45,275 nt of DNA from Nanobdellota archaeon. GTDB taxonomy: Archaea > Nanobdellota > Nanobdellia > SCGC-AAA011-G17 > GW2011-AR17. The position numbers and the translations under genes were made by a program. The notes under the pieces were generated by a model that was not told the origin of the DNA, did no database searches, and worked only from the letters and a program-made list of their open reading frames with translations. The DNA is taken from the NCBI GenBank assembly GCA_013329215.1, contig DUKS01000029.1:426-45700 (forward strand), given 5' to 3'. Below are positions 1 through 45,275 of the stretch, piece after piece (positions within the stretch are counted from its first letter, which is position 1; every line of letters starts with the position of its first letter).

Positions 1-320
1 TAAAAGGGTTCGTGAGCTGGGTTAAGAACGTCGTGAGACAGTTTGTATGATATCTACTGGAGATGTAAATGGTCTGAGGGGAAGGATCGCGTAGTACGAG
101 AGGAACCGCGGACCGTGGCCACTGGTCCATCGGTTGTCCGACAGGGCAGGCCGAGCAGCTACGCCACAAGCCATAAATCCTGAAAGCATCTAAGGATGAA
201 AGGCGCCTCAAAAAGAGACCAAGAGTGCCTGAAGAACACAGGCTTGATAGGACTGGAGTGTAAGCACGAAGCTTCGGCGACGTGTTCAGCTCGCAGTTAC
301 TAAACTCTCGTTTTGATCTA
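1..320 (+). rRNA. rrl: 23S rRNA, 3' terminal part (runs off window start)
   Basis: Contains GTGAGCTGGGTT..GAACGTCGTGAGACAG (domain V), the sarcin-ricin loop AGTACGAGAGGAAC (~93-106), TGAAAGCATCTAAG and TTGATAGG..GGAGTGTAAGC. The 3' end is approximate. Confidence 0.95.
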
Positions 321-502
321 GACTGCTTTGCCTATGCATGGCATTCCTTTTTTTACTAATTCTTATGCCATTCATGGGAACAGCGTGAGCTCTATTCGTA
401 GAAGGCGGAGCTCCGCTGTGAACTCTCTTACTCTTATGTGTTTCTTTGCACTGCTTTGCCTGCTCAGATACTTATTTAAGCGGATTTCGGCATTAAGGGA
501 TA

Positions 503-1693
503 ATGCTATTCAAAAAAGGCGAGCTGAAAGAATTGTGGCCCTTCTATTTATATTACTTGATTTTCGGGCTTTCATCCCTGATAATGCCTTTCATGATAAT
601 TTACTTCAGGGACCTGAATTTTTCATTCCTGCAAATTGCAATAATAATTTCAGGGTTCAGCATAGGGCAGTTTTTGTTTGAAGTGCCAACAGGTGCTTTT
701 GCAGATGGATTGAGCAGGAAAGTCTCGGTAATTATCGGCTTTCTGATGAATGCATTTGCAATCTTATTATTCCCATTGTTTGACAGCCCCTACGCCTTAT
801 TTGCGCTTTGGACATTTTCAGGGATAGGAATGAGCTTTATTAGCGGAGCAGAAGAAGCATGGGTTGTTGACAATCTTCATAAGGCAAAAAAGAAAGAGCT
901 GCAGCAGGAATATTTTATCAAAGCCGCAAGCATTGCTGCATTTGGGGCAATATTTGCTCCCCTGCTCGGCGCGCTTTTTGTCAAATCACATCCAATTAAG
1001 TGGCTTTGGCTTATTTTCGGGGCAGGATTTTTGATAAATGCAATAATCCTGTCTGTTTTTGCAAAGGAGCTTTACAAGCCGAAACGCGTCAGCTTTTTGA
1101 AAAGCCTTAAAGAGACGTTTAAGAACGGTGCAAAGGGGATAAAGTTTACATTTAGTCATAAGGTTATTCTGCTGCTGGTGTTAGGGGGGGCTTTTGCTAT
1201 TTTTATGGAATTTGCATCTGACGGCTGGCAGCCTCTTTTGGTTAATTTGTCAATGCCGAAATACGGGCTGGGCATTATGTTTTCTGTTGTGGCTGCTGTT
1301 TCAATGGTAGTGCCTTTTTTGTCAAGGCTTTTGCTTAGATTTAAGATAAAGAATGTGATAGCAATTACTATTTTATTAAATATGATTTTATTATTTTCAC
1401 TGATATTCCTATCCCCTCCAATGTTCATGGTTGCAGCTATAATCTTCGTATTTAACAATGGGATTTGGTATTTGAATAACCCGCTTTTGCAATCTTATCT
1501 TCATAAATTTATTCCTACAAAAATAAGGGCAACAGTTATTTCTACGAAAAGTATGTTCAATAAGCTGGTTATAATCTTAGGTTCGCTTGCAGCAGGCGTA
1601 TTGATGGACTATTTTGGTCCGCAAAAGGTAATTGCCTTTGGCGGCTTCTTTGGCATTTTTGCAATATGGTGCTATCTTAAGATAAAGGACTGA
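503..1693 (+). CDS. MFS transporter
   Basis: 396 aa with ~12 hydrophobic segments. MFS motif-A-like 'EVPTGAFADGLSRK' and the typical 'SGAEEAWVVD' and 'IPTKIRATVIS' segments. Confidence 0.9.
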   Translation: MLFKKGELKELWPFYLYYLIFGLSSLIMPFMIIYFRDLNFSFLQIAIIISGFSIGQFLFEVPTGAFADGLSRKVSVIIGFLMNAFAILLFPLFDSPYALFALWTFSGIGMSFISGAEEAWVVDNLHKAKKKELQQEYFIKAASIAAFGAIFAPLLGALFVKSHPIKWLWLIFGAGFLINAIILSVFAKELYKPKRVSFLKSLKETFKNGAKGIKFTFSHKVILLLVLGGAFAIFMEFASDGWQPLLVNLSMPKYGLGIMFSVVAAVSMVVPFLSRLLLRFKIKNVIAITILLNMILLFSLIFLSPPMFMVAAIIFVFNNGIWYLNNPLLQSYLHKFIPTKIRATVISTKSMFNKLVIILGSLAAGVLMDYFGPQKVIAFGGFFGIFAIWCYLKIKD

Positions 1694-1771
1694 TTCACGC
1701 CGGCAGGCTGGCTTTCTTATCGGCTTTTCTTCACAAACGCTTATATATTACGAAATCATACTATTTGATTT

Positions 1772-2572
1772 ATGACTCCCAAAACCCTTTTGGCGCTTTT
1801 GGCGTCTTCTGCTGTTCCTGCTTTGCCTTATGATGCTTATGCTGATGAAACAGCTGAAGCACCGATATGCGAAAGCCCGAAGGAAACAGAAATTGGCGCA
1901 AATGCCGGCTATGCAATGCTCAACGGGGAGTTCGGGAATACTGACGGAGCGCAGGTTAGGATTGGCGGCAATACATCGCTTTACACTTTTGGTAACGGGC
2001 AGCTGGTGCTTGACAGCAGTTTTATAACTGATTATTTTGGCTATGAAGGCAATGGCGTCCAAAAAGATTCCCTTACAGATGCTTACGCGCTTGTGATGTA
2101 CAACGGCTTTGAAGGCTACAGCGTTGGCGGCGGGATTAACCTTTTTTTCTTTGACGGCTCAGGTATGTACGCCTCTGGCCAGCCCATGGAGTTGACTGAT
2201 TATGCGATAGGCCCATCGCTTCGCGGCACAATCATTGCAGACCCTGTTAAGCTGGTTCTTGACTATTCGCTTGGCTTTGGCCAGTTGGGCAGCAACAGGG
2301 CTGACCTGGATTTCCTTTTAAAGAACAGGCTCGGGATAAACCTGGGCATTGGGTATGAAGGGTTTTCAGCTGATGTTTACACTGACCTTATCTTTAATTA
2401 TATGCCTTACAGCGAAGATTCCTCTTTTGAGCTTAAGTATGGCCTGCGCGTAGGATACGGGTTCATTGATTTCATGGCTGCCAATGCTTTTTACGAGCAT
2501 GCGGAATTTTACGGTATTGAGGCGAGGGACAGCGCAGATGCAGTTGGCGGCGGGTTCTCGCTGTTTTTCTGA
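1772..2572 (+). CDS. Secreted protein with outer-membrane beta-barrel-like pattern
   Basis: Signal-peptide-like N-terminus, ~12 amphipathic Gly/aromatic-rich strands, C-terminal ...GGGFSLFF. TATA-like TTATATAT at 1741-1748. Confidence 0.6.
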   Translation: MTPKTLLALLASSAVPALPYDAYADETAEAPICESPKETEIGANAGYAMLNGEFGNTDGAQVRIGGNTSLYTFGNGQLVLDSSFITDYFGYEGNGVQKDSLTDAYALVMYNGFEGYSVGGGINLFFFDGSGMYASGQPMELTDYAIGPSLRGTIIADPVKLVLDYSLGFGQLGSNRADLDFLLKNRLGINLGIGYEGFSADVYTDLIFNYMPYSEDSSFELKYGLRVGYGFIDFMAANAFYEHAEFYGIEARDSADAVGGGFSLFF

Positions 2573-2712
2573 TATTGCCTATATTATCTATTCTCACGTA
2601 GCAAAAATGCGAAAGCTTTATAAAGTAAGGGCAAATCAGGCAATACAAGGCATTGCCACTAATGTTCCAGGCCTCTCTTCGCCTGGCTCGAGAGGCATAC
2701 GGGGGTTGTAAC

Positions 2713-3948
2713 ATGAAACGAATAGTACTGATATTGGTCTTACCGATAGTGTTTTTTATAATGCTGAATGCTGTTTTTGCAGCTGATTATTCTATTGACA
2801 AGGTTAAAATCAACGGCATGGAAGCGGGCTCTGAACAGATTGCCCTGCAGATTGGAAGCACTGTGCAGGTTGATGTTGTTGTTGAAGGGCTGGGAGCAAA
2901 AAAAGACGTCAAGGCAAAGGCATGGATTGGCGGCTATGAATATGAGGATATCATAGCTGAAACAGAACTGTTTGAAGTCAGGAGCGGAATAACTTACAGG
3001 AAAGAGCTTTCGCTTGAGCTTCCGAGGGACATGGAAGTTACTGAAAATCACACTTATGCGCTTCACGTTGAAGTCAGGGACAGAAACAATTACATTGAAA
3101 GGACATTCACTGTTTTTCTTGAGCCGAAAAGGCACGATGTGAACATACAGGATGTTATTGTCAGGCCGTCAACAATGACAGAGGCAGGCAAGACAATAGG
3201 GGTGCAGGCAAGGATTGAGAATTTCGGCGAAAAGACAGAGAAGAACATAAAAGTGGAAGTGTTTTTGCCGCAGTTTGGCGCTTCTTCAAGCACTTACATT
3301 GACTCGCTTGACCCGTATGAAGGCGAAGACACAACAGAAAGCACAAGCTTCATGATGCTTACAATACCTTCTGACCTGCCGACAGGGGATTACCAGCTTA
3401 AGGTCAAGGCAACTTATGCTTCAGGCCACAGCGAGGTTACTGCAACAAGGAACATTTATGTCAAGGGAAAGGATGCCGATGAAACATTTGCAGAAGATCT
3501 TGCAAGGGAATCAATAGCGTCTATCACATTAAAGAAACAGCTTTTGGTTGGCCAGATTTCGCAGTTCAAGGTTGCTGTTGCAAACATAGGCAGCGCAAAG
3601 AAAACATATTCAGTTGACATACCCAATCTTTCATGGGCAACATTTGACATCAGCCCTGCAAAGCTCGAGCTTTCGCCAGGGGATGCAAGTGAGTTTGTTG
3701 TGCGGGTTCTTCCGTCTGTTGTGGGCGTGCAGCAGGTAACAGTGAAGGTTAAGGAAGGCAGTTCAATAATCAAGGAAGATTCAGTCGGGCTTGAGGTTGT
3801 AAAGCCTGAAGAGCAAAGCAAGACAATGGAAAAGCTGAATACAGCACTGAAAGGCGTGAACGGAAAAGTCATACTGCTGGTGCTTTTGGGTGTTTTGGTG
3901 CTTGCGCTCTTAATAGCATTCATAGCAGGGACGAGACCGAAGTATTAG
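2713..3948 (+). CDS. Cell-surface protein with CARDB/Ig-like domains and C-terminal TM anchor
   Basis: Signal peptide MKRIVLILVLP...VFA, beta-rich repeats (e.g. VQARIENFGEKTEKNIKVEV), C-terminal hydrophobic helix. Start moved to ATG 2713. Confidence 0.75.
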   Translation: MKRIVLILVLPIVFFIMLNAVFAADYSIDKVKINGMEAGSEQIALQIGSTVQVDVVVEGLGAKKDVKAKAWIGGYEYEDIIAETELFEVRSGITYRKELSLELPRDMEVTENHTYALHVEVRDRNNYIERTFTVFLEPKRHDVNIQDVIVRPSTMTEAGKTIGVQARIENFGEKTEKNIKVEVFLPQFGASSSTYIDSLDPYEGEDTTESTSFMMLTIPSDLPTGDYQLKVKATYASGHSEVTATRNIYVKGKDADETFAEDLARESIASITLKKQLLVGQISQFKVAVANIGSAKKTYSVDIPNLSWATFDISPAKLELSPGDASEFVVRVLPSVVGVQQVTVKVKEGSSIIKEDSVGLEVVKPEEQSKTMEKLNTALKGVNGKVILLVLLGVLVLALLIAFIAGTRPKY

Positions 3949-4050
3949 CGTGGCAAGTAGCTAGTGGCTATTGGCCGGCAATAGATAGTAAGGAGGCAAA
4001 GCAGAACTTTTGTTCTGGGCCTCCTTTCGTAAACTCAGGAGGCAAACAAA

Positions 4051-4497
4051 ATGAGAACACTTGCAGAATTAGCGTGTATCGCTTCTTTGGGATTAGCCGC
4101 TGGATGCGGCGATGACACTTATATTCCTGCTGATGCAGACACAACAGAGGAAACAGCAGCGGGCTTCACGTTTGAAGGAAAAGCAGCCTACTGCGTAAGC
4201 CACAGGGATGAGATGTCAACATGCGTTCATCCATATGCTGACCTGCTGATATGGGGAGGCAATGGCGTCTCAAAGGCATGGGCCAATGCTTACAGGGATG
4301 GCGAGGCTCCTGTAAAAATTTCTGAAAGGGCAGCAGACGGCAATCCAATGCATTATGCGATTGACACTGACCTCTGTATACGGGGCAGCGTGAATGGCGT
4401 AGGCATCACTGCAGAAGACAGCGAAGGCGGGCAGGGCGCATACCCAGTTGAAGAAGTTGATTGCGAAACACTTGACGCAATGATTGCAGGGCCGTAA
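4051..4497 (+). CDS. Acidic lipoprotein-like secreted protein
   Basis: Lipobox-like LAAG/C followed by GDD; SD AGGAGG at 4037-4042. Confidence 0.6.
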   Translation: MRTLAELACIASLGLAAGCGDDTYIPADADTTEETAAGFTFEGKAAYCVSHRDEMSTCVHPYADLLIWGGNGVSKAWANAYRDGEAPVKISERAADGNPMHYAIDTDLCIRGSVNGVGITAEDSEGGQGAYPVEEVDCETLDAMIAGP

Positions 4498-4506
4498 TCT
4501 TCTATT

Positions 4507-5511
4507 TTATCTGTTTTTCAACAGTTCAAGAAATAATTCCAGGTCATTCTTCTCGAGCGTAAAACCGCCTGCTTTCTCATGGCCGCCGCCGATGAATGTC
4601 TTTATGTCTTTTTCAAATCCCTCTAGGAATTTGCCTGCGTCAAAATCCAAATTATCATGCACGCGCATGCTGCCAATCACTAAATGCTCTACAATGTTCA
4701 TCACAATAATAGGCCTTTCTGGCTTTATCAGCTTTGCAGCAAGAACACCCTGTATGTTCCTTGGCTCTGCAATGATGGCGCAGTCCACTTTGCCTATCTG
4801 CTTTACCTCAGGCTGCTTGCTGTAGTCGTTCTTAAGCATCGCCTTGTACTGCTGCAGCTGTACAGCCAGCGGATGCCTTATGTTTGTGAATGGCTCATAT
4901 GAATCAATACTTTTCAGCAGCTCAAGCGGTATGTCGCCGCTCCAGTTTATCCTTTTGCCTGTGTTCAGCGCGGACACGTGCCTTTCTATTTCAAGAAAAT
5001 ATCCTTCATTGAAATGGCTTTCCTGCTTCTGCATCATGTCAGGCATTGCTTCCATCGCATTGCTTAGCAGCGGCTCCGGTATCGCGTCCCTCTTGCCCCC
5101 ATCGCCAAAATAGCCGACCAGCGTGAGGAACAAAACATACGGGTCTTTGCTGTTTTGCATCAGGCGGTTATAAATCAGTGTTGTTGTTGACACTTCTTTT
5201 TCATCATGTATCACAATGTCAAACTTTTCTGCATTGCTGAACGGGTGGTGGTCGATTAATGCAATCACCCTGCCCTTGCCTGCAATATCCGGAGACGGCT
5301 GGATGTCAGTGCATATTACCACTTCAGCCTCTTTCTCAATATCTTGATCTTCTATAAGAAAAGGCATTCCTTTTGTCTTTGTCCTTACTGTTAATGCATG
5401 CGGCTTCAGTAGATGGTATATTAACGCTGCAGAGCACACGCCGTCGGCGTCCCAGTGCGAGCAAATCTGCACATGCCTGCCTTTGCAGACCTCAATCAAA
5501 GTGTGTTGCAT
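4507..5511 (-). CDS. DHH/DHHA1 phosphoesterase (RecJ-like family)
   Basis: Motifs HWDADG, IDHH and C-terminal GGGHEKAGG. Confidence 0.9.
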   Translation of the reverse strand: MQHTLIEVCKGRHVQICSHWDADGVCSAALIYHLLKPHALTVRTKTKGMPFLIEDQDIEKEAEVVICTDIQPSPDIAGKGRVIALIDHHPFSNAEKFDIVIHDEKEVSTTTLIYNRLMQNSKDPYVLFLTLVGYFGDGGKRDAIPEPLLSNAMEAMPDMMQKQESHFNEGYFLEIERHVSALNTGKRINWSGDIPLELLKSIDSYEPFTNIRHPLAVQLQQYKAMLKNDYSKQPEVKQIGKVDCAIIAEPRNIQGVLAAKLIKPERPIIVMNIVEHLVIGSMRVHDNLDFDAGKFLEGFEKDIKTFIGGGHEKAGGFTLEKNDLELFLELLKNR

Positions 5512-5626
5512 GCGATAAAATAGATAGTGATGATATATAAAAGTATAGGAAGGCCGGCCCCCGGCAGAAAAGAAACAACTCTCTTCTTCTAAAACACTTA
5601 AGCCATTGAAGCTTAGCGGAGCTCGG

Positions 5627-6262
5627 CTATCTCCTATTCTCTACGCCAACTCTCTTGCAGAATTTCTTTATAACGCACTTAGAGCAGAACGGGCTTATGG
5701 GCACGCATACCTGCTGGCCATGCTTTACAAGCAGCTCATTGAGGCCTATCCAGTATTTTTTGGGGATAATCAGCATAAGCACTTTTTCAGTTTCTTCAGG
5801 CGTTTTTGTCTTTACCCACCCGAGCCTGTTTGCAATCCTGTGGCAGTGCGTGTCTATCGGCAGTGCAGGGATATTGAATGCGTGCGTCAATACAATCCCT
5901 GCTGTTTTCCTGCCAACACCCCTGATTTTCAAAAGCTCTTCATAGGTATTTGGGACTTTTCCATCGAAATTGTCAAGCAGGTATTTGCTTATTTCCTTTA
6001 TTCTCCGTGCCTTTGTTATGTAGAAGCCTGACGGGTAGATTGCTTTTTCTATTGTTTTTATAGGAATAGCGAGCATGGCTTTTGGATTGTTTGCCAATTT
6101 TAATAATCTCTTTGCAGCAGGGTAAGTGACTTCATCCTTTGTGCGCTGGCTTAATACGCAGCTTATGAGAACATAGAACGCGCCGTAGTGATGGTCCTTT
6201 GAGAGGAAAAACGTATTCTCATATTGCTTCATCAGCAGCATAATTGCCTGCTCGGTTTGCAT
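5627..6262 (-). CDS. nth: Endonuclease III (HhH-GPD, 4Fe-4S)
   Basis: LSQRTKD, HhH 'LLKIRGVGRKTA', IDTH, and C-x6-C-x2-C-x5-C cluster motif. Confidence 0.95.
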   Translation of the reverse strand: MQTEQAIMLLMKQYENTFFLSKDHHYGAFYVLISCVLSQRTKDEVTYPAAKRLLKLANNPKAMLAIPIKTIEKAIYPSGFYITKARRIKEISKYLLDNFDGKVPNTYEELLKIRGVGRKTAGIVLTHAFNIPALPIDTHCHRIANRLGWVKTKTPEETEKVLMLIIPKKYWIGLNELLVKHGQQVCVPISPFCSKCVIKKFCKRVGVENRR

Positions 6263-7173
6263 TATTTCACTTTCCTGAACTTCGCAACAAAGAACCCTTC
6301 TGTGTCATTGTCCTGCGGCCAAAGCCTTAGGCACTTCTGGACTTCTGAAGAATACTGCCTGCCCTCAAACTCATCAACGCATTTCCCGTGCTTTATGCCC
6401 ATGTTTATTTTTTCAAGCTTTGCATCAGCATGGTTTTCCAAAAGCCAGCTCACGACGCCTTCATCCTCTTCAGGCTCAAGCGTGCATGTGCTGTACACAA
6501 GCGTGCCGTCTTCTTTCAGGCAATTGAATGCAGTGCCCAAGAGCTGCCTCTGTACGCCTGACATCTTCCTTGAAAAGCCCGGATTCCATATCTCTATTGT
6601 CCTGAATGATTTGCGTATAGTGCCTATTCCTGAGCATGGGGCGTCAACAAGGATTTTGTCAAACTGCAAATCCTTAAACCATCTGCCTTCCATCAATGTG
6701 AAAACAGCATTCTTCACGCCGCACCTCTGGAGGTTGAAGCCGAGCGGCTTGAGCCTTGAAAGGTTGTTGTCGTTTGCTATTATCAATCCTGTGTTGTTCA
6801 TAATTGCAGCAATCTGCGATGTCTTTGAGCCCGGCGATGCGCACATGTCAAGCACCATTTCGTCTTCCTTTGGCTGCAGCACAAGCGGCGGTATCATTGA
6901 CGCGGCTCCCTGCACATACATGTAGCCGAGGAAATGCTCCGGAAGGTTTCCAATGCCGTAACCGTCTGCCCAGAACCCTTCCCTGCACCATGGAACCTGG
7001 TTCAGCCTTAACTTGCCATCCATTCTTGCCTTGAAATCCTCTACGCTGCACTTGAGTGTATTTACTCTTAAGGATTTTCTCAGCGGCTTTACTGAAATGC
7101 CAAGAAATGCATCTATGTCAGTAAGCTGCCTGTAGCGCTCTATGAACTTTTCTTTCCACTCGGGGTTTGCCAT
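6262..7173 (-). CDS. RsmB/NOL1/NOP2 family RNA m5C methyltransferase
   Basis: Motifs VLDMCASPGSKT, ILVDAPCSG, LVYSTCTL, GFFVA. Confidence 0.95.
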   Translation of the reverse strand: MANPEWKEKFIERYRQLTDIDAFLGISVKPLRKSLRVNTLKCSVEDFKARMDGKLRLNQVPWCREGFWADGYGIGNLPEHFLGYMYVQGAASMIPPLVLQPKEDEMVLDMCASPGSKTSQIAAIMNNTGLIIANDNNLSRLKPLGFNLQRCGVKNAVFTLMEGRWFKDLQFDKILVDAPCSGIGTIRKSFRTIEIWNPGFSRKMSGVQRQLLGTAFNCLKEDGTLVYSTCTLEPEEDEGVVSWLLENHADAKLEKINMGIKHGKCVDEFEGRQYSSEVQKCLRLWPQDNDTEGFFVAKFRKVK

Positions 7174-7195
7174 ATTTCTTTGTCTATTAGTTAGC

Positions 7196-7203
7196 TTTAT
7201 AAA
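7196..7203. promoter_or_regulatory. Palindromic TATA box (TTTATAAA), probably bidirectional for two leaderless divergent genes
   Basis: Lies 23 nt from the ATG at 7173(-) and 24 nt from the ATG at 7227(+). Confidence 0.55.
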
Positions 7204-7226
7204 GATAATGCTATTCTTAAACAGCT

Positions 7227-7559
7227 ATGTTCCACCCGGGAAAAGTCAGCGTTGTATTCAGGGCAAAAGACAAGGATGTCCATGCCGCGGATGATACTAC
7301 GCAGGCTCTTGTTGAAATGTGGGACGACAACCTGTTTACATGCATGGTTGACCCCAAGATAGCCCCTAAGCTTAAGGAGGGAGACACAGTGCTCGTTGAC
7401 TACAGGCCTGTTTCTGAAAGAAGCGCTGTGCCAAGGCAGGCTGTTTCAAAGATAGTCTACAAGAAAAAAGCTGCGCAGCTGTGGGAGCAGTACGCTGAGT
7501 ACAAAAGGCAGAGAAAGCAGGAAGTTGCCAAGAGCCAGCAGAAAACATATATGGGATAG
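7227..7559 (+). CDS. Hypothetical protein, possibly small OB-fold-like
   Basis: 110-aa ORF with normal codon usage and a promoter; 'LKEGDTVLVDY' strand pattern. Confidence 0.65.
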   Translation: MFHPGKVSVVFRAKDKDVHAADDTTQALVEMWDDNLFTCMVDPKIAPKLKEGDTVLVDYRPVSERSAVPRQAVSKIVYKKKAAQLWEQYAEYKRQRKQEVAKSQQKTYMG

Positions 7560-7691
7560 TTGTTAGTTATTAGCTTGTGAGAGAGCCCGCCTCCGGCAGA
7601 AATTTATTGATTGTCTATTTAATTAACATTAAAAAACTGCGCCGGCCGGTGTCCGCACTTGGGACCGTCCGGCTGCGCTCGTAAAACTCAC

Positions 7692-7763
7692 TGCGCCGAC
7701 CGGGATTCGAACCCGGGTTACAGCCTTGGCAAGGCTGGATTCTAACCACTAAACCACCGGCGC
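7692..7763 (-). tRNA. tRNA-Gly (GCC), no encoded CCA, no intron
   Basis: Reverse complement GCGCCGGTGGTTTAGTGGTTAGAATCCAGCCTTGCCAAGGCTGTAACCCGGGTTCGAATCCCGGTCGGCGCA folds as a cloverleaf with anticodon loop TTGCCAA. Confidence 0.96.
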
Positions 7764-7818
7764 ATTATGCCTTCTACACCAACAAAGATGTATTATTTAT
7801 AAAGATTATGGTAAGAAG

Positions 7819-8412
7819 TCAGGGCATTACCCTTAAGGTTATTACAGGGCAGTTCGGGCAGACGGGCGCGTCCGGTGGGTTGTATGTGCCGCTGTGCTCT
7901 ATTGTAAGGCTGTAAGTGCCTGAGAACGGGCCTGTGAACGGGGAATCAACTATAATGTTTGCCATTGTGCTGTAATCCAGCAGCAGGTTAACCACATATT
8001 CATCAACTATGTTTGTATCCTGCGCAAACAGGTACAATGCGCCTTCCTGGAACAACGGGATGCGCGGCGGGTCAACAAGCGCGGTTTGCGTGAAATCATA
8101 GCTCGGCTCCATAAGCTTTGCCTTTGTCTTCAAAGACCATACCAGAAAACCGTTTTCCTCATCCACCTTGAATTCTCCTGCCTTAACTTCAAACGGTGCA
8201 ATATACCTTCTTGAGCCCGGGCCTTCATTAATAACATTCTTGATGTTGTCATCCAGCGTGAAGAATACTGTTTTTGCCTGCGCAAACGAGTTCTTGTCCT
8301 TCATCTTTTCTATCATCGGGACGCCCGCGGCCAAAACAATAGTAAGGACTATAACGCCCAGTGCCATGTACAAAACAGCTGAAATCCAGATTTGGCCTTT
8401 GTTTGTTCTCAT
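7819..8412 (-). CDS. Pilin-like protein with class III signal peptide
   Basis: KG/QIWISAVLYMALGVIVLTIVL, a prepilin-type N-terminus. Confidence 0.75.
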   Translation of the reverse strand: MRTNKGQIWISAVLYMALGVIVLTIVLAAGVPMIEKMKDKNSFAQAKTVFFTLDDNIKNVINEGPGSRRYIAPFEVKAGEFKVDEENGFLVWSLKTKAKLMEPSYDFTQTALVDPPRIPLFQEGALYLFAQDTNIVDEYVVNLLLDYSTMANIIVDSPFTGPFSGTYSLTIEHSGTYNPPDAPVCPNCPVITLRVMP

Positions 8413-8461
8413 GCGTATCACGTGATTATACTAAAAGAAAAATAAAAAAAAGAAAAGAGGC

Positions 8462-8983
8462 TTATGCGCAGGGTGTTAAAACATCCTCATAGTTTTGGTC
8501 TCCGAAGTAGTCCTTTGTTGCCGCGCAGGTAAGTAATTTTTCACCAACCTTTATTACAGGTATTACTTCTACTAAAGTTACATCGTTAAAATCTATTCCT
8601 GCGCCTGTAAATCCAGTCGGCGATAATGTTACGCTTTTTATACCATAAGCTGGTAAGGGTAAACTTGCGCCTGGGAGGTACAATGGTACTACATTATCTC
8701 CGCTTACATAAAACCTAGCAGATATATTTTGTATATCTTTACTTCCATCATTTTTTACTGTAAGCTTAACGCCTGTAACACCATCAATGCATGCGCCTGA
8801 CAAATCTATTTGAACATCCTGTGCGCACGCCAACTGCTCTTCAGTTGTTGCTTCAGTCGATTTCTGCATCCCTTTAGAGAACGTCGTTCCCCACGTCATT
8901 ATGATAGCTGCAAGAGCTACCGTAAATCCTATTATCAGCACCGTAGCGATTAACGGCGAGATACCCCTCTTAAACATTTTCAT
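8462..8983 (-). CDS. Archaeal type IV pilin/archaellin-like protein
   Basis: KRG/ISPLIATVLIIGFTVALAAII, the canonical archaeal pilin N-terminus. Confidence 0.88.
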   Translation of the reverse strand: MKMFKRGISPLIATVLIIGFTVALAAIIMTWGTTFSKGMQKSTEATTEEQLACAQDVQIDLSGACIDGVTGVKLTVKNDGSKDIQNISARFYVSGDNVVPLYLPGASLPLPAYGIKSVTLSPTGFTGAGIDFNDVTLVEVIPVIKVGEKLLTCAATKDYFGDQNYEDVLTPCA

Positions 8984-9069
8984 ATACTCTACCTCCTTTT
9001 TTAAAGATAATTTTGTTATAGAAAATAAGGGCTTGCGATTATATAAAGGTTTTTATTGGCGCAAAGCGG

Positions 9070-9243
9070 CTATTTTTCTGAGTTTTCCTGCTCTTGCTTA
9101 TACTGCAGCCTGTATTTTCCCCATTTGTCTTCAGGCGAGAATTTTGCCGGCTTTGTGGAAAGCGCTGTAGAGCCGCATCTTGGGCATGTTTCATGCATAG
9201 TGTACTCTTTGCATTTTTTGCAATATAGAATATGTTTTGCCAT
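9070..9243 (-). CDS. nop10: Nop10 (H/ACA RNP protein); not in ORF track
   Basis: Hand translation MAKHILYCKKCKEYTMHETCPRCGSTALSTKPAKFSPEDKWGKYR...; directly downstream of aIF2alpha. Confidence 0.93.
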   Translation of the reverse strand: MAKHILYCKKCKEYTMHETCPRCGSTALSTKPAKFSPEDKWGKYRLQYKQEQENSEK

Positions 9244-10037
9244 TATTCTTCTCTCTTGAAGCTTCCTGAGCCGCCCGCTTTCTTAATTTCAGCAATGATA
9301 GCATTGCACACTTTTTCCATTGCTTCCTCTGATTCCTTGTAATCATGCGTTGTTATTTCAAGCCTGTAGTGCGGCGCGCTGTTGTATGTAATGCCGCCTT
9401 TGTAATTGTTCTCTTTGATGGCAGTTTCCCCTGCCTTCAATGCTTTCCGTATGGCTTCAACGCCGCTTTCATCATTGCTTTCCAGCGTCAGCTCGGCAAC
9501 AACTCTTGCCTCCGGCGGCTTTATCCTTTCTTTTATAACTTCAAACAATTCCGTTACATAATTCTCAGGCAGGCCCATCTCTTTCAAAACGCTTTCGCCG
9601 TTCACTGAAACATCATGGAAGCATGCTGTTAAAGTCCCGTATTCCTCCTTTATTTTGTTGCCTGCCTTTTCATATACATCCTGCAGCGTTGTCTTCAGCT
9701 TTTGCGCGACAACCTCAAGTATTTTTTCAGACTTTTGCTCCTGCTTGAACTCATCTTCCTTTTTCAGCCTCTGCTGCAGTGAAACTCTCCTCAAAGACAG
9801 GTCGATAGTGCCCCGGTCCCTGTTTAGCTGCAGGACCTTGCATACGACTTCCTTGTCCTCTTTTACATAATCCCTTATGTTCCTTATCCTTCCGGGAGCT
9901 ATCTCGGAAATGTGGATCATGGCTTCCCTGTTGCCGTATTCCACCAAATCAACAAAAACAGAATGGGGGAGGATTTTTCTTACTGTGCAGAGCACCAATT
10001 CCCCTTCTTCAGGGACGCCTTTTTTCATGTAAACCAT
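9243..10037 (-). CDS. eif2a: Translation initiation factor aIF2 alpha subunit
   Basis: S1 domain PEEGELVLCTV...IHISEIAPGRIRNIRDYV...IDLSLRRV; C-terminal APHYR. Confidence 0.96.
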   Translation of the reverse strand: MVYMKKGVPEEGELVLCTVRKILPHSVFVDLVEYGNREAMIHISEIAPGRIRNIRDYVKEDKEVVCKVLQLNRDRGTIDLSLRRVSLQQRLKKEDEFKQEQKSEKILEVVAQKLKTTLQDVYEKAGNKIKEEYGTLTACFHDVSVNGESVLKEMGLPENYVTELFEVIKERIKPPEARVVAELTLESNDESGVEAIRKALKAGETAIKENNYKGGITYNSAPHYRLEITTHDYKESEEAMEKVCNAIIAEIKKAGGSGSFKREE

Positions 10038-10080
10038 GTTATGGATTAGAAAAGAGGCTACTATTTAAAAGTTTGCCCTT

Positions 10081-10254
10081 TTACAGAACTTCAATTATCT
10101 TTGCCTTTATTGAGCTTTTCCCGCCGACCGGGGATGCGAGCACTGTGTTGCACACAAGGCACTTGACTTCTGTTGCGCATTTGCCGAAGATTATCTGCTC
10201 ATTCTTGCAGTTCGCGCATTTTACTTTTATGAATTTTCCCTTTGATTCTACCAT
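10081..10254 (-). CDS. rps27e: Ribosomal protein S27e; not in ORF track
   Basis: Hand translation MVESKGKFIKVKCANCKNEQIIFGKCATEVKCLVCNTVLASPVGGKSSIKAKIIEVL. Confidence 0.95.
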   Translation of the reverse strand: MVESKGKFIKVKCANCKNEQIIFGKCATEVKCLVCNTVLASPVGGKSSIKAKIIEVL

Positions 10255-10318
10255 TTTCACTTCACTCCGTTTCGTTCAAGGGTTTCCTTCGCTTCGCTCG
10301 GAAACCATTTTTTCTCCT

Positions 10319-10639
10319 TTAAGACTGCGCAATCTCTATCTTCTTTGCCCTGCGCCCGATGTGGACAATGCTTTTGCCGCAGACCTTACATTTTAGGATT
10401 AGATTGACCTTTTTGCTTTTCTTTACCCCGTACCTTTTCCACTTGCTCATGGCCCCCCTTGAAACGCTGCCCAGGTTGCCGAATCCCCTGGCCAGCCCCC
10501 TCTTTCTCATCCTAGTTTTTGAGCCTCTTGACATTGAATGGACTTTATTCTTTCCCTGCTGCCTGTTTTGCGAAACAGCCATTTCCTGGTACTGCTTGCA
10601 CTTCGGGCAGAATTTGCGCATTTTCTTTGGTATTTTCAT
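10319..10639 (-). CDS. rpl44e: Ribosomal protein L44e
   Basis: MKIPK...FCPKC...KKSKKVNLILKCKVCGK zinc ribbon; conserved position before S27e. Confidence 0.93.
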   Translation of the reverse strand: MKIPKKMRKFCPKCKQYQEMAVSQNRQQGKNKVHSMSRGSKTRMRKRGLARGFGNLGSVSRGAMSKWKRYGVKKSKKVNLILKCKVCGKSIVHIGRRAKKIEIAQS

Positions 10640-10705
10640 TTCGCTTCACTCCATTCAAAACTTCCCTTCGCTATCGCTTGGGAAGAATTTTCATTTGTTA
10701 CTCCG

Positions 10706-11410
10706 TTATTTTATTTCAGCATTGCCGCTCTTTACCAGCATTTCAGCAACCATTCCCGGCATCTCTATCTGGTCGTCAGGGTTGAATGGCCCGTACTTGT
10801 TCATATCAGGCCCCATGAACTCCGGGAGCTGGCATTTGATTGTAATGCAGCAACTTCCATCTGATTTATCAGTATTGGTTTTTAAACCTTTCGGTAGCGA
10901 AAGGTCAGGAGCGCCAGCGGCTGAAGCTTTCAGTGCGTCCGAGGGTTCATCAGCGCTTTCCGGTGCAGGAGCCTTATTGCAGCATATCTTCGGCAGCTCA
11001 TGGCTTAAAAGCGCGTGAAGCACCTTCTCCCTGTGCCCTGTCAGCGTGCCCTGCACAAGATTGAACAGCTCTATCTCTTCAGGCAATAAGGCGGAGAAAT
11101 CAAACGCCTTTCCTGAGCACCTTGACTGGAAAACAGCGGCCTGCACGATCTTGTCCTCGCGCCACTTGTATATGTCTGCCAGCAGCTTTTTAGCCTCCCT
11201 AAGCTGCGCCCTTGTCTTGTCAAGCTCCGCAGCGGCAAAAACGCTTTTCTTCTGCTCCTGCGATTCTATTATCGCCTGCTTCTCAGAAAAATATTTCACG
11301 ACATCGTCAAAGAATTTCGCGTCAACTTTCTGTATCTCCGCCCTGTATTTTTCCCTTCTTGCGAGGTCATAGAGAGTGTCAAAAGTAATTATCACTTCTT
11401 TTTCAGCCAT
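10706..11410 (-). CDS. GINS complex subunit (Gins51/Gins15-like)
   Basis: N-terminal 'LYDLARREK...IQKVDAKFF' and C-terminal B domain 'LPEFMGPDMNKYGPF...AEMLVKSG'; sits in the known GINS-L44e-S27e-aIF2a-Nop10 cluster. Confidence 0.88.
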   Translation of the reverse strand: MAEKEVIITFDTLYDLARREKYRAEIQKVDAKFFDDVVKYFSEKQAIIESQEQKKSVFAAAELDKTRAQLREAKKLLADIYKWREDKIVQAAVFQSRCSGKAFDFSALLPEEIELFNLVQGTLTGHREKVLHALLSHELPKICCNKAPAPESADEPSDALKASAAGAPDLSLPKGLKTNTDKSDGSCCITIKCQLPEFMGPDMNKYGPFNPDDQIEMPGMVAEMLVKSGNAEIK

Positions 11411-11469
11411 CTAGACAGGAGAAATGTGTTCTCTTTTAAAAGTATTTCTATGTTGCAAGCAATAGGTTG

Positions 11470-12699
11470 CTAAATCTTTGCCCAAATGTCTTTTCCGAGG
11501 ATTGTCCCGAGGCTGCCCCTCCTGCATTCCCTCTCTGTGAATGAGGCCAGGTTGTCCTTGCTCTTCCCGTCAAAAACAAGCAAAGGCACGGGGTCTGCCG
11601 AGTGCGCTTTCAGCTGACACGGCGTTGAATGGTCAGAAGTGACTATTATTCTTGCATCAAGCTTCCTTATGGCTGAGAACAGCTTTTTGTCTATAAGCTC
11701 AATCATTTTCTTCTTTTCCAGCGGCTTTCCGTCATGGCCGGGGATGTCTGTCTCTTTTATATGGATGTAGAACGCATTGAACCTGTTCCAGTCTGATTTC
11801 AGGTACTTTAATGAATCCCTTATCTCTGCATTAAGGCAGTCGTAGAGATGCTTATAGACGTCTATCGCCTTTATTTCCGGATAATTGACTTTAAGGATTT
11901 TCATGCCTGCAAGCTCTGCAATCCCTATCTCAAGCGGCATTCCTACAATTGCAGCCCAGCCTTTCTTTTTTGGGAATTCCGGGAGCCTGTTGCCTGCATC
12001 CCTCACCAGTATTGCGTTTGCCTGCAAAATCCCTTTCTTTCCCCTTGCAATGTTTACAGGGTCGTTTTCAAGCACTTTCCTGCTTTTCTCAACAAACTCG
12101 TTTATTATTGATGCTGTTTCCTCAGCTTCCCTTCCAAGCGGCTGGCACTCCTGGATTTCATTTGCAAATGCTTTTGCAACTCCGAAAGTGCCCTGCTTTT
12201 CATATGCAGGGTCCACGTTTGTGATCTTGTCTGAAAATTTGCCGTATAATACCAGGACGCCCCTGTGCTCTGTCGTGCTTTTGAACATGAATTTGCACGG
12301 CAGCTTTACTTTTTTGTTGATTGAATCAGCCAGTGCCTTTGCTTCGTTTGTTGTAAGGCTCCTTCCTGTTCTCCTGTCTAGTATCCTATACCCTTCCATT
12401 GAAGCGAAGTTTGCCCTTAGTGCAAGAAAGCCATTCCCGAGCTTTACGCCTGCGCCGTATGCTTCCAGCGGGCCGCGGCCTGTAAAATACCTGTATGGGT
12501 CATAGCCCAGAATAGCTGTTACTGCAACATCAGACTCTGGCGCAATCCCTTTCCCGACTGTCTGGCATAAGCCGCATATGCCGTTCTTTGCAAGAAAGTC
12601 AAGGTTGGGCTTTTTTGCCGCTTCATACGGCGTCTTGTTGTTCAGTTCCCTGCAGGGCCTGTCTCCTGCTCCATCAAGCACTATGAAGATTGTTTTCAT
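11470..12699 (-). CDS. apgM: 2,3-BPG-independent phosphoglycerate mutase (archaeal type)
   Basis: Motifs VLDGAGD, PESDVA, GRGPLEA, HIKETDIPGHDG, TSDHSTP, HSADPVP. Confidence 0.93.
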   Translation of the reverse strand: MKTIFIVLDGAGDRPCRELNNKTPYEAAKKPNLDFLAKNGICGLCQTVGKGIAPESDVAVTAILGYDPYRYFTGRGPLEAYGAGVKLGNGFLALRANFASMEGYRILDRRTGRSLTTNEAKALADSINKKVKLPCKFMFKSTTEHRGVLVLYGKFSDKITNVDPAYEKQGTFGVAKAFANEIQECQPLGREAEETASIINEFVEKSRKVLENDPVNIARGKKGILQANAILVRDAGNRLPEFPKKKGWAAIVGMPLEIGIAELAGMKILKVNYPEIKAIDVYKHLYDCLNAEIRDSLKYLKSDWNRFNAFYIHIKETDIPGHDGKPLEKKKMIELIDKKLFSAIRKLDARIIVTSDHSTPCQLKAHSADPVPLLVFDGKSKDNLASFTERECRRGSLGTILGKDIWAKI

Positions 12700-12789
12700 A
12701 TCCCTATTCCTACGCTGAATAGATTTAAAAGACTTTGGAATGGGGCGAATGGCACATATTAGGCGAGCAGGAGAAGCGTCAGCGCGGAT

Positions 12790-13503
12790 TTACTGCTTTG
12801 CGCGCTTCCATAGGTCCATAAAAAATTCACGCAACTGGCCTGCAAATGCCCTGCTTTCAAGCTTGACTGCTGCAGGCGATTCAACCCATGACAACAGAAC
12901 AACATAGTCTCTGAAAATAGTAATGCCCTGCGGCAGGTTGAAGCTTGTGTACCTCAGCTTTAACTTTGTATGCTTTTCCTTTGAATAGTATTTTATGTTT
13001 TTCAGCAGCCTGACATCAAGCCTTTTTTCTTTCCTGCGGGCAGCCAGATTCCTGAAAAACAGGTTTGCCTGTTCTGTTTTATTCTCTTCGTTAATGGAAA
13101 AGACAAGGTATGATTCTTTAGGCTTGGCATCAGAGATTAAGCTTGTGAAAAGGGTGAATATCGCTTTTTGCCCTTCATATAACTCCACGCTTTGCTTTGC
13201 CTGCGTTTTCTGCTTAAGCATAAGCTCAGGCAATGCCTGCTCAACCTGCTTCTTCTTTTCTTCAATGTAAGCAACCAGCGCCTTGGGGCTTGATGCCTGG
13301 TAATGCTTTACATTATTCCTGATTACATATGTTACTAATCCCCGCTTGGCGAGCTTGTCCATTACCTCATATATCTTGGATGAAGGTATGCCTGTTTTCT
13401 TTACAATGGCTCCTGCCTTGGACTGGCCGAGCTCTGCAAGCGCAGTATAACAGACGCTTTCGCTCCTGTTCAGCCCAATCTCCTGCAAAATATCTTCAAT
13501 CAT
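12790..13503 (-). CDS. TrmB-family transcriptional regulator
   Basis: N-terminal wHTH 'GLNRSESVCYTAL...TGIPSSKIYEVMDKLAKRGLV', then 'VELYEG'. Confidence 0.9.
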   Translation of the reverse strand: MIEDILQEIGLNRSESVCYTALAELGQSKAGAIVKKTGIPSSKIYEVMDKLAKRGLVTYVIRNNVKHYQASSPKALVAYIEEKKKQVEQALPELMLKQKTQAKQSVELYEGQKAIFTLFTSLISDAKPKESYLVFSINEENKTEQANLFFRNLAARRKEKRLDVRLLKNIKYYSKEKHTKLKLRYTSFNLPQGITIFRDYVVLLSWVESPAAVKLESRAFAGQLREFFMDLWKRAKQ

Positions 13504-13543
13504 AATATAGGATGCACTCAGGCTGTTTATTAATCTTTCTATT

Positions 13544-13564
13544 ACTACCCCTTTTAGTGGTAGC
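13544..13564. promoter_or_regulatory. Putative TrmB operator ACTACC-N9-GGTAGC
   Basis: Inverted repeat between divergent promoters; a near-identical motif lies next to the second TrmB gene (32975-32994). Confidence 0.55.
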
Positions 13565-13581
13565 TATATATTATCTGCCTT

Positions 13582-14946
13582 ATGCCAAATGCTTATTCCA
13601 TGGCAATACAAGAAAATAGCAGGGAAACAGGAAAGCGCAAAACACTGCAGGAAAGGATAGCTGAGCTTGAATTCCAGCCTGAAGTATATATCTATCCAAC
13701 GCCAAGGGTTTACAAGCCTCTTGATTTTCAATTGAACGCGGCTGATTTTGGCAATGAGCTGAATATTTATGTTCACATACCCTTCTGCAGGCAGATATGC
13801 TCTTTCTGCGGATACCTAAAAATTGCTGGCAGCGACGAAAATCTCAAAGCAGATTACGTTAATGCTGTGATTAAAGAGATTAACATGTACAGCCGGATTT
13901 TAAAAGGCAAAACAATAAAAACACTGCATTTTGGCGGAGGTACGCCTTCTTTGCTTTCAGTATCGCAGCTGGCAAGGCTTATTGATGCTTTAGTTGAAGC
14001 CAACCCAAGAATATTGGAAACATGCGAGGAAGTAAGCATAGAGGCTACGCCTGAATCTGTTGAGCAGGGCAAATTTGAAAATTATAAAGAACTTGGAATA
14101 AACAGGGTTAGCATTGGAGTCCAGACATTAAACAATGCAGAGATTGCTTTATCCCGCAGGCATAATCTGGCTGATTTTTCAATAAGGGCAATAGAAACTC
14201 TCAGAAAAGCAGGCATTCCAAACATAGTAGCTGATTTAATGATTGGAATTGAACACCAGACGCCGGAAAGTTTTGAAGCTTCTGCAAGGGGCTTAATACA
14301 GCTTATGCCGGAAACAGTAGAATTATATGCTTTGGGGCTGATGCCTCAGACAGCTTTGGGAAAACAGCATCATAATTTAATGGGAAACAAAGAAATATAT
14401 CTCTGTTATGATATTGGCAGAATACTATTCTTGGAGGCAGGCTATAAGCAGGATTGCCACAACAGGTATGCAATTCCCAATCGTGGAAGCTTTCTTCAGG
14501 AAGATTATGTGTTTCACGGCATGAGCCTGATTGGGTTTGGCGCAGGCGCAAGAAGCTATGCAGGGAATATGCATTACAGGAATGCTTACAATTCAACCAG
14601 CCCTAAGACGGCAGTTGCGGAATATATGCAAATGATAAATGGCGGGGGATTATCTGTTGAAAGCGGCATTTATTTAAGCGATGATGAAAAAATGCGCCAG
14701 TATGCAATCGGCCATATTGAAGCGCTTGATAAAAAAGAGTTTGAACAGCGCTTTGGGCTTAGTTTTGGTAATGCCTTCCCTGATTTGCACAGTAATTTGT
14801 TAAGGCTGGGGCTGGCGGCTGAAGACAAAGAAAGGCTTGTGCTTACAACAAAAGGTCTGAATTTCCGGGATCTTATCTGCACAGAGCTGTTTTCAAAAGA
14901 TGTGACAGCAGCGGAGGGGACTTATCGCCCAAGGCGCAATGGATAA
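13582..14946 (+). CDS. HemN/HemW-like radical SAM protein
   Basis: Motifs YVHIPFCRQICSFC (CxxxCxxC), HFGGGTPS, IEATPE, GINRVSIGVQT, IGFGAGARS and a HemN_C-like tail. Confidence 0.9.
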   Translation: MPNAYSMAIQENSRETGKRKTLQERIAELEFQPEVYIYPTPRVYKPLDFQLNAADFGNELNIYVHIPFCRQICSFCGYLKIAGSDENLKADYVNAVIKEINMYSRILKGKTIKTLHFGGGTPSLLSVSQLARLIDALVEANPRILETCEEVSIEATPESVEQGKFENYKELGINRVSIGVQTLNNAEIALSRRHNLADFSIRAIETLRKAGIPNIVADLMIGIEHQTPESFEASARGLIQLMPETVELYALGLMPQTALGKQHHNLMGNKEIYLCYDIGRILFLEAGYKQDCHNRYAIPNRGSFLQEDYVFHGMSLIGFGAGARSYAGNMHYRNAYNSTSPKTAVAEYMQMINGGGLSVESGIYLSDDEKMRQYAIGHIEALDKKEFEQRFGLSFGNAFPDLHSNLLRLGLAAEDKERLVLTTKGLNFRDLICTELFSKDVTAAEGTYRPRRNG

Positions 14947-15511
14947 GGTAATAATTATTTTCGGGTTTTCCGGCTCAGGAAAATCTACATTAGCTAACCT
15001 CATCGGAAAGAAATATGGCCTGCGGGTTGTCCATCCTTCAGGCATACTGCGGAACCTGTGCGAAGGCAAGCCTGTGGATATTAAAAATACAAGGCACAAC
15101 ACCGGGTTTTGGGAGACTGAAGAAGGCATAAGATTGTTCAAAAGCAGATTGGAAGAAAAAGAGCCTTCTGATGCTGTTTCAGACAGGCTGCTGTTGAAAG
15201 AAGTCAGCAAGGGCGATGTAGTCATCGACAGCTGGAGCCTTCCGTGGCTTGCTTCTAACGGAATAAAAATCTATCTTGAAGCAGATTTGGATGTAAGGGC
15301 TGAAAGGGTTGCAAAGAGGGACAGCATTAGCTATTCTCGTGCAAAACACATAGTTTCTATGAAAGACGAAGAAACACAAAAGCTGTTCAAAAGAATGTAT
15401 GGGTTTGATATTAAGAAAGACTATACTGTTTTTGTTTATGTGATTAATACAAACAGGCTTGGCAAACGCGAGGTTTTTAGATTGCTGTGCGATTATTTGG
15501 GCAAATGCTAG
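14939..15511 (+). CDS. Cytidylate-kinase-like nucleoside monophosphate kinase
   Basis: P-loop GFSGSGKST and 'IKIYLEADLDVRAERVAKRD'; overlaps the upstream stop by 8 nt. Confidence 0.85.
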   Translation: MDKVIIIFGFSGSGKSTLANLIGKKYGLRVVHPSGILRNLCEGKPVDIKNTRHNTGFWETEEGIRLFKSRLEEKEPSDAVSDRLLLKEVSKGDVVIDSWSLPWLASNGIKIYLEADLDVRAERVAKRDSISYSRAKHIVSMKDEETQKLFKRMYGFDIKKDYTVFVYVINTNRLGKREVFRLLCDYLGKC

Positions 15512-15568
15512 AAAGAACAGCACTTAACAGGGAACTTATTTAAATCTTGCTGCTTTCTTAATAAAATA

Positions 15569-16072
15569 ATGGAGCAGTACTGGATGCCAAAGAGGCTTGA
15601 TTTTAGGAATCTCAGGCTTTGCCTTGACAATTATGCTGCTGATTTCCTATATATAAGGGACTGCGGCGGCGTCAGGGAAGACGGGAAATACAGCTGCCAT
15701 GGGCGGGTTAAAGTTAATGAAAGCCTTGAGGGAAAAACGCTTGATTTCAGGAAAGACAAATCAGGGCTGCACCTGCTTATTGACTCAAACGAAGTGTTTC
15801 ATTTTCCTTTGCAGCGTTATGATAAGGGATTCTCTCTTGCCTACGAGCGCATTCAGCCTACCGAAGACGGCATTGGGGTGATGGTTTGTTTAAGCACAGG
15901 GGTTTATCCCTATCACCATACACTTCCGGAGCCGAGAAGGTCTTTCTTAAGGAATGTTCTTGATGATCACCTTATTGAAATCTTCTTTAAGGGGCGGGTT
16001 CATATCAAATTCCATTCATGGTGGCAGAAGCCGCATTGGAAGTATTGGACAGTGAAGCTGCCTTCTGGATAA
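15569..16072 (+). CDS. Hypothetical protein
   Basis: 167-aa ORF with own TATA box; aromatic C-terminus FHSWWQKPHWKYW. Confidence 0.65.
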   Translation: MEQYWMPKRLDFRNLRLCLDNYAADFLYIRDCGGVREDGKYSCHGRVKVNESLEGKTLDFRKDKSGLHLLIDSNEVFHFPLQRYDKGFSLAYERIQPTEDGIGVMVCLSTGVYPYHHTLPEPRRSFLRNVLDDHLIEIFFKGRVHIKFHSWWQKPHWKYWTVKLPSG

Positions 16073-16105
16073 CCTATTTAAACATGGCATCCATTACCTC
16101 TTTAT

Positions 16106-17098
16106 ATGAAACTAAAGCAAAAGCCCGAAGACTTTATCGTGAGGGAGATTGCAAACATACCATTCTCTCCTGAAGGCGATTATGCCTACTTCTTGCTGAG
16201 AAAACGGGAATGGAACACGATGGACGCTGTCAAGGAGATTGCCGGCAGGCTTTCAATTGAGCAAAAGCGGATAAGCTATGCAGGAATCAAGGACAGGAAT
16301 GCCTTGACAGAGCAGTACATTTCAATGCACGGCATCAAAAAGGAAAGGATACAGCCGCTTTTGATAAAAGACATTGAGCTTGTGTTTGCAGGCTATGGAA
16401 CAGAAAGAATGAGCAGTGAGATGCTTGTTGGCAATGCATTCAAGATTACAATAAGAGGGCTTGACAATGAAATAAGGCTTGAGCCTAAATTAGTGCCCAA
16501 TTACTTTGACGACCAGAGGTTCGGGATAAAGGCCAAAAACCATCTTGCGGGAAAAGCCGTTGTAAAGAGGGACTTTTCAAAAGCGTGCGGGCTTATGGGA
16601 ATAAATGCGCCTGACAATAATTATGTTGTTGCCCTGATGGCTAAAAAGGACTTGCTTGTCCTCTGCTTCAATGCTTACCAGTCTTACCTGTTCAACATTG
16701 CTCTTGCGGAATATGTGAGAAAACACGCTTCAAATGCGGTTGAAGCAAAATATTCGGCAGGCCTGCTTGTGTTTGGCGATGTGTCAAAAGCAAGGAACAT
16801 TGCAATGCCTTTGGTGCATTTTGACACTGAGATTGAGGATGAAGAGCTGAAACACATTTATGAAAAGGTTTTGCACGCAGAGGGGATAAGGCTTTCTGAT
16901 TTCCTTGTGAGGCAGCTGCCGAACCTGGTACAAAGCTCTCCCACGCGAATGGCTTTTGTCGCTGTGAAGGATTACAAGGTTTTGGAATATTCAGATGACG
17001 AGCTTAATCCCGGGAAGAAAACGCAGGTTGTGTCGTTTTCACTCCCTAAAGGCGCGTATGGTACAATCGTTCTTAAGTGGCTGGAAGCGATGAAGTAG
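16106..17098 (+). CDS. truD: tRNA pseudouridine(13) synthase TruD
   Basis: Motifs KQKPEDFIVRE, YAGIKDRNALTEQ, GNAFKI, PNYFDDQRFG, FSLPKGAYGT. Confidence 0.95.
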   Translation: MKLKQKPEDFIVREIANIPFSPEGDYAYFLLRKREWNTMDAVKEIAGRLSIEQKRISYAGIKDRNALTEQYISMHGIKKERIQPLLIKDIELVFAGYGTERMSSEMLVGNAFKITIRGLDNEIRLEPKLVPNYFDDQRFGIKAKNHLAGKAVVKRDFSKACGLMGINAPDNNYVVALMAKKDLLVLCFNAYQSYLFNIALAEYVRKHASNAVEAKYSAGLLVFGDVSKARNIAMPLVHFDTEIEDEELKHIYEKVLHAEGIRLSDFLVRQLPNLVQSSPTRMAFVAVKDYKVLEYSDDELNPGKKTQVVSFSLPKGAYGTIVLKWLEAMK

Positions 17099-17127
17099 AA
17101 GAATCCCGGTGTGGTTATTGGCGCGTG

Positions 17128-17277
17128 CTATCTTTTCTCTATCGTGTTAATAAATCCTGTTGCAATCAGCAGGACTGCGAATATGAAAAGTAAAAGCGGA
17201 ATCCTGCTGTATGCGTATGCCAAAGCGCCGAAGATTGCGCTTATGATCCCTGTCAGTTTAATGTTTTCCCAAGGCAT
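17128..17277 (-). CDS. 49-aa two-TM membrane peptide, last gene of putative RiPP operon; not in ORF track
   Basis: Hand translation MPWENIKLTGIISAIFGALAYAYSRIPLLLFIFAVLLIATGFINTIEKR; starts 3 nt after the methyltransferase stop. Confidence 0.6.
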   Translation of the reverse strand: MPWENIKLTGIISAIFGALAYAYSRIPLLLFIFAVLLIATGFINTIEKR

Positions 17278-17279
17278 GC

Positions 17280-17975
17280 CTATTGCCTCCTACAGATGAT
17301 ATAGACTGTTGTTTTATCTTTTATTGTCCTAATGCAATCAAACCCAGTATTCTTAAGCACTTCTTTTATTGCATTTAGAGGGAATATCCGCATTTCGTGC
17401 CAGTCTGATTCTTCAATCTTGCTTCTTGTATTAAGAAAGGTAAAGTGGTTTGTCAGCTTTGGGAATTGTATAAACGTGCTTTGTATTAGCTTATCCTTTT
17501 TGCTTAGGTCCCACAGAAATGTTGAATCTTTTGCCTTTCTCAGCAGGTTTGGGCTTATCACTTGAATGATAAGAACGCCGCCAGGATTAAGACAGCCATG
17601 GCAGGCATTGAATGTTGATTTAAGTTCTTCTCCGTTTCTATTGTACATAATTGTATTATAAAGGCAGATTACCGCATCAACCTTCGTTCTTAACGAGAAT
17701 CTGCGCATATCCATCTTTAAGCATTCAGCCCCTGTCTTTTTTTTGGCGATCGCGAGCATTTCCTTGCTTAAGTCGCTGCAGAGAACCTTGAATCCAAGCT
17801 TGATTAGCTCTGCAGCGTGCGCTCCTGTGCCGCATCCAAGGTCAAGTACTCTATTGCCGTTTGCATTATCTTGTATTATTTTTCCGATAAGCTTTGCTTC
17901 GTCAATGTAATGCTTGCCTGCTGATTGGGCCATTCTGTCATAAAACTGTGCTTTAGTGGTGTAGAGCTTCATCAT
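17280..17975 (-). CDS. Class I SAM-dependent methyltransferase
   Basis: Motifs VLDLGCGTG, DLSKEML, DMRRF, LNPGGVLI; 4-nt overlap with the radical SAM gene. Confidence 0.9.
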   Translation of the reverse strand: MMKLYTTKAQFYDRMAQSAGKHYIDEAKLIGKIIQDNANGNRVLDLGCGTGAHAAELIKLGFKVLCSDLSKEMLAIAKKKTGAECLKMDMRRFSLRTKVDAVICLYNTIMYNRNGEELKSTFNACHGCLNPGGVLIIQVISPNLLRKAKDSTFLWDLSKKDKLIQSTFIQFPKLTNHFTFLNTRSKIEESDWHEMRIFPLNAIKEVLKNTGFDCIRTIKDKTTVYIICRRQ

Positions 17976-18910
17976 TTCATGAGCCTCGCAAACTCATATA
18001 CAGAGTAAGGGTCTGTTCCGTACTGCCATTTCCTTAACGGGCATCCAAATTCAGAAGAGTTCTGCTCTTTGATTAAACCAAACAATCTTCCCGGAGAATG
18101 AAACATGGCTCTGTCATAGCGCGATGCCCCATCAGTTTCCTTAAGGCCCAGCCCGCTCATAAACACGCAGGGAATGACATAATCCTCCTTTGTTATTGTA
18201 GCCATCCTTCTCCCTGCGCTGCATCCGGATTTTGGAACCCCTGTTTCGATATACTCCTCTATGGAAAAGTCGGGCAGTGTTATGCTCAGGTTTTCGGCTT
18301 TCTTTTTTCTATGCATCTCCAGAAAAAGCCTGAAATAATCCTTCGGGGCTGGCATTATGCTGTTCTCTTTGACATTCCCTAATTCCTGGGCAAGGCTGAA
18401 ATTTACTCTAAGCCCGAAATGCGAGCAATAACCGATTACATCCATGACATTTTCAATATTATATTTGTTTATTGTCATTTTCATCAGGGGAGTGATACCG
18501 GCTGAGCCAAGATTTTTTACAGCGCATTCCAGCTTGCCAAAAGCGCCGCGCCCCCTTATGCTGTCATGATAACCTTCCATGCCATCAATGCTTATCTGCA
18601 CTGTTGAGGGCCCCGCGTCTGCCAGAAGCTCGGCACGCCTTTTGTCTATTAGTGTGCCGTTTGTCAGGAGGGCAACATCTATTCCATAATCCCTTGCGTG
18701 CTTTATCATGCCATAAACCTGGGGGTTAAGCAAGGGCTCCCCGCCTGTAAGCAGCAGCGTTTCAATGCCATTTTCATAAAATTCATCTATCCTGCTTAGG
18801 GCTTCTTCCCTGCTGATTTGGCTGTATTCCGAAGGCCCGCCCAAGTGGCAGTGCTTGCAGGACTGGTTGCAAGCCCCTGTAATTTCCCAATACAATGTGT
18901 CTATAGCCAT
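17972..18910 (-). CDS. Radical SAM enzyme with reduced SPASM/twitch domain (putative peptide maturase)
   Basis: WEITGACNQSCKHC, LTGGEPLL, LTNGTL, VQISIDG, HDSIRGRG; C-terminal CSAG..(x)..IPC and GCP...DPY. Confidence 0.9.
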   Translation of the reverse strand: MAIDTLYWEITGACNQSCKHCHLGGPSEYSQISREEALSRIDEFYENGIETLLLTGGEPLLNPQVYGMIKHARDYGIDVALLTNGTLIDKRRAELLADAGPSTVQISIDGMEGYHDSIRGRGAFGKLECAVKNLGSAGITPLMKMTINKYNIENVMDVIGYCSHFGLRVNFSLAQELGNVKENSIMPAPKDYFRLFLEMHRKKKAENLSITLPDFSIEEYIETGVPKSGCSAGRRMATITKEDYVIPCVFMSGLGLKETDGASRYDRAMFHSPGRLFGLIKEQNSSEFGCPLRKWQYGTDPYSVYEFARLMK

Positions 18911-18922
18911 TTTAGTCGTGCA

Positions 18923-19126
18923 TCAGGCAGGTATTGCGGCGCATTCCACATTTTTGGGCTTAATGTAAGCTTTGCAGTCTTCCATTACTCCCATGTATAT
19001 GCAGGGGATAGCTGCGCATTCCCGGTTTGTTGGCTCGTATTCCCAAACTTTAGCGGTTTGTACCGCAGGCTTGTTTTGTTTCGCTCTCTTCAGCTCGTCT
19101 CTTATTGTGTCTGCCAGTGTATTCAT
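18923..19126 (-). CDS. Putative RiPP precursor peptide with duplicated ECAAIP core
   Basis: 67 aa; SD GGAGGAG upstream; PxNxECAAIP occurs twice; stop lies 13 nt upstream of the radical SAM start. Confidence 0.75.
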   Translation of the reverse strand: MNTLADTIRDELKRAKQNKPAVQTAKVWEYEPTNRECAAIPCIYMGVMEDCKAYIKPKNVECAAIPA

Positions 19127-19204
19127 TTTTTTGTCTCCTCCGCAAATCCTGCTGGATTTTTGGAATAATGTATCCTTTCCGTGGGCTTATATAAGGCTAA
19201 TCCA

Positions 19205-19230
19205 TAGAGATTCTAGATATTCTAGATATG
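19205..19230. promoter_or_regulatory. Three 9-bp direct repeats TAGA(G/T)AT(TC), putative operator
   Basis: TAGAGATTC TAGATATTC TAGATATG lies between the two divergent TATA boxes. Confidence 0.45.
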
Positions 19231-19291
19231 CCGGGATTTGCCGCAAAGCCCATCAGAAACTATATAAAACAAAGCCTGCATCCTGTAAGAT

Positions 19292-20206
19292 ATGAAGCGC
19301 AATGTAATGCTCATGGGTGGCAAGACTTATGTTATTTCCCTTCCCGCCCCCTGGATAAAGAAGCACGGCATAAAGAAAGGCGAAGAGCTGGACGTGCAGG
19401 AAGAGGGCGGTCGTGTTGTGATAGAGAGTGGGAAAGGTGCGAAAATGCCTCGTCAGAGAAGAATAGATGTTTCTAATTTGCCGCCGCTTGTATATAGAAC
19501 AATGATAAGAGTATATGAGGAAGGATTTGATGAAATAGAGATAAAGTTTGATGATCCTGTGTCTATAAGCAAGCTTGAATCTGTATCTGATGCTCTTATA
19601 GGGCTTGAAATTGTAAAACAAGAACGGAATTCATGGATACTAAAAGTGATATCTGAAACCTCAAAAGAGGATTTTGAAAGTGTATTTAGGCGGTTATTCT
19701 ATCTCATCGAGGCTTTAGGTGATGAAACGCTTGATGCAGCCAAAAATGGAAATAAGACTGCCTTGCAGAAGTTGCTTGGCAAAGAGCACAATATTAACAA
19801 GTTTGCTTATTATGCATTAAGGCTTTTAAACAAATATGGCTATAAGGAAGGTTATAGAACACAAATGTTTTATTATATTCTCGAGCAATTGGAACGGATT
19901 GGTGATGTATATATAGAGCTGATAAATCTGCTTTTGAAATCAGACCTTAGACTAAAAAAAGAAATTGTTGATTTAGTGGGGAAGATAGTGGCTTTATTCC
20001 AAAAATGCCATATTGCTACATTTGAGCTTACAAAAGGGCATGCTGTGGACTGTTCTCTGCTGCATGAGACTATAAAAAAGAGGATTAATGATTCCTTGGA
20101 CACAAAGTCTGCCGAAGAGGTGAGAATATTACTTTGCTTAAGGGAGTTACGCTATGAGATTATAAGTATATTAGGGGCGCAATTAGCCCATATCAAGGAT
20201 ATGTAA
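19292..20206 (+). CDS. AbrB-domain/PhoU-domain regulator (phosphate uptake regulator family)
   Basis: N-terminal 'GGKTYVISLPAPWIKKHGIKKGEEL' and PhoU-like 'LERIGD'. Confidence 0.85.
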   Translation: MKRNVMLMGGKTYVISLPAPWIKKHGIKKGEELDVQEEGGRVVIESGKGAKMPRQRRIDVSNLPPLVYRTMIRVYEEGFDEIEIKFDDPVSISKLESVSDALIGLEIVKQERNSWILKVISETSKEDFESVFRRLFYLIEALGDETLDAAKNGNKTALQKLLGKEHNINKFAYYALRLLNKYGYKEGYRTQMFYYILEQLERIGDVYIELINLLLKSDLRLKKEIVDLVGKIVALFQKCHIATFELTKGHAVDCSLLHETIKKRINDSLDTKSAEEVRILLCLRELRYEIISILGAQLAHIKDM

Positions 20207-22297
20207 TAACTGTTTTGCCTTCCTAATATACCTGTCTCTTGCTTTTGGGCTGTAATAGCTTCGTTTTGGATTGTTGCATTTTTTGGCAAACAGCAAATTG
20301 ACGTAAATAGCTTCTTTCATGTATTGCTGCAGGGGATTATAATGGAATTCATTTCCCTCCGCTTCAGATTGGATTATGAAATAATCAATAAGCTCTTTTT
20401 TTGTGGAAATATCCAATTCCAATTCCTCTTGTTCAAGTAGGCTTACCAAGTCAAAGAAAGGGCTGGCGTAGCTTGCAGAAACCGGGTCTATTATAACCAC
20501 CCCGCTTTCCCCGGTATCTAAAACATTGCCTGTATGCGTATCACAATGGCAAAGTGTACGCCTTGTTTTGTCCAGCTCCCCTGCGATTTGTATCACCCGT
20601 TGCTTTCTCTTTTCATCCAGTTTAATTCTTGGCAATATCTTAACGCGCATTATGCCTGTATAATCATAATCTTCAAGACCTAAGCCATATTTACTATGCA
20701 TTTTCTTATCTCTCTTGCCTGTTGAATTAAAGGAGATAATTGCATCTATCACTTGCATAAGCTTTTTCTTTTTGAAATCTTTAAGCTGCTTCGGGGTGGG
20801 GGATTCTGCATCGCCAGTTTCTCCTGCATAAACTCTTGCCATATCCTCAAGTGAGCATGCCCTAAACTCTTGCTCCCGCTTGCCATTCCTGAAATTGTGT
20901 GCGAGTGTAGCGATAACATAAGCATCCCCCGCTTCAGTTACATGCACCCTTCCCTTGGGGAATGCCAACCCTTTGCAATTATCCCTGAGAAACTTAAGCA
21001 TTGCCACATGTTTTTGGGCAGCTTCTTCTGAAGGCTCTTTCTTGATTATAACATCACCATCTGTCAAAACTGCGGGATAGTTCGGATGTACTCCTGTTAG
21101 CTCAAAGCTTCCGATTTCTGCTTTTTTAACCAGTATTCTGTCAAATGCTTCCCTTGCTTTTGCCGCAATCTCCCTGTCTTCAGAGTCGTTGCTATTTTCA
21201 AGAATGAAGAGGCTGTAATAACATTTCATATTTAACGGGTCTAAAGCAATTTCTTCAAATATCATAGTGAGTTCATGGTCTCTGTCAAACCCTTCGGCCG
21301 AGTCATTCTGGGCATAACAGTGGCAAAAATCTAATACTCGATTAGATATGCGCCTTCTTACTGCAACCGACTCGGCAAACGCTTTTTTTTCTGGGGTGGC
21401 ATAATCCCGCCTGTAATCTCCATCAAATGGCGAAGGAGCAGGTATACATTCAAAATTGTTTCTTCTTTTTGTTGAAAACCTGAAAGTGGCATACGCGGGG
21501 CTCCGATGCCTAAATGGGATATATTCTGAATACTCGATTCCATCAGGGTTATTCCTGCTTTTCATTAGTTCTAAAGCGGATAGGGTTGCTTTACTGCTAT
21601 TGCCTAAATCTCTTAAACAGAGATGAAGGGTTGCAAGAGACATATTTGCTGTAAATAAAACATGCTCTGCTTCTGAAATATCCCATTTGTCGGGGTTATT
21701 TTCCTTGCACCACTCAATAAACTCTTGTGCTTCAGTTTTTAATAGTTCATAGAAGGTGATTGCATTGCCGAAGACGCCAAAACTATCTTCTTTAGGATAT
21801 TTTTGGAACAATATTATATCTGCTATACTTTCATAAGCATCCATGAGAAAAATCCTTCTTATTCTTTCATTAATTGCATCTGTTTCTCTCTTTTCAAAAC
21901 AGTTTGAAGCTAGTCCAAAATATGCCCTTAAGGCATATAGATCTTTTCTTTCGGATATATCCGTCTGGTACTCTGGAGAACCAATAAATATCTGCGCCCT
22001 AAGCTTATCACGCGTTGCATCTTTAAACATAGAGAGCGCATTTTTAATCCTTTCAGATAACCCATCTTCGCGTCCTGTAATCCGAATATGCGGATTTTTA
22101 AAAAATTCATCTGATTCTAATTCTCTTATCTCTTTTTGCATCCTGCCTTTATGGGCACGATATGCTTCTAGAACCGGGTTTGTTTTGGGGTGCTGCAAAG
22201 CACCAACAGTTATGGGAGATTCTCTATCTGTTGAGGTTGCCAATTGAACTGCGAATAAATTTTCTATTCCTTTTTTAAGTATGTCATCGATTCCCAT
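20183..22297 (-). CDS. Large helical protein with C-terminal APH/choline-kinase-like phosphotransferase domain
   Basis: Brenner-like 'LCHCDTHTGNVL', 'VIIDP' and 'PFFDLVSLL'; TPR-like helical N-terminal part; AT-rich. Confidence 0.7.
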   Translation of the reverse strand: MGIDDILKKGIENLFAVQLATSTDRESPITVGALQHPKTNPVLEAYRAHKGRMQKEIRELESDEFFKNPHIRITGREDGLSERIKNALSMFKDATRDKLRAQIFIGSPEYQTDISERKDLYALRAYFGLASNCFEKRETDAINERIRRIFLMDAYESIADIILFQKYPKEDSFGVFGNAITFYELLKTEAQEFIEWCKENNPDKWDISEAEHVLFTANMSLATLHLCLRDLGNSSKATLSALELMKSRNNPDGIEYSEYIPFRHRSPAYATFRFSTKRRNNFECIPAPSPFDGDYRRDYATPEKKAFAESVAVRRRISNRVLDFCHCYAQNDSAEGFDRDHELTMIFEEIALDPLNMKCYYSLFILENSNDSEDREIAAKAREAFDRILVKKAEIGSFELTGVHPNYPAVLTDGDVIIKKEPSEEAAQKHVAMLKFLRDNCKGLAFPKGRVHVTEAGDAYVIATLAHNFRNGKREQEFRACSLEDMARVYAGETGDAESPTPKQLKDFKKKKLMQVIDAIISFNSTGKRDKKMHSKYGLGLEDYDYTGIMRVKILPRIKLDEKRKQRVIQIAGELDKTRRTLCHCDTHTGNVLDTGESGVVIIDPVSASYASPFFDLVSLLEQEELELDISTKKELIDYFIIQSEAEGNEFHYNPLQQYMKEAIYVNLLFAKKCNNPKRSYYSPKARDRYIRKAKQLLHILDMG

Positions 22298-22599
22298 TTG
22301 CTTTTGCTCTTTTTGGCTAATAATGATTCTTTATTGGTTATCTCCCTATATTTAAACATTACTATACAGTGGTTATTACATTCTATAGGAACGCGAATGA
22401 AAATAGACCCCATTTTGGTCTATAAGACCCATCCATAAGGGTTATAAACCTGCAGATTACGCCTTTATAGCCGGTTTAAAGCCAGTTTATGGGAAGCCGA
22501 AAGCTTTATATAGGGGTTAGTATCACTATATAGTAACAAATATTAAAACTGAACGGGTTTTTCCGGACCTGCAAAAAACCGGGAGGGGGTAAAACAAAA

Positions 22600-23424
22600 A
22601 TGGCAGACGAAAAAAAGAAAGATGATAAAAAGGCGAAGGACCAGCCTAAGCCGAAAGCACCGGAACAGCCTAAGGTTGCTGACAAAAAGGCAGTTCTTGA
22701 AAAGGCAGGAGACGCTATAAACGCGTTTGATGCTTCAAGGGAAACTCTTGAAACAAAGCTTAGGGGCAAAGTTCCTGAGCTGCTTGACAAAGAGATAGGC
22801 AATGTAGTGCAGACACGTACGAAATTCGTTAAAGCTTTCCAGAGGGGGTTAACACAATACCTTCATGGCGTTACGGATGAATTAGGTGTTGTAACCGCGC
22901 CCCATGCTGAGTTTGGAGAGGGATTGAGAGCCGCTGCATATAAGGCATTCGGCACAGCTTTGGGCATTAAGAATGATGACATAAAAGCGCTTGGCGTCAC
23001 TGCAAAAATAGGAGAAAAACAGCCTGCCTCTGCAATGGCATACAGGCTTCTGTTCCAAACAATGACTGGCGTTGACATGGAAGATTTGGTCGAAGGATAC
23101 CAAGATGAAGAACAGATTTTGGATGATGCAGTGCAGCAGGACGTGATGAAACCTCTTGTTGAAGCATCAACGAAATACCTCTTGAGGGATAGCGCAGACA
23201 AGATGGTGGCTGCAAACAAGAGCAATGACAAGTTGACTGCTGACATAACAGCGCTGTGCAATATTGCAGGCATGAAGGTAAATCCGAAAGACATGCTGAC
23301 TCCTAACCAGAGGGGCCAAATGTACGCGCAAGCCTTAGCACAGGTCATGAGCCAGTACGGTCATGAGTACCTGCCGGTTTACGGCAAGGCAGGCAAGAAA
23401 AGCGAAGCTAAGCCGAAGGCTTAA
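22600..23424 (+). CDS. Hypothetical helical protein with Lys/Pro-rich termini
   Basis: 274-aa ORF; SD GGAGGGGGT; followed by a T-rich terminator. Confidence 0.75.
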   Translation: MADEKKKDDKKAKDQPKPKAPEQPKVADKKAVLEKAGDAINAFDASRETLETKLRGKVPELLDKEIGNVVQTRTKFVKAFQRGLTQYLHGVTDELGVVTAPHAEFGEGLRAAAYKAFGTALGIKNDDIKALGVTAKIGEKQPASAMAYRLLFQTMTGVDMEDLVEGYQDEEQILDDAVQQDVMKPLVEASTKYLLRDSADKMVAANKSNDKLTADITALCNIAGMKVNPKDMLTPNQRGQMYAQALAQVMSQYGHEYLPVYGKAGKKSEAKPKA

Positions 23425-23431
23425 AAGCCTC

Positions 23432-23448
23432 TCTTTTTTTCTTTTTTT
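23432..23448 (+). terminator. Oligo-T archaeal-type terminator
   Basis: TCTTTTTTTCTTTTTTT immediately after the stop codon. Confidence 0.45.
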
Positions 23449-23472
23449 GAATTAGTTTAATCCGAGGTAAAA

Positions 23473-24690
23473 ATGAAACTCCTTGCAGCAGCGGATCCGC
23501 ATGTAAAAGGTGCGGAAAATCTGGATTATCTTGAGGCATTTTACGAGTTTGCAAAAACAAGAAACCCGGATGCAATAGCGCTGCTTGGCGATTTGTCAGA
23601 GCAAGGCATAGAAGACCCTGCGGTTGCGAGGGTGCACAATGACCTTTTTACAAGGATAATGCCTGTTGTAGAGCGCAGCATACCGCTCAAATACGGCATG
23701 ATTCTTAATAATCTCTCGCCCTATCAAGTTATTTGCCAAACGCCTGCAATTGCAGAGTATATAGCAAAAATAAGTCCACATGGTTGGCATGAACGATGGA
23801 AGGGTGTTGCACAGAGCTACCTTGAAATATTAAGCCTCATATCGCATGAAATGCGGCTTTCTTACATACCTATTGCAGATGTTCTTAAAACACAGCGCAG
23901 CAAAACGCTTGTAATACCCGGCAACAAGGACCTGGATTTGGAAACAACTGTAATGAAAGAGGCTGACGTGCACAAGCAGTCAAGGATAATCAAAGGATTC
24001 AAACTAAGCGGTTACGGCGGTGCGGCAAGGAGTGATGGCATGCCTTTGCCAAAAGGGTGCCCTTCAGAGCTTACAGCATCCTTCAATGAATTTCCGAGTA
24101 TGAATTGGGCGGAAAGGGAAGGCGATGTTGGAAGCGCGGAGCCGGTGCTTGTTTCAGAGCCGAGGGATTTCCTTGGCGAGGAAGAGCCGGACATTGCCTT
24201 GCTGCACACCCCCTTATATGGCATACTTGATGTGCCTGAAGCATTGCAAAAAGGGGAAGTGCCGGAAGGTCACTTCGGGGATGTGCATTTCGGAAGCCCC
24301 GGTATACTGGAATATGCAAGGACGGGAAAGACGCGGCTGTTCCTTGCAGGGCATACGCACGTGGCCGGGCTTCAGGAAGTAAGGGCCGAAGGGGGCAGGT
24401 TGGTTGTTGCATTAAGCCCGGGCTGCCTTGGGAAAACAGAAGTGGAAGGCGGGAACTTTGCAGAGATTGAGCTTAATGATGAAACAAAGGAAATGGATGT
24501 TGCAAGGTTTTACCAGATAATGCCCCACACAATGGCTGTTGTGCCTACTGCGCTTTACATAAGGCGGGGGCGTGTAATAGACCCGATAGCTGTTACAAGC
24601 GTTATGCCTCCTGCGGGCGGAAGGATTCTCACAACTGACGAGATGGTTTTTAATGCGGCAAGGGCTGCACTTATTGAAATAGGGAGGTAA
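23473..24690 (+). CDS. Calcineurin-like metallophosphoesterase
   Basis: Motifs ADPH, LGDL, PGNKD, LHTPLYG, AGHTH, SPG. Confidence 0.85.
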   Translation: MKLLAAADPHVKGAENLDYLEAFYEFAKTRNPDAIALLGDLSEQGIEDPAVARVHNDLFTRIMPVVERSIPLKYGMILNNLSPYQVICQTPAIAEYIAKISPHGWHERWKGVAQSYLEILSLISHEMRLSYIPIADVLKTQRSKTLVIPGNKDLDLETTVMKEADVHKQSRIIKGFKLSGYGGAARSDGMPLPKGCPSELTASFNEFPSMNWAEREGDVGSAEPVLVSEPRDFLGEEEPDIALLHTPLYGILDVPEALQKGEVPEGHFGDVHFGSPGILEYARTGKTRLFLAGHTHVAGLQEVRAEGGRLVVALSPGCLGKTEVEGGNFAEIELNDETKEMDVARFYQIMPHTMAVVPTALYIRRGRVIDPIAVTSVMPPAGGRILTTDEMVFNAARAALIEIGR

Positions 24691-24691
24691 G

Positions 24692-25351
24692 ATGCCTTAC
24701 TACCTGCTTGACAAATGCCCCGAACATAAGTTGAATGAAGTTGGAGATTTATGCGAACGTGCAGGGCTTAAAGAGAACGTTCATGAACCGCCAAGAAGGG
24801 AATGGGAAGCAGCCATACATAGTTTGATATATATTGTTGCATATAATCCCGGAGCGGAATCCCCTCTCTTAGTCCAGTCGAACGCAGGCATGGACCATAC
24901 AGAGCCGCACATAAAGAGGTTTCTGAGGCATATTGTGCGTATAACTGGTGCAGAATGGGTTTGCAGGTGGCAGGGTGATAATGCGCCCGCAATAGGCAGG
25001 GAGCAGCTTGAACTAAGCCAAGAAGAAATAAGAGCACTTTACCGGGATGCCTTATCCTCCCTTACAACATATTCCGGACTGATTGAGGAAGACCTGAGCC
25101 TTATTGAAAGGGTTGCATTAAGAAGGACTGCTGTTGGGGTGTTTGAGGGAAATGTAGATGAAGGGATAACGAGAGTGACTGATAAAGCTGAGGCTGTTGC
25201 ACGGTTCATGCACCAATATTATAACTTTTTGCCCTCTTTTGACGATAGGATAATGTTGGAATATTGGAGACGGGATGCGAATACACGGCATGGCTTTGAC
25301 GTCCTGCGCGAGCATTTCCGGATTAAAAGCCGGGAATATCATAAGCCTTAG
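24692..25351 (+). CDS. Hypothetical protein
   Basis: 219-aa ORF coupled to the phosphoesterase; SD GGAGGT. Confidence 0.65.
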   Translation: MPYYLLDKCPEHKLNEVGDLCERAGLKENVHEPPRREWEAAIHSLIYIVAYNPGAESPLLVQSNAGMDHTEPHIKRFLRHIVRITGAEWVCRWQGDNAPAIGREQLELSQEEIRALYRDALSSLTTYSGLIEEDLSLIERVALRRTAVGVFEGNVDEGITRVTDKAEAVARFMHQYYNFLPSFDDRIMLEYWRRDANTRHGFDVLREHFRIKSREYHKP

Positions 25352-25429
25352 GTATAGAATCTATTGAGATAATCCTTTTATACTTGCTATTCGGGCATTG
25401 ATTTATGGACAACACCCAAAGCCTTATAA

Positions 25430-25445
25430 GTAAGAAAATTCTTAC
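25430..25445. promoter_or_regulatory. Palindromic operator GTAAGAA-AA-TTCTTAC of the AbrB/MazF TA operon
   Basis: Perfect 7-bp inverted repeat between the TATA box and the antitoxin start. Confidence 0.55.
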
Positions 25446-25455
25446 ATTATGTGAT

Positions 25456-25713
25456 ATGGCGCTTACAACTGTGAAAGTTTCAAACAAAGGGCAGATAGCA
25501 ATACCTGCCTCTGTACGGGAAGAAATCGGGGTAAAGGAAGGGGATACTCTTGTCCTATTCAATGTAGGCAACAGAATCCTGCTTGAAAGGGCGGGGGATG
25601 TTGAAAAAGCGATGAAGGACGACATGAAAGATATCGCAAAGCTCAGCGAAACCTCACTGAAAAAGCTTTGGGGCAATAAGAAGGATGATGTTTGGGGCAG
25701 GTACCTGAAATGA
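25456..25713 (+). CDS. AbrB/MazE/SpoVT-family antitoxin
   Basis: VKVSNKGQIAIPASVREEIGVKEGD; start reassigned to ATG 25456. Confidence 0.88.
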   Translation: MALTTVKVSNKGQIAIPASVREEIGVKEGDTLVLFNVGNRILLERAGDVEKAMKDDMKDIAKLSETSLKKLWGNKKDDVWGRYLK

Positions 25714-26045
25714 GGCTGATGCAGAGAGACATAGTGCTTCTTCCGTTTCCATTCTCTGATATGGAGGGCAGTAAGGTAAGGCCTGCGCTTATTATTTCAA
25801 ATGACAATTTTAACGAAAGCCCGGCTGATTGCATAATGCTTCCCTTGACAAGCGTGATAAAGCCAGATGCCTGCTCAATCATATTAAGCCCTGAAGACCT
25901 TGCAGCAGGAGATCTGCTTAAAAAGAGCAGGGTAAAAGTGGATAAGGCATTCTCTGTTGAAAAAGGGCTTGTATTGATGAAGATAGGCAGCTTAGGCAAT
26001 GCAAAATTCAGTGAAATAAAAGGCTTGTTCTTCAGCCTGTTTTGA
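25710..26045 (+). CDS. PemK/MazF-family toxin
   Basis: QRDIVLLPFPFSDMEGSKVRPALIISND; ATGA overlap with the antitoxin. Confidence 0.9.
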   Translation: MRLMQRDIVLLPFPFSDMEGSKVRPALIISNDNFNESPADCIMLPLTSVIKPDACSIILSPEDLAAGDLLKKSRVKVDKAFSVEKGLVLMKIGSLGNAKFSEIKGLFFSLF

Positions 26046-26050
26046 AAGAG

Positions 26051-26143
26051 TTATAGTAAAAGTCTTTAATAATCGTACAAATAGTAAAGACTTTTACTGA
26101 TAGCAAAACCCATTATTTGCCTTGTAAAAGACTTTTACTATAA
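26051..26143. mobile_element. 93-bp MITE-like element with 17-bp terminal inverted repeats
   Basis: TTATAGTAAAAGTCTTT (26051-26067) and AAAGACTTTTACTATAA (26127-26143), plus an internal copy of the right end at 26085-26098. Confidence 0.55.
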
Positions 26144-26421
26144 TTTGCAAAGCAGGAATAATACATATTAATGCCGGAGGCCAGCCTTCCTGATTTTGCA
26201 TTCGCCGGATTTTCCCTCGTCAAAATATTTGCCATCCGGAATTTCCGGAAATTCTTCACAATCCTGCCCTTTTTCTGAAAACTTTCCGAAATCGCTGTGT
26301 GTTTTTCCTAAACTTCTGAAAATCCAGACGTTTTTTTTCAGCAATTCTTATTAAAAAGCATGTTTGTGCAAACCTCAGGCGGTTGCTTTGGTGTATGCCG
26401 GAGCAAAAGCAGGAGGAAAAC

Positions 26422-26652
26422 ATGAGAAGCGATTGGAGTGATGCGGGTTTTGAGCAAATGTGCCAGGAGCACCAAAGGGACTATTATGAAAAAAGAGTCA
26501 GGGAAATGGATGAGGATCTTAAAGAAAGATACGGCATAGGCCGGAGCAAGTTCCTTAACAGGTTCAACCCGAGGCTTGACGAGTATATGGAAGAATTTGA
26601 GCGAAGAAGGTCGGAAATAGACCGCGAAGTAAACTTCTCGGATTGGTTTTAG
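26422..26652 (+). CDS. Small charged hypothetical protein
   Basis: SD GGAGG before ATG 26422; Glu/Arg-rich. Confidence 0.5.
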   Translation: MRSDWSDAGFEQMCQEHQRDYYEKRVREMDEDLKERYGIGRSKFLNRFNPRLDEYMEEFERRRSEIDREVNFSDWF

Positions 26653-26657
26653 GGACA

Positions 26658-26789
26658 ATGGCAGGCTATACTGGCTATTTTCTTTTTTTTATATTCTTTA
26701 TAATGTTTGCAATGTCCTTCTGGAGCTATCAATCGTTTGGGCTGGCTTCATTGGGGCTTGCACTGCTCTGCTATCTGGGGGGAGAATGA
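26658..26789 (+). CDS. 43-aa hydrophobic membrane peptide
   Basis: Hand translation MAGYTGYFLFFIFFIMFAMSFWSYQSFGLASLGLALLCYLGGE. Confidence 0.4.
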   Translation: MAGYTGYFLFFIFFIMFAMSFWSYQSFGLASLGLALLCYLGGE

Positions 26790-26873
26790 GGCAGTTAACA
26801 GAAATAGTAAGGGAAGAGAAAGACCCTGTGTATCTTATGCTGAAGAAAAAATCATATTGGCGGGTAATAAACT

Positions 26874-27311
26874 ATGAAAAAGCGCATTGAATCAGATGAG
26901 TGCATAAACAGGGGGAGTTTGATAGAGACCGGGGTGCCTGACAAGGCAATGGCAATGGAAATCCTGGCAGTTGCAGAGCACAGGGAGAAGTTCTGGAAAG
27001 AGGCAAACCTTGCGCACAAATACTCCTCTTTATATCTCGAAGGGCATTATGAGATAATAAAAGAGCTATGCACCGCAATACTTGCTGCTGAAGGCTGGAA
27101 GGCATTGGACCATGAATGCATGTTTGCGTTTATCCGAAAAAAGAAAGATTTCGGCCTGGACTTTGATTATCTTCTTGAGCTGAAAGAGCTAAGGAATGGC
27201 ATTGATTACAGGGGATTGATGGTAAGCAAAGACTTATGGAAATGCAATGAGCTGCGGATAATGCTTGCAATTGATGCCTTAAAAGGGTATCTTAAGCAAA
27301 TAACAGCGTAA
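26874..27311 (+). CDS. HEPN-like domain protein (putative toxin)
   Basis: 'YEIIKELCTAIL...DHEC' and an R-x4-Y variant motif RNGIDYRG; adjacent to an MNT gene. Confidence 0.65.
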   Translation: MKKRIESDECINRGSLIETGVPDKAMAMEILAVAEHREKFWKEANLAHKYSSLYLEGHYEIIKELCTAILAAEGWKALDHECMFAFIRKKKDFGLDFDYLLELKELRNGIDYRGLMVSKDLWKCNELRIMLAIDALKGYLKQITA

Positions 27312-27343
27312 TGCTTATAAACGTAGGAATAATATCCTACAAT

Positions 27344-27862
27344 ATGGAACCAGTTGAAAGCCGGCTTTTGGGCGTATTTTACATGAACCCAATGGGGCAG
27401 TTCCATATAAGGCAGATTGGAAGGGAAACCGGGCTCGACACAAAGACAGTAATGAAGCACCTTAAGAATTTTGCAAGAAAGGGCATAGTGTTCAGGAAAA
27501 AGGAGAAAAACAGCTTTCCGTTTTACGAGGCAAACAGGCATTCAGCATTATTCCGGTATGGGAAAACACACGCCCTGCTTGAGAAGATATACGAGTCAGG
27601 GCTTATAGGGCATCTTGAAAAAGAGCTTGAGCCAAAGGCAATAGTGCTTTTTGGCAGCGTCAGAAAAGGCACTTACCATGAAAAGAGCGACATAGACATT
27701 TTCGTTCAGGCGAAAAAGAGGAAAATGGACTTGCCATATTATGAAAAAAAGCTAAAGCATAGAATCTCTCTTTTCTTTGAGGAAAGCCCGCAACAGCTTT
27801 CTAGGGGGCTTTTGCAAAATATCTACAACGGGATAGTGCTTTCGGGCGAGCTGGAGCTTTAA
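27344..27862 (+). CDS. wHTH plus minimal nucleotidyltransferase (MNT antitoxin)
   Basis: FHIRQIGRETGL HTH and VLFGSVRKG...SDIDIFV; palindrome GTAGGA-N6-TCCTAC at 27323-27340 upstream. Confidence 0.88.
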   Translation: MEPVESRLLGVFYMNPMGQFHIRQIGRETGLDTKTVMKHLKNFARKGIVFRKKEKNSFPFYEANRHSALFRYGKTHALLEKIYESGLIGHLEKELEPKAIVLFGSVRKGTYHEKSDIDIFVQAKKRKMDLPYYEKKLKHRISLFFEESPQQLSRGLLQNIYNGIVLSGELEL

Positions 27863-28659
27863 GCCTTTTCAATATACTTCTTGATCTCTTCCACGAACTC
27901 TTCGGCCTGCTTCCTGTAACGGCTGTATTCAACGCCTGTGACTTCCTTTATATTCCTGTCTGCAATGCCCTTGAACAGCTTGTAAAACATGTCCATTGTT
28001 TTTGCAGCTTTCCTTGAAACATGCTTTTTAGCAACAAGAGTCTTTTCCATCAGGCTCCCGACATGCTCGGGCGACGGGGGCACTTCACCATACTTCATCA
28101 GCGCTGCATGGCCTGCGTCAATCACAGCCCAGTAAAGGTCAACAGTGGCGGCAAGAATCTCGTTCTTTGACTTTGACAATGCGCCCGGCGCCATGACGAA
28201 ATAATTGTAAATGGCCTCTTTTGACGGCCTTATCCTGCCTTCATCCAGCAGCGCCTGCAGCGGGTCAAAGAATCCGGTGTCAACAAGCGCAATGCCGTAG
28301 CGCAGTATGTTTACAGCAACAGGGTCCCCGACCCTCACATATTCCCAGAAGCTTGTGAACTTCATGGACTGTATGTGCAGCCTTTCCCTGCCAATGTCTG
28401 CAACTATTTTTTCAACTATAATCCTGTATGTCTGCACTATCTCCTCATTGAACTTAATCCTCACATCGTCAAGTATCACTAGAATGTCAATGTCTTTCCT
28501 GTCCTTGCCCTGCTGCGTGACAGAGCCGAAAACAACAACTGCCTTTATGAAGTCGCCGAATTCCTTCCAGACGCGGCCTGCAAACTTCTGCGCCATTGCA
28601 AACTCTGCTTCGGGGTACGGGACTGTTCTCTTCTCTTTTTTTTCAACCTTGAATTTCAT
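27859..28659 (-). CDS. Nucleotidyltransferase-HEPN fusion protein
   Basis: VVFGSV...DIDILVILDD, then HEPN-like 'DLYWAVIDAGHAALM...PPSPEHV'. Confidence 0.8.
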   Translation of the reverse strand: MKFKVEKKEKRTVPYPEAEFAMAQKFAGRVWKEFGDFIKAVVVFGSVTQQGKDRKDIDILVILDDVRIKFNEEIVQTYRIIVEKIVADIGRERLHIQSMKFTSFWEYVRVGDPVAVNILRYGIALVDTGFFDPLQALLDEGRIRPSKEAIYNYFVMAPGALSKSKNEILAATVDLYWAVIDAGHAALMKYGEVPPSPEHVGSLMEKTLVAKKHVSRKAAKTMDMFYKLFKGIADRNIKEVTGVEYSRYRKQAEEFVEEIKKYIEKA

Positions 28660-28698
28660 GTTATCACCTTTTTTATTGCTTTATGAGTATTTATAGTT

Positions 28699-30537
28699 TT
28701 ACTCTATCGGAACCCCGCTCCACCAGTTCTCTTCTGATTTCGGGTCAACCAGGTAGCCGCCTGTCATGTATCTAGGCGTGTGCGTGGCACCGAAATAGCT
28801 TCCTGAAACATCTGTCCAGCTTCTTGAAACATTCCCTACCCTATAGATTGGTGATGATGCTATCTTTGCCCATGCACCGAACATTGAGCCGTATATGCTT
28901 TCTCCCTCTCCCTGCGCCCCGGGCTCTATGATCATCTTGTCTTTCAGCCCTGCTTTTGTGACTTCTTTTATGAATTCTTCAATCGGCACATTGCCTTCCC
29001 CGGGTGTCAGGTGCTCGTCGTAATACCCGAAGTTGTCTGCAATATGCACGTGGCCTATGATATTGTTCTTGAGCAGGTCCTTTGTCTGCTTGATAAACCA
29101 TTCCTTGAATTCCTTATCATCGCCCTTGAAGTATTTTCTCCACGTGTTTGCGTGGCCTATGTCAAATGTCGCTTTTATATGCTCTTCCGCTGCTTTGTCT
29201 GCTGCCTCCTTGTCCATGTGCTTGTCTGTTACAAGCTTTTCTGCCATCTTTGCCCTTGCTTCCTGCACAAGCTCTTTCAGCTCCCGCGGGTGGCTGCCGT
29301 AGCTCTCTGGAAAAACGTTTTCAGGCGCAATGAACATCGGCGTTTTCAGCCCTTTTTCTTTTTCAATTTTCATTGCATACATACCGAGCTCTGCAATGTT
29401 TGCAGCTGACTTCCCCAATGCGAACTCCTTGAGCGTTTTTATGCTGCCTGTGATCCCTTTTTCATCATTTCCTATTTCAAGGTCAATCTCCCTTTCCTGC
29501 CTTGCGGCTGCTATTGAGTTCTCGCTTGTGTACTGGTAATCCCTCTTGATGTGCTCTTTTGCCTTTTCAAGGAATGCAATCGGGTTGTCCCTGAACTTCT
29601 TAAATTCCTCCGGGTCTTCCCTGCTCGGGGCCATCTTCATCTGCTCCGCATAAAGCCTTGCGGTGTGGTCAGCAGCATCCTTGTCTTTCTCCGCAAGCGC
29701 TTTTACAGACGCCTCCATCTTTTCAACCATGTGGAGCTGTTTCATGGTATCATCTGCCATTGACGCCCACCTTTTCTTTTCAGCGCTCGCGCGCATTCTT
29801 TCTTTCTGCATGAACTCCTTGAAGAACAGCTTCTCAGCCGGAATGTTTTTCTCTTTTGCAAGTTCTTCAAACTGCTTGTACTCCATGTCTTCGTAAATAT
29901 AGTCCCCTGTCTTTGGGTCAATGTCGGGTACCTCTGTGCCGTCCTGGTTCGTTTTCATCTTGACCCTCGGCACCTTGTAATCCCTTGTAAGCATTGTCCT
30001 TATCTTTCCGTTTTTGTCAACAAGCCCCCACAGCGCCTTTTTTTCCTCTTCCTCAAACGCCTTGAAATCCGTTCCTGCTTCGCAAATAGGCCTTGGGAAC
30101 TCGCCTGTGTGTATGACAACAGGGCCTCCGCCCGCAGTGTCTGCCGCGAAATCAACAGCTCTTTTCACTTCAAAGACAGCATGGGCCGCCGCGTTTTCGT
30201 CAAACCTGTCTTCCCTTAACCCTGCGAACCCCATTACATTTGCGGATGCGTGTGTGCTTAATGTGACATTATTTATTTTTGCAAACTGCCTGATATCCTC
30301 CCTTTTTGTTTTTCCTATGATTTCAGGTGTTATAGAAGTAGGGCTTCCCATGCTTCCTTTCTGCATCCCCATAAAGCCAAGCTCTACATGCGATGCGCCC
30401 GCCGTGACAGCTGTCTTTATGGATGTCCAGGGGTCGCCGATTCCCATAGAAATGCCTACATCTTTCGTGCTCAGGTCGATTTGCTCAATCGGCTTTTGCC
30501 TTGTTCCTGCCCAATAATCTCCGCCAAAGTCTACCAT
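28699..30537 (-). CDS. Xylose-isomerase-like/AP endonuclease 2 TIM-barrel protein with large helical insertion
   Basis: Motifs STHA, VIHTGE, APEN, TFDIGH, HVHIADNFG..DEHL.PGEG, IIE; start reassigned to MVDFGG. Confidence 0.8.
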   Translation of the reverse strand: MVDFGGDYWAGTRQKPIEQIDLSTKDVGISMGIGDPWTSIKTAVTAGASHVELGFMGMQKGSMGSPTSITPEIIGKTKREDIRQFAKINNVTLSTHASANVMGFAGLREDRFDENAAAHAVFEVKRAVDFAADTAGGGPVVIHTGEFPRPICEAGTDFKAFEEEEKKALWGLVDKNGKIRTMLTRDYKVPRVKMKTNQDGTEVPDIDPKTGDYIYEDMEYKQFEELAKEKNIPAEKLFFKEFMQKERMRASAEKKRWASMADDTMKQLHMVEKMEASVKALAEKDKDAADHTARLYAEQMKMAPSREDPEEFKKFRDNPIAFLEKAKEHIKRDYQYTSENSIAAARQEREIDLEIGNDEKGITGSIKTLKEFALGKSAANIAELGMYAMKIEKEKGLKTPMFIAPENVFPESYGSHPRELKELVQEARAKMAEKLVTDKHMDKEAADKAAEEHIKATFDIGHANTWRKYFKGDDKEFKEWFIKQTKDLLKNNIIGHVHIADNFGYYDEHLTPGEGNVPIEEFIKEVTKAGLKDKMIIEPGAQGEGESIYGSMFGAWAKIASSPIYRVGNVSRSWTDVSGSYFGATHTPRYMTGGYLVDPKSEENWWSGVPIE

Positions 30538-30675
30538 TGTTACTCCTCTCAAAATAGGTGTTTTAAGGCTTATAAAGGTAATGGAGAGATGGTTGTTAGC
30601 AAGTGGTTGGCACTAATCGGCTGGAGGCAACGGTCTTAAAAAAGCTTAAATAGTAATCTGGGCATTTGTTAAATC

Positions 30676-31359
30676 ATGAAAGATGTTAAACTCGCCTACA
30701 AAAAATGGGCCCAAACATATGAAGCTGATTCAAAATTAAACCCTGCAACTGAAACAGAAAAGTATCTCATTATCCCCGTGCTGAAGCCGCAAAAAAAGGA
30801 TTTGATTCTTGATATTGGCTGCGGCACGGGCAGGTTTGCAATGCTTCTTGCCAAAAGATGCAGGAAGGTTACAGGCATTGATTTTTCTCCTGACATGCTG
30901 GCTGTGGCTAAAGATAAATCAAAAAACATTAAGAATATTGAATACCTGAAACTGGATGCTTCCAAAAAGCTGCCTTTTAAAAACAGCTCTTTTGACAAAG
31001 TCCTTTGTACGCTGGTTGTTATGCATATAAAGGACTTGCAAAAATTTCTCAGTGAGATACACAGGGTGCTGAAAAAGGGAGGCGTTCTTGTATACGACGA
31101 TTTTATTGCTGACATTAAAAAAGGGTTTAAGGCTAAATTAGAGACTAATGTTTTGCAAAAAATGAACAAGCAGGGGTTTAAGGTTTATTCATGGCATGGC
31201 GTCAATGAGCATGTTAGCAAAATGCACAGGCTGGATTTCAATCTGGAAAAAATCATTTTTACAAGAATTGACAGCAGGATAAGGCATACATTGACTGAAT
31301 CGACTTATAGAAATAATAAGGGCAGGACATTCATGGTTATATTCAAAGCTAAAAAGTGA
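30676..31359 (+). CDS. Class I SAM-dependent methyltransferase
   Basis: Motifs ILDIGCGTG, GIDFSPDML, LPFKNSSFD, RVLKKGG. Confidence 0.9.
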   Translation: MKDVKLAYKKWAQTYEADSKLNPATETEKYLIIPVLKPQKKDLILDIGCGTGRFAMLLAKRCRKVTGIDFSPDMLAVAKDKSKNIKNIEYLKLDASKKLPFKNSSFDKVLCTLVVMHIKDLQKFLSEIHRVLKKGGVLVYDDFIADIKKGFKAKLETNVLQKMNKQGFKVYSWHGVNEHVSKMHRLDFNLEKIIFTRIDSRIRHTLTESTYRNNKGRTFMVIFKAKK

Positions 31360-31360
31360 G

Positions 31361-32194
31361 CTATTTGTGGAACTTCAACTGCTTTATCCTGCCGCCTTCC
31401 AATTCCAAAAGAACGTTCTTTTCAGGACCAAATCCTGCATTTACAACGACTGTCTTGCCAAGCATGCATTTGCCAAAATGCTCGTGCATGTGGCCTGCTA
31501 TGCAGAGTAGAGGCTTGTATTTCTCAATAATCTTCCTTGTCACCAGAGAGCCGAAATGCCTTCCGTTCATCGGGGAAGACTTGTTTATTATTTTGTCAAG
31601 CTTTGTGTCAAATGGTACATTATGGCTGAGGAAGATTACAGGGGCTTTTGTTTTCCTGAAAAGCTTATCGAGCTTTTTTAGGAAGAAATCTGCCTGCCTT
31701 GTGCGCTGCTTTTGCTCTTTTGTATAAGGCTTTTTTGCCCATAAAGGATAGTCTGGGGAAGAAGACAGCCCATATCCTATTATAGAAATACCTTTGAATT
31801 TTCTTTGCTTAAAATGGCAATCTTTTATGTTGGAAAATTTCTTTAGCATCTCCTTGTAATGATTTTTCCTTAGAAATTCCCATGCATACTGCTCTTTTCT
31901 GAATGCGCCGCTGCCGTAATAGTCGATATTGCCAGGCACGATAAACACAGGCATGTTAAGCTTGTTCAGCTTTTCAAGGACTTTCCTGCCTCTTTCAACA
32001 TCACGCTTTATCATCTTTTTTGCTTTTCTCTTTCCAGCCACTTTCCACCATGGTATGTCAAATCCGTGCTTGAATAGTATCTTTCTCCCCTCAAATGAGC
32101 AGAAGTCTCCCGGAAAGAGAATTGCATCAAACTGCTTAAAATGAATCTTTGGCAAGGCGCCGTGCAGGTCGCCGAGTATTAGGAATTTTGTCAT
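31361..32194 (-). CDS. Metallophosphoesterase
   Basis: Motifs GDLHG, PGDF, PGNID, SHNVP, AGHMHE, VNAG; start at MTKFLIL. Confidence 0.88.
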   Translation of the reverse strand: MTKFLILGDLHGALPKIHFKQFDAILFPGDFCSFEGRKILFKHGFDIPWWKVAGKRKAKKMIKRDVERGRKVLEKLNKLNMPVFIVPGNIDYYGSGAFRKEQYAWEFLRKNHYKEMLKKFSNIKDCHFKQRKFKGISIIGYGLSSSPDYPLWAKKPYTKEQKQRTRQADFFLKKLDKLFRKTKAPVIFLSHNVPFDTKLDKIINKSSPMNGRHFGSLVTRKIIEKYKPLLCIAGHMHEHFGKCMLGKTVVVNAGFGPEKNVLLELEGGRIKQLKFHK

Positions 32195-32219
32195 ATGTTC
32201 TCTGGGCATATCGCTGTTT

Positions 32220-32933
32220 TTAAGGCTTTTGAATGGGCTTTGCCTGCGCATAATATTTCTCAAAAAGCTCTTTCATCAGATTTACAAATGGCTTATCCCT
32301 TATCAGCATTGTGACGTTTGATTTTATCAGCCCTATCATTATTGCCTTGTCATCTGTGATTGAGATTGCAACGCCTTCATTCGGTATTTCCCTTATATTC
32401 TTATAAACCCCTAGCCATTTTTTAAGGTTCCCGCTTGTCTCTTCGCTGTTCCTCGCCAGGGTTTTCAGGGCAACGCCTTTTTTAACCATCATCCTGTTTT
32501 CCCTAACCCAGGAAGGATAGTATTCGGCAGTATACTTTACATTATATTCTGTATGCTCGGGATACGGCATCTCATGCACAACCTTATAAAAATTCTTTTT
32601 TCCCTTTGCAAGCTCTACAGGCTCTTTTTCCCCTTTTTCATAGGCTTCTTTAAGCTTTTCTACTTCCGCACCCAGCTCTTCGATGCTCTTTTTCTTTTTT
32701 TCAATAAGCTCTTTCAGCGCTTCAGGGTCTCCGGGGACAAATTTCTTGCCTTTTTCAGGTATCACCTTGACCAGCCCCTTGCTTTCCAGGGAAGCCAGGA
32801 CATCGTATATCCTGCTGTAAGGAACCCCTGAGTCGCTGCTGATTATGGCTGCGCTTGACTTGCCAAGGTGTATAATTGCTTCAAATGCCTTGCTTTCATT
32901 TTTTGTAAGCCCGAGCTCGGTTAAGTCTGCCAT
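32220..32933 (-). CDS. TrmB-family transcriptional regulator
   Basis: 'LGLTKNESKAFEA...SGVPYSRIYDVLASLESKGLV'. Confidence 0.92.
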   Translation of the reverse strand: MADLTELGLTKNESKAFEAIIHLGKSSAAIISSDSGVPYSRIYDVLASLESKGLVKVIPEKGKKFVPGDPEALKELIEKKKKSIEELGAEVEKLKEAYEKGEKEPVELAKGKKNFYKVVHEMPYPEHTEYNVKYTAEYYPSWVRENRMMVKKGVALKTLARNSEETSGNLKKWLGVYKNIREIPNEGVAISITDDKAIMIGLIKSNVTMLIRDKPFVNLMKELFEKYYAQAKPIQKP

Positions 32934-32974
32934 GCATAAGGTAAGGCTTCCACTGCTTTTAAGCCTTTCTATTT

Positions 32975-32994
32975 ACCACCACCTTTAGGGTGGC
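32975..32994. promoter_or_regulatory. Putative TrmB operator ACCACC-N8-GGTGGC
   Basis: Inverted repeat between divergent promoters; matches 13544-13564. Confidence 0.55.
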
Positions 32995-33059
32995 ATATAT
33001 TAATATTGTCCCTTGATGGTTATTACTTTACAATAATAATTAATTAGGGGGTAAATAAA

Positions 33060-33992
33060 ATGAAAAAAATCGTCTTCGACTCGGACGCAGACGGGATATT
33101 CGCTGCTTACATCTGGCTGGCTGAGAACAACCCTGCCAGCTACAGCCTGTGCCCTGTCCCTGTGGGGGAAGCTGCGCCTGTGGCTGATGACAACAGCGAT
33201 GAAGTGGTCTTAATAGACAAATCTGCAACACAAAGCCTTGAGCTTATAATGCATGAGCTGGAAAAAGGGAAACATGTAAGCGTCGTAGACCATCATGTAG
33301 CGCCCGGCAACCTGCGGGAAAAAGGCGTTGATATTGCAGATGTAGACAAAAAGCACTGCACAGCAAGCTACCTCAATGAAAGGCACGGAAACAAATACAG
33401 GACTTTGGCTTCAATCGCCTCTGTTGCTGACAATGTTGCAGTGCGCAATGAGCTGACACAGGGCATGGCAGAGGAAGACATAGGGCGTTTCCGGTGCATT
33501 GGCGAATTATTGAAATACAATGGCATGGGAAAACATGTTGTTTCGCCTGCTGTATTGCTTTCAAGGTTATGTGATGCTAATGGGAATCTGGACGAGTTTA
33601 TGGCCTCTTCTGAAATTGGCCTTATCGCTGAAAAATACAATGCAGCAATGGAAAAGCTGGAACCAGCATTAACAGAGGCATCAACAAATATTGAGCCTGT
33701 AAATGTTGTTTTGCTTCCGGAAGGGGAGGATTACCAGAAATTGTTCCCTGTATGTGCAACACGATTGCAGGAAATGTATCCGCAATGCACGCATCTGGTC
33801 ATGGTGCCGGCAGCTGGCGGGGGATACAGCACAAGCATACGCGCGCCAAAAGATGCAAGCAGGATTGCAGCCTTGTTTGGCGGCAGCGGAAGGGCAACTT
33901 CAGCAGGCGCAAGAATCTACCTTGACAAGTGCGGAGGCATAGAAGGTGTTAAAGCAATGATTAGGGAGGAATTGAAAAATGGCACAAACTGA
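33060..33992 (+). CDS. DHH-family phosphoesterase
   Basis: Motifs DSDADG, VVDHH, GELLKYNG, SIRAP, GGSGRATSAG. Confidence 0.85.
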   Translation: MKKIVFDSDADGIFAAYIWLAENNPASYSLCPVPVGEAAPVADDNSDEVVLIDKSATQSLELIMHELEKGKHVSVVDHHVAPGNLREKGVDIADVDKKHCTASYLNERHGNKYRTLASIASVADNVAVRNELTQGMAEEDIGRFRCIGELLKYNGMGKHVVSPAVLLSRLCDANGNLDEFMASSEIGLIAEKYNAAMEKLEPALTEASTNIEPVNVVLLPEGEDYQKLFPVCATRLQEMYPQCTHLVMVPAAGGGYSTSIRAPKDASRIAALFGGSGRATSAGARIYLDKCGGIEGVKAMIREELKNGTN

Positions 33993-34956
33993 TTTGCACG
34001 GCATTAGCCAGTCAAAACAAGAAATAGAAAGCATAATGAAAAGAGAATTTGGCAATTCCACTGTTGTAGTAAGCTTTGAGCGGATGACAAAAGGCATGAT
34101 GAACTGGGTGGGGCATGTAAAAATCAACAAAAAGCCCTGCGATGTAATATTAAAATTATCAAACCAGCCCGGCAAATGGGGAATTGCCAAGGAATATTAT
34201 GTCATGGAGCTGTTGCGCAAAAAAGCAAAGGTTCCTGTGCCAAAAGTTTATGCGCATGACTTTTCAAAAAAGGATTATCCCTATGAATACACAATTGTTT
34301 CAAAATTAAAAGGGCAGTGCCTTGAAGATATATGGGCACAGCTTACAGAAAGCGAGCAGGAACAGATTGCTGTTGAAATGGGGAAAATGCTTGCAAAGAT
34401 AAATTCAATAGAATTTAAGCAGTTTGGCAGGATAGTTGGCGATGGGGCAATAGAGAATTATGATTCATATTGCGACGGCTTGCTTGGCGAAGAATTAGAT
34501 AACATCTACCAGCAGCATATCGAGGCGGGATTTATACCCTCTGAAACAGCATTGGCTGTTAAAACTTTTCTGTTAAGCAAGCGCGGCATACTTCAAAAGC
34601 TGGACAAGCCCTGCCTTGTGCACAACGACTTCCATTTCTGGCACATATTTGTAAAGAAAATTAAAGGTAAATGGAAGATTAACGGCGTTATAGACTTTGG
34701 CTTTGCCGAGATTGCGCCCAAGGAATGCGATTTTGTAAAGCCCGACCGGTTTATTTTTAATAAAGGCGAGAATATCAAATCCAAATTCATGGAAGGGTAC
34801 AGCTGCATTCTGCCTTTTAAGCCTGAGAATGAGGAGATTGTCAGGATACTGAGAGTATACTATGACTTCTGGTTCATATACAGGCTGTTCAAGGCGAACA
34901 ATCCTGAGCTTGCAACTGAATATCTGAGAAACATTAAAGCATTGATGAAGGCATAA
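33979..34956 (+). CDS. Aminoglycoside-phosphotransferase-family kinase
   Basis: Motifs VPVPKV, LVHNDFHFWHIFV, GVIDFG. Confidence 0.88.
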   Translation: MAQTDLHGISQSKQEIESIMKREFGNSTVVVSFERMTKGMMNWVGHVKINKKPCDVILKLSNQPGKWGIAKEYYVMELLRKKAKVPVPKVYAHDFSKKDYPYEYTIVSKLKGQCLEDIWAQLTESEQEQIAVEMGKMLAKINSIEFKQFGRIVGDGAIENYDSYCDGLLGEELDNIYQQHIEAGFIPSETALAVKTFLLSKRGILQKLDKPCLVHNDFHFWHIFVKKIKGKWKINGVIDFGFAEIAPKECDFVKPDRFIFNKGENIKSKFMEGYSCILPFKPENEEIVRILRVYYDFWFIYRLFKANNPELATEYLRNIKALMKA

Positions 34957-34967
34957 GCACCATTTGT

Positions 34968-35066
34968 CTATCTCTCCATCTCTTCCTTTGTCTTCGTAAG
35001 CACTGCCTTTGCCTGCTCGGAAAGCTCGTCGTAAAGGCTTTCCACTTTGTTGTTTGCATGGCTCAT
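34968..35066 (-). pseudogene. Internally deleted HEPN-toxin remnant (32 aa)
   Basis: MSHANNKVESLYDELSEQAKAVLTKTKEEMER; ATGA overlap with the MNT stop, where a ~150-aa HEPN partner is expected. Confidence 0.45.
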
Positions 35067-35647
35067 CTTTTGAGCAGCATAAGGAACTTGTCTTCGCCTA
35101 TTGCAACAATCCCTTTGTCCGCATCAAGAGCCGCCTTTTCCTGCCTTTTAAAGCTTATCCCAAGAATATCTAGAGCGGTATAGATACCATGCACTTTTTT
35201 TGCATTTAGCTTATTTATCGCTTCCACTTCCTTTTTCAAGCCTGCAAACTTCTTTTGTTCGGTAACAAATAATACGTCAATATCATTTGCCTTGTCCTGC
35301 TTTACGAGCACAGAGCCAAATATTACTGCAATTTCTGCATTTTTTATCTTTCTTATCTCCCTTATCCACATCTTAACATAAGGCGCCGCCTGCTCCGCTT
35401 CCCTCATTAGGAGGAATTTAAGATACTGCATTGCGTAGGGGCTTTCAAAGCAAATGCTGTAAAATCTCGCCCTCCCCATTTCTTTTAATCTGATTACGCC
35501 TTCTTTTTCCAGCTTTCTCGCTATCTTCAGTGCGCCCATTGGGCTTATTTCCAATTCCTTTGAAATGCTGTTTGCGTTAAACTCATGTTCGGGGCTTTTA
35601 AGAACAGTGAGCGCGAATTGCATTTCTGTGTTTGATATACTTTCCAT
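35063..35647 (-). CDS. wHTH plus nucleotidyltransferase (MNT antitoxin)
   Basis: NANSISKELEISPMGALKI HTH and IFGSVL...NDIDVLFV; palindrome TAAACTA-T-TAGTTTA at 35653-35667 upstream. Confidence 0.85.
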   Translation of the reverse strand: MESISNTEMQFALTVLKSPEHEFNANSISKELEISPMGALKIARKLEKEGVIRLKEMGRARFYSICFESPYAMQYLKFLLMREAEQAAPYVKMWIREIRKIKNAEIAVIFGSVLVKQDKANDIDVLFVTEQKKFAGLKKEVEAINKLNAKKVHGIYTALDILGISFKRQEKAALDADKGIVAIGEDKFLMLLKR

Positions 35648-35685
35648 AAATATAAACTATTAGTTTAGATATATAAACTTTTGGT

Positions 35686-36519
35686 TTATATCCTCTTAAC
35701 CGTCTTCAGGTCCTCTATCCTTTTCTTTAGCGGGATTCCTGAGGCGAAGAAATGCCAAAAGACTTTCTTTATCCACTCTATCCACTCTGCATCATACACC
35801 TCGTAGAATATGTATGTTTTCTTGCTGCCTGTTTCGTGCGGGTCTTTTATCTCTTTCAGCTTTACAACCCTGTCATCTACCACAAAAGCCCTCAACGGCT
35901 GCTCAACGTGCCTTATCTCTATCCTGTCCCGCCCCGTAGTGCCGTTGATTGCATGTATCCTTTTTGCATTGTCTGTTGAGCTTATATTGATGTCTGCTAT
36001 GAACTTTACAGGTATGTTCCTTGCAGCAAGCTCTGCAAAAACATCAGTCAGCTTCTTCTTTCCCTGCTGCAAATTGGCCCATGACAGGTTGCCTGAAAAT
36101 ATCAATACCTGCTGCTGCGCTGATAATAGCGAGCCCACTAGGTCCTGCTTTACATTCAAAAGCTCTTCTTCCTGCTCCTCAAAAAAAGCAGTCCTCTTGT
36201 CCTTGTCAACATACTGGTAGATGTCAAACGGGGAAAAATCCTCTTTCCTCCTTCCGACTTCCAGCCTCTTGAACAACAGTTCCTGCGCTCCTGTTGCATT
36301 AATCTCGCCTACGCTGCTCCAGTAGGCAATCTTAAGCGCTCCTCTCGTTCCTTCCCTGAACGTCCTGAATGCAATCTGCCCTGTCTCTGCTGCAATCTTT
36401 TGCAGGTATGACTCTGCTGTTCTCCAGTTCTTTTTCAGTAATTGAGCAGTCTCCTGCACTGTCCTCGGCTTTTCCTTTACAAAGCTCAATAACCTCTTTT
36501 CTGTTTTTGCATCAAGCAT
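35686..36519 (-). CDS. wHTH transcriptional regulator with TrmB-like C-terminal domain
   Basis: 'PRTVQETAQLLKKNWRTAESYL' HTH; C-terminal 'VLIFSGNLSW...LRAFVVDD...FWHFF'. Confidence 0.65.
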   Translation of the reverse strand: MLDAKTEKRLLSFVKEKPRTVQETAQLLKKNWRTAESYLQKIAAETGQIAFRTFREGTRGALKIAYWSSVGEINATGAQELLFKRLEVGRRKEDFSPFDIYQYVDKDKRTAFFEEQEEELLNVKQDLVGSLLSAQQQVLIFSGNLSWANLQQGKKKLTDVFAELAARNIPVKFIADINISSTDNAKRIHAINGTTGRDRIEIRHVEQPLRAFVVDDRVVKLKEIKDPHETGSKKTYIFYEVYDAEWIEWIKKVFWHFFASGIPLKKRIEDLKTVKRI

Positions 36520-36665
36520 TTAGTCATAGGAATAGCTGCTGCCTTATATATTTTTCTGCAACACTGATGAATGTTATTTGTAATATCTCTGCTGTTTGGT
36601 ACAATGCTACAGCATCGAAAACCTTTAGGAAAAAGCTTAAATTCTCCTGTTAATCCCTTATTCTT

Positions 36666-39278
36666 ATGCGTAAACTATTACTGTTCGCATTTGCCGCATT
36701 GCTCGTTTTCGCTTTGCCTGCATCTGCAACGGTTCTGGAAACAAGCCTTGCTGTGCGTGACAAGCTTCCTGCAGAGACGCTTGCTGACATTCCGGGCTTT
36801 ATTTCAAGGATGGAAACTGTCGGCTCAAAGGTTTCTGTTGATCCTGTTAATGGGTATTACACTGCCTATAATGAGGATGACTTAAAGGCAATATTTGGGG
36901 ATGATGCTGTTTTAGTGCCCTCTCCGCCCGGGCTTCTGACCATAACCTACAAAAGAGGCGGGACTTACAAATTTTGGGGCATGCTTCACGGGCTTGTTGT
37001 TGCTGATTCCGCAAGAAAAGTGATTACAGTCACAAAAGGCGGGTTTATTTCAAGCGAGGATCTGAATGTGAATATTGCAGGAGATGAAATCCGGATAGAT
37101 GCGGATAATCCTGCAAGCGTTTTGTTTAAAATACCAAGCAAGGGCATATATTCACAGAACAATTATTTCATGGGCTGCTTGTTGAAACAAGAAGCAACGG
37201 AAGAAGGGTGCATGGCATGGCTTTGCGAGCAGGAGCCCTATTTTAGGGAATGCGCACAGGAAAACCCCCTCTTTGAGCCCATAGAAGGATGTGACGCTAA
37301 TCAAATGCAAAGGTACAGGAATTATCTTCAGAATGAAATTGACTGCAGGACTAGCGCTCTTGTCAAACCGCAGGAGGCGTATGCCAATCTCACAGGCCAC
37401 GGGTTCTTGTCTGAAAATGCATTTATTGCGGACTACAAAACAAAGGAACCGGAATCTTTCCTGTCCAAGGCAATGGAAGCAGATGCTAATTTTGCCTTTG
37501 TATCTGACCTGTACAATGTTAATATGAAAAGAAGCAGGAGACTCGGCTTTACAGCATCCGCTCCCACAGGCGGAAGCATAGATTCTAAAGGCATTAAATC
37601 CGATGAGCTGTTTAAGTATTCTGTTGGGGAGCATGGAGAGAAGGCTATTTCCGGGGACCGGCTTGCAGTATATCGGCCGAGAGGTATAATACTAAAAGCA
37701 GAAGACATTGAAAATACCCCACACTTTGATCCTATCGTAAGGATTTTTGAAGGCAGCATAAACGATGAGCAGGCATTTGAAATAATGCAGATAAAAATAG
37801 GGGCTGTTTTTTTTACCCCTTCGAGCACCGGACTTTACACGCAATGTACGGAAAACAAGCCGCCTTACGAAGGCATTTCCTGTTTCTTGAGCGAAGAAAG
37901 CGGCTTGAATTACAAATTGAAAATAAACAAGCCTGCGGCACATGAACAGCCTATTATGGAGATAAACACGGATGCCATTAGTTTTAATCCGGACAACCCT
38001 TTTGAACGCAAACAGACATATATTGAGATAGAGCCTTTTGACATAAATGATGATTTGAGCATAGTCAGGCTTGTAAACAATGCGGATGCTGAAATAGTAT
38101 TCACAGGCAAGGATATAAGAATACCGCCTGTTGGCAATGACTGGGCAGAATTAGGCGTAAGCTTTAAGGCAAGCATTTATCCGTTAAGCCTCCCTCCGCA
38201 GTGCGACCCGGGGATTTTCATCGGGGAAGAATGTGCTATACCAAAGCCGGTAGAGGTGTATGACACAATAGAATGCAAGCTGCCTGAAAGAAAATGCTAT
38301 TTAAATGGTGTGGAAGTGACGGGATTTATTGGCGGAAGCGTGCAAAGGACTAAATTTTGCCATGAGGATTCAGACTGCTATAACAACCAGAAATGCATAG
38401 AAGGAATGTGTGTGATGAAGGCAACGTGCAGTGCATTAAGCTTAAGCAGCGCGGATTCTGGGTTCCCAGCTATAACAACAGGCCCCAATAAGGCAGACGT
38501 GCTGTTCGCCTGCGATGGCTATCCTTCTGAAAGCGCTTGTATAGACGATGTAAAGAAGGCTATAGACAAGGACAGCAGATACAATGGAATATTTTCTGTG
38601 GAGCCGTTCAAGAGCAATTTACAAAGATTTACATTTCATACTGCGGCAGGGAGCGCTGCTCCTTCTTCTCGAAACTGGATGCGCGATTTTAGTGTCAGCC
38701 GCAGCCTTTCAGACCCTTCCTATGGCTTGACTTACACCATAAGATATTCTAATTCTTTTGTAAAACAATGCCCTGATTCAGATTATACCATAGTTTTATC
38801 CAAAAAAGAATTCCGCTCATTTAGTGAAATTGAACATTTTTTATCAACAAGTTTACGGAACGTAATCTTCGGTACATTAGGCGCAGGGGTTTACATGAGC
38901 TCTGCAGATGATAATAACTTCCCTCAGACTGCGTTGCATGAGTTCGGGCACCTATTTGGAGGCTTGCAGGACGAGTATTATGAGCCCGTCGCAGGAGCGT
39001 CAGGAGGTATAGGCAACCCAAACTGCATTTCAAAAGAGGAAATACTATTGCATTGGTCCCTTTGGCCTGATGTTCTCGCAGATGCGTTGCAGGGGAAATG
39101 GAAAGGCTGCGGGGGGCCTTGTGAATCTTCAAAATGCGCAAGCCTGCTTAGGCCTTCTGAAAATTCTGTTATGAATAATGAATATACCTGGCTGGAAAAT
39201 CGCAATGAGCCCGGATGGAAAGCATTCAACGAGCCGAGCGAGGCACAGATTATAGAGAAGCTGAATGAGTATTCGTGA
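36666..39278 (+). CDS. Large secreted protein with Cys-rich module and C-terminal M64-like zinc metallopeptidase
   Basis: Signal peptide; Cys module CHEDSDCYNNQKCIEGMC; 'FSVEPFKS'; HEFGHLFGGLQDEY; 'RPSENSVM'. Confidence 0.8.
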   Translation: MRKLLLFAFAALLVFALPASATVLETSLAVRDKLPAETLADIPGFISRMETVGSKVSVDPVNGYYTAYNEDDLKAIFGDDAVLVPSPPGLLTITYKRGGTYKFWGMLHGLVVADSARKVITVTKGGFISSEDLNVNIAGDEIRIDADNPASVLFKIPSKGIYSQNNYFMGCLLKQEATEEGCMAWLCEQEPYFRECAQENPLFEPIEGCDANQMQRYRNYLQNEIDCRTSALVKPQEAYANLTGHGFLSENAFIADYKTKEPESFLSKAMEADANFAFVSDLYNVNMKRSRRLGFTASAPTGGSIDSKGIKSDELFKYSVGEHGEKAISGDRLAVYRPRGIILKAEDIENTPHFDPIVRIFEGSINDEQAFEIMQIKIGAVFFTPSSTGLYTQCTENKPPYEGISCFLSEESGLNYKLKINKPAAHEQPIMEINTDAISFNPDNPFERKQTYIEIEPFDINDDLSIVRLVNNADAEIVFTGKDIRIPPVGNDWAELGVSFKASIYPLSLPPQCDPGIFIGEECAIPKPVEVYDTIECKLPERKCYLNGVEVTGFIGGSVQRTKFCHEDSDCYNNQKCIEGMCVMKATCSALSLSSADSGFPAITTGPNKADVLFACDGYPSESACIDDVKKAIDKDSRYNGIFSVEPFKSNLQRFTFHTAAGSAAPSSRNWMRDFSVSRSLSDPSYGLTYTIRYSNSFVKQCPDSDYTIVLSKKEFRSFSEIEHFLSTSLRNVIFGTLGAGVYMSSADDNNFPQTALHEFGHLFGGLQDEYYEPVAGASGGIGNPNCISKEEILLHWSLWPDVLADALQGKWKGCGGPCESSKCASLLRPSENSVMNNEYTWLENRNEPGWKAFNEPSEAQIIEKLNEYS

Positions 39279-39507
39279 TAAAAAAGGCCTTAATACAATT
39301 AAGCGCGGCGGAGCCCTGCTTTCTTTGTATCCTGGTTTTCTGCAACACTGCTGCATCTTTTCTGCACCAAAACATTAACACCACTGCAATGCCTTGATAT
39401 ATGTAAGGCCTTGGGATTAGCTTGGAAAAAAGGGTCACTGTTTGCAAGGCTAATCATGTTCCGGGGGCGGAATTTTTGGTTAGAGGAAACTATAAGGCGG
39501 GTGGAAA

Positions 39508-39759
39508 ATGGAAAAGGTATATGAAGTAAGGGCGTACAGGTGGGCAGGCGGGCAATATGAGATGACAGAGCCGCATATTGTGCCGGGCAAATCGCGTGAA
39601 GAGGCGCGGAACAGGCTCGCAGCGCACATGGGCGAGGGCTGGAAAGCGTCTGAGGCTTTTGAAGCAGCGTTTGGCGGGAATCTGCAGCTTGAGCAGAGGC
39701 TGGAGATTTTTGAAAAGCTTGGCTACAGAATAGTAAGGGCGGAGAGGCAGGCGGAATGA
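39508..39759 (+). CDS. Small hypothetical protein (paralogue of 40704-41081)
   Basis: SD GGGTGG; C-terminus LEQRLEIFEKLGYRIVR. Confidence 0.6.
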   Translation: MEKVYEVRAYRWAGGQYEMTEPHIVPGKSREEARNRLAAHMGEGWKASEAFEAAFGGNLQLEQRLEIFEKLGYRIVRAERQAE

Positions 39760-40040
39760 GATGCAATATACTGTTGAAAGACCTGGGGTTTGCTAAAGCA
39801 TTGCTTTACAGGCTTGAGGATGATAACGGCGGGATGGTTGCTGAAGCGCTTTTCGGCTCCCCTGAAATGAGTGAGCTGTACGAGTTTGCACTGGCTGCGA
39901 TGAAATCTGATTTCAGCCAGCCGTCAAAAGCGCCTCTTATTTCTGACGCAGAAAAAAAGCCGGGGTTCAGGGCAATGACCGATGATGAACGGAAGGGGCT
40001 TGAAACAGTTATCTCAAAAGGCGCAAGAACATATCTGTGA
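39756..40040 (+). CDS. Small hypothetical protein
   Basis: ATGA overlap with the upstream gene; within the operon. Confidence 0.55.
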   Translation: MRCNILLKDLGFAKALLYRLEDDNGGMVAEALFGSPEMSELYEFALAAMKSDFSQPSKAPLISDAEKKPGFRAMTDDERKGLETVISKGARTYL

Positions 40041-40047
40041 GGCGAAA

Positions 40048-40671
40048 ATGGAAAAATCAGGAAGGATAGAAATGATAATCGGGCCGATGTTCAGCGGCAA
40101 ATCGTCTGAGCTTATACGGCGCGTGAACAGGTACATGATAGCGGGCTATAAAGTGCAGGCTTACAAGCCGCGGATTGACAACAGGTACGGCACTGATGTG
40201 ATTGCTTCGCATGACAATGAAAAGCTGAAAGCAGTTGCAGTAAGCCATGTTGGCCAGATTTATTCGAGGCTTGAAAAAGACACGGCTGTTGTTGCGATAG
40301 ACGAAGTGCAGTTTCTTGATGACGGCATTTTATTCATGGCAGACTGGCTTGCTGCATCAGGAAGGATCTTCATTGCATCTGGCCTGAACCTTGACTTCAG
40401 GGGCGAGCCGTTTCCGTTCATGGGCTCTTCCAGGACAATGGCAGAGCTTATCGTGCGTGCGGACAGGGTTGACATGCTTTCGGCAATATGCACTTATGCG
40501 GAAAACGGCCTGAACTGCGGCTGTGAAGCCACAAGGACGCAGAGGATTGTCAATGGCGAACCTGCTTCATATGACAGCCCCCTCATAATGGTCGGCGCTT
40601 CTGAAGCATATGAGGCAAGGTGCAGGAATCACCATTTTGTGCCGAATGCGCCTGTGCTGCATCTGCGTTGA
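40048..40671 (+). CDS. tdk: Thymidine kinase (type II/TK1-like)
   Basis: Motifs GPMFSGKSSEL, KPRIDNRY, IDEVQF, SGLNLDFRGEPF, YEARCRNH. Confidence 0.96.
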   Translation: MEKSGRIEMIIGPMFSGKSSELIRRVNRYMIAGYKVQAYKPRIDNRYGTDVIASHDNEKLKAVAVSHVGQIYSRLEKDTAVVAIDEVQFLDDGILFMADWLAASGRIFIASGLNLDFRGEPFPFMGSSRTMAELIVRADRVDMLSAICTYAENGLNCGCEATRTQRIVNGEPASYDSPLIMVGASEAYEARCRNHHFVPNAPVLHLR

Positions 40672-40703
40672 ATAATCAGCATTAAATAAAGGGGTGAACA
40701 GCG

Positions 40704-41081
40704 ATGGAAAAATTATACATGGGAGAGGCATATGCAGATTCAGAAAATGGCGAATGGGTTGACTGTGGAAGTGCGGGCGGTGGTTTTGTGGGCAATGGTA
40801 CCTACAGCAGGCATTGGTCACTAAAGTATCTTATTGTAGCTGAAACAACGGGGGATGCAGCTCATGCGCTTCAGACTTATTTTGGCGGCAACTGGAGAGT
40901 AAACTCCCTGGATGTACAGGAACTTGCATTGGGGGAAAATATGGCGCTTGAAAAGAGGATAGCAATACTTGCAGAACTTGGTCTTACTACCCTACGGCGG
41001 GGTTGTAAAAAGGGTGAGGTTGTGATGGCCGGAAAGAAAACTGATCGTGAAGGCAGGGAAAAACAGATGGGCCTTTTTTAA
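40704..41081 (+). CDS. Hypothetical protein (paralogue of 39508-39759)
   Basis: Starts MEKLY..AY; contains LEKRIAILAELGLTTLRR. Confidence 0.6.
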   Translation: MEKLYMGEAYADSENGEWVDCGSAGGGFVGNGTYSRHWSLKYLIVAETTGDAAHALQTYFGGNWRVNSLDVQELALGENMALEKRIAILAELGLTTLRRGCKKGEVVMAGKKTDREGREKQMGLF

Positions 41082-41117
41082 CATATTATGCTTATAAGAA
41101 AATAAAGGGGTGGAAAA

Positions 41118-42014
41118 ATGGATTTTGGAAACATAGAACAGATAGTTGCCACGCTGATGGCAAACGAAGACAGGAAAGACGTGGAGTTCAGGCACGCACT
41201 TGTAATGACTGAATTTGGGGACCTTGGGGATTACATAATGAACGACTCAAGGCTGAACCCGAATGCGAAGCCGCATGGCAGCAAACAGGATGAAGTGCTT
41301 GCTTACGGGCAGGCTTTTGTGCAGCTGGCTGCCTTGGCGCAGCTTAGGGAAATAAAGGTTGCCGATGCATGGGAGTCTGCCTCACGGCAAAATGCAGAGC
41401 TTGAAGCGTTTCCTAAAAGGGGCAAGACCGGCATCCTTCTCAGGTATGTTGGCATAATGAAGCAAATCAGCAGCCGTATAGGGCGGTATATTACGCATGA
41501 CCCTGTGCTTAATCCGAATGCAAGGCCGCACGGGACAAAAGCTGAAGAAGTTATGGCATACGGGCAAGTGTTTGTGCAGACTGCTGCTTTGGCCGGCCTC
41601 CGGGGCATAACGCTGGAGGATGCTTTTGAAAAAGGCCTGCAGAATTGGCTGGATGCTGACTGGAGAAAGAAAAAAGCTGCTGAACAAAAGGCTGCTGACA
41701 TTAAAACAATAAAGGGCATTCCTGCCTCTCCCGGCTATACATCGGGGCTTGCAGAAGTTGTCACCAGCATAAGCGAAATAAAAAGATTGGGCTCTATACT
41801 TGTTGTTCAATACGCAATGTCAGACTATGCTGCTGTGCTTAGGGACTATTCAGCGTGTGTATCAGACCACGGCGGGAGGACATGCCATCTCGCAACCATT
41901 GCAAGGGAAATGAATATGCCCTGCGTTGTTGGCACAGGCAATGCAACTGAGCGGATAAAGACAGGGGTGTCAATCGCTGTTGACGGTGATAAGGGAGAAG
42001 TGTATTTGCTGTAA
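41118..42014 (+). CDS. Tandem MazG-like all-alpha repeats fused to PEP-utilising phosphohistidine (swivel) domain
   Basis: Internal repeat LNPNA(K/R)PHG..(D/E)EV.AYGQ.FVQ.AALA twice; C-terminal KGIPASPG...SDHGGRTCHLATIAREMNMPCVVG...VDGDKGEV. Confidence 0.75.
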   Translation: MDFGNIEQIVATLMANEDRKDVEFRHALVMTEFGDLGDYIMNDSRLNPNAKPHGSKQDEVLAYGQAFVQLAALAQLREIKVADAWESASRQNAELEAFPKRGKTGILLRYVGIMKQISSRIGRYITHDPVLNPNARPHGTKAEEVMAYGQVFVQTAALAGLRGITLEDAFEKGLQNWLDADWRKKKAAEQKAADIKTIKGIPASPGYTSGLAEVVTSISEIKRLGSILVVQYAMSDYAAVLRDYSACVSDHGGRTCHLATIAREMNMPCVVGTGNATERIKTGVSIAVDGDKGEVYLL

Positions 42015-42017
42015 ACT

Positions 42018-42317
42018 TTACGGGGACACAATTATAGATTTCCCTTCATCAATAAGCGTGATATTCTTTTTATTTTTTAATTGATATTTCCTGACAAGCT
42101 CGCGCGGTATTCTCAAGCCAAGGCTGAGCCCCCACTTATTCAGCTTCACCTTGTATTTCTCCATATCCCTGTAGGTTTCTGCAACAGAATGAAGCTGTTT
42201 CATGCTTACCACTTCATCCCCGCAGGATTTACATTTAAAATATCTGTACTCTACTCCCTCTGGCGTCTTTGCAGCAAGCTCTTCCATCTCTTTTCCACAT
42301 TCATTGCACTTTTTCAT
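42018..42317 (-). CDS. Zinc-finger (YgiT/MqsA-like) plus AbrB-domain antitoxin
   Basis: CNECG...CKSCGD zinc finger, then KWGLSLGLRIP AbrB motif. Confidence 0.8.
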   Translation of the reverse strand: MKKCNECGKEMEELAAKTPEGVEYRYFKCKSCGDEVVSMKQLHSVAETYRDMEKYKVKLNKWGLSLGLRIPRELVRKYQLKNKKNITLIDEGKSIIVSP

Positions 42318-42949
42318 TTTTCTTTGGTCTCAACCGTTATTATCTTTAATGCCTGCCCTTTTATTTCTCCGACGCATATCACTTCAAAGCGCTTGTATCT
42401 TTTGCTTAATTTGATGCCGTGCTTGCCGAAGCGCTTTAGCTTCCCGCCGAGCAATGCCGCTTCAAGCATGTCAGGCATCACGCCTCTTTCCATTGCGCGG
42501 ATAAATGCGTGGCGGCTTATCTCGAGCTCATAGCCCCTAAGGCAGATATTATTTAATATCTTATAATATATACTAATATTTAAGCATTTCGGCGCAAAGA
42601 TTAAAACCAAGGCTGCCGGCAGAATAAAGACCCAGAAATATGGCGGATATTCCCTGCCTTTCTTACAATCTTTCACATTTATGCCAACAGCGTTAATCAA
42701 ATCCGTGCTTTCAGGGGAAATCTCTTCTATTGATGCGCCGCCTTTTTCAGTTATGTACACGCCTCTTCTCTTTCCGGGCTCAAGCGAGAAAGAAAAAACC
42801 CTTTCATCATTATTGTATACAATGTAATCTGCTGTTTCAACGAGGTTGTTCTCTACATAAACTTTGCCCTCACTGCAAATCTCCGAAGGCATTACAGCCA
42901 CTGCATTCACGCAGGGCATCAAAACCAAAAAAAGAAAAATCCATTTCAT
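42314..42949 (-). CDS. Chimeric ORF: secreted/TM domain read through into a DUF4258-like (RelE/BrnT-fold) toxin domain
   Basis: Signal peptide plus TM 'FWVFILPAALVLIFA'; C-terminal 'ISRHAFIRAMERGV...KIITVE'; overlaps the antitoxin start. Confidence 0.6.
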   Translation of the reverse strand: MKWIFLFLVLMPCVNAVAVMPSEICSEGKVYVENNLVETADYIVYNNDERVFSFSLEPGKRRGVYITEKGGASIEEISPESTDLINAVGINVKDCKKGREYPPYFWVFILPAALVLIFAPKCLNISIYYKILNNICLRGYELEISRHAFIRAMERGVMPDMLEAALLGGKLKRFGKHGIKLSKRYKRFEVICVGEIKGQALKIITVETKEK

Positions 42950-42950
42950 G

Positions 42951-44159
42951 CTATGCTGCCTTTGCAGTTATCTTGAGCTTGCCCTTGAAGATGCCTGCTT
43001 TTTTCTTTGGGGAAAATGCCCGCACCTTTATTTCTTTTCTCTCGCCGGGCTCAATTGCGATATTTGCGTCTTTCAGCGCAATCCATTCACCGTTAAAAGC
43101 TTCTATAAGGATATTGCTTTTATCACTCGCGGAAAAGCTTACTTTTACCATGTCAATGCCTGTGTTCCTTACATACAGCACGGACTCTTTGCTTTCCCCG
43201 GGGTTCAGCCTGCCAAAGCTTATGCTCTTTGTTTCAAGAACCGTTGCAATCCTGCTTACATACTCTATTTGCCTTGATTCTGTCGTGTTTGTTATTGAAT
43301 CAAACGCGGTTATTGTAAGGTTGTATGCCTTTCTTTCATCAGAAGGGGAAAACGCAAATCTGCCTGCAAACAAAACAGTTTCATTGCTTGCGTTTGCCCT
43401 GTTCATCATGATTTCCCTCCCGCCTATAAAGGCAGTAATGTTTGCAATGTCTTCAATGCCGTTTTCATCGCTGACAAGCGCTTCGATCCGCACTGTCTTG
43501 TTCCCCGCTATTACCTGTATGCCGTCTGCATCCATTTCGTCAGGCGTTATGTTTATGCTGGCGATTCTTGGCACCAGGTTCAGGGTCTCAAGCTCAAACT
43601 CAGCCTCATCTTTTTCCAAAGCAGTTTCAAACGCCCCTCCCCCCGGCGTTCCACCTTCTGCACTTTCTTCCCATCCCATTTCGCTTGTTCTTTCAAGGCT
43701 TTTGCCGTTGCCGTTGGCGCCGATTGAAGATGCATAGGAGAAAACATCGCTTTCATTCCCGTTTGTCAAATTCACAGTGCCTGCGCTGTTTGCCAATGAG
43801 ATTGAAACCTGCATTGCACTGAACCCGTCTGCCTCATCCCACACCCAGTCATTGTTTCCCCAGTATTTCTCAAACGAATCAGTGTCTGTGTCAGTTCCGT
43901 CTGTGAGCTCTTTTGCAATCACGAGATACTGCATTGGCCCCAGCGTGCCTTCCAGCTGCTTGTTGTTGGCAAGCCATTGGCTTAAGTCAATTGCTTCTTC
44001 TCCATGGTTGTAAACCTCAATCCATTCGCAGTCAGTGTCATCGCACTGGCTCGGGTTGTACATCACTTCAGTCAGGATTAGCCCGGCTGATGCAATCCTG
44101 CATGACGCGACCAATAACGATGCTGCCAGCATAAGCAGCCACGCCTTTTTGTGTCTCAT
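42951..44159 (-). CDS. Secreted lamin-tail-domain (LTD) plus Ig-like surface protein
   Basis: LILTEVMYNP...EWIEVYN...IDLSQW; GKSLER...GTPG. Confidence 0.85.
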   Translation of the reverse strand: MRHKKAWLLMLAASLLVASCRIASAGLILTEVMYNPSQCDDTDCEWIEVYNHGEEAIDLSQWLANNKQLEGTLGPMQYLVIAKELTDGTDTDTDSFEKYWGNNDWVWDEADGFSAMQVSISLANSAGTVNLTNGNESDVFSYASSIGANGNGKSLERTSEMGWEESAEGGTPGGGAFETALEKDEAEFELETLNLVPRIASINITPDEMDADGIQVIAGNKTVRIEALVSDENGIEDIANITAFIGGREIMMNRANASNETVLFAGRFAFSPSDERKAYNLTITAFDSITNTTESRQIEYVSRIATVLETKSISFGRLNPGESKESVLYVRNTGIDMVKVSFSASDKSNILIEAFNGEWIALKDANIAIEPGERKEIKVRAFSPKKKAGIFKGKLKITAKAA

Positions 44160-44343
44160 TTTGTATCCCTCCTTTTATGATTGCTTTTTCCATTTGCACT
44201 GTGTTCATAAACTTATCCTGAAAAAAACACGCAGTTCTTCACCGCTTTTGAAAATCTTAGGGTTTCATCCGGAGATTCTTTGCGTTTTGCTGGTTTTTAT
44301 CCGCATTTTTCCGGATTTGGTGGAAGCGGTTTTCCAAGCCCGT

Positions 44344-44395
44344 CGTCAAATCTCTGCAGAGATTTGACGGGGGTTCCAAAAACCTGCAGGTTTTT
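44344..44395. repeat. Two perfect palindromes (26 bp and 18 bp), both centred on CTGCAG
   Basis: CGTCAAATCTCTGCAGAGATTTGACG (44344-44369) and AAAAACCTGCAGGTTTTT (44378-44395); CCCGTCGTCAA repeated at 44339 and 44401. Confidence 0.8.
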
Positions 44396-44455
44396 AAGAA
44401 CCCGTCGTCAAGCCCGGCAGATAGGTTTTTAATCAGGCTGGGGCTCTTTTTTAAC

Positions 44456-44527
44456 ATGGTCAGAATCAATATCATCAATCCAAAACACCTTTCAGACCAG
44501 CACCTTTTGGCTGAGCACCTTGAGATA
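44456..44527 (+). pseudogene. N-terminal fragment of pyrimidine-dimer DNA glycosylase (T4 endonuclease V-like), interrupted
   Basis: MVRINIINPKHLSDQHLLAEHLEI resembles T4 DenV MTRINL...LADQHLMAEYREL; the frame hits TAG at 44540 inside the insert. Confidence 0.8.
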
Positions 44528-44741
44528 TGGATAATTCTGTAGGTTATATGACATTTTGAACAGAATTATCCATCAGACAATTCTGCCTATTTGTTATATA
44601 AGCCGCAGAATTGTCTATAGAGACTTTTGATTAACTTATTAGATATTGTCAAAAGTCTCTTAGAGAACTTTGGCATGCCATTATTTTGCATTTATAGGGG
44701 CTGCTTATATTGCAACCAATGGTTATTCAAAGTTCTCTATA
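44528..44741. mobile_element. 214-bp insertion made of four tandem inverted-repeat units (MITE-like stack)
   Basis: IR pairs 44527-40/44560-73 (14 bp), 44575-86/44605-16, 44619-30/44649-60 and 44661-72/44728-39 (12 bp each). Removing the insert restores the reading frame. Confidence 0.7.
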
Positions 44742-44744
44742 ATA

Positions 44745-45275
44745 ATGCTGGTTGACTATGCAAGAAAGCATCCGGGCGGTGAAATCCCGGCCAGGTACTG
44801 CCTTGGCAAAGGGCACATCAAATTCTTTAAGAACAAGGTGAAGTATCTGCAAAAACGGTTCGGCATGATCCAGAAAGAGATGAAAAAGCGGGGCTTTAGG
44901 CCGAAGGCACGGTTCAGCATAAAAGGCATAAGGCTTGTAAGCAAGGTGGGGGATATCGAGGCATACTTTGATGAAGCAAGGATAGGGGAGGTTCTGGAGA
45001 ACCTGATAGGCAATGCGACTAAATTTACACATTCAGGGAGCATAGTGCTAAACGCAAAAAAGAGGAAAAGAGATGTCCTTGTAAGCGTGAAGGATTCTGG
45101 TATGGGGATTGAAAAAAGCGGCCTGAAAAAGCTGTTTCATCCATTTTCGCAGATAGAGCCTTCTTATGCGCTTCACCATAAAGGTACGGGGCTTGGCCTG
45201 TCAATATGCCGCCTTCTGATAGGCATGCATTGCGGGAAGATATGGGTGGAATCAGCAGGTAGGGGAAAAGGTTCA
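44745..45275 (+). CDS. Open frame to window end: DenV-like C-terminal part fused to a histidine-kinase ATPase (HATPase_c) domain
   Basis: Hand translation gives IPARYCLGKGHIKFFKNKVKYLQKR...EMKKRGF, then N box VLENLIGNATKFT, G1 VKDSGMGI, F box LFHPF, G2 GTGLGLSIC. Confidence 0.75.
   Translation, partial: MLVDYARKHPGGEIPARYCLGKGHIKFFKNKVKYLQKRFGMIQKEMKKRGFRPKARFSIKGIRLVSKVGDIEAYFDEARIGEVLENLIGNATKFTHSGSIVLNAKKRKRDVLVSVKDSGMGIEKSGLKKLFHPFSQIEPSYALHHKGTGLGLSICRLLIGMHCGKIWVESAGRGKGS

Follow-up and report, generated by a model that had tools for sequence, protein, structure and literature searches.

A predicted 12-stranded beta-barrel protein of the bacterial outer-membrane type encoded by a Nanobdellota archaeon

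The stretch of DNA analyzed in this study, 45,275 nucleotides of contig DUKS01000029.1 from a Nanobdellota archaeon (hereafter the window), encodes at positions 1772–2572 of its forward strand a protein with a putative export signal that very probably folds as a 12-stranded beta-barrel, belongs to the class found in bacterial outer membranes, and is the product of a gene native to the archaeon, these three properties being taken jointly. An outer-membrane-type barrel in this archaeal (DPANN) genome had been proposed in a first-pass annotation, and the proposal is supported by the predicted fold, the structural matches and the archaeal context of the gene. It is also probable, with somewhat less confidence, that the protein is embedded in a membrane. 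A transmembrane beta-barrel that ends in a beta-signal is regarded as a hallmark of the outer membranes of bacteria, mitochondria and plastids, and assembly of such barrels by Omp85 is considered universal; here, a gene for such a barrel is native and under selection, has an archaeal-type promoter box and belongs to a lineage that lacks Omp85. Membrane embedding of the protein, if it occurs, would imply an undescribed layer of the envelope, barrels that are put into the membrane of another cell, or installation in vivo without BAM, and each outcome bears on the way DPANN archaea feed on their hosts and on the evolution of outer membranes and their proteins.

The barrel gene and its product

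The coding sequence is complete, from an ATG at position 1772 to a stop codon at 2570–2572, and specifies 266 amino acids; no other start is possible, as the frame from stop to stop holds 267. Upstream lies a putative archaeal-type promoter (1733–1749, forward strand) that consists of a purine-rich, BRE-like stretch and a TATA box (TTATATAT at 1741–1748), 23 nt before the ATG. The same box (AAAcG-TTATATA or AAAAG-TTTATAAA) is present 23–35 nt 5' of the ATG of orthologues at loci L002, L003 (gene at 1501), L004 and L006. Archaeal TATA boxes stand at an expected position relative to the start of transcription, and since this one is only 23 nt from the ATG, the spacing suggests that the mRNA is leaderless or has a very short leader.

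Residues 1–24 (1772–1843) were identified by eye as a putative Sec signal peptide, which opens with MTPK (Lys4), continues with a hydrophobic core at residues 5–18 and ends with A-Y-A at 22–24, followed by D-E, so that a putative signal peptidase I site precedes Asp25. Inspection of the orthologous sequences found a similar A-x-A ahead of an acidic residue, and AlphaFold2 predicted a helix at residues 2–13, in a region (residues 1–31) where pLDDT is below 50. The acidic linker that follows (residues 25–38, 1844–1885) contains Cys33, the only cysteine of the protein, and a conserved KETE motif runs from it into strand 1, with E34, K37, E38, T39 and E40 invariant across the four closest sequences. 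A signal-like leader and an acidic linker had both been remarked upon previously, and they can be given these boundaries by eye. The mature protein would have approximately 240 residues. A lipidated barrel was also considered, as the signal peptides of some orthologues contain LLAAC or LLAGC, but this was rejected because the query and four other members have no cysteine in the signal peptide.

The protein ends in GGGFSLFF, and its last strand (2546–2569) carries a motif resembling a beta-signal, with G261 at −5, F262 at −4, L264 at −2 and F266 at 0. In the beta-signal consensus, Gly occupies −5, positions −4 and −2 are hydrophobic and the terminal residue is aromatic. In all 14 aligned family members G stands at −5, the −4 residue is hydrophobic and the chain ends in F or Y; 11 of them also have a hydrophobic residue at −2. 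The terminal Phe of the query had been noticed in the first-pass annotation. Published descriptions present the beta-signal as a conserved motif in the final strand that is rich in aromatic residues and includes a conserved Gly (PMC7383365, PMC8292188).

Predicted fold and relationship to outer membrane proteins

From an input of only seven sequences, AlphaFold2 produced a model with 12 long strands in a meander (pLDDT 77.2, pTM 0.71), with one of the five models collapsing (pLDDT 27.8). The barrel domain occupies residues 39–266 (1886–2569), all 12 strands come from one chain, and DSSP places them at residues 39–52, 55–73, 76–91, 95–113, 116–134, 137–156, 159–174, 180–195, 198–210, 217–232, 235–247 and 252–265. 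All 12 of the segments previously listed as amphipathic strands fall inside these limits, and the prediction is neither a soluble sandwich nor a propeller. The ESM Atlas contains its own model of the protein (pTM 0.70), for which the nearest clusters are all bacterial outer membrane proteins (features 0.96–0.97, structure TM 0.67–0.76).

Structural searches agree with this assignment. The best 50 Foldseek matches are all outer membrane barrels or designed or modelled forms of them, and VIA likewise ranks outer membrane barrels at the top. The strands are even in number and antiparallel, and the predicted model superposes on closed 12-strand barrels with Z of 16–19.5. The best VIA match is NanC (Z 19.5, rmsd 2.8 Å, 190/204 residues), followed by VhGalP (Z 18.2), a COG4313 channel (18.1), KdgM (18.1) and Tsx (17.4). 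The KdgM/NanC channels (2wjr NanC, 4pr7 KdgM, 8xua VhGalP; rmsd 2.5–3.2 Å over 168–199 residues) have in common with the archaeal barrel their strand number, short turns, monomeric build and a barrel of about 210–240 residues. They differ from it in that identity is only 11–14%, the organism that carries it is an archaeon without Omp85, and the face assigned to the lumen of the archaeal barrel is rich in Gly and Asp. As the KdgM/NanC Pfam family is not among the matches of any aligned member at E ≤ 1, the likeness is in fold only.

Type Va autotransporter domains (Hbp 3aeh, NalP 1uyn/1uyo, BrkA 3qq2, EspP 2qom, EstA 3kvn) are 12-strand barrels of similar size, and matched with VIA Z of 15.6–16.9 and Foldseek TM of 0.49–0.54. 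An autotransporter-like arrangement is seen in some relatives with a total length of 445–521 aa, in which an N-terminal domain of 200–290 aa and a Pro-rich linker precede the barrel; for the 445-aa form, the ESM Atlas returned no usable match to its N-terminal domain. Unlike autotransporters, the query has no passenger: just 14 residues separate strand 1 from the signal-peptide site, and a helix filling the pore is not predicted. The autotransporter family PF03797 was matched by one of the 14 members (E 0.071). Oligomeric beta-pore-forming toxins are also different, as each of their monomers gives one or two hairpins, whereas a single archaeal chain supplies the whole barrel.

The query itself matches no family at E ≤ 1 and reaches no Pfam or NCBIfam threshold, scoring 11.2 bits against PF13505 (OMP_b-brl), below the cut-off of 28.7. 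A 279-aa relative in genome G017 (L006:1222-2058) scores 33.7 bits (E 5e-8) against the same cut-off, and PF13505 is also its precomputed assignment in the protein collection. Five of the 14 aligned members match PF13505 at E ≤ 1, and the 11 families listed for the aligned members are all outer membrane families. PF13505 shares with the archaeal family an aromatic-ended C-terminal motif and an alternating strand pattern, but represents smaller barrels (175 positions), and the carriers of the archaeal family are archaea. A profile search of PDB sequences with the family alignment gave no relevant match, the best being to designed repeat proteins (E 0.42), and a search with the G017 relative returned only itself, and therefore no bacterial sequence bridge. 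Two phmmer matches, P0008 (1225 aa, seven stretches) and P0009 (654 aa, five stretches), were dropped as matches of repeat composition. Because a relative matches OMP_b-brl, an ancient bacterial origin of the family is still likely. As for the earlier suggestion of a horizontally acquired barrel, recent acquisition is unsupported, since codon usage is normal and the locus is conserved in several genera.

The strands of the query have two distinct faces, and the pattern is stronger than chance would give, as only 54 of 2000 within-strand shuffles equal its alternation of hydrophobic and polar residues. Face A is composed largely of L15, F11, A10, Y10 and V8, with 7 of 97 residues charged, and face B contains G22, D10 and S9, with 20 of 98 charged; the terminal Phe sits on the hydrophobic face. 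This assignment, derived from the query, is still valid in relatives at 15–25% identity. In the same register, charged residues make up 2% of face A and 32% of face B in the G011 relative (15% identity), and 7 and 37%, respectively, in the G017 relative. The fraction of G+Y+F is 0.286, compared to 0.151 ± 0.032 for the genome, which ranks the gene first among 1261 crude genes, a composition like that of outer membrane proteins. By analogy with these proteins, the hydrophobic, aromatic-edged face probably points outward, with lipid-facing and lumen-facing residues alternating.

Distribution, neighboring genes and assembly machinery

Within one Nanoarchaeia family, 14 of 37 genomes and 6 of 17 genera carry the barrel, and homologues are almost absent outside it. 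The lone weak match beyond the family (G200, E 4.1e-4) covers profile positions 2–87, mainly the signal-peptide end. If the barrel were essential to an outer membrane shared by the whole lineage, so patchy a distribution would not be expected.

Downstream of the barrel gene and on the same strand is a gene for an S-layer-like surface protein of 411 aa (2713–3948), which combines a signal peptide with a CARDB domain (PF07705, 29.7 bits, cut-off 22.7) and a C-terminal transmembrane anchor; it also scores 66 bits against NF033506 ("putative S-layer protein"), under the cut-off of 110. It is followed by a gene for a lipobox protein (LAAGC) of 148 aa without a known family (4051–4497, forward strand), which belongs to the same envelope gene cluster as the barrel. 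A surface protein and a lipobox protein were named as neighbors in the first-pass annotation, and both are confirmed. Among 11 other genomes, 5 have loci in which the S-layer-like gene adjoins the barrel gene (genera g1, g14 and g8), most of the compared loci spanning only about 1.5 kb on each side. A complex prediction for the barrel (residues 26–266) with the S-layer-like protein (24–385) scored 0.00, which is neutral on binding. In other genomes (G001, which has three tandem paralogues, G002 and G006), a barrel gene abuts or overlaps a gene for a lipobox HExxH protein. The archaeon's own genome encodes bacterial-type Lgt (247 bits) and LspA (105 bits), and 219 of the order's 240 genomes have Lgt.

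Another barrel family, unrelated to the first and resembling FadL, is encoded elsewhere in the same genome (G000:C43:81-1238). Its model has a pLDDT of 72.6 and matches FadL with Z 18.1 over 292 residues, with Pfam support no better than E 0.05.

Bacterial outer membrane proteins are assembled into the outer membrane by Omp85/BamA, and in this the archaeal barrel appears to differ, as Omp85 (PF01103) has no matches in its own genome and none over the cut-off in any of the 37 family genomes. For POTRA, Skp/OmpH, LptD, LolA and TamB there was likewise no credible match in the archaeon's genome, whose completeness is 95%. Two weak matches in this genome were rejected: the PF13505 match on contig C19 comes from a paralogue of the S-layer-like protein, the POTRA match on contig C60 from a cytoplasmic nuclease-like protein.

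Possible location and role of the barrel

Our preferred explanation, held tentatively, is that this is a native, Sec-exported barrel resident in an outer lipid layer that belongs to the envelope of the archaeon itself. It would be a monomeric and very divergent member of the bacterial outer membrane barrel superfamily, similar to KdgM/NanC in size and shape. The gene would be transcribed from its own BRE/TATA-like promoter, and the product, exported by means of its signal peptide, would fold, without Omp85/BAM, into a lipid layer external to the cytoplasmic membrane, either spontaneously or with some unknown helper. In vitro, outer membrane proteins are described as folding into bilayers without other proteins or energy (PMC7383365). 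The hydrophobic, aromatic-edged face would contact lipid, and the face rich in Gly, Asp, Ser and Asn would line a narrow lumen of net acidic character, giving a channel for small solutes. Together with the S-layer-like protein, lipoproteins matured by Lgt/Lsp and the FadL-like second barrel, it may form part of an envelope toolkit. On the other hand, an S-layer-like neighbor with its own membrane anchor follows the classic single-membrane archaeal plan, which counts against residence in an outer layer of the cell's own.

It would go further to propose that the Nanoarchaeia family is effectively diderm, with an outer lipid layer that holds a NanC-like channel, a FadL-like channel for hydrophobic compounds and Lgt/LspA-processed lipoproteins, its barrels being assembled by a route free of Omp85, and this we consider rather unlikely. 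Were it true, the family would provide the first case of bacterial-style beta-barrel proteins in an archaeal outer membrane, as well as a natural pathway of barrel insertion independent of BAM. The pore protein of Ignicoccus is helical. Two membranes have been described in Ignicoccus, ARMAN (DPANN), SM1/Altiarchaeum and Methanomassiliicoccus, in association with close interaction with other organisms; the available portion of that source reports no beta-barrel outer membrane protein for these archaea (PMC4243693). A possible distant relative of PopA in Altiarchaeales is mentioned in another (PMC12228718). No description of such barrels in Nanoarchaeia was found in the full-text literature, a coverage that leaves out most subscription journals, so that a prior report is possible.

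The strongest rival to residence in the archaeon's own envelope, though itself unlikely, is that the same fold and export route serve a barrel that is released, or displayed at the site of contact, and inserts into the membrane of a host cell, where it would act as a small channel or anchoring point for the uptake of metabolites or lipids by a presumably host-dependent DPANN archaeon. Small genomes are the DPANN pattern of host dependence, and those of this order range from 0.4 to 1.7 Mb. The adhesin-like arrangement of the longer relatives, which have the N-terminal domain and Pro-rich linker described above and adjoin large repeat-rich surface proteins, would suit such a role, and the patchy distribution, along with a divergence rapid enough for barrel identity to fall to 46% within the genus, fits a gene for host interaction. 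Moreover, because no assembly machine of its own was found in this genome, nor Omp85 in the 37 of the family, a foreign bilayer is as plausible a target of spontaneous insertion as the archaeon's own (PMC7383365). The type of barrel speaks against targeting of a host. To our knowledge, every known monomeric barrel of the 12-strand NanC or 14-strand FadL type is a resident channel and none is a secreted pore-former. In the beta-pore-formers known to be secreted, several subunits combine to make the barrel. The presence of two barrel families and of barrel-lipoprotein operons also looks more like a resident envelope set.

It is less probable still that the protein is a soluble or S-layer-associated barrel, acting as a scaffold or binding a ligand or lipid in a pseudo-periplasm or S-layer lattice, with a purely geometric likeness to outer membrane proteins. 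The conserved adjacency of the S-layer-like gene and the query's lack of a Pfam match would be in keeping with this, as would the only moderate result of the shuffle test when the query is taken alone (54 of 2000). In distant relatives, however, one strand face is nearly free of charge (2–9% on face A versus 19–37%, and much Gly, on face B), and a hydrophobic face of this kind could presumably not be buried inside a barrel of 12 long strands. The protein is also poor in K+R (0.045, or 4.5%, versus a proteome mean of 0.133, or 13.3%), one relative exceeds the OMP_b-brl threshold, and the first soluble barrel among the solved structures compared with VIA, Rv2717c, appears only at rank 43 with Z 10.0.

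More improbable again is insertion from the outside into the cytoplasmic membrane of a single-membrane cell without an outer lipid layer. This would require neither an extra membrane nor lipid transport, and the protein would leave Sec directly beside that membrane. An open pore would nevertheless dissipate the ion gradient of an energized membrane, a FadL-like second barrel makes little sense there, and we know of no resident beta-barrel of a cytoplasmic membrane.

Native origin of the gene

The window contains no N, and it begins with the 3' end of an archaeal 23S (LSU) rRNA (1–323, forward strand; RF02540, 288 bits, E 1.3e-87), 1.4 kb upstream of the barrel gene. Contigs from an independent sample span both junctions of the gene with 0 differences, and link the 23S rRNA end to the MFS gene and onwards, which answers the earlier concern that the region may be a chimeric bacterial assembly. 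The four sequencing runs found are all of DNA, with no RNA among them, and come from groundwater metagenomes of two samples in one study. The codon usage of the gene is close to that of its genome (z = −0.29; GC3 z = +0.31), and dN/dS is 0.14–0.24 at dS 0.6–1.35. That the gene is an artefact or relic, through bacterial contamination, a chimeric join or a recent transfer decaying without function, might be suspected of an otherwise bacterial type of protein in a 67-contig metagenome bin, but is refuted, as far as sequence data allow, by the contigs of two samples, the rRNA end and archaeal promoter box on the same stretch, the native codon usage and dN/dS, the low contamination of the bin (0.6%, at 95% completeness) and the presence of the same locus with the same neighbors in 4/4 sister species of the genus.

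The MFS gene upstream of the barrel gene is 91% identical in genome G003. A search for related loci with one alignment of barrel sequences gave one locus, L019, in which the S-layer-like gene is again followed by a homologue of the lipobox protein.

Barrel Gene and Its Genomic Setting

The barrel gene (window 1772–2572, + strand) opens with an ATG and encodes a protein of 266 aa, the start being unambiguous as the stop-to-stop frame is 267 aa. By eye, the N-terminus resembles a signal peptide (Lys4, a hydrophobic core, and A-Y-A at 22–24 before Asp25), and is followed by an acidic linker of 14 residues that holds the only Cys. Gly, Phe and Tyr abound in the remaining ∼228 residues, which end in ...GGGFSLFF; the G+Y+F content of the protein (0.286) ranks first among 1261 crude genes of the genome (proteome 0.151 ± 0.032), and its K+R content is one third of the proteome mean. 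Cys33 (window 1868–1870) and a K-E-T-E motif (1880–1891), lying just ahead of strand 1, are kept in the closest orthologues and missing from a 274-aa subfamily; the Cys might, for example, form a disulphide with a partner.

By computation, this gene is part of an archaeal chromosome, is conserved and is under purifying selection. The window contains no N, its first part being the 3′ end of an archaeal 23S rRNA (288 bits), and belongs to a genome bin of 1.416 Mb in 67 contigs, with a completeness of 95.3% and contamination of 0.6%. Contigs from the run that is possibly the source cover 1523–5600 in a single piece, and those from a second, independent sample within that study cover 1414–2272 and 2259–5600, all with 0 differences, so that both junctions of the barrel gene are bridged and the contig integrity that the first-pass annotation proposed to check is borne out. 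A BRE/TATA-like box, TTATATAT, is found at window 1741–1748, 23 nt upstream of the ATG, and the same box precedes the orthologues at four loci in related genomes (L002, L003, L004, and L006). Neither synonymous codon usage (z −0.29) nor GC3 (z +0.31) departs from the norm of the genome, and orthologues are present in all four other species of the genus. The MFS gene upstream is also found in genome G003 (91% identity), and the S-layer-like gene (window 2713–3948, +) adjoins the barrel gene in five of 11 other genomes (G004, G001 at locus L019, G052, G017, and G011), with most loci extending only ∼1.5 kb per side. For the four pairs with unsaturated dS (0.60–1.35), dN/dS was 0.14–0.24. Given the rRNA end, bridging contigs, promoter-like box, codon usage, synteny, and dN/dS, we reject chimeric assembly, contamination and recent transfer for the barrel gene.

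Upstream of the barrel cluster in L019, in a region matching the rRNA end of the window, is a LAGLIDADG homing-endonuclease ORF (3326–3787, +), which is probably encoded by an rRNA intron.

Predicted Fold

The product is an exported-looking protein, predicted with good confidence to form a closed barrel of 12 strands with an uncharged face. AlphaFold2, supplied with an alignment of seven sequences, gave a mean pLDDT of 77.2 and a pTM of 0.71, with 10-residue blocks of the barrel mostly at 73–93 and three loop-containing blocks at 59–62. The five models scored 77.2, 73.7, 65.0, 63.7, and 27.8, one having collapsed. The topology is a simple up-and-down meander of 12 long strands, and each of the 12 amphipathic segments that the first-pass annotation had read as an outer-membrane-type barrel falls within one of them. 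ESM Atlas, an independent method, includes this very sequence and models it separately (pTM 0.70); the neighbors there by language-model features (0.96–0.97) are the porin OmpG, Phage_OMP, and "outer membrane insertion signal" proteins, and the nearest clusters by features or structure (TM 0.67–0.76) are all bacterial outer-membrane proteins (OMPs).

The best 50 Foldseek matches in the PDB are exclusively outer-membrane barrels and designed or modelled forms of them, the best geometric fits among the matches listed being 12-stranded autotransporter translocators (TM 0.49–0.54). In the VIA structure search, which is independent of Foldseek, small monomeric 12-strand channels top the list, with NanC (Z 19.5, rmsd 2.8 Å, 190 of 204 residues) followed by VhGalP (18.2), a COG4313 channel (18.1), KdgM (18.1), and Tsx (17.4), and autotransporter barrels come next (15.6–16.9).

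Hydrophobic Strand Face and C-Terminal Motif

With the two faces of the strands defined by residue parity within each strand, one face is hydrophobic (L15 F11 A10 Y10 V8; 7 of 97 residues charged) and includes the terminal Phe, and the other is polar (G22 D10 S9 Y7 N6; 20 of 98 charged). This contrast was matched or exceeded by 54 of 2000 within-strand shuffles. We rate as stronger a transfer test in which the register derived from the query was held fixed in relatives, where the contrast persists or sharpens: charged residues make up 9 and 23% of the hydrophobic and polar faces, respectively, in the 274-aa subfamily, 7 and 37% in a 279-aa protein of G017 (20% identity), and 2 and 32% in a 445-aa protein of G011 (15% identity). 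By analogy, the hydrophobic face would point outward.

A Gly at −5, hydrophobic residues at −4 and −2 and a terminal aromatic residue make up the layout of the bacterial beta-signal. The 14 aligned family members all end in Phe or Tyr and have Gly at −5 next to a hydrophobic residue at −4, and 11 of them are also hydrophobic at −2; the motif is of the OMP type. The beta-signal has been described as a conserved, aromatic-rich motif that lies in the last strand and includes a conserved Gly (PMC7383365; PMC8292188).

Sequence Relationships and Distribution

In sequence searches, the family stands almost alone. The barrel protein has no match to a Pfam or NCBIfam model, even at E ≤ 1, and phmmer against 1.84 billion representatives returned five proteins at E ≤ 0.001, of which two were rejected as repeat artefacts and three are true relatives. 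Word-indexed searches gave three relatives beside the query itself, and a profile then gave seven proteins. The 279-aa member from G017, however, matches PF13505 (OMP_b-brl) at 33.7 bits (Pfam threshold 28.7, E 5e-8), an assignment also made by the precomputed annotation of the protein collection. Of the 14 aligned members, five match PF13505 at E ≤ 1, and each of the 11 families listed is an outer-membrane family. The protein would work like a KdgM/NanC-type channel, but its sequence does not place it in that family, and it fits best as a highly divergent member of the generic OMP barrel superfamily, from which it differs in being archaeal and from a lineage without Omp85. A full-text literature search, with most subscription journals outside its coverage, turned up no account of barrels of this kind from Nanoarchaeia.

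The 14-sequence family profile finds the barrel in 14 of the 37 genomes in its GTDB family (six of 17 genera) and, as a weak match, in one of 203 genomes from other families of the order. When 401 high-quality genomes were sampled across the phylum, none of the 386 from outside the GTDB family gave a match. The barrels come in three architectures. Those that stand alone are 220–300 aa long, with as many as three in tandem in G001. In G001, G002, and G006, a barrel gene directly adjoins or overlaps one that encodes a large lipobox protein with an HExxH motif, of 494 to 554 aa or more (L019:7304–9796, with a gap of 4 nt; L005:3–2244; L015:2–2373), a putative lipoprotein metalloprotease, and the pair looks like a conserved operon. 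Fusions of 445–521 aa (L007:1252–2589, −; L016:598–2163, +; collection proteins P0010–P0013) place an N-terminal domain of ∼200–290 aa and a Pro-rich linker ahead of the barrel, a layout that is autotransporter-like, and their genes adjoin large repeat-rich surface proteins. The N-terminal domain belongs to no known family and has no usable match in ESM Atlas.

Envelope Genes and Possible Location of the Barrel

A second barrel candidate, unrelated to the first, is encoded on contig C43 (G000:C43:81–1238, +, identical to L020:81–1238), and has 386 aa, a signal peptide and the ending ...FGLGWKVGEFM. Orthologues occur in seven of the 37 genomes, its own included. Pfam offers no support, and the model (pLDDT 72.6, pTM 0.70) is a larger barrel, best matched by FadL (Z 18.1, 292 residues), FadL-like subunits of Bacteroidota BAM complexes (18.1), TodX (17.7), and PorV (16.7). 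For a lineage believed to scavenge lipids, a channel for hydrophobic compounds would stand out, although this link is speculation.

The genome also encodes full-length, bacterial-type Lgt (G000:C9:11608–12336, −; PF01790, 246.9 bits, model positions 1–240 of 240) and LspA (G000:C52:29418–29795, +; PF01252, 105.1 bits). Each model matched 10 of 10 bacterial and none of four archaeal control genomes, and Lgt exceeds the Pfam cut-off in 219 of the order's 240 genomes, including 103 of the 107 high-quality ones. According to a 2025 paper, archaeal homologues of Lgt or Lsp had not been identified, and AliA/AliB are proposed instead (PMC12462473); the present order of DPANN archaea seems to depart from this statement. 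Omp85 was found at threshold in none of the 37 genomes, this one included, and searches of this genome for POTRA, Skp/OmpH, LptD, LolA, and TamB gave no credible match.

The barrel protein would be exported by Sec, cleaved after Ala24, and folded into a lipid layer without BAM, where it may make a narrow, net acidic channel; OMPs can fold into bilayers in vitro without other proteins or an energy source (PMC7383365). As to which layer, the archaeon's own outer envelope is favored, on the basis of two different resident-type barrels, the apparent barrel-lipoprotein operons, and the lipoprotein machinery in the genome. The idea of an outer layer has precedent, as two membranes are present in a few archaea with close interactions with other cells, the ARMAN group of DPANN among them (PMC4243693). 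The case is nevertheless weak, as lipid-transport and insertion machinery was not seen, the family is patchy, and the S-layer-like neighbor is anchored in the usual single-membrane fashion, and insertion into a host membrane instead is the main rival.

Several other surface-type genes were observed. A 148-aa protein (window 4051–4497, +), in which LAAGC forms a classical lipobox, matches no family, and has a homologue after the S-layer-like gene in L019 (12475–12720). A second S-layer-like copy (G000:C19:6924–8267, −, identical to L021:532–1875; 447 aa) is 29% identical to that of the window, with which it shares the signal peptide, the CARDB-like core, and the anchor at the C-terminus. Two paralogous Gly/Ser/Thr-rich proteins of 254 and 277 aa (G000:C44:8166–8927, −; G000:C17:3440–4270, −), each with a single N-terminal membrane helix, take 2nd and 11th place among the genes of the genome by G+Y+F content and are possibly surface fibre or pilin-like. 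Elsewhere in the window are an 870-aa ORF (36666–39278, +) that no Pfam model matches at E ≤ 1e-5 and a protein of 402 aa (42951–44159, −) with a lamin-tail domain (PF00932, 47 bits).

Follow-up and report, generated by a model that had tools for sequence, protein, structure and literature searches.

The window, that is, the whole 45,275-nucleotide stretch of Nanobdellota archaeon DNA analyzed here, contains four tightly coupled minus-strand genes, recognized from ORF calls and the sequence, that encode a short peptide, a radical SAM (rSAM) enzyme, a class I methyltransferase, and a small membrane peptide (Table 1). An earlier note on this DNA had described the four genes with spacings of 13, 4, and 3 nt. 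The coupling stands, and the coordinates give 12 nt between the peptide and rSAM genes, a 4-nt ATGA overlap between the rSAM and methyltransferase genes, and 2 nt before the 49-aa peptide gene, a trivial difference. An SD-like GGAGGAG (19135-19141) lies 8 nt 5' of the ATG of the first peptide, and the cassette has housekeeping genes as neighbors, among them those for TruD and a kinase-like protein. A search of sequencing runs for the stretch returned no RNA runs and five DNA rows, four of which are possibly source samples.

Table 1. Features of the cassette and its flanking region, with positions counted from the first letter of the window.
Feature	Coordinates	Strand	Basis
Precursor peptide gene, 67 aa	18923..19126	-	ORF; homologues 5' of the rSAM gene in L001-L003
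Full modification unit, R35-E-C-A-A-I-P-C-I-Y-M-G46	18989..19024	-	Fits the family unit
Truncated second unit, V60-E-C-A-A-I-P-A67, then stop	18926..18949	-	Sequence
Radical SAM enzyme, 312 aa, Twitch-like C-terminal domain	17972..18910	-	PF04055, 9.8e-25
Class I SAM methyltransferase, 231 aa	17280..17975	-	PF13649, 1.9e-17
Hydrophobic hairpin peptide, 49 aa, accessory	17128..17277	-	ORF
TATA-like box TTATATAA, peptide operon	19187..19194	-	Putative promoter
Three tandem 9-bp repeats, candidate operator	19205..19231	.	Between divergent promoters; putative function
AbrB-domain/PhoU-like regulator, divergent	19292..20206	+	PF04014, 1e-9; weak PhoU match

The enzymes of three related loci with DNA (L001, L002, and L003) are 79, 50, and 46% identical to that of the window, and the order peptide-rSAM-methyltransferase, with tight coupling, is the same in the window and at all three. 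The earlier note had proposed to check whether homologous enzymes have conserved upstream peptides with ECAAIP-like cores; a short ORF is located directly 5' of the enzyme gene at 3/3 related loci, and the core is conserved among 23 peptides recovered by two protein searches. The class I methyltransferase, correctly recognized from the start, is co-conserved at 4/4 loci, and its orthologues in L001-L003 lie 3' of the rSAM gene with 39-62% identity. Family searches of the neighboring genes found no RRE, protease, or transporter at any of the four loci, which extends to the related loci what had been noted for the cluster.

No family match was found for the 49-aa hydrophobic peptide. A 51-aa counterpart with a common YAYS+xP segment is present in L001 (6640-6795), a locus from the same genus, while L002 has no homologue 3' of the methyltransferase gene, and its gene upstream of the cassette differs from the AbrB/PhoU regulator. 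The L003 sequence stops ~100 nt past the methyltransferase gene. As the membrane peptide and the regulator are common to the window and L001 only, they fall outside the conserved core. The regulator had been proposed to join AbrB and PhoU domains, of which the AbrB part is well founded (Table 1) and the PhoU part has weak matches (Pfam E 0.03, sub-cutoff; TIGR02135 E 0.0013); whether it belongs with the cassette is uncertain. The 3 x 9-bp repeat reported earlier was located between the divergent genes (TAGAGATTC/TAGATATTC/TAGATATGC) and is a candidate operator; in L001, the same position is occupied by a tandem 9-bp repeat with another sequence. The TATA-like box TTATATAA, which may be the promoter of the operon, sits in the block GGATTAGCCTTATATA, which is conserved with L001.

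The window peptide begins with a charged, helix-like leader of ~34 residues and contains PTNRECAAIP (residues 32-41) and PKNVECAAIP (57-66), along with four Cys (37, 42, 51, and 62), exactly as the two PxNxECAAIP copies had been described. The two copies use different, synonymous codons for A-A-I-P (GCA GCT ATC CCC vs. GCC GCA ATA CCT), so that this earlier observation also holds. By our own arithmetic, the chance expectation of an exact 6-residue repeat within 67 aa is ~3e-5, but conservation across the 23 homologous peptides is the stronger argument. These peptides are 56-93 aa long, with variable leaders and 41 full copies of a conserved 12-residue unit, [R]-E-C-[A/S]-x-[I/L/V]-P-C-x-Y-x-G, present once in eight peptides, twice in 12, and three times in three. 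E, C, P, and the second C are found in 41/41 units, R in 37/41, Y in 39/41, and G in 35/41. Both units of P0155 lack the Tyr and keep both Cys, and the units of P0151 abut with almost no spacer. Two proteins were excluded from the unit count: P0149, a 997-aa repeat protein with RECAAIRC, and P0156, a leaderless 90-aa protein with RECSQLPAAY and no second Cys, which might be a divergent family member.

The earlier view of the window peptide as a two-core, multi-core precursor is right about the repetition, but the real unit is the 12-mer (R-E-C-x-x-h-P-C-x-Y-x-G), and the second window copy is truncated. It ends in ECAAIPA and a stop codon where its relatives go on as P-C-x-Y, and a frame that shares the final T of this Pro codon encodes CLMHD followed by a stop. 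We considered an assembly error as the cause and rejected it because the Logan contigs of runs X1 and X2 are both identical to the window over 18700-19300, although these runs may be source samples and the two assemblies are perhaps not independent of the source; run X5 yielded no contig for this region. Within the same gene, synonymous sites of the repeats are saturated and the amino acids are unchanged: the three units of L002 differ by 7-9 synonymous sites and 0-1 amino-acid change. Between the window and L001 peptides, dN is 0.146 and dS 0.641 over codons 1-46, and dN is 0.11 and dS 2.08 over the core codons 32-46. Judged by these substitutions, the repeat unit is under purifying selection.

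The CxxxCxxC motif of the rSAM enzyme corresponds to C14/C18/C21, each conserved in at least 90% of 21 sequences. Further along are CSAG (C230), PC (C248), GCP (C290), and D300-P301, so that the twitch-like CSAG...PC and the GCP..DP tail claimed earlier are all in place, with C230, C248, C290, and D300 invariant in the 21 family members. Outside the SAM cluster, these three are the only conserved Cys of the enzyme. C290 and a hairpin motif of the Twitch-like form C-x17-C are invariant, and the fold alignment with SkfB covers 299 columns. Pfam gave no match to the SPASM domain PF13186 in the window enzyme, and SPASM and PqqD domains are absent from 22/22 protein clusters of the clade, which all score at least 195 bits, with the next score down at 126 bits. 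There is also no N-terminal extension for an RRE, as the cluster motif begins at residue 14, and no PF05402 was found in the enzyme or its neighbors. Among PDB entries, SkfB (6efn) is the top match both by profile (2.6e-32, 115.5 bits vs. 66.4 for the runner-up) and by Foldseek (5.6e-17, TM 0.70), followed in the latter by BlsE, SuiB, anSME, and CteB, with the epimerase EpeE also among the structural neighbors of the AF2 model (pLDDT 92.1). ESM Atlas matches were to generic radical SAM clusters only, and all 85 NCBIfam matches of the enzyme lie far under their cutoffs, including that to the SkfB family TIGR04403 (75.8 bits vs. 300). Predicted complexes of the enzyme with the peptide, two 4Fe-4S clusters, and SAM scored 0.29, 0.52, and 0.56, with one control at 0.67, and are evidence neither way.

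For the methyltransferase, the best PDB matches by sequence are 1wzn, CalS10, DesVI, TylM1, and CypM, and those by fold are TylM1, CypM, CgnL, and PsmD (TM 0.83-0.86). The fold is TylM1/DesVI/CypM-like, and C-methyltransferases such as PsmD match it equally well. Scores on the daptide methyltransferase model NF041820 (58.6 bits vs. a cutoff of 175) and the CpaM model (61.6 bits vs. 180) are low. PADLOC reported a match to the mad2 methyltransferase.

The cassette occurs in 2/61 relatives, a family-level score was reached in 2/401 sampled genomes of the phylum, and a scan of 185,579 species genomes found three loci, a patchy spread that is typical of accessory metabolism. Of the 80 matches listed from metagenome contigs, none belongs to the family, and the best of them has 32% identity over residues 6-251. 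Co-location is directly visible at four loci only; the remaining enzymes (P0002-P0022) were paired with peptides and methyltransferases by equal longest-contig sizes (1819, 2709, 2288, 2780, and 12326). The gene surroundings of two outgroup loci, L079 and L004, were uninformative; L004, a homologue with 28% identity, appears to lie among heme-synthesis-like genes, as judged from ORF translations alone.

Taken together, we put the probability that these genes form a peptide-maturation (RiPP) system at about 0.75-0.8, and that of our preferred reading, a three-gene cassette for a new RiPP family whose multi-unit peptides are rSAM-modified and methylated, at 0.75. The RiPP reading had been put forward in the earlier note, and it is supported by the upstream peptide at 3/3 related loci, the 23 precursors, the methyltransferase at 4/4 loci, and SkfB as the nearest solved relative. 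In the pathway that we propose, the precursor has an amphipathic leader at its N-terminus and, behind it, 1-3 of the 12-residue units, and the compact enzyme would bind it directly, because there is no separate leader-binding RRE. The enzyme would then cleave SAM at the C14/C18/C21 cluster, abstract a hydrogen atom within the unit, and close an intramolecular cross-link, most likely a Cys thioether, a structure to which we give slightly less than even odds. During this reaction, a Cys of the unit would bind to the open iron in a single auxiliary cluster with C230, C248, and C290 as its three conserved Cys ligands; sacti- and ranthipeptide synthases have been described as working in this way. 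The SkfB paper (PMC6231123) describes auxiliary clusters with an open site in SkfB, CteB, and MoaA, and the cross-linking Cys or Sec is reported to be bound directly to the auxiliary cluster in PapB and Tte1186 (PMC10177961). If the invariant D300 served as a fourth cluster ligand, as it could, the open auxiliary site would vanish. The TylM1/CypM-like methyltransferase, co-translated with the enzyme, would subsequently add at least one methyl group, most likely on an amine, and leader removal and export would depend on genes beyond the cassette. Every chemical step here, thioether formation and methylation included, is a prediction, while the gene set, the conserved unit and the selection on it, the family and fold to which the enzyme belongs, and the rarity of the cassette are observed.

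The same pathway may carry out other chemistry, such as a Tyr C-C or C-O cross-link of the streptide, triceptide, or ryptide types, epimerization, or Cys oxidation, with the Cys pair acting as a disulfide or metal site. We regard this as possible but on balance unlikely. The near-constant Tyr of the unit would fit it, R, E, and G are conserved too, and the structural neighbors of the enzyme include SuiB (a Lys-Trp cross-link), EpeE, and anSME; moreover, the reaction is not predictable from similarity in this superfamily, and the SkfB paper warns that the function of SPASM/Twitch enzymes is not readable from sequence similarity (PMC6231123). Yet thioether synthases are the best fit for a unit in which two Cys are invariant and for an auxiliary site with three Cys, SkfB clearly ranks first by both sequence profile and fold, and the Tyr-less P0155 retains both Cys. 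A more speculative reading, which we consider doubtful, is a DPANN-specific RiPP class with chemistry outside sactionines and ranthionines, in which an RRE-less rSAM enzyme with one three-Cys auxiliary cluster would iterate on abutting 12-residue units and form, for example, a Cys-Tyr or double-Cys bicyclic link before an amine-type methylation, giving a product that a reduced-genome symbiont would use toward hosts or competitors.

Two further explanations give the peptide another role. It might be the precursor of a small cofactor or metal-binding compound, comparable to PqqA for PQQ or MftA for mycofactocin, with units excised after modification. Glu and Tyr are conserved in the units, which can abut as in P0151, and the generic NCBIfam matches include MftC and PqqE, but the latter scores (84.7 bits vs. 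a cutoff of 265 and 58.3 vs. 381) are far too low, no PqqD/MftB-type chaperone, peptidase, or extra tailoring enzymes were found nearby, and the very patchy distribution is unsuited to a cofactor, all of which makes this improbable. Still less probable, and in our view very remote, is that the small ORF encodes a Cys-rich metal or redox mini-protein that is no substrate, with the rSAM enzyme and methyltransferase acting on a non-peptide such as heme (AhbD/NirJ type) or a nucleotide (viperin-like). In its favor, the AhbD and NirJ heme-pathway models (TIGR04545, TIGR04051, and related) lead the NCBIfam matches, with the non-peptide enzyme AhbD on top, PADLOC matched the core to pVip, and the outgroup homologue L004 has heme-synthesis-like genes around it. 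However, these matches do not extend beyond the rSAM core that such enzymes share (residues 6-168), with AhbD covering residues 7-168 at 102.1 bits vs. a cutoff of 500, NirJ at 95.1 vs. 515, and pVip at 69.7 bits over residues 6-161, which correspond to positions 2-160 of the 257 in the model; the pVip match does not reach the C-terminal nucleotide-binding part of viperins, and the C-terminal half of the enzyme is Twitch-like. No heme or nucleotide genes adjoin the cassette at any locus, the peptide is always directly 5' of the enzyme, and a conserved unit in variable copy number after a variable leader is the pattern of a precursor. The refuting outcome named earlier, that the enzyme would group with non-peptide rSAMs such as AhbC/D or the sulfatase maturases, was not borne out: it falls outside these families and NirJ, with NCBIfam scores far under the cutoffs and SkfB as its best solved relative.

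Predicted ranthi- and sactipeptide clusters have been surveyed in archaea, DPANN among them; the text of that survey counts 221 BGCs for the Nanoarchaeota and presents no rSAM type as characterized; there, the validated archaeal RiPPs are lanthipeptides from Haloarchaea only, and rSAM-type clusters are still predictions (PMC12144867). Our literature search, which covered passages of that survey, whose supplementary tables could list these MAGs, found no paper naming this unit or enzyme clade. The rare cassette, from a small-genome DPANN archaeon, seems to encode peptide natural products modified by enzymes and belonging to a family not described before. It is a compact, well-defined test case from the Nanoarchaeota: it comprises three genes, its 12-residue unit has four invariant positions and occurs naturally one, two, or three times per peptide, and its RRE-less maturase is unusually small. 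It could reveal how a minimal Twitch enzyme recognizes and processes repeated units and what role the three-Cys auxiliary site plays. It could also tell whether symbiont-like archaea with 1.4-Mb genomes make specialized peptides, and should the cross-link prove new, the unit would also serve as a short, portable cyclization tag.

Among known systems, the methyltransferase resembles CypM (linaridin N-terminal dimethyltransferase), CgnL (crocagin), and the sugar N,N-dimethyltransferases TylM1 and DesVI in fold (TM 0.83-0.86) and sequence (E 1e-7 to 1e-13), but its identity to them is just 17-23%. Repeated Cys-containing motifs are found in PapA, too. As we propose for the window enzyme, the rSAM maturases PapB, CteB, and Tte1186 introduce Cys thioethers into peptides, and the substrate Cys is reported to touch an auxiliary cluster (PMC10177961). 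[quoted passage not shown] The same description gives SkfB an RRE at its N-terminus and a larger number of C-terminal Cys, while the window enzyme starts at the SAM-cluster motif and has three auxiliary Cys only; unlike SkfA, the window precursor is multi-unit, unrelated in sequence, and from an archaeal host.

We take the minus-strand genes for a precursor peptide, a radical SAM (rSAM) protein and a class I methyltransferase to be an rSAM-dependent RiPP cassette, with the chemical steps proposed for it drawn from known families. The four coupled open reading frames described in the earlier note, these three and one for a hydrophobic peptide, were borne out by the ORFs and the sequence (17128-19126), as were the tight spacing and 4-nt overlap; the gaps are 12 and 2 nt, which are trivial corrections. 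Pfam identified Radical_SAM (9.8e-25) plus Fer4_12 in the enzyme and Methyltransf_25 (1.9e-17) in the methyltransferase, with no match for either the 67-aa or the 49-aa peptide. The divergent gene had been called an AbrB/PhoU regulator; the AbrB-type domain stands, but the PhoU part is only a weak signal. The triple 9-bp repeat reported beside it is present.

Features of the cassette region in the window
Feature	Position	Strand	Evidence or remark
Precursor peptide, 67 aa, 4 Cys	18923-19126	-	ORF and sequence
Radical SAM protein, 312 aa	17972-18910	-	12 nt downstream of peptide gene
Class I methyltransferase, 231 aa	17280-17975	-	ATG overlaps rSAM stop by 4 nt
Hydrophobic peptide, 49 aa	17128-17277	-	Starts 2 nt past methyltransferase gene
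AbrB-type domain gene, divergent	19292-20206	+	PF04014 1e-9; PhoU signal weak
Three tandem 9-bp repeats	19205-19231		Sequence

The conserved peptide sought upstream of rSAM homologues was found, as a short ORF with the same motif lies directly upstream in all three family loci (L001, from the same genus as the window, L002 and L003). The L001 peptide carries RECAAIPCAYLG and a degenerate second copy, that of L002 three copies of REC[S/A]TIPCAYLG, and that of L003 RECSTIPCNYSG and a degenerate copy. Searching with a profile of these peptides and that of the window yielded 13 proteins (237 candidates, E <= 10); a second profile, built from 12 sequences and run exhaustively with HMMER on 1.84 billion representatives, yielded 20 (E <= 1e-3). 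The precursor family comprises 23 peptides of 56-93 aa with 41 full units of the 12-residue repeat R-E-C-[A/S]-x-[I/L/V]-P-C-x-Y-x-G (one unit in 8 peptides, two in 12, three in 3), search rows P0149 and P0156 being left out of the unit count as doubtful. Every one of these units keeps E, C, P and C, while R, Y and G occur in 37, 39 and 35 of the 41. The leaders are widely divergent, yet an N-terminal amphipathic pattern is kept. The L002 units show 7-9 synonymous site differences with 0-1 amino-acid change, and between the window and L001 the core has a dS of 2.08 and a dN of 0.11 (1.06 and 0.125 for the enzyme). Such synonymous divergence with amino-acid constancy clearly marks a translated precursor under sequence constraint, in which the number of core units varies. 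Row P0155 keeps E-C-x-x-I-P-C with I-H replacing Y-x, a divergent unit variant; P0156, with RECSQLPAAY repeats lacking the second Cys and a leader, is perhaps a decayed ORF or a spurious one.

In the window's own peptide, the two PxNxECAAIP copies (PTNRECAAIP, residues 32-41; PKNVECAAIP, 57-66) and four Cys were confirmed, and the A-A-I-P codons differ only synonymously between copies, as had been claimed. There is one full unit (R35-G46); the second copy ends after ECAAIPA, where the relatives' units run on with C-x-Y. Because a frame offset by one base, which shares the Pro codon's final base (18912-18929, minus strand), reads CLMHD-stop and ends 1 nt short of the rSAM ATG, this copy may possibly be one base away from a longer ancestral unit. 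Logan contigs from two runs, which may be the source samples, are identical to the window here, and no further precursor copy lies elsewhere in the window's own genome. The sequencing runs listed for this stretch included none of RNA.

With the enzyme, a word-indexed search across 5.8 billion proteins took up 4515 candidates, of which 2131 matched at E <= 1e-3. Twenty-two clusters are 37-100% identical (195-719 bits), their named members being MAG proteins labelled Nanoarchaeota; the remaining matches begin at 126 bits. The SPASM (PF13186) and PqqD (PF05402) Pfam domains, present in many more distant matches, occur in none of the 22. Across the 21 clusters aligned, C230 (CSAG), C248 (PC), C290 (GCP) and D300 are invariant, and at least 90% of the sequences retain the C14/C18/C21 SAM-cluster motif; D300 might be the fourth ligand of the auxiliary cluster. 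There is no room for an N-terminal RRE, because the protein begins right at the SAM-cluster motif. All 85 NCBIfam matches fell far under curated cutoffs, the best being AhbD (102 bits vs 500, residues 7-168 only), with MftC at 84.7 vs 265, SkfB at 75.8 vs 300, PapB at 66.2 vs 340 and PqqE at 58.3 vs 381. By these sequence criteria the proteins form a putative new enzyme clade, under every curated family cutoff, without an RRE and with a single predicted three-Cys auxiliary site. The ESM Atlas gave generic radical SAM clusters, and PADLOC a pVip match over the rSAM core and a mad2 methyltransferase match, neither of them decisive; the surroundings of the outgroup loci L079 and L004, the latter apparently among heme-synthesis genes by its ORF translations, and a bacterial promoter scan were likewise uninformative.

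A scan of 185,579 species, one genome each, found 78 loci encoding rSAM relatives, of which only L001 (79%), L002 (50%) and L003 (46%) are family members, the next best reaching 28% identity. All three are MAGs labelled Nanoarchaeota, and the cassette family is so far confined to such MAGs. In a metagenome-contig scan, none of the best 80 loci listed belonged to the family, the highest identity being 32% over residues 6-251. Among 61 related genomes, two give a family-level match: the window's own (1.4 Mb, 95% complete) and that of one congener. Of 401 genomes sampled from the phylum, 6 matched at E <= 1e-40; only two reach ~508 bits, the other four (139-151 bits) lying at the level of the own genome's unrelated paralogue. 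An orthologous methyltransferase (39-62% identical) overlaps or abuts the enzyme stop in all three relatives, and the reported lack of RRE, protease and transporter genes holds for the window and L001-L003 alike.

Only L001 shares synteny for the AbrB/PhoU regulator, a 704-aa kinase-like gene and the 49-aa membrane peptide; L002 has different neighbours, and the L003 sequence ends shortly past the methyltransferase. In the window and L001, a conserved GGATTAGCCTTATATA block, the predicted TATA region of the operon, has the 9-bp repeat immediately on its upstream side, and the repeats may serve as a lineage-specific operator for the AbrB-domain regulator. The repeats are of TAGATATTC type in the window and AATTATATA type at the same place in L001 (~4638-4665). 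The 704-aa protein (20183-22297, minus strand; L001 counterpart 1511-3709, plus strand) has one recognisable part, a C-terminal APH/choline-kinase-like domain (PF01636, 8.1e-8), and its gene is convergent with the AbrB/PhoU gene (24-nt overlap), a synteny kept in L001. The window's neighbours are housekeeping genes (TruD, cytidylate-kinase-like protein, HemN-like rSAM, TrmB regulator, phosphoglycerate mutase). The HemN-like gene (454 aa, 13582-14946, plus strand, PF04055 and HemN_C), unrelated to the cassette, overlaps at its end the start of the cytidylate-kinase-like gene (14939-15511). Locus L167 of the same genome (G000, contig C14, ~10832-14587) has two tandem radical SAM/SPASM genes, ORFs 1-1350(+) and 1477-2436(+), encoding 449 aa (~110 of them an N-terminal extension) and 319 aa, both with PF04055 and PF13186; this may be another rSAM maturase locus, unrelated to the first.

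In the proposed pathway, the rSAM enzyme would bind the leader directly, and its SAM cluster would generate a 5'-deoxyadenosyl radical that takes a hydrogen atom from the unit, giving thioether links from one or both unit Cys. The open iron of the three-Cys auxiliary cluster would position the Cys for this; for PapB and Tte1186, direct contact of the substrate Cys/Sec with an auxiliary cluster is reported (PMC10177961). Alternatively, the enzyme could form a Tyr-centred C-C or C-O link in place of the thioether, act as an epimerase or oxidise Cys, the peptide could yield a cofactor-like product, or the enzyme could be unrelated to the peptide. The SkfB structure paper cautions that function in the SPASM/Twitch group is not predictable from sequence networks (PMC6231123).

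Following thioether formation, the methyltransferase would methylate an amine, by analogy the most likely acceptor, perhaps at a new N-terminus left by unlinked proteolysis. Its nearest sequence match is 1wzn, then the amino-sugar N-methyltransferases CalS10, DesVI and TylM1 (1e-12 to 1e-13), with the linaridin N-terminal methyltransferase CypM at 1e-7. The model (pLDDT 92.4) resembles TylM1, CypM, CgnL, CcbJ and the C-methyltransferase PsmD (TM 0.78-0.86), and the NCBIfam CpaM and daptide methyltransferase models score under their cutoffs. Seven close homologues (at least 51% identity) came from a word-indexed search, after which scores dropped to 75 bits, a pattern like that of the enzyme clade.

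A literature search for the unit strings found no paper, and the family is not described in the literature retrieved on DPANN/RiPP/radical SAM and Nanoarchaeota/ranthipeptide, though the supplementary tables of a 2025 survey may list these MAG clusters. That survey counts 221 predicted BGCs for Nanoarchaeota, places predicted clusters of the ranthi- and sactipeptide types in DPANN and names, as previously validated, only two lanthipeptides, from Haloarchaea (PMC12144867). We regard the precursor family and the enzyme clade as new, within a known kind of system. Among PDB entries, the family profile places SkfB (6efn) first by a wide margin (2.6e-32, 115.5 bits) and anSME second (66.4 bits), and Foldseek with the AlphaFold2 model of the enzyme (pLDDT 92.1, pTM 0.90) again ranks SkfB top (5.6e-17, TM 0.70, 299 columns), followed by BlsE, SuiB, anSME and CteB. 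In the SkfB paper, the Twitch domain is presented as a truncated form of the SPASM domain that holds one auxiliary cluster, and SkfB, CteB and MoaA are noted to have open coordination sites; SkfB has an N-terminal RRE, whereas the window's enzyme has none (PMC6231123).

Follow-up and report, generated by a model that had tools for sequence, protein, structure and literature searches.

A DenV-like repair gene in the 45,275-nt stretch of DNA analyzed here (the window), which belongs to a small groundwater archaeon, is interrupted after codon 24 by an insert that we interpret, with a probability of roughly 90%, as two MITEs of an IS630/Tc1-mariner-family IS lying side by side at one TA. We observe a family of related elements, TA dinucleotides at their flanks, an empty site in relatives of the host, and an autonomous IS with matching ends. 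The "split" repair gene would then be explained as transposon damage, an ordinary kind of event, and TA-duplicating MITEs with IS630-type ends are already well described. The genome of the window (G000; 1,415,786 nt in 67 contigs, 95% complete) was analyzed in a comparison set of 61 genomes in all that includes four further genomes of the same genus (G001–G004, with the G002 assembly 93% complete), and a wider set of 240 genomes of the order was searched for a parent of the second element. The features of the locus, as we read them, are as follows.

44456..44527, forward strand: 5' fragment of the DenV-like (Pyr_excise) gene, codons 1–24; 20 of 24 residues identical to residues 1–24 of the orthologue; the frame that includes the insert stops at 44540–44542
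44526..44527, no strand: left copy of the duplicated TA target; the orthologues have a single TA here (GAGATA/ATG..., the slash marking the insertion point) or none
44528..44617, no strand: element A, read as a MITE of 90 nt; hairpin units 1 (44527–44573) and 2 (44575–44616); its outer ends match both ends of an IS630-family element, subterminal sequence included
44618..44739, no strand: element B, read as a MITE of 122 nt; hairpin units 3 (44619–44660) and 4 (44661–44739, with a partly paired 55-nt loop); its outer 20-nt ends are 85% complementary
44740..44741, no strand: right copy of the duplicated TA target, from flank reading and orthologue comparison
44742..44930, forward strand: middle part of the DenV-like gene, corresponding to residues 25–87 of the 137-aa orthologue; 46 of 63 residues identical, no gaps
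44931..45275, forward strand: 3' part of a histidine-kinase gene (HATPase_c, PF02518, E 8.4e-21), fused in frame to the truncated DenV-like gene and continuing on contig C14

The interrupted gene and its insert

The ATG at 44456 opens the DenV-like frame, which contributes 24 residues up to 44527; a direct reading of the window places an interruption of exactly 214 nt at 44528–44741, and the frame that resumes at 44742 runs on to the end of the window. The N-terminal part matches profile positions 1–27 of Pyr_excise (PF03013) with 20 bits, below the 23-bit cut-off, and the C-terminal part matches positions 43–78 with 26.9 bits, above it. A full-length Pyr_excise domain in one open frame is absent from the locus, which holds two separate pieces instead, and these pieces are the sole Pyr_excise matches in G000. 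The family is present in 9 of the 61 related genomes (G000 counted), with intact genes of 137–140 aa in G001, G003, and G004; no member was found in G002, whose assembly is 93% complete. With the intact 137-aa orthologue of G003 as the reference for the fragment alignments, the N-terminal piece covers residues 1–24 and the C-terminal piece residues 25–87, and the proposed join between residues 24 and 25 is therefore exact to the residue. We take the break to lie one codon past the position of the catalytic glutamate of T4 endonuclease V.

The gene carries a second lesion downstream of the insert. Homology to the orthologues stops at residue 87 of 137, the equivalent of residues 88–137 (the last ~50 codons) being missing, and the adjoining kinase fragment is without its sensor and HisKA parts. 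This fragment overlaps contig C14 (reverse strand) by 23 nt, and on that contig the kinase ends and is followed by a response-regulator gene. In G001 and G003, the lamin-tail-domain gene upstream of DenV is syntenic and no kinase follows DenV. The DenV-like gene and the kinase, both dead, seem to have been joined by a deletion or rearrangement. The insert, for its part, brings in-frame stops, the frame ending 13 nt into it (44540–44542). Given these stops and the replacement of the last ~50 codons by the 3' part of the kinase, we regard the DenV-like gene as a pseudogene with two lesions that are independent of each other. The locus illustrates gene decay in progress, in that the sole DenV-type gene of the assembly is doubly damaged and its counterparts are intact in three sister species.

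The insert is composed of four hairpins, each with arms that are 100% complementary: hairpin 1 (44527–44540 with 44560–44573; 14-nt arms, loop of 19 nt), hairpin 2 (44575–44586 with 44605–44616; 12-nt arms, loop of 18 nt), hairpin 3 (44619–44630 with 44649–44660; 12-nt arms, loop of 18 nt), and hairpin 4 (44661–44672 with 44728–44739; 12-nt arms, loop of 55 nt). Two longer, imperfect pairs bracket them, one around hairpins 1 and 2 (44526–44553 with 44592–44619; 28 nt, 79% complementary) and one around hairpins 3 and 4 (44616–44635 with 44722–44741; 20 nt, 85% complementary). The predicted RNA fold of 44515–44755 has an energy of −85.5 kcal/mol compared with −48.8 ± 4.4 for shuffled sequences (z −8.3), and the corresponding DNA fold has −47.3 compared with −18.8 ± 3.3 (z −8.7); 0 of 200 shuffles were as good in either case. 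The 55-nt loop of hairpin 4 is partly paired in both folds. G000 contains 76 perfect inverted repeats of at least 11 nt with loops of 3–70 nt, and the hairpins of the insert are four of these. An earlier note on this DNA had reported a 214-bp insert after 44527 with ATA at both edges, four hairpins with perfectly complementary arms, a fourth loop that is itself partly paired, and TTAT in the loops; its coordinates and arm sequences are as we find them, all four hairpins were recovered at full complementarity, the pairing within the fourth loop is borne out in both folds, and TTAT is present in all four loops.

Two element families and their TA target

A search of G000 with the 214 nt resolves the insert into two abutting repeats, positions 1–92 and 89–214 recurring as separate blocks. 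Both repeats are small and non-coding. Full-length copies of A are present on contigs C40 (92% identity), C9 (91%), and C26 (78%), and unit 1 of A occurs alone on C34 (91%); full-length copies of B are present at C55:900 (96%) and on C20 (84%), with partial or expanded versions on C5, C4, C13, C63, and at C55:27623, for element copies at ~12 loci in the genome. The loops are conserved along with the arms (84–96% identity over whole elements) and are therefore not unique spacers. Their uniqueness, as claimed in the earlier note, holds within the array only, the same loops recurring in element copies elsewhere in G000, and the further copies of the arms that it proposed to look for were found in the form of whole A and B elements at other loci and in other species. 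Its suggestion of serial insertions of ~45-bp MITE-like elements at TA survives as to MITEs and as to TA, but the recurring units are the two-hairpin A and B rather than four hairpins of ~45 bp.

Element DNA was detected (E ≤ 0.001) in 6 of the 61 genomes, namely G000, G001–G004, and one other, which contributes a single weak 23-nt match among the 56 genomes outside the genus. The two-hairpin layout is kept in the relatives, for A in G001, G002, and G003 and for B in G004, with arm sequences that differ, and solo TA-flanked units of 34–47 bp also exist. A-type and B-type units are adjacent at C13 as well as in the window; no other composite of A and B was seen among the copies examined.

Flanks were read for 10 element copies in G000, with boundaries set individually. 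TA is present on both sides of all eight copies that are cleanly bounded and readable (8/8) and, as read by eye, of a ninth on C63; the right side of the tenth abuts a run of N. With the element removed, only the DenV copy falls deep within a long open frame; the remaining copies are intergenic or within a few codons of a frame end. The orthologues in G001, G003, and G004 preserve the empty site, reading GAGATA/ATG... or GAGATT/ATC..., with a single TA or none, and encoding ...EHLEI(I/M)ML..., and thus provide the empty-site alleles for which the earlier note had recommended a search. The continuous EHLEI-IMLVDYARKHP frame that it obtained by removing the insert is likewise supported and restores residues 1–24 plus 25–87 of the orthologues. 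Removal of 214 nt (the 212-nt pair plus one TA) restores both the frame and the orthologous length, whereas removal of 216 nt does not; because the frame is restored only when the elements are taken out together with one TA, we conclude that the TA target was duplicated over 2 bp. A and B abut directly between 44617 and 44618, with one TA fewer than expected from two separate insertions that each duplicate TA. Slippage in the TATATA run may have removed a TA at this junction, or else A and B arrived together as one composite.

Several copies vary in ways of their own. On C18 of G004 (L065, ~106–143), a minimal B-type element of 34 bp consists of two ends with ~6 nt between them and is flanked by TA, and on C62 of the same genome (L066, ~83–170), a minimal B-type hairpin with a 4-nt loop adjoins a second unit. 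At C9:16182–16409 of G000 (L030, 1501–1729), two oppositely oriented A-type composites are separated by 40 nt; the arm variants of the second, …TTCCCCC and …GGGGGA, are again complementary. In three B copies (C5:9394–9576, C4:15316–15486, and C63:5750–5875; L008, L063, and L064), a 42-nt insert interrupts the left arm of unit 4; it is made up of two small hairpins (GGGAC...GTCCC and GAGAATC...GATTCTC) and flanked by the 6-nt repeat GAGCAC. A similar hairpin module interrupts a CTGCAG-palindrome element (described in the last paragraph) in G002:C151 (L158), and the 42-nt module may be a third kind of tiny insert. Runs of N directly beside B-type copies are present in G000 at C13:2543–2855 and on C55 near 27703.

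An IS630-family IS with matching ends

A Pfam search of the genus genomes returned three DDE_3 (PF13358) matches in G002 and none in G000, G001, G003, or G004. Neither the Pfam model nor the G002 protein as query identified an IS630-type transposase in G000; this genome is 95% complete in 67 contigs, and its transposase may therefore be unassembled. On contig C128 of G002, a 338-aa ORF (L036, 1000–2016) scores 233.8 bits against NF033545, "IS630 family transposase" (cut-off 100), and 130.5 bits against PF13358. The surrounding IS (L036, 942–2034) is a 1,089-bp element with TA-TAGATAATTCTG at its left end (942–955) and CAGAATTATCTA-TA at its right end (2021–2034), and its 12-nt ends differ from the arms of hairpin 1, and from those of hairpin 2, by a single base in each case. 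The transposase with matching terminal inverted repeats that the earlier note proposed to seek is thus found in a genome of the same genus, with ends that correspond to the A-type arms.

Relatives of this transposase were collected from two sources. The genome_contigs search gave nine loci: five from MAGs labelled Nanoarchaeota or Woesearchaeota, including L069, which is the G002:C128 record itself, two labelled Methanosarcinales, one labelled Proteobacteria, and one short Woesearchaeota fragment. Metagenome contigs gave 391 relatives among 594 candidate stretches, and the best 80 of these 391 were used. Both ends were found in 71 of 86 full-length relatives (6 from genomes and 80 metagenomic) and, under a stricter end pattern, in 59 of the 80 metagenome loci. 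The end variants include TATAGATAATTCTG (26 loci); TATAGATAACTGC(A/G), that is ...AACTGC(A/G) (16 loci), which equals the arms in G001 and G003; ...TTCGG (3 loci), which equals the arms on C34 and in G002; TATAGACAATTCTG (2 loci), which equals unit 2 of the window; and TATGGAT (4 left ends and 1 right end), which equals unit 1. The resemblance is not confined to the outer repeat: over its first ~29 nt, A matches the left ends of the IS at L088, L093, and L101, over its last ~30 nt it matches IS right ends, and the loops of hairpins 1 and 2 correspond to subterminal stretches of IS ends. The clade with TATAGATAA... ends is drawn mainly from MAGs labelled Nanoarchaeota or Woesearchaeota and from metagenome contigs. 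An IS630-family clade with TA-TAGATAA ends can be named as a concrete parent for hairpin repeats ending in TATAG...CTATA; the terminal TATAG of Correia/NEMIS repeats may be a resemblance to the present elements.

Element B has TA-TAGA... in common with this IS clade, and self-complementarity over its outer 20 nt amounts to 85%. The five genus genomes, the best 80 metagenome loci, and the 240 order genomes were searched for a full-length IS bearing B-type ends (TATAGAGA[AC][CT]TTTG), and none was recovered; L154, with TATAGA(T/C)CTTTTCG, comes closest in its end sequence. The B-type end pattern TATAGAGAMYTTTG occurs in 43 of the 240 order genomes, and because its matches often lie near contig ends (40–55 nt away, as in G082, G216, and G165), an unassembled repeat is suggested. 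The IS630 fragments in G216 have A-type ends or none that are recognizable. B would have been moved by a related transposase.

Other candidates were set aside. A solo B-type end in G000 (C46:44465–44484) is not a full IS, since ordinary genes lie next to it, and a second IS630-type element in G002 (L037) is not the parent of A or B, as its ends differ (TA-TACTTAGTGACATAA type). An all-against-all comparison of the 2,002 ORFs of G000 yielded, as multi-copy candidates for a transposase, only nuclease-like, ArdC-like, and surface proteins; two of these groups we take to be a DUF1016-like nuclease and an ArdC-like protein. No DDE_Tnp_1 (PF01609) match was found in G000, and matches are present in G001, G002, and G004.

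Based on the correspondence of the ends, we hypothesize that each MITE is built from an IS left end, a short loop, and an inverted outer end, followed by a second outer end, a loop, and an IS right end, with the hairpin arms representing the 12–14-nt outer repeats that the transposase would bind. This end–loop–inverted-end layout, occurring twice, is the reason that each MITE reads as two hairpins. The arms would differ between units owing to descent from IS subfamilies with different end variants, and their match within a unit would reflect the need for one transposase to recognize the two ends of an IS. By analogy with the IS630 family, a transposase supplied in trans would bind the outer inverted repeats, cut the element out, and insert it at a TA, which would be duplicated. 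The pair in the window would have formed by two insertions in some order or by movement as one composite, and the elements were probably mobile in this lineage.

These proposals agree with what is described for better-characterized systems. The IS630/Tc1-mariner family inserts at TA only and duplicates it, and ISY100 is stated to need only its own inverted repeats in cis (sections of PMC2170065). Like L036, members of the ISY100/IS630 family have one transposase gene, short inverted-repeat ends, and TA flanks, whereas the elements of the window carry no transposase. IS630 is among the archaeal IS families listed in the available text of PMC13343696. The closest parallel is RUP, a MITE attributed to IS630-Spn1, which is likewise small and non-coding, with IS630-like inverted-repeat ends, insertion at TA, and stops in all frames; as portrayed in the accessible part of PMC2229807, however, RUP is a single 107-bp bacterial intergenic element, whereas the elements described here are archaeal, have two hairpins in 90 or 122 nt, also occur as solo units of 34–47 bp, and in one case lie inside a gene. 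Correia/NEMIS repeats of Neisseria have TA termini and target duplication, a length of ~107–155 bp, and stable stem–loop transcripts, and sometimes reside inside genes, and Correia and ERIC share TA ends (PMC2229807, in part). Correia/NEMIS repeats are bacterial, however, and the same portion of that review reports no matching IS ends as of its writing, whereas an IS of the parent type is found here for A. Among archaea, SM1–SM4 of Sulfolobus solfataricus are non-autonomous MITEs presumed to depend on IS transposases in trans for their movement and are present at 25–44 copies per genome (PMC10969869, in the part available); their host belongs to a different phylum from G000. The size of prokaryotic MITEs is quoted as 50–800 bp, and a census reports high MITE densities in DPANN genomes, one Woesearchaeal genome included (passages of PMC11602168). 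In a limited search of the literature, no description of this IS630 clade or of the two-hairpin layout was found.

Arm complementarity and alternative readings

In an alignment of nine A copies from three species (five from G000, three from G002, and one from G001; related and non-independent, with the structure taken from one aligned sequence), 97.4% of stem cells are paired and 12 of 26 pairs show compensatory changes, a result reached by 0 of 500 shuffles. Taken alone, these compensatory changes look like selection for the hairpin. Among the 71 IS with both ends, 808 of the 852 positions compared in the 12 nt following the TA (94.8%) carry the same base at the left and the right end, and positions 10, 12, and 13 of the ends vary between IS; the covariation of the arms is therefore mostly explained as already present between the ends of full-length IS and inherited by the MITEs. 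Stem position 15 (counting the first base of the flanking TA as 1) is paired in 17 of 18 cells, compared with agreement of the IS ends in 23 of 71, and this excess lends weak support to a hairpin maintained for itself. The layout of A is a full left end, a few nucleotides, an inverted outer repeat, one nucleotide, a second outer repeat, a few nucleotides, and a full right end, and B has the same build with a different sequence. This build may have arisen from two mini-elements in tandem or from insertion beside a resident end.

These observations bear on a different view of the array, in which the end–loop–end hairpin of ~45 bp is the true mobile or maintained unit, acting through extruded single-stranded DNA, fold-back copying, or palindrome correction, with arrays that grow beside resident ends and a two-hairpin layout that is functionally required. 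In its favor are the stem pairing and the excess at position 15 just described, the existence of solo TA-flanked units, the shared architecture of A and B despite their different sequences and its retention in G001–G004, and the clustering of units at C12, C9, and C13. Yet the near identity of IS ends makes a force at the level of the hairpin unnecessary, the additional evidence amounts to one stem position in related copies with a structure drawn from one of them, and cleavage by Tc1/mariner elements is reported to proceed without a hairpin intermediate (in the text available from PMC2170065). We therefore judge the full scheme a long shot, and its narrower component, that a 34–47-bp end–loop–end hairpin is a working mobile unit by itself, only slightly less improbable. 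The solo units of ~45 bp and 34 bp seem, by inference, too short for two double-stranded ends in one transposase complex, a point against the main reading. Were such a unit mobile, this archaeal IS630 clade would act on extruded hairpins or on ends borrowed from neighboring units, the arms would be kept complementary by fold-back copying, and the two-hairpin build of the unrelated families A and B would be required for movement. The natural series of mini-elements of 34, 45, 90, 122, and 212 nt would provide a set of substrates for determining the minimum length of an IS630-type transposon.

The remaining alternatives replace the DDE transposase, the DNA-level event, or the locus itself. Short palindromic units in mosaics are also typical of REP/BIME-like sequences moved by a tyrosine (HUH, Y1) transposase, and G000 does encode one Y1_Tnp protein (C17:17987–18331, 82.8 bits); however, the 3.3-kb loci that surround the Y1 genes in G000, G002, and G004 contain no element terminus, on C17 the closest one is 11.5 kb distant, and the TA duplications and the identity of the ends with those of IS630-family IS make this mechanism very improbable. 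An archaeal intron or small-RNA array within a gene that still works would account for the exact restoration of the frame on removal of the insert and for the very stable RNA fold. Against this, the same sequences are dispersed, TA-flanked, and mostly intergenic repeats, the predicted minimum-free-energy and centroid folds place the junctions at the base of hairpins 1 and 4 and show no bulge–helix–bulge there (3-nt bulges separated by a 4-bp helix), no Rfam family reaches its gathering score, and the gene also lacks its last 50 codons; we accordingly give an RNA-level element hardly any credence. The Rfam scan, which covered 43800–45275 at E values up to 10, returned chance-level matches of microRNA type only, none near a gathering score. 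The guide-RNA-like or cassette-like array with variable spacers that the earlier note offered as its second option is not supported, since the loops are conserved parts of the elements and recur elsewhere. A CRISPR-like array was also rejected, as the units are inverted repeats with differing arms rather than identical direct repeats and the "spacers" recur at other loci; annotators should not take such arrays for CRISPR-like or RNA-gene arrays. Lastly, repeats might have wrongly joined two gene halves in assembly, given that the locus lies 530 nt from a contig end and that no Logan contig spans the whole insert, the contigs being interrupted within 30 nt that the C55 copy also contains. The two flanks nevertheless follow on from each other as parts of a single gene, with order and frame preserved, and Logan contigs of three runs carry, with 0 mismatches, the left flank with A and unit 3 on one side and unit 4 with the right flank on the other, linking the window-specific loop variants to the gene flanks. 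These contigs cover 44200–44674 and 44645 or 44670 to 45275, the DenV/kinase junction included; the three runs may be the source sample, in which case they represent an independent assembler rather than independent DNA. A joint that skips the insert was not found in the Logan contigs of four runs, which says little, as contigs drop rare variants. On this evidence, an assembly artefact is a most implausible source of the insert, and we favor two MITEs of an IS630/Tc1-mariner-family IS.

Two further repeats lie in the window. At 26051–26143, a TA-flanked, two-unit hairpin element has different ends (TAGTAAAAGTC...); related hairpins are present on C53, C58, and C19 of G000, and its initial 8 nt (TATAGTAA) are shared with the right end of L037 in G002. 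Upstream of DenV, at 44340–44411, a 72-nt module with two perfect palindromes, each centered on CTGCAG, lies between the copies of a 10-nt direct repeat (CCGTCGTCAA). The orthologous upstream regions of G001 and G003 have one copy of the 10-mer CCGTCGTCAA and no 72-nt module; in G001 and G002, the module is present at positions that are not syntenic. An unrelated sediment run (X5) yielded a contig with a 74-nt stretch of 100% identity, and the CTGCAG module is probably another small mobile repeat.
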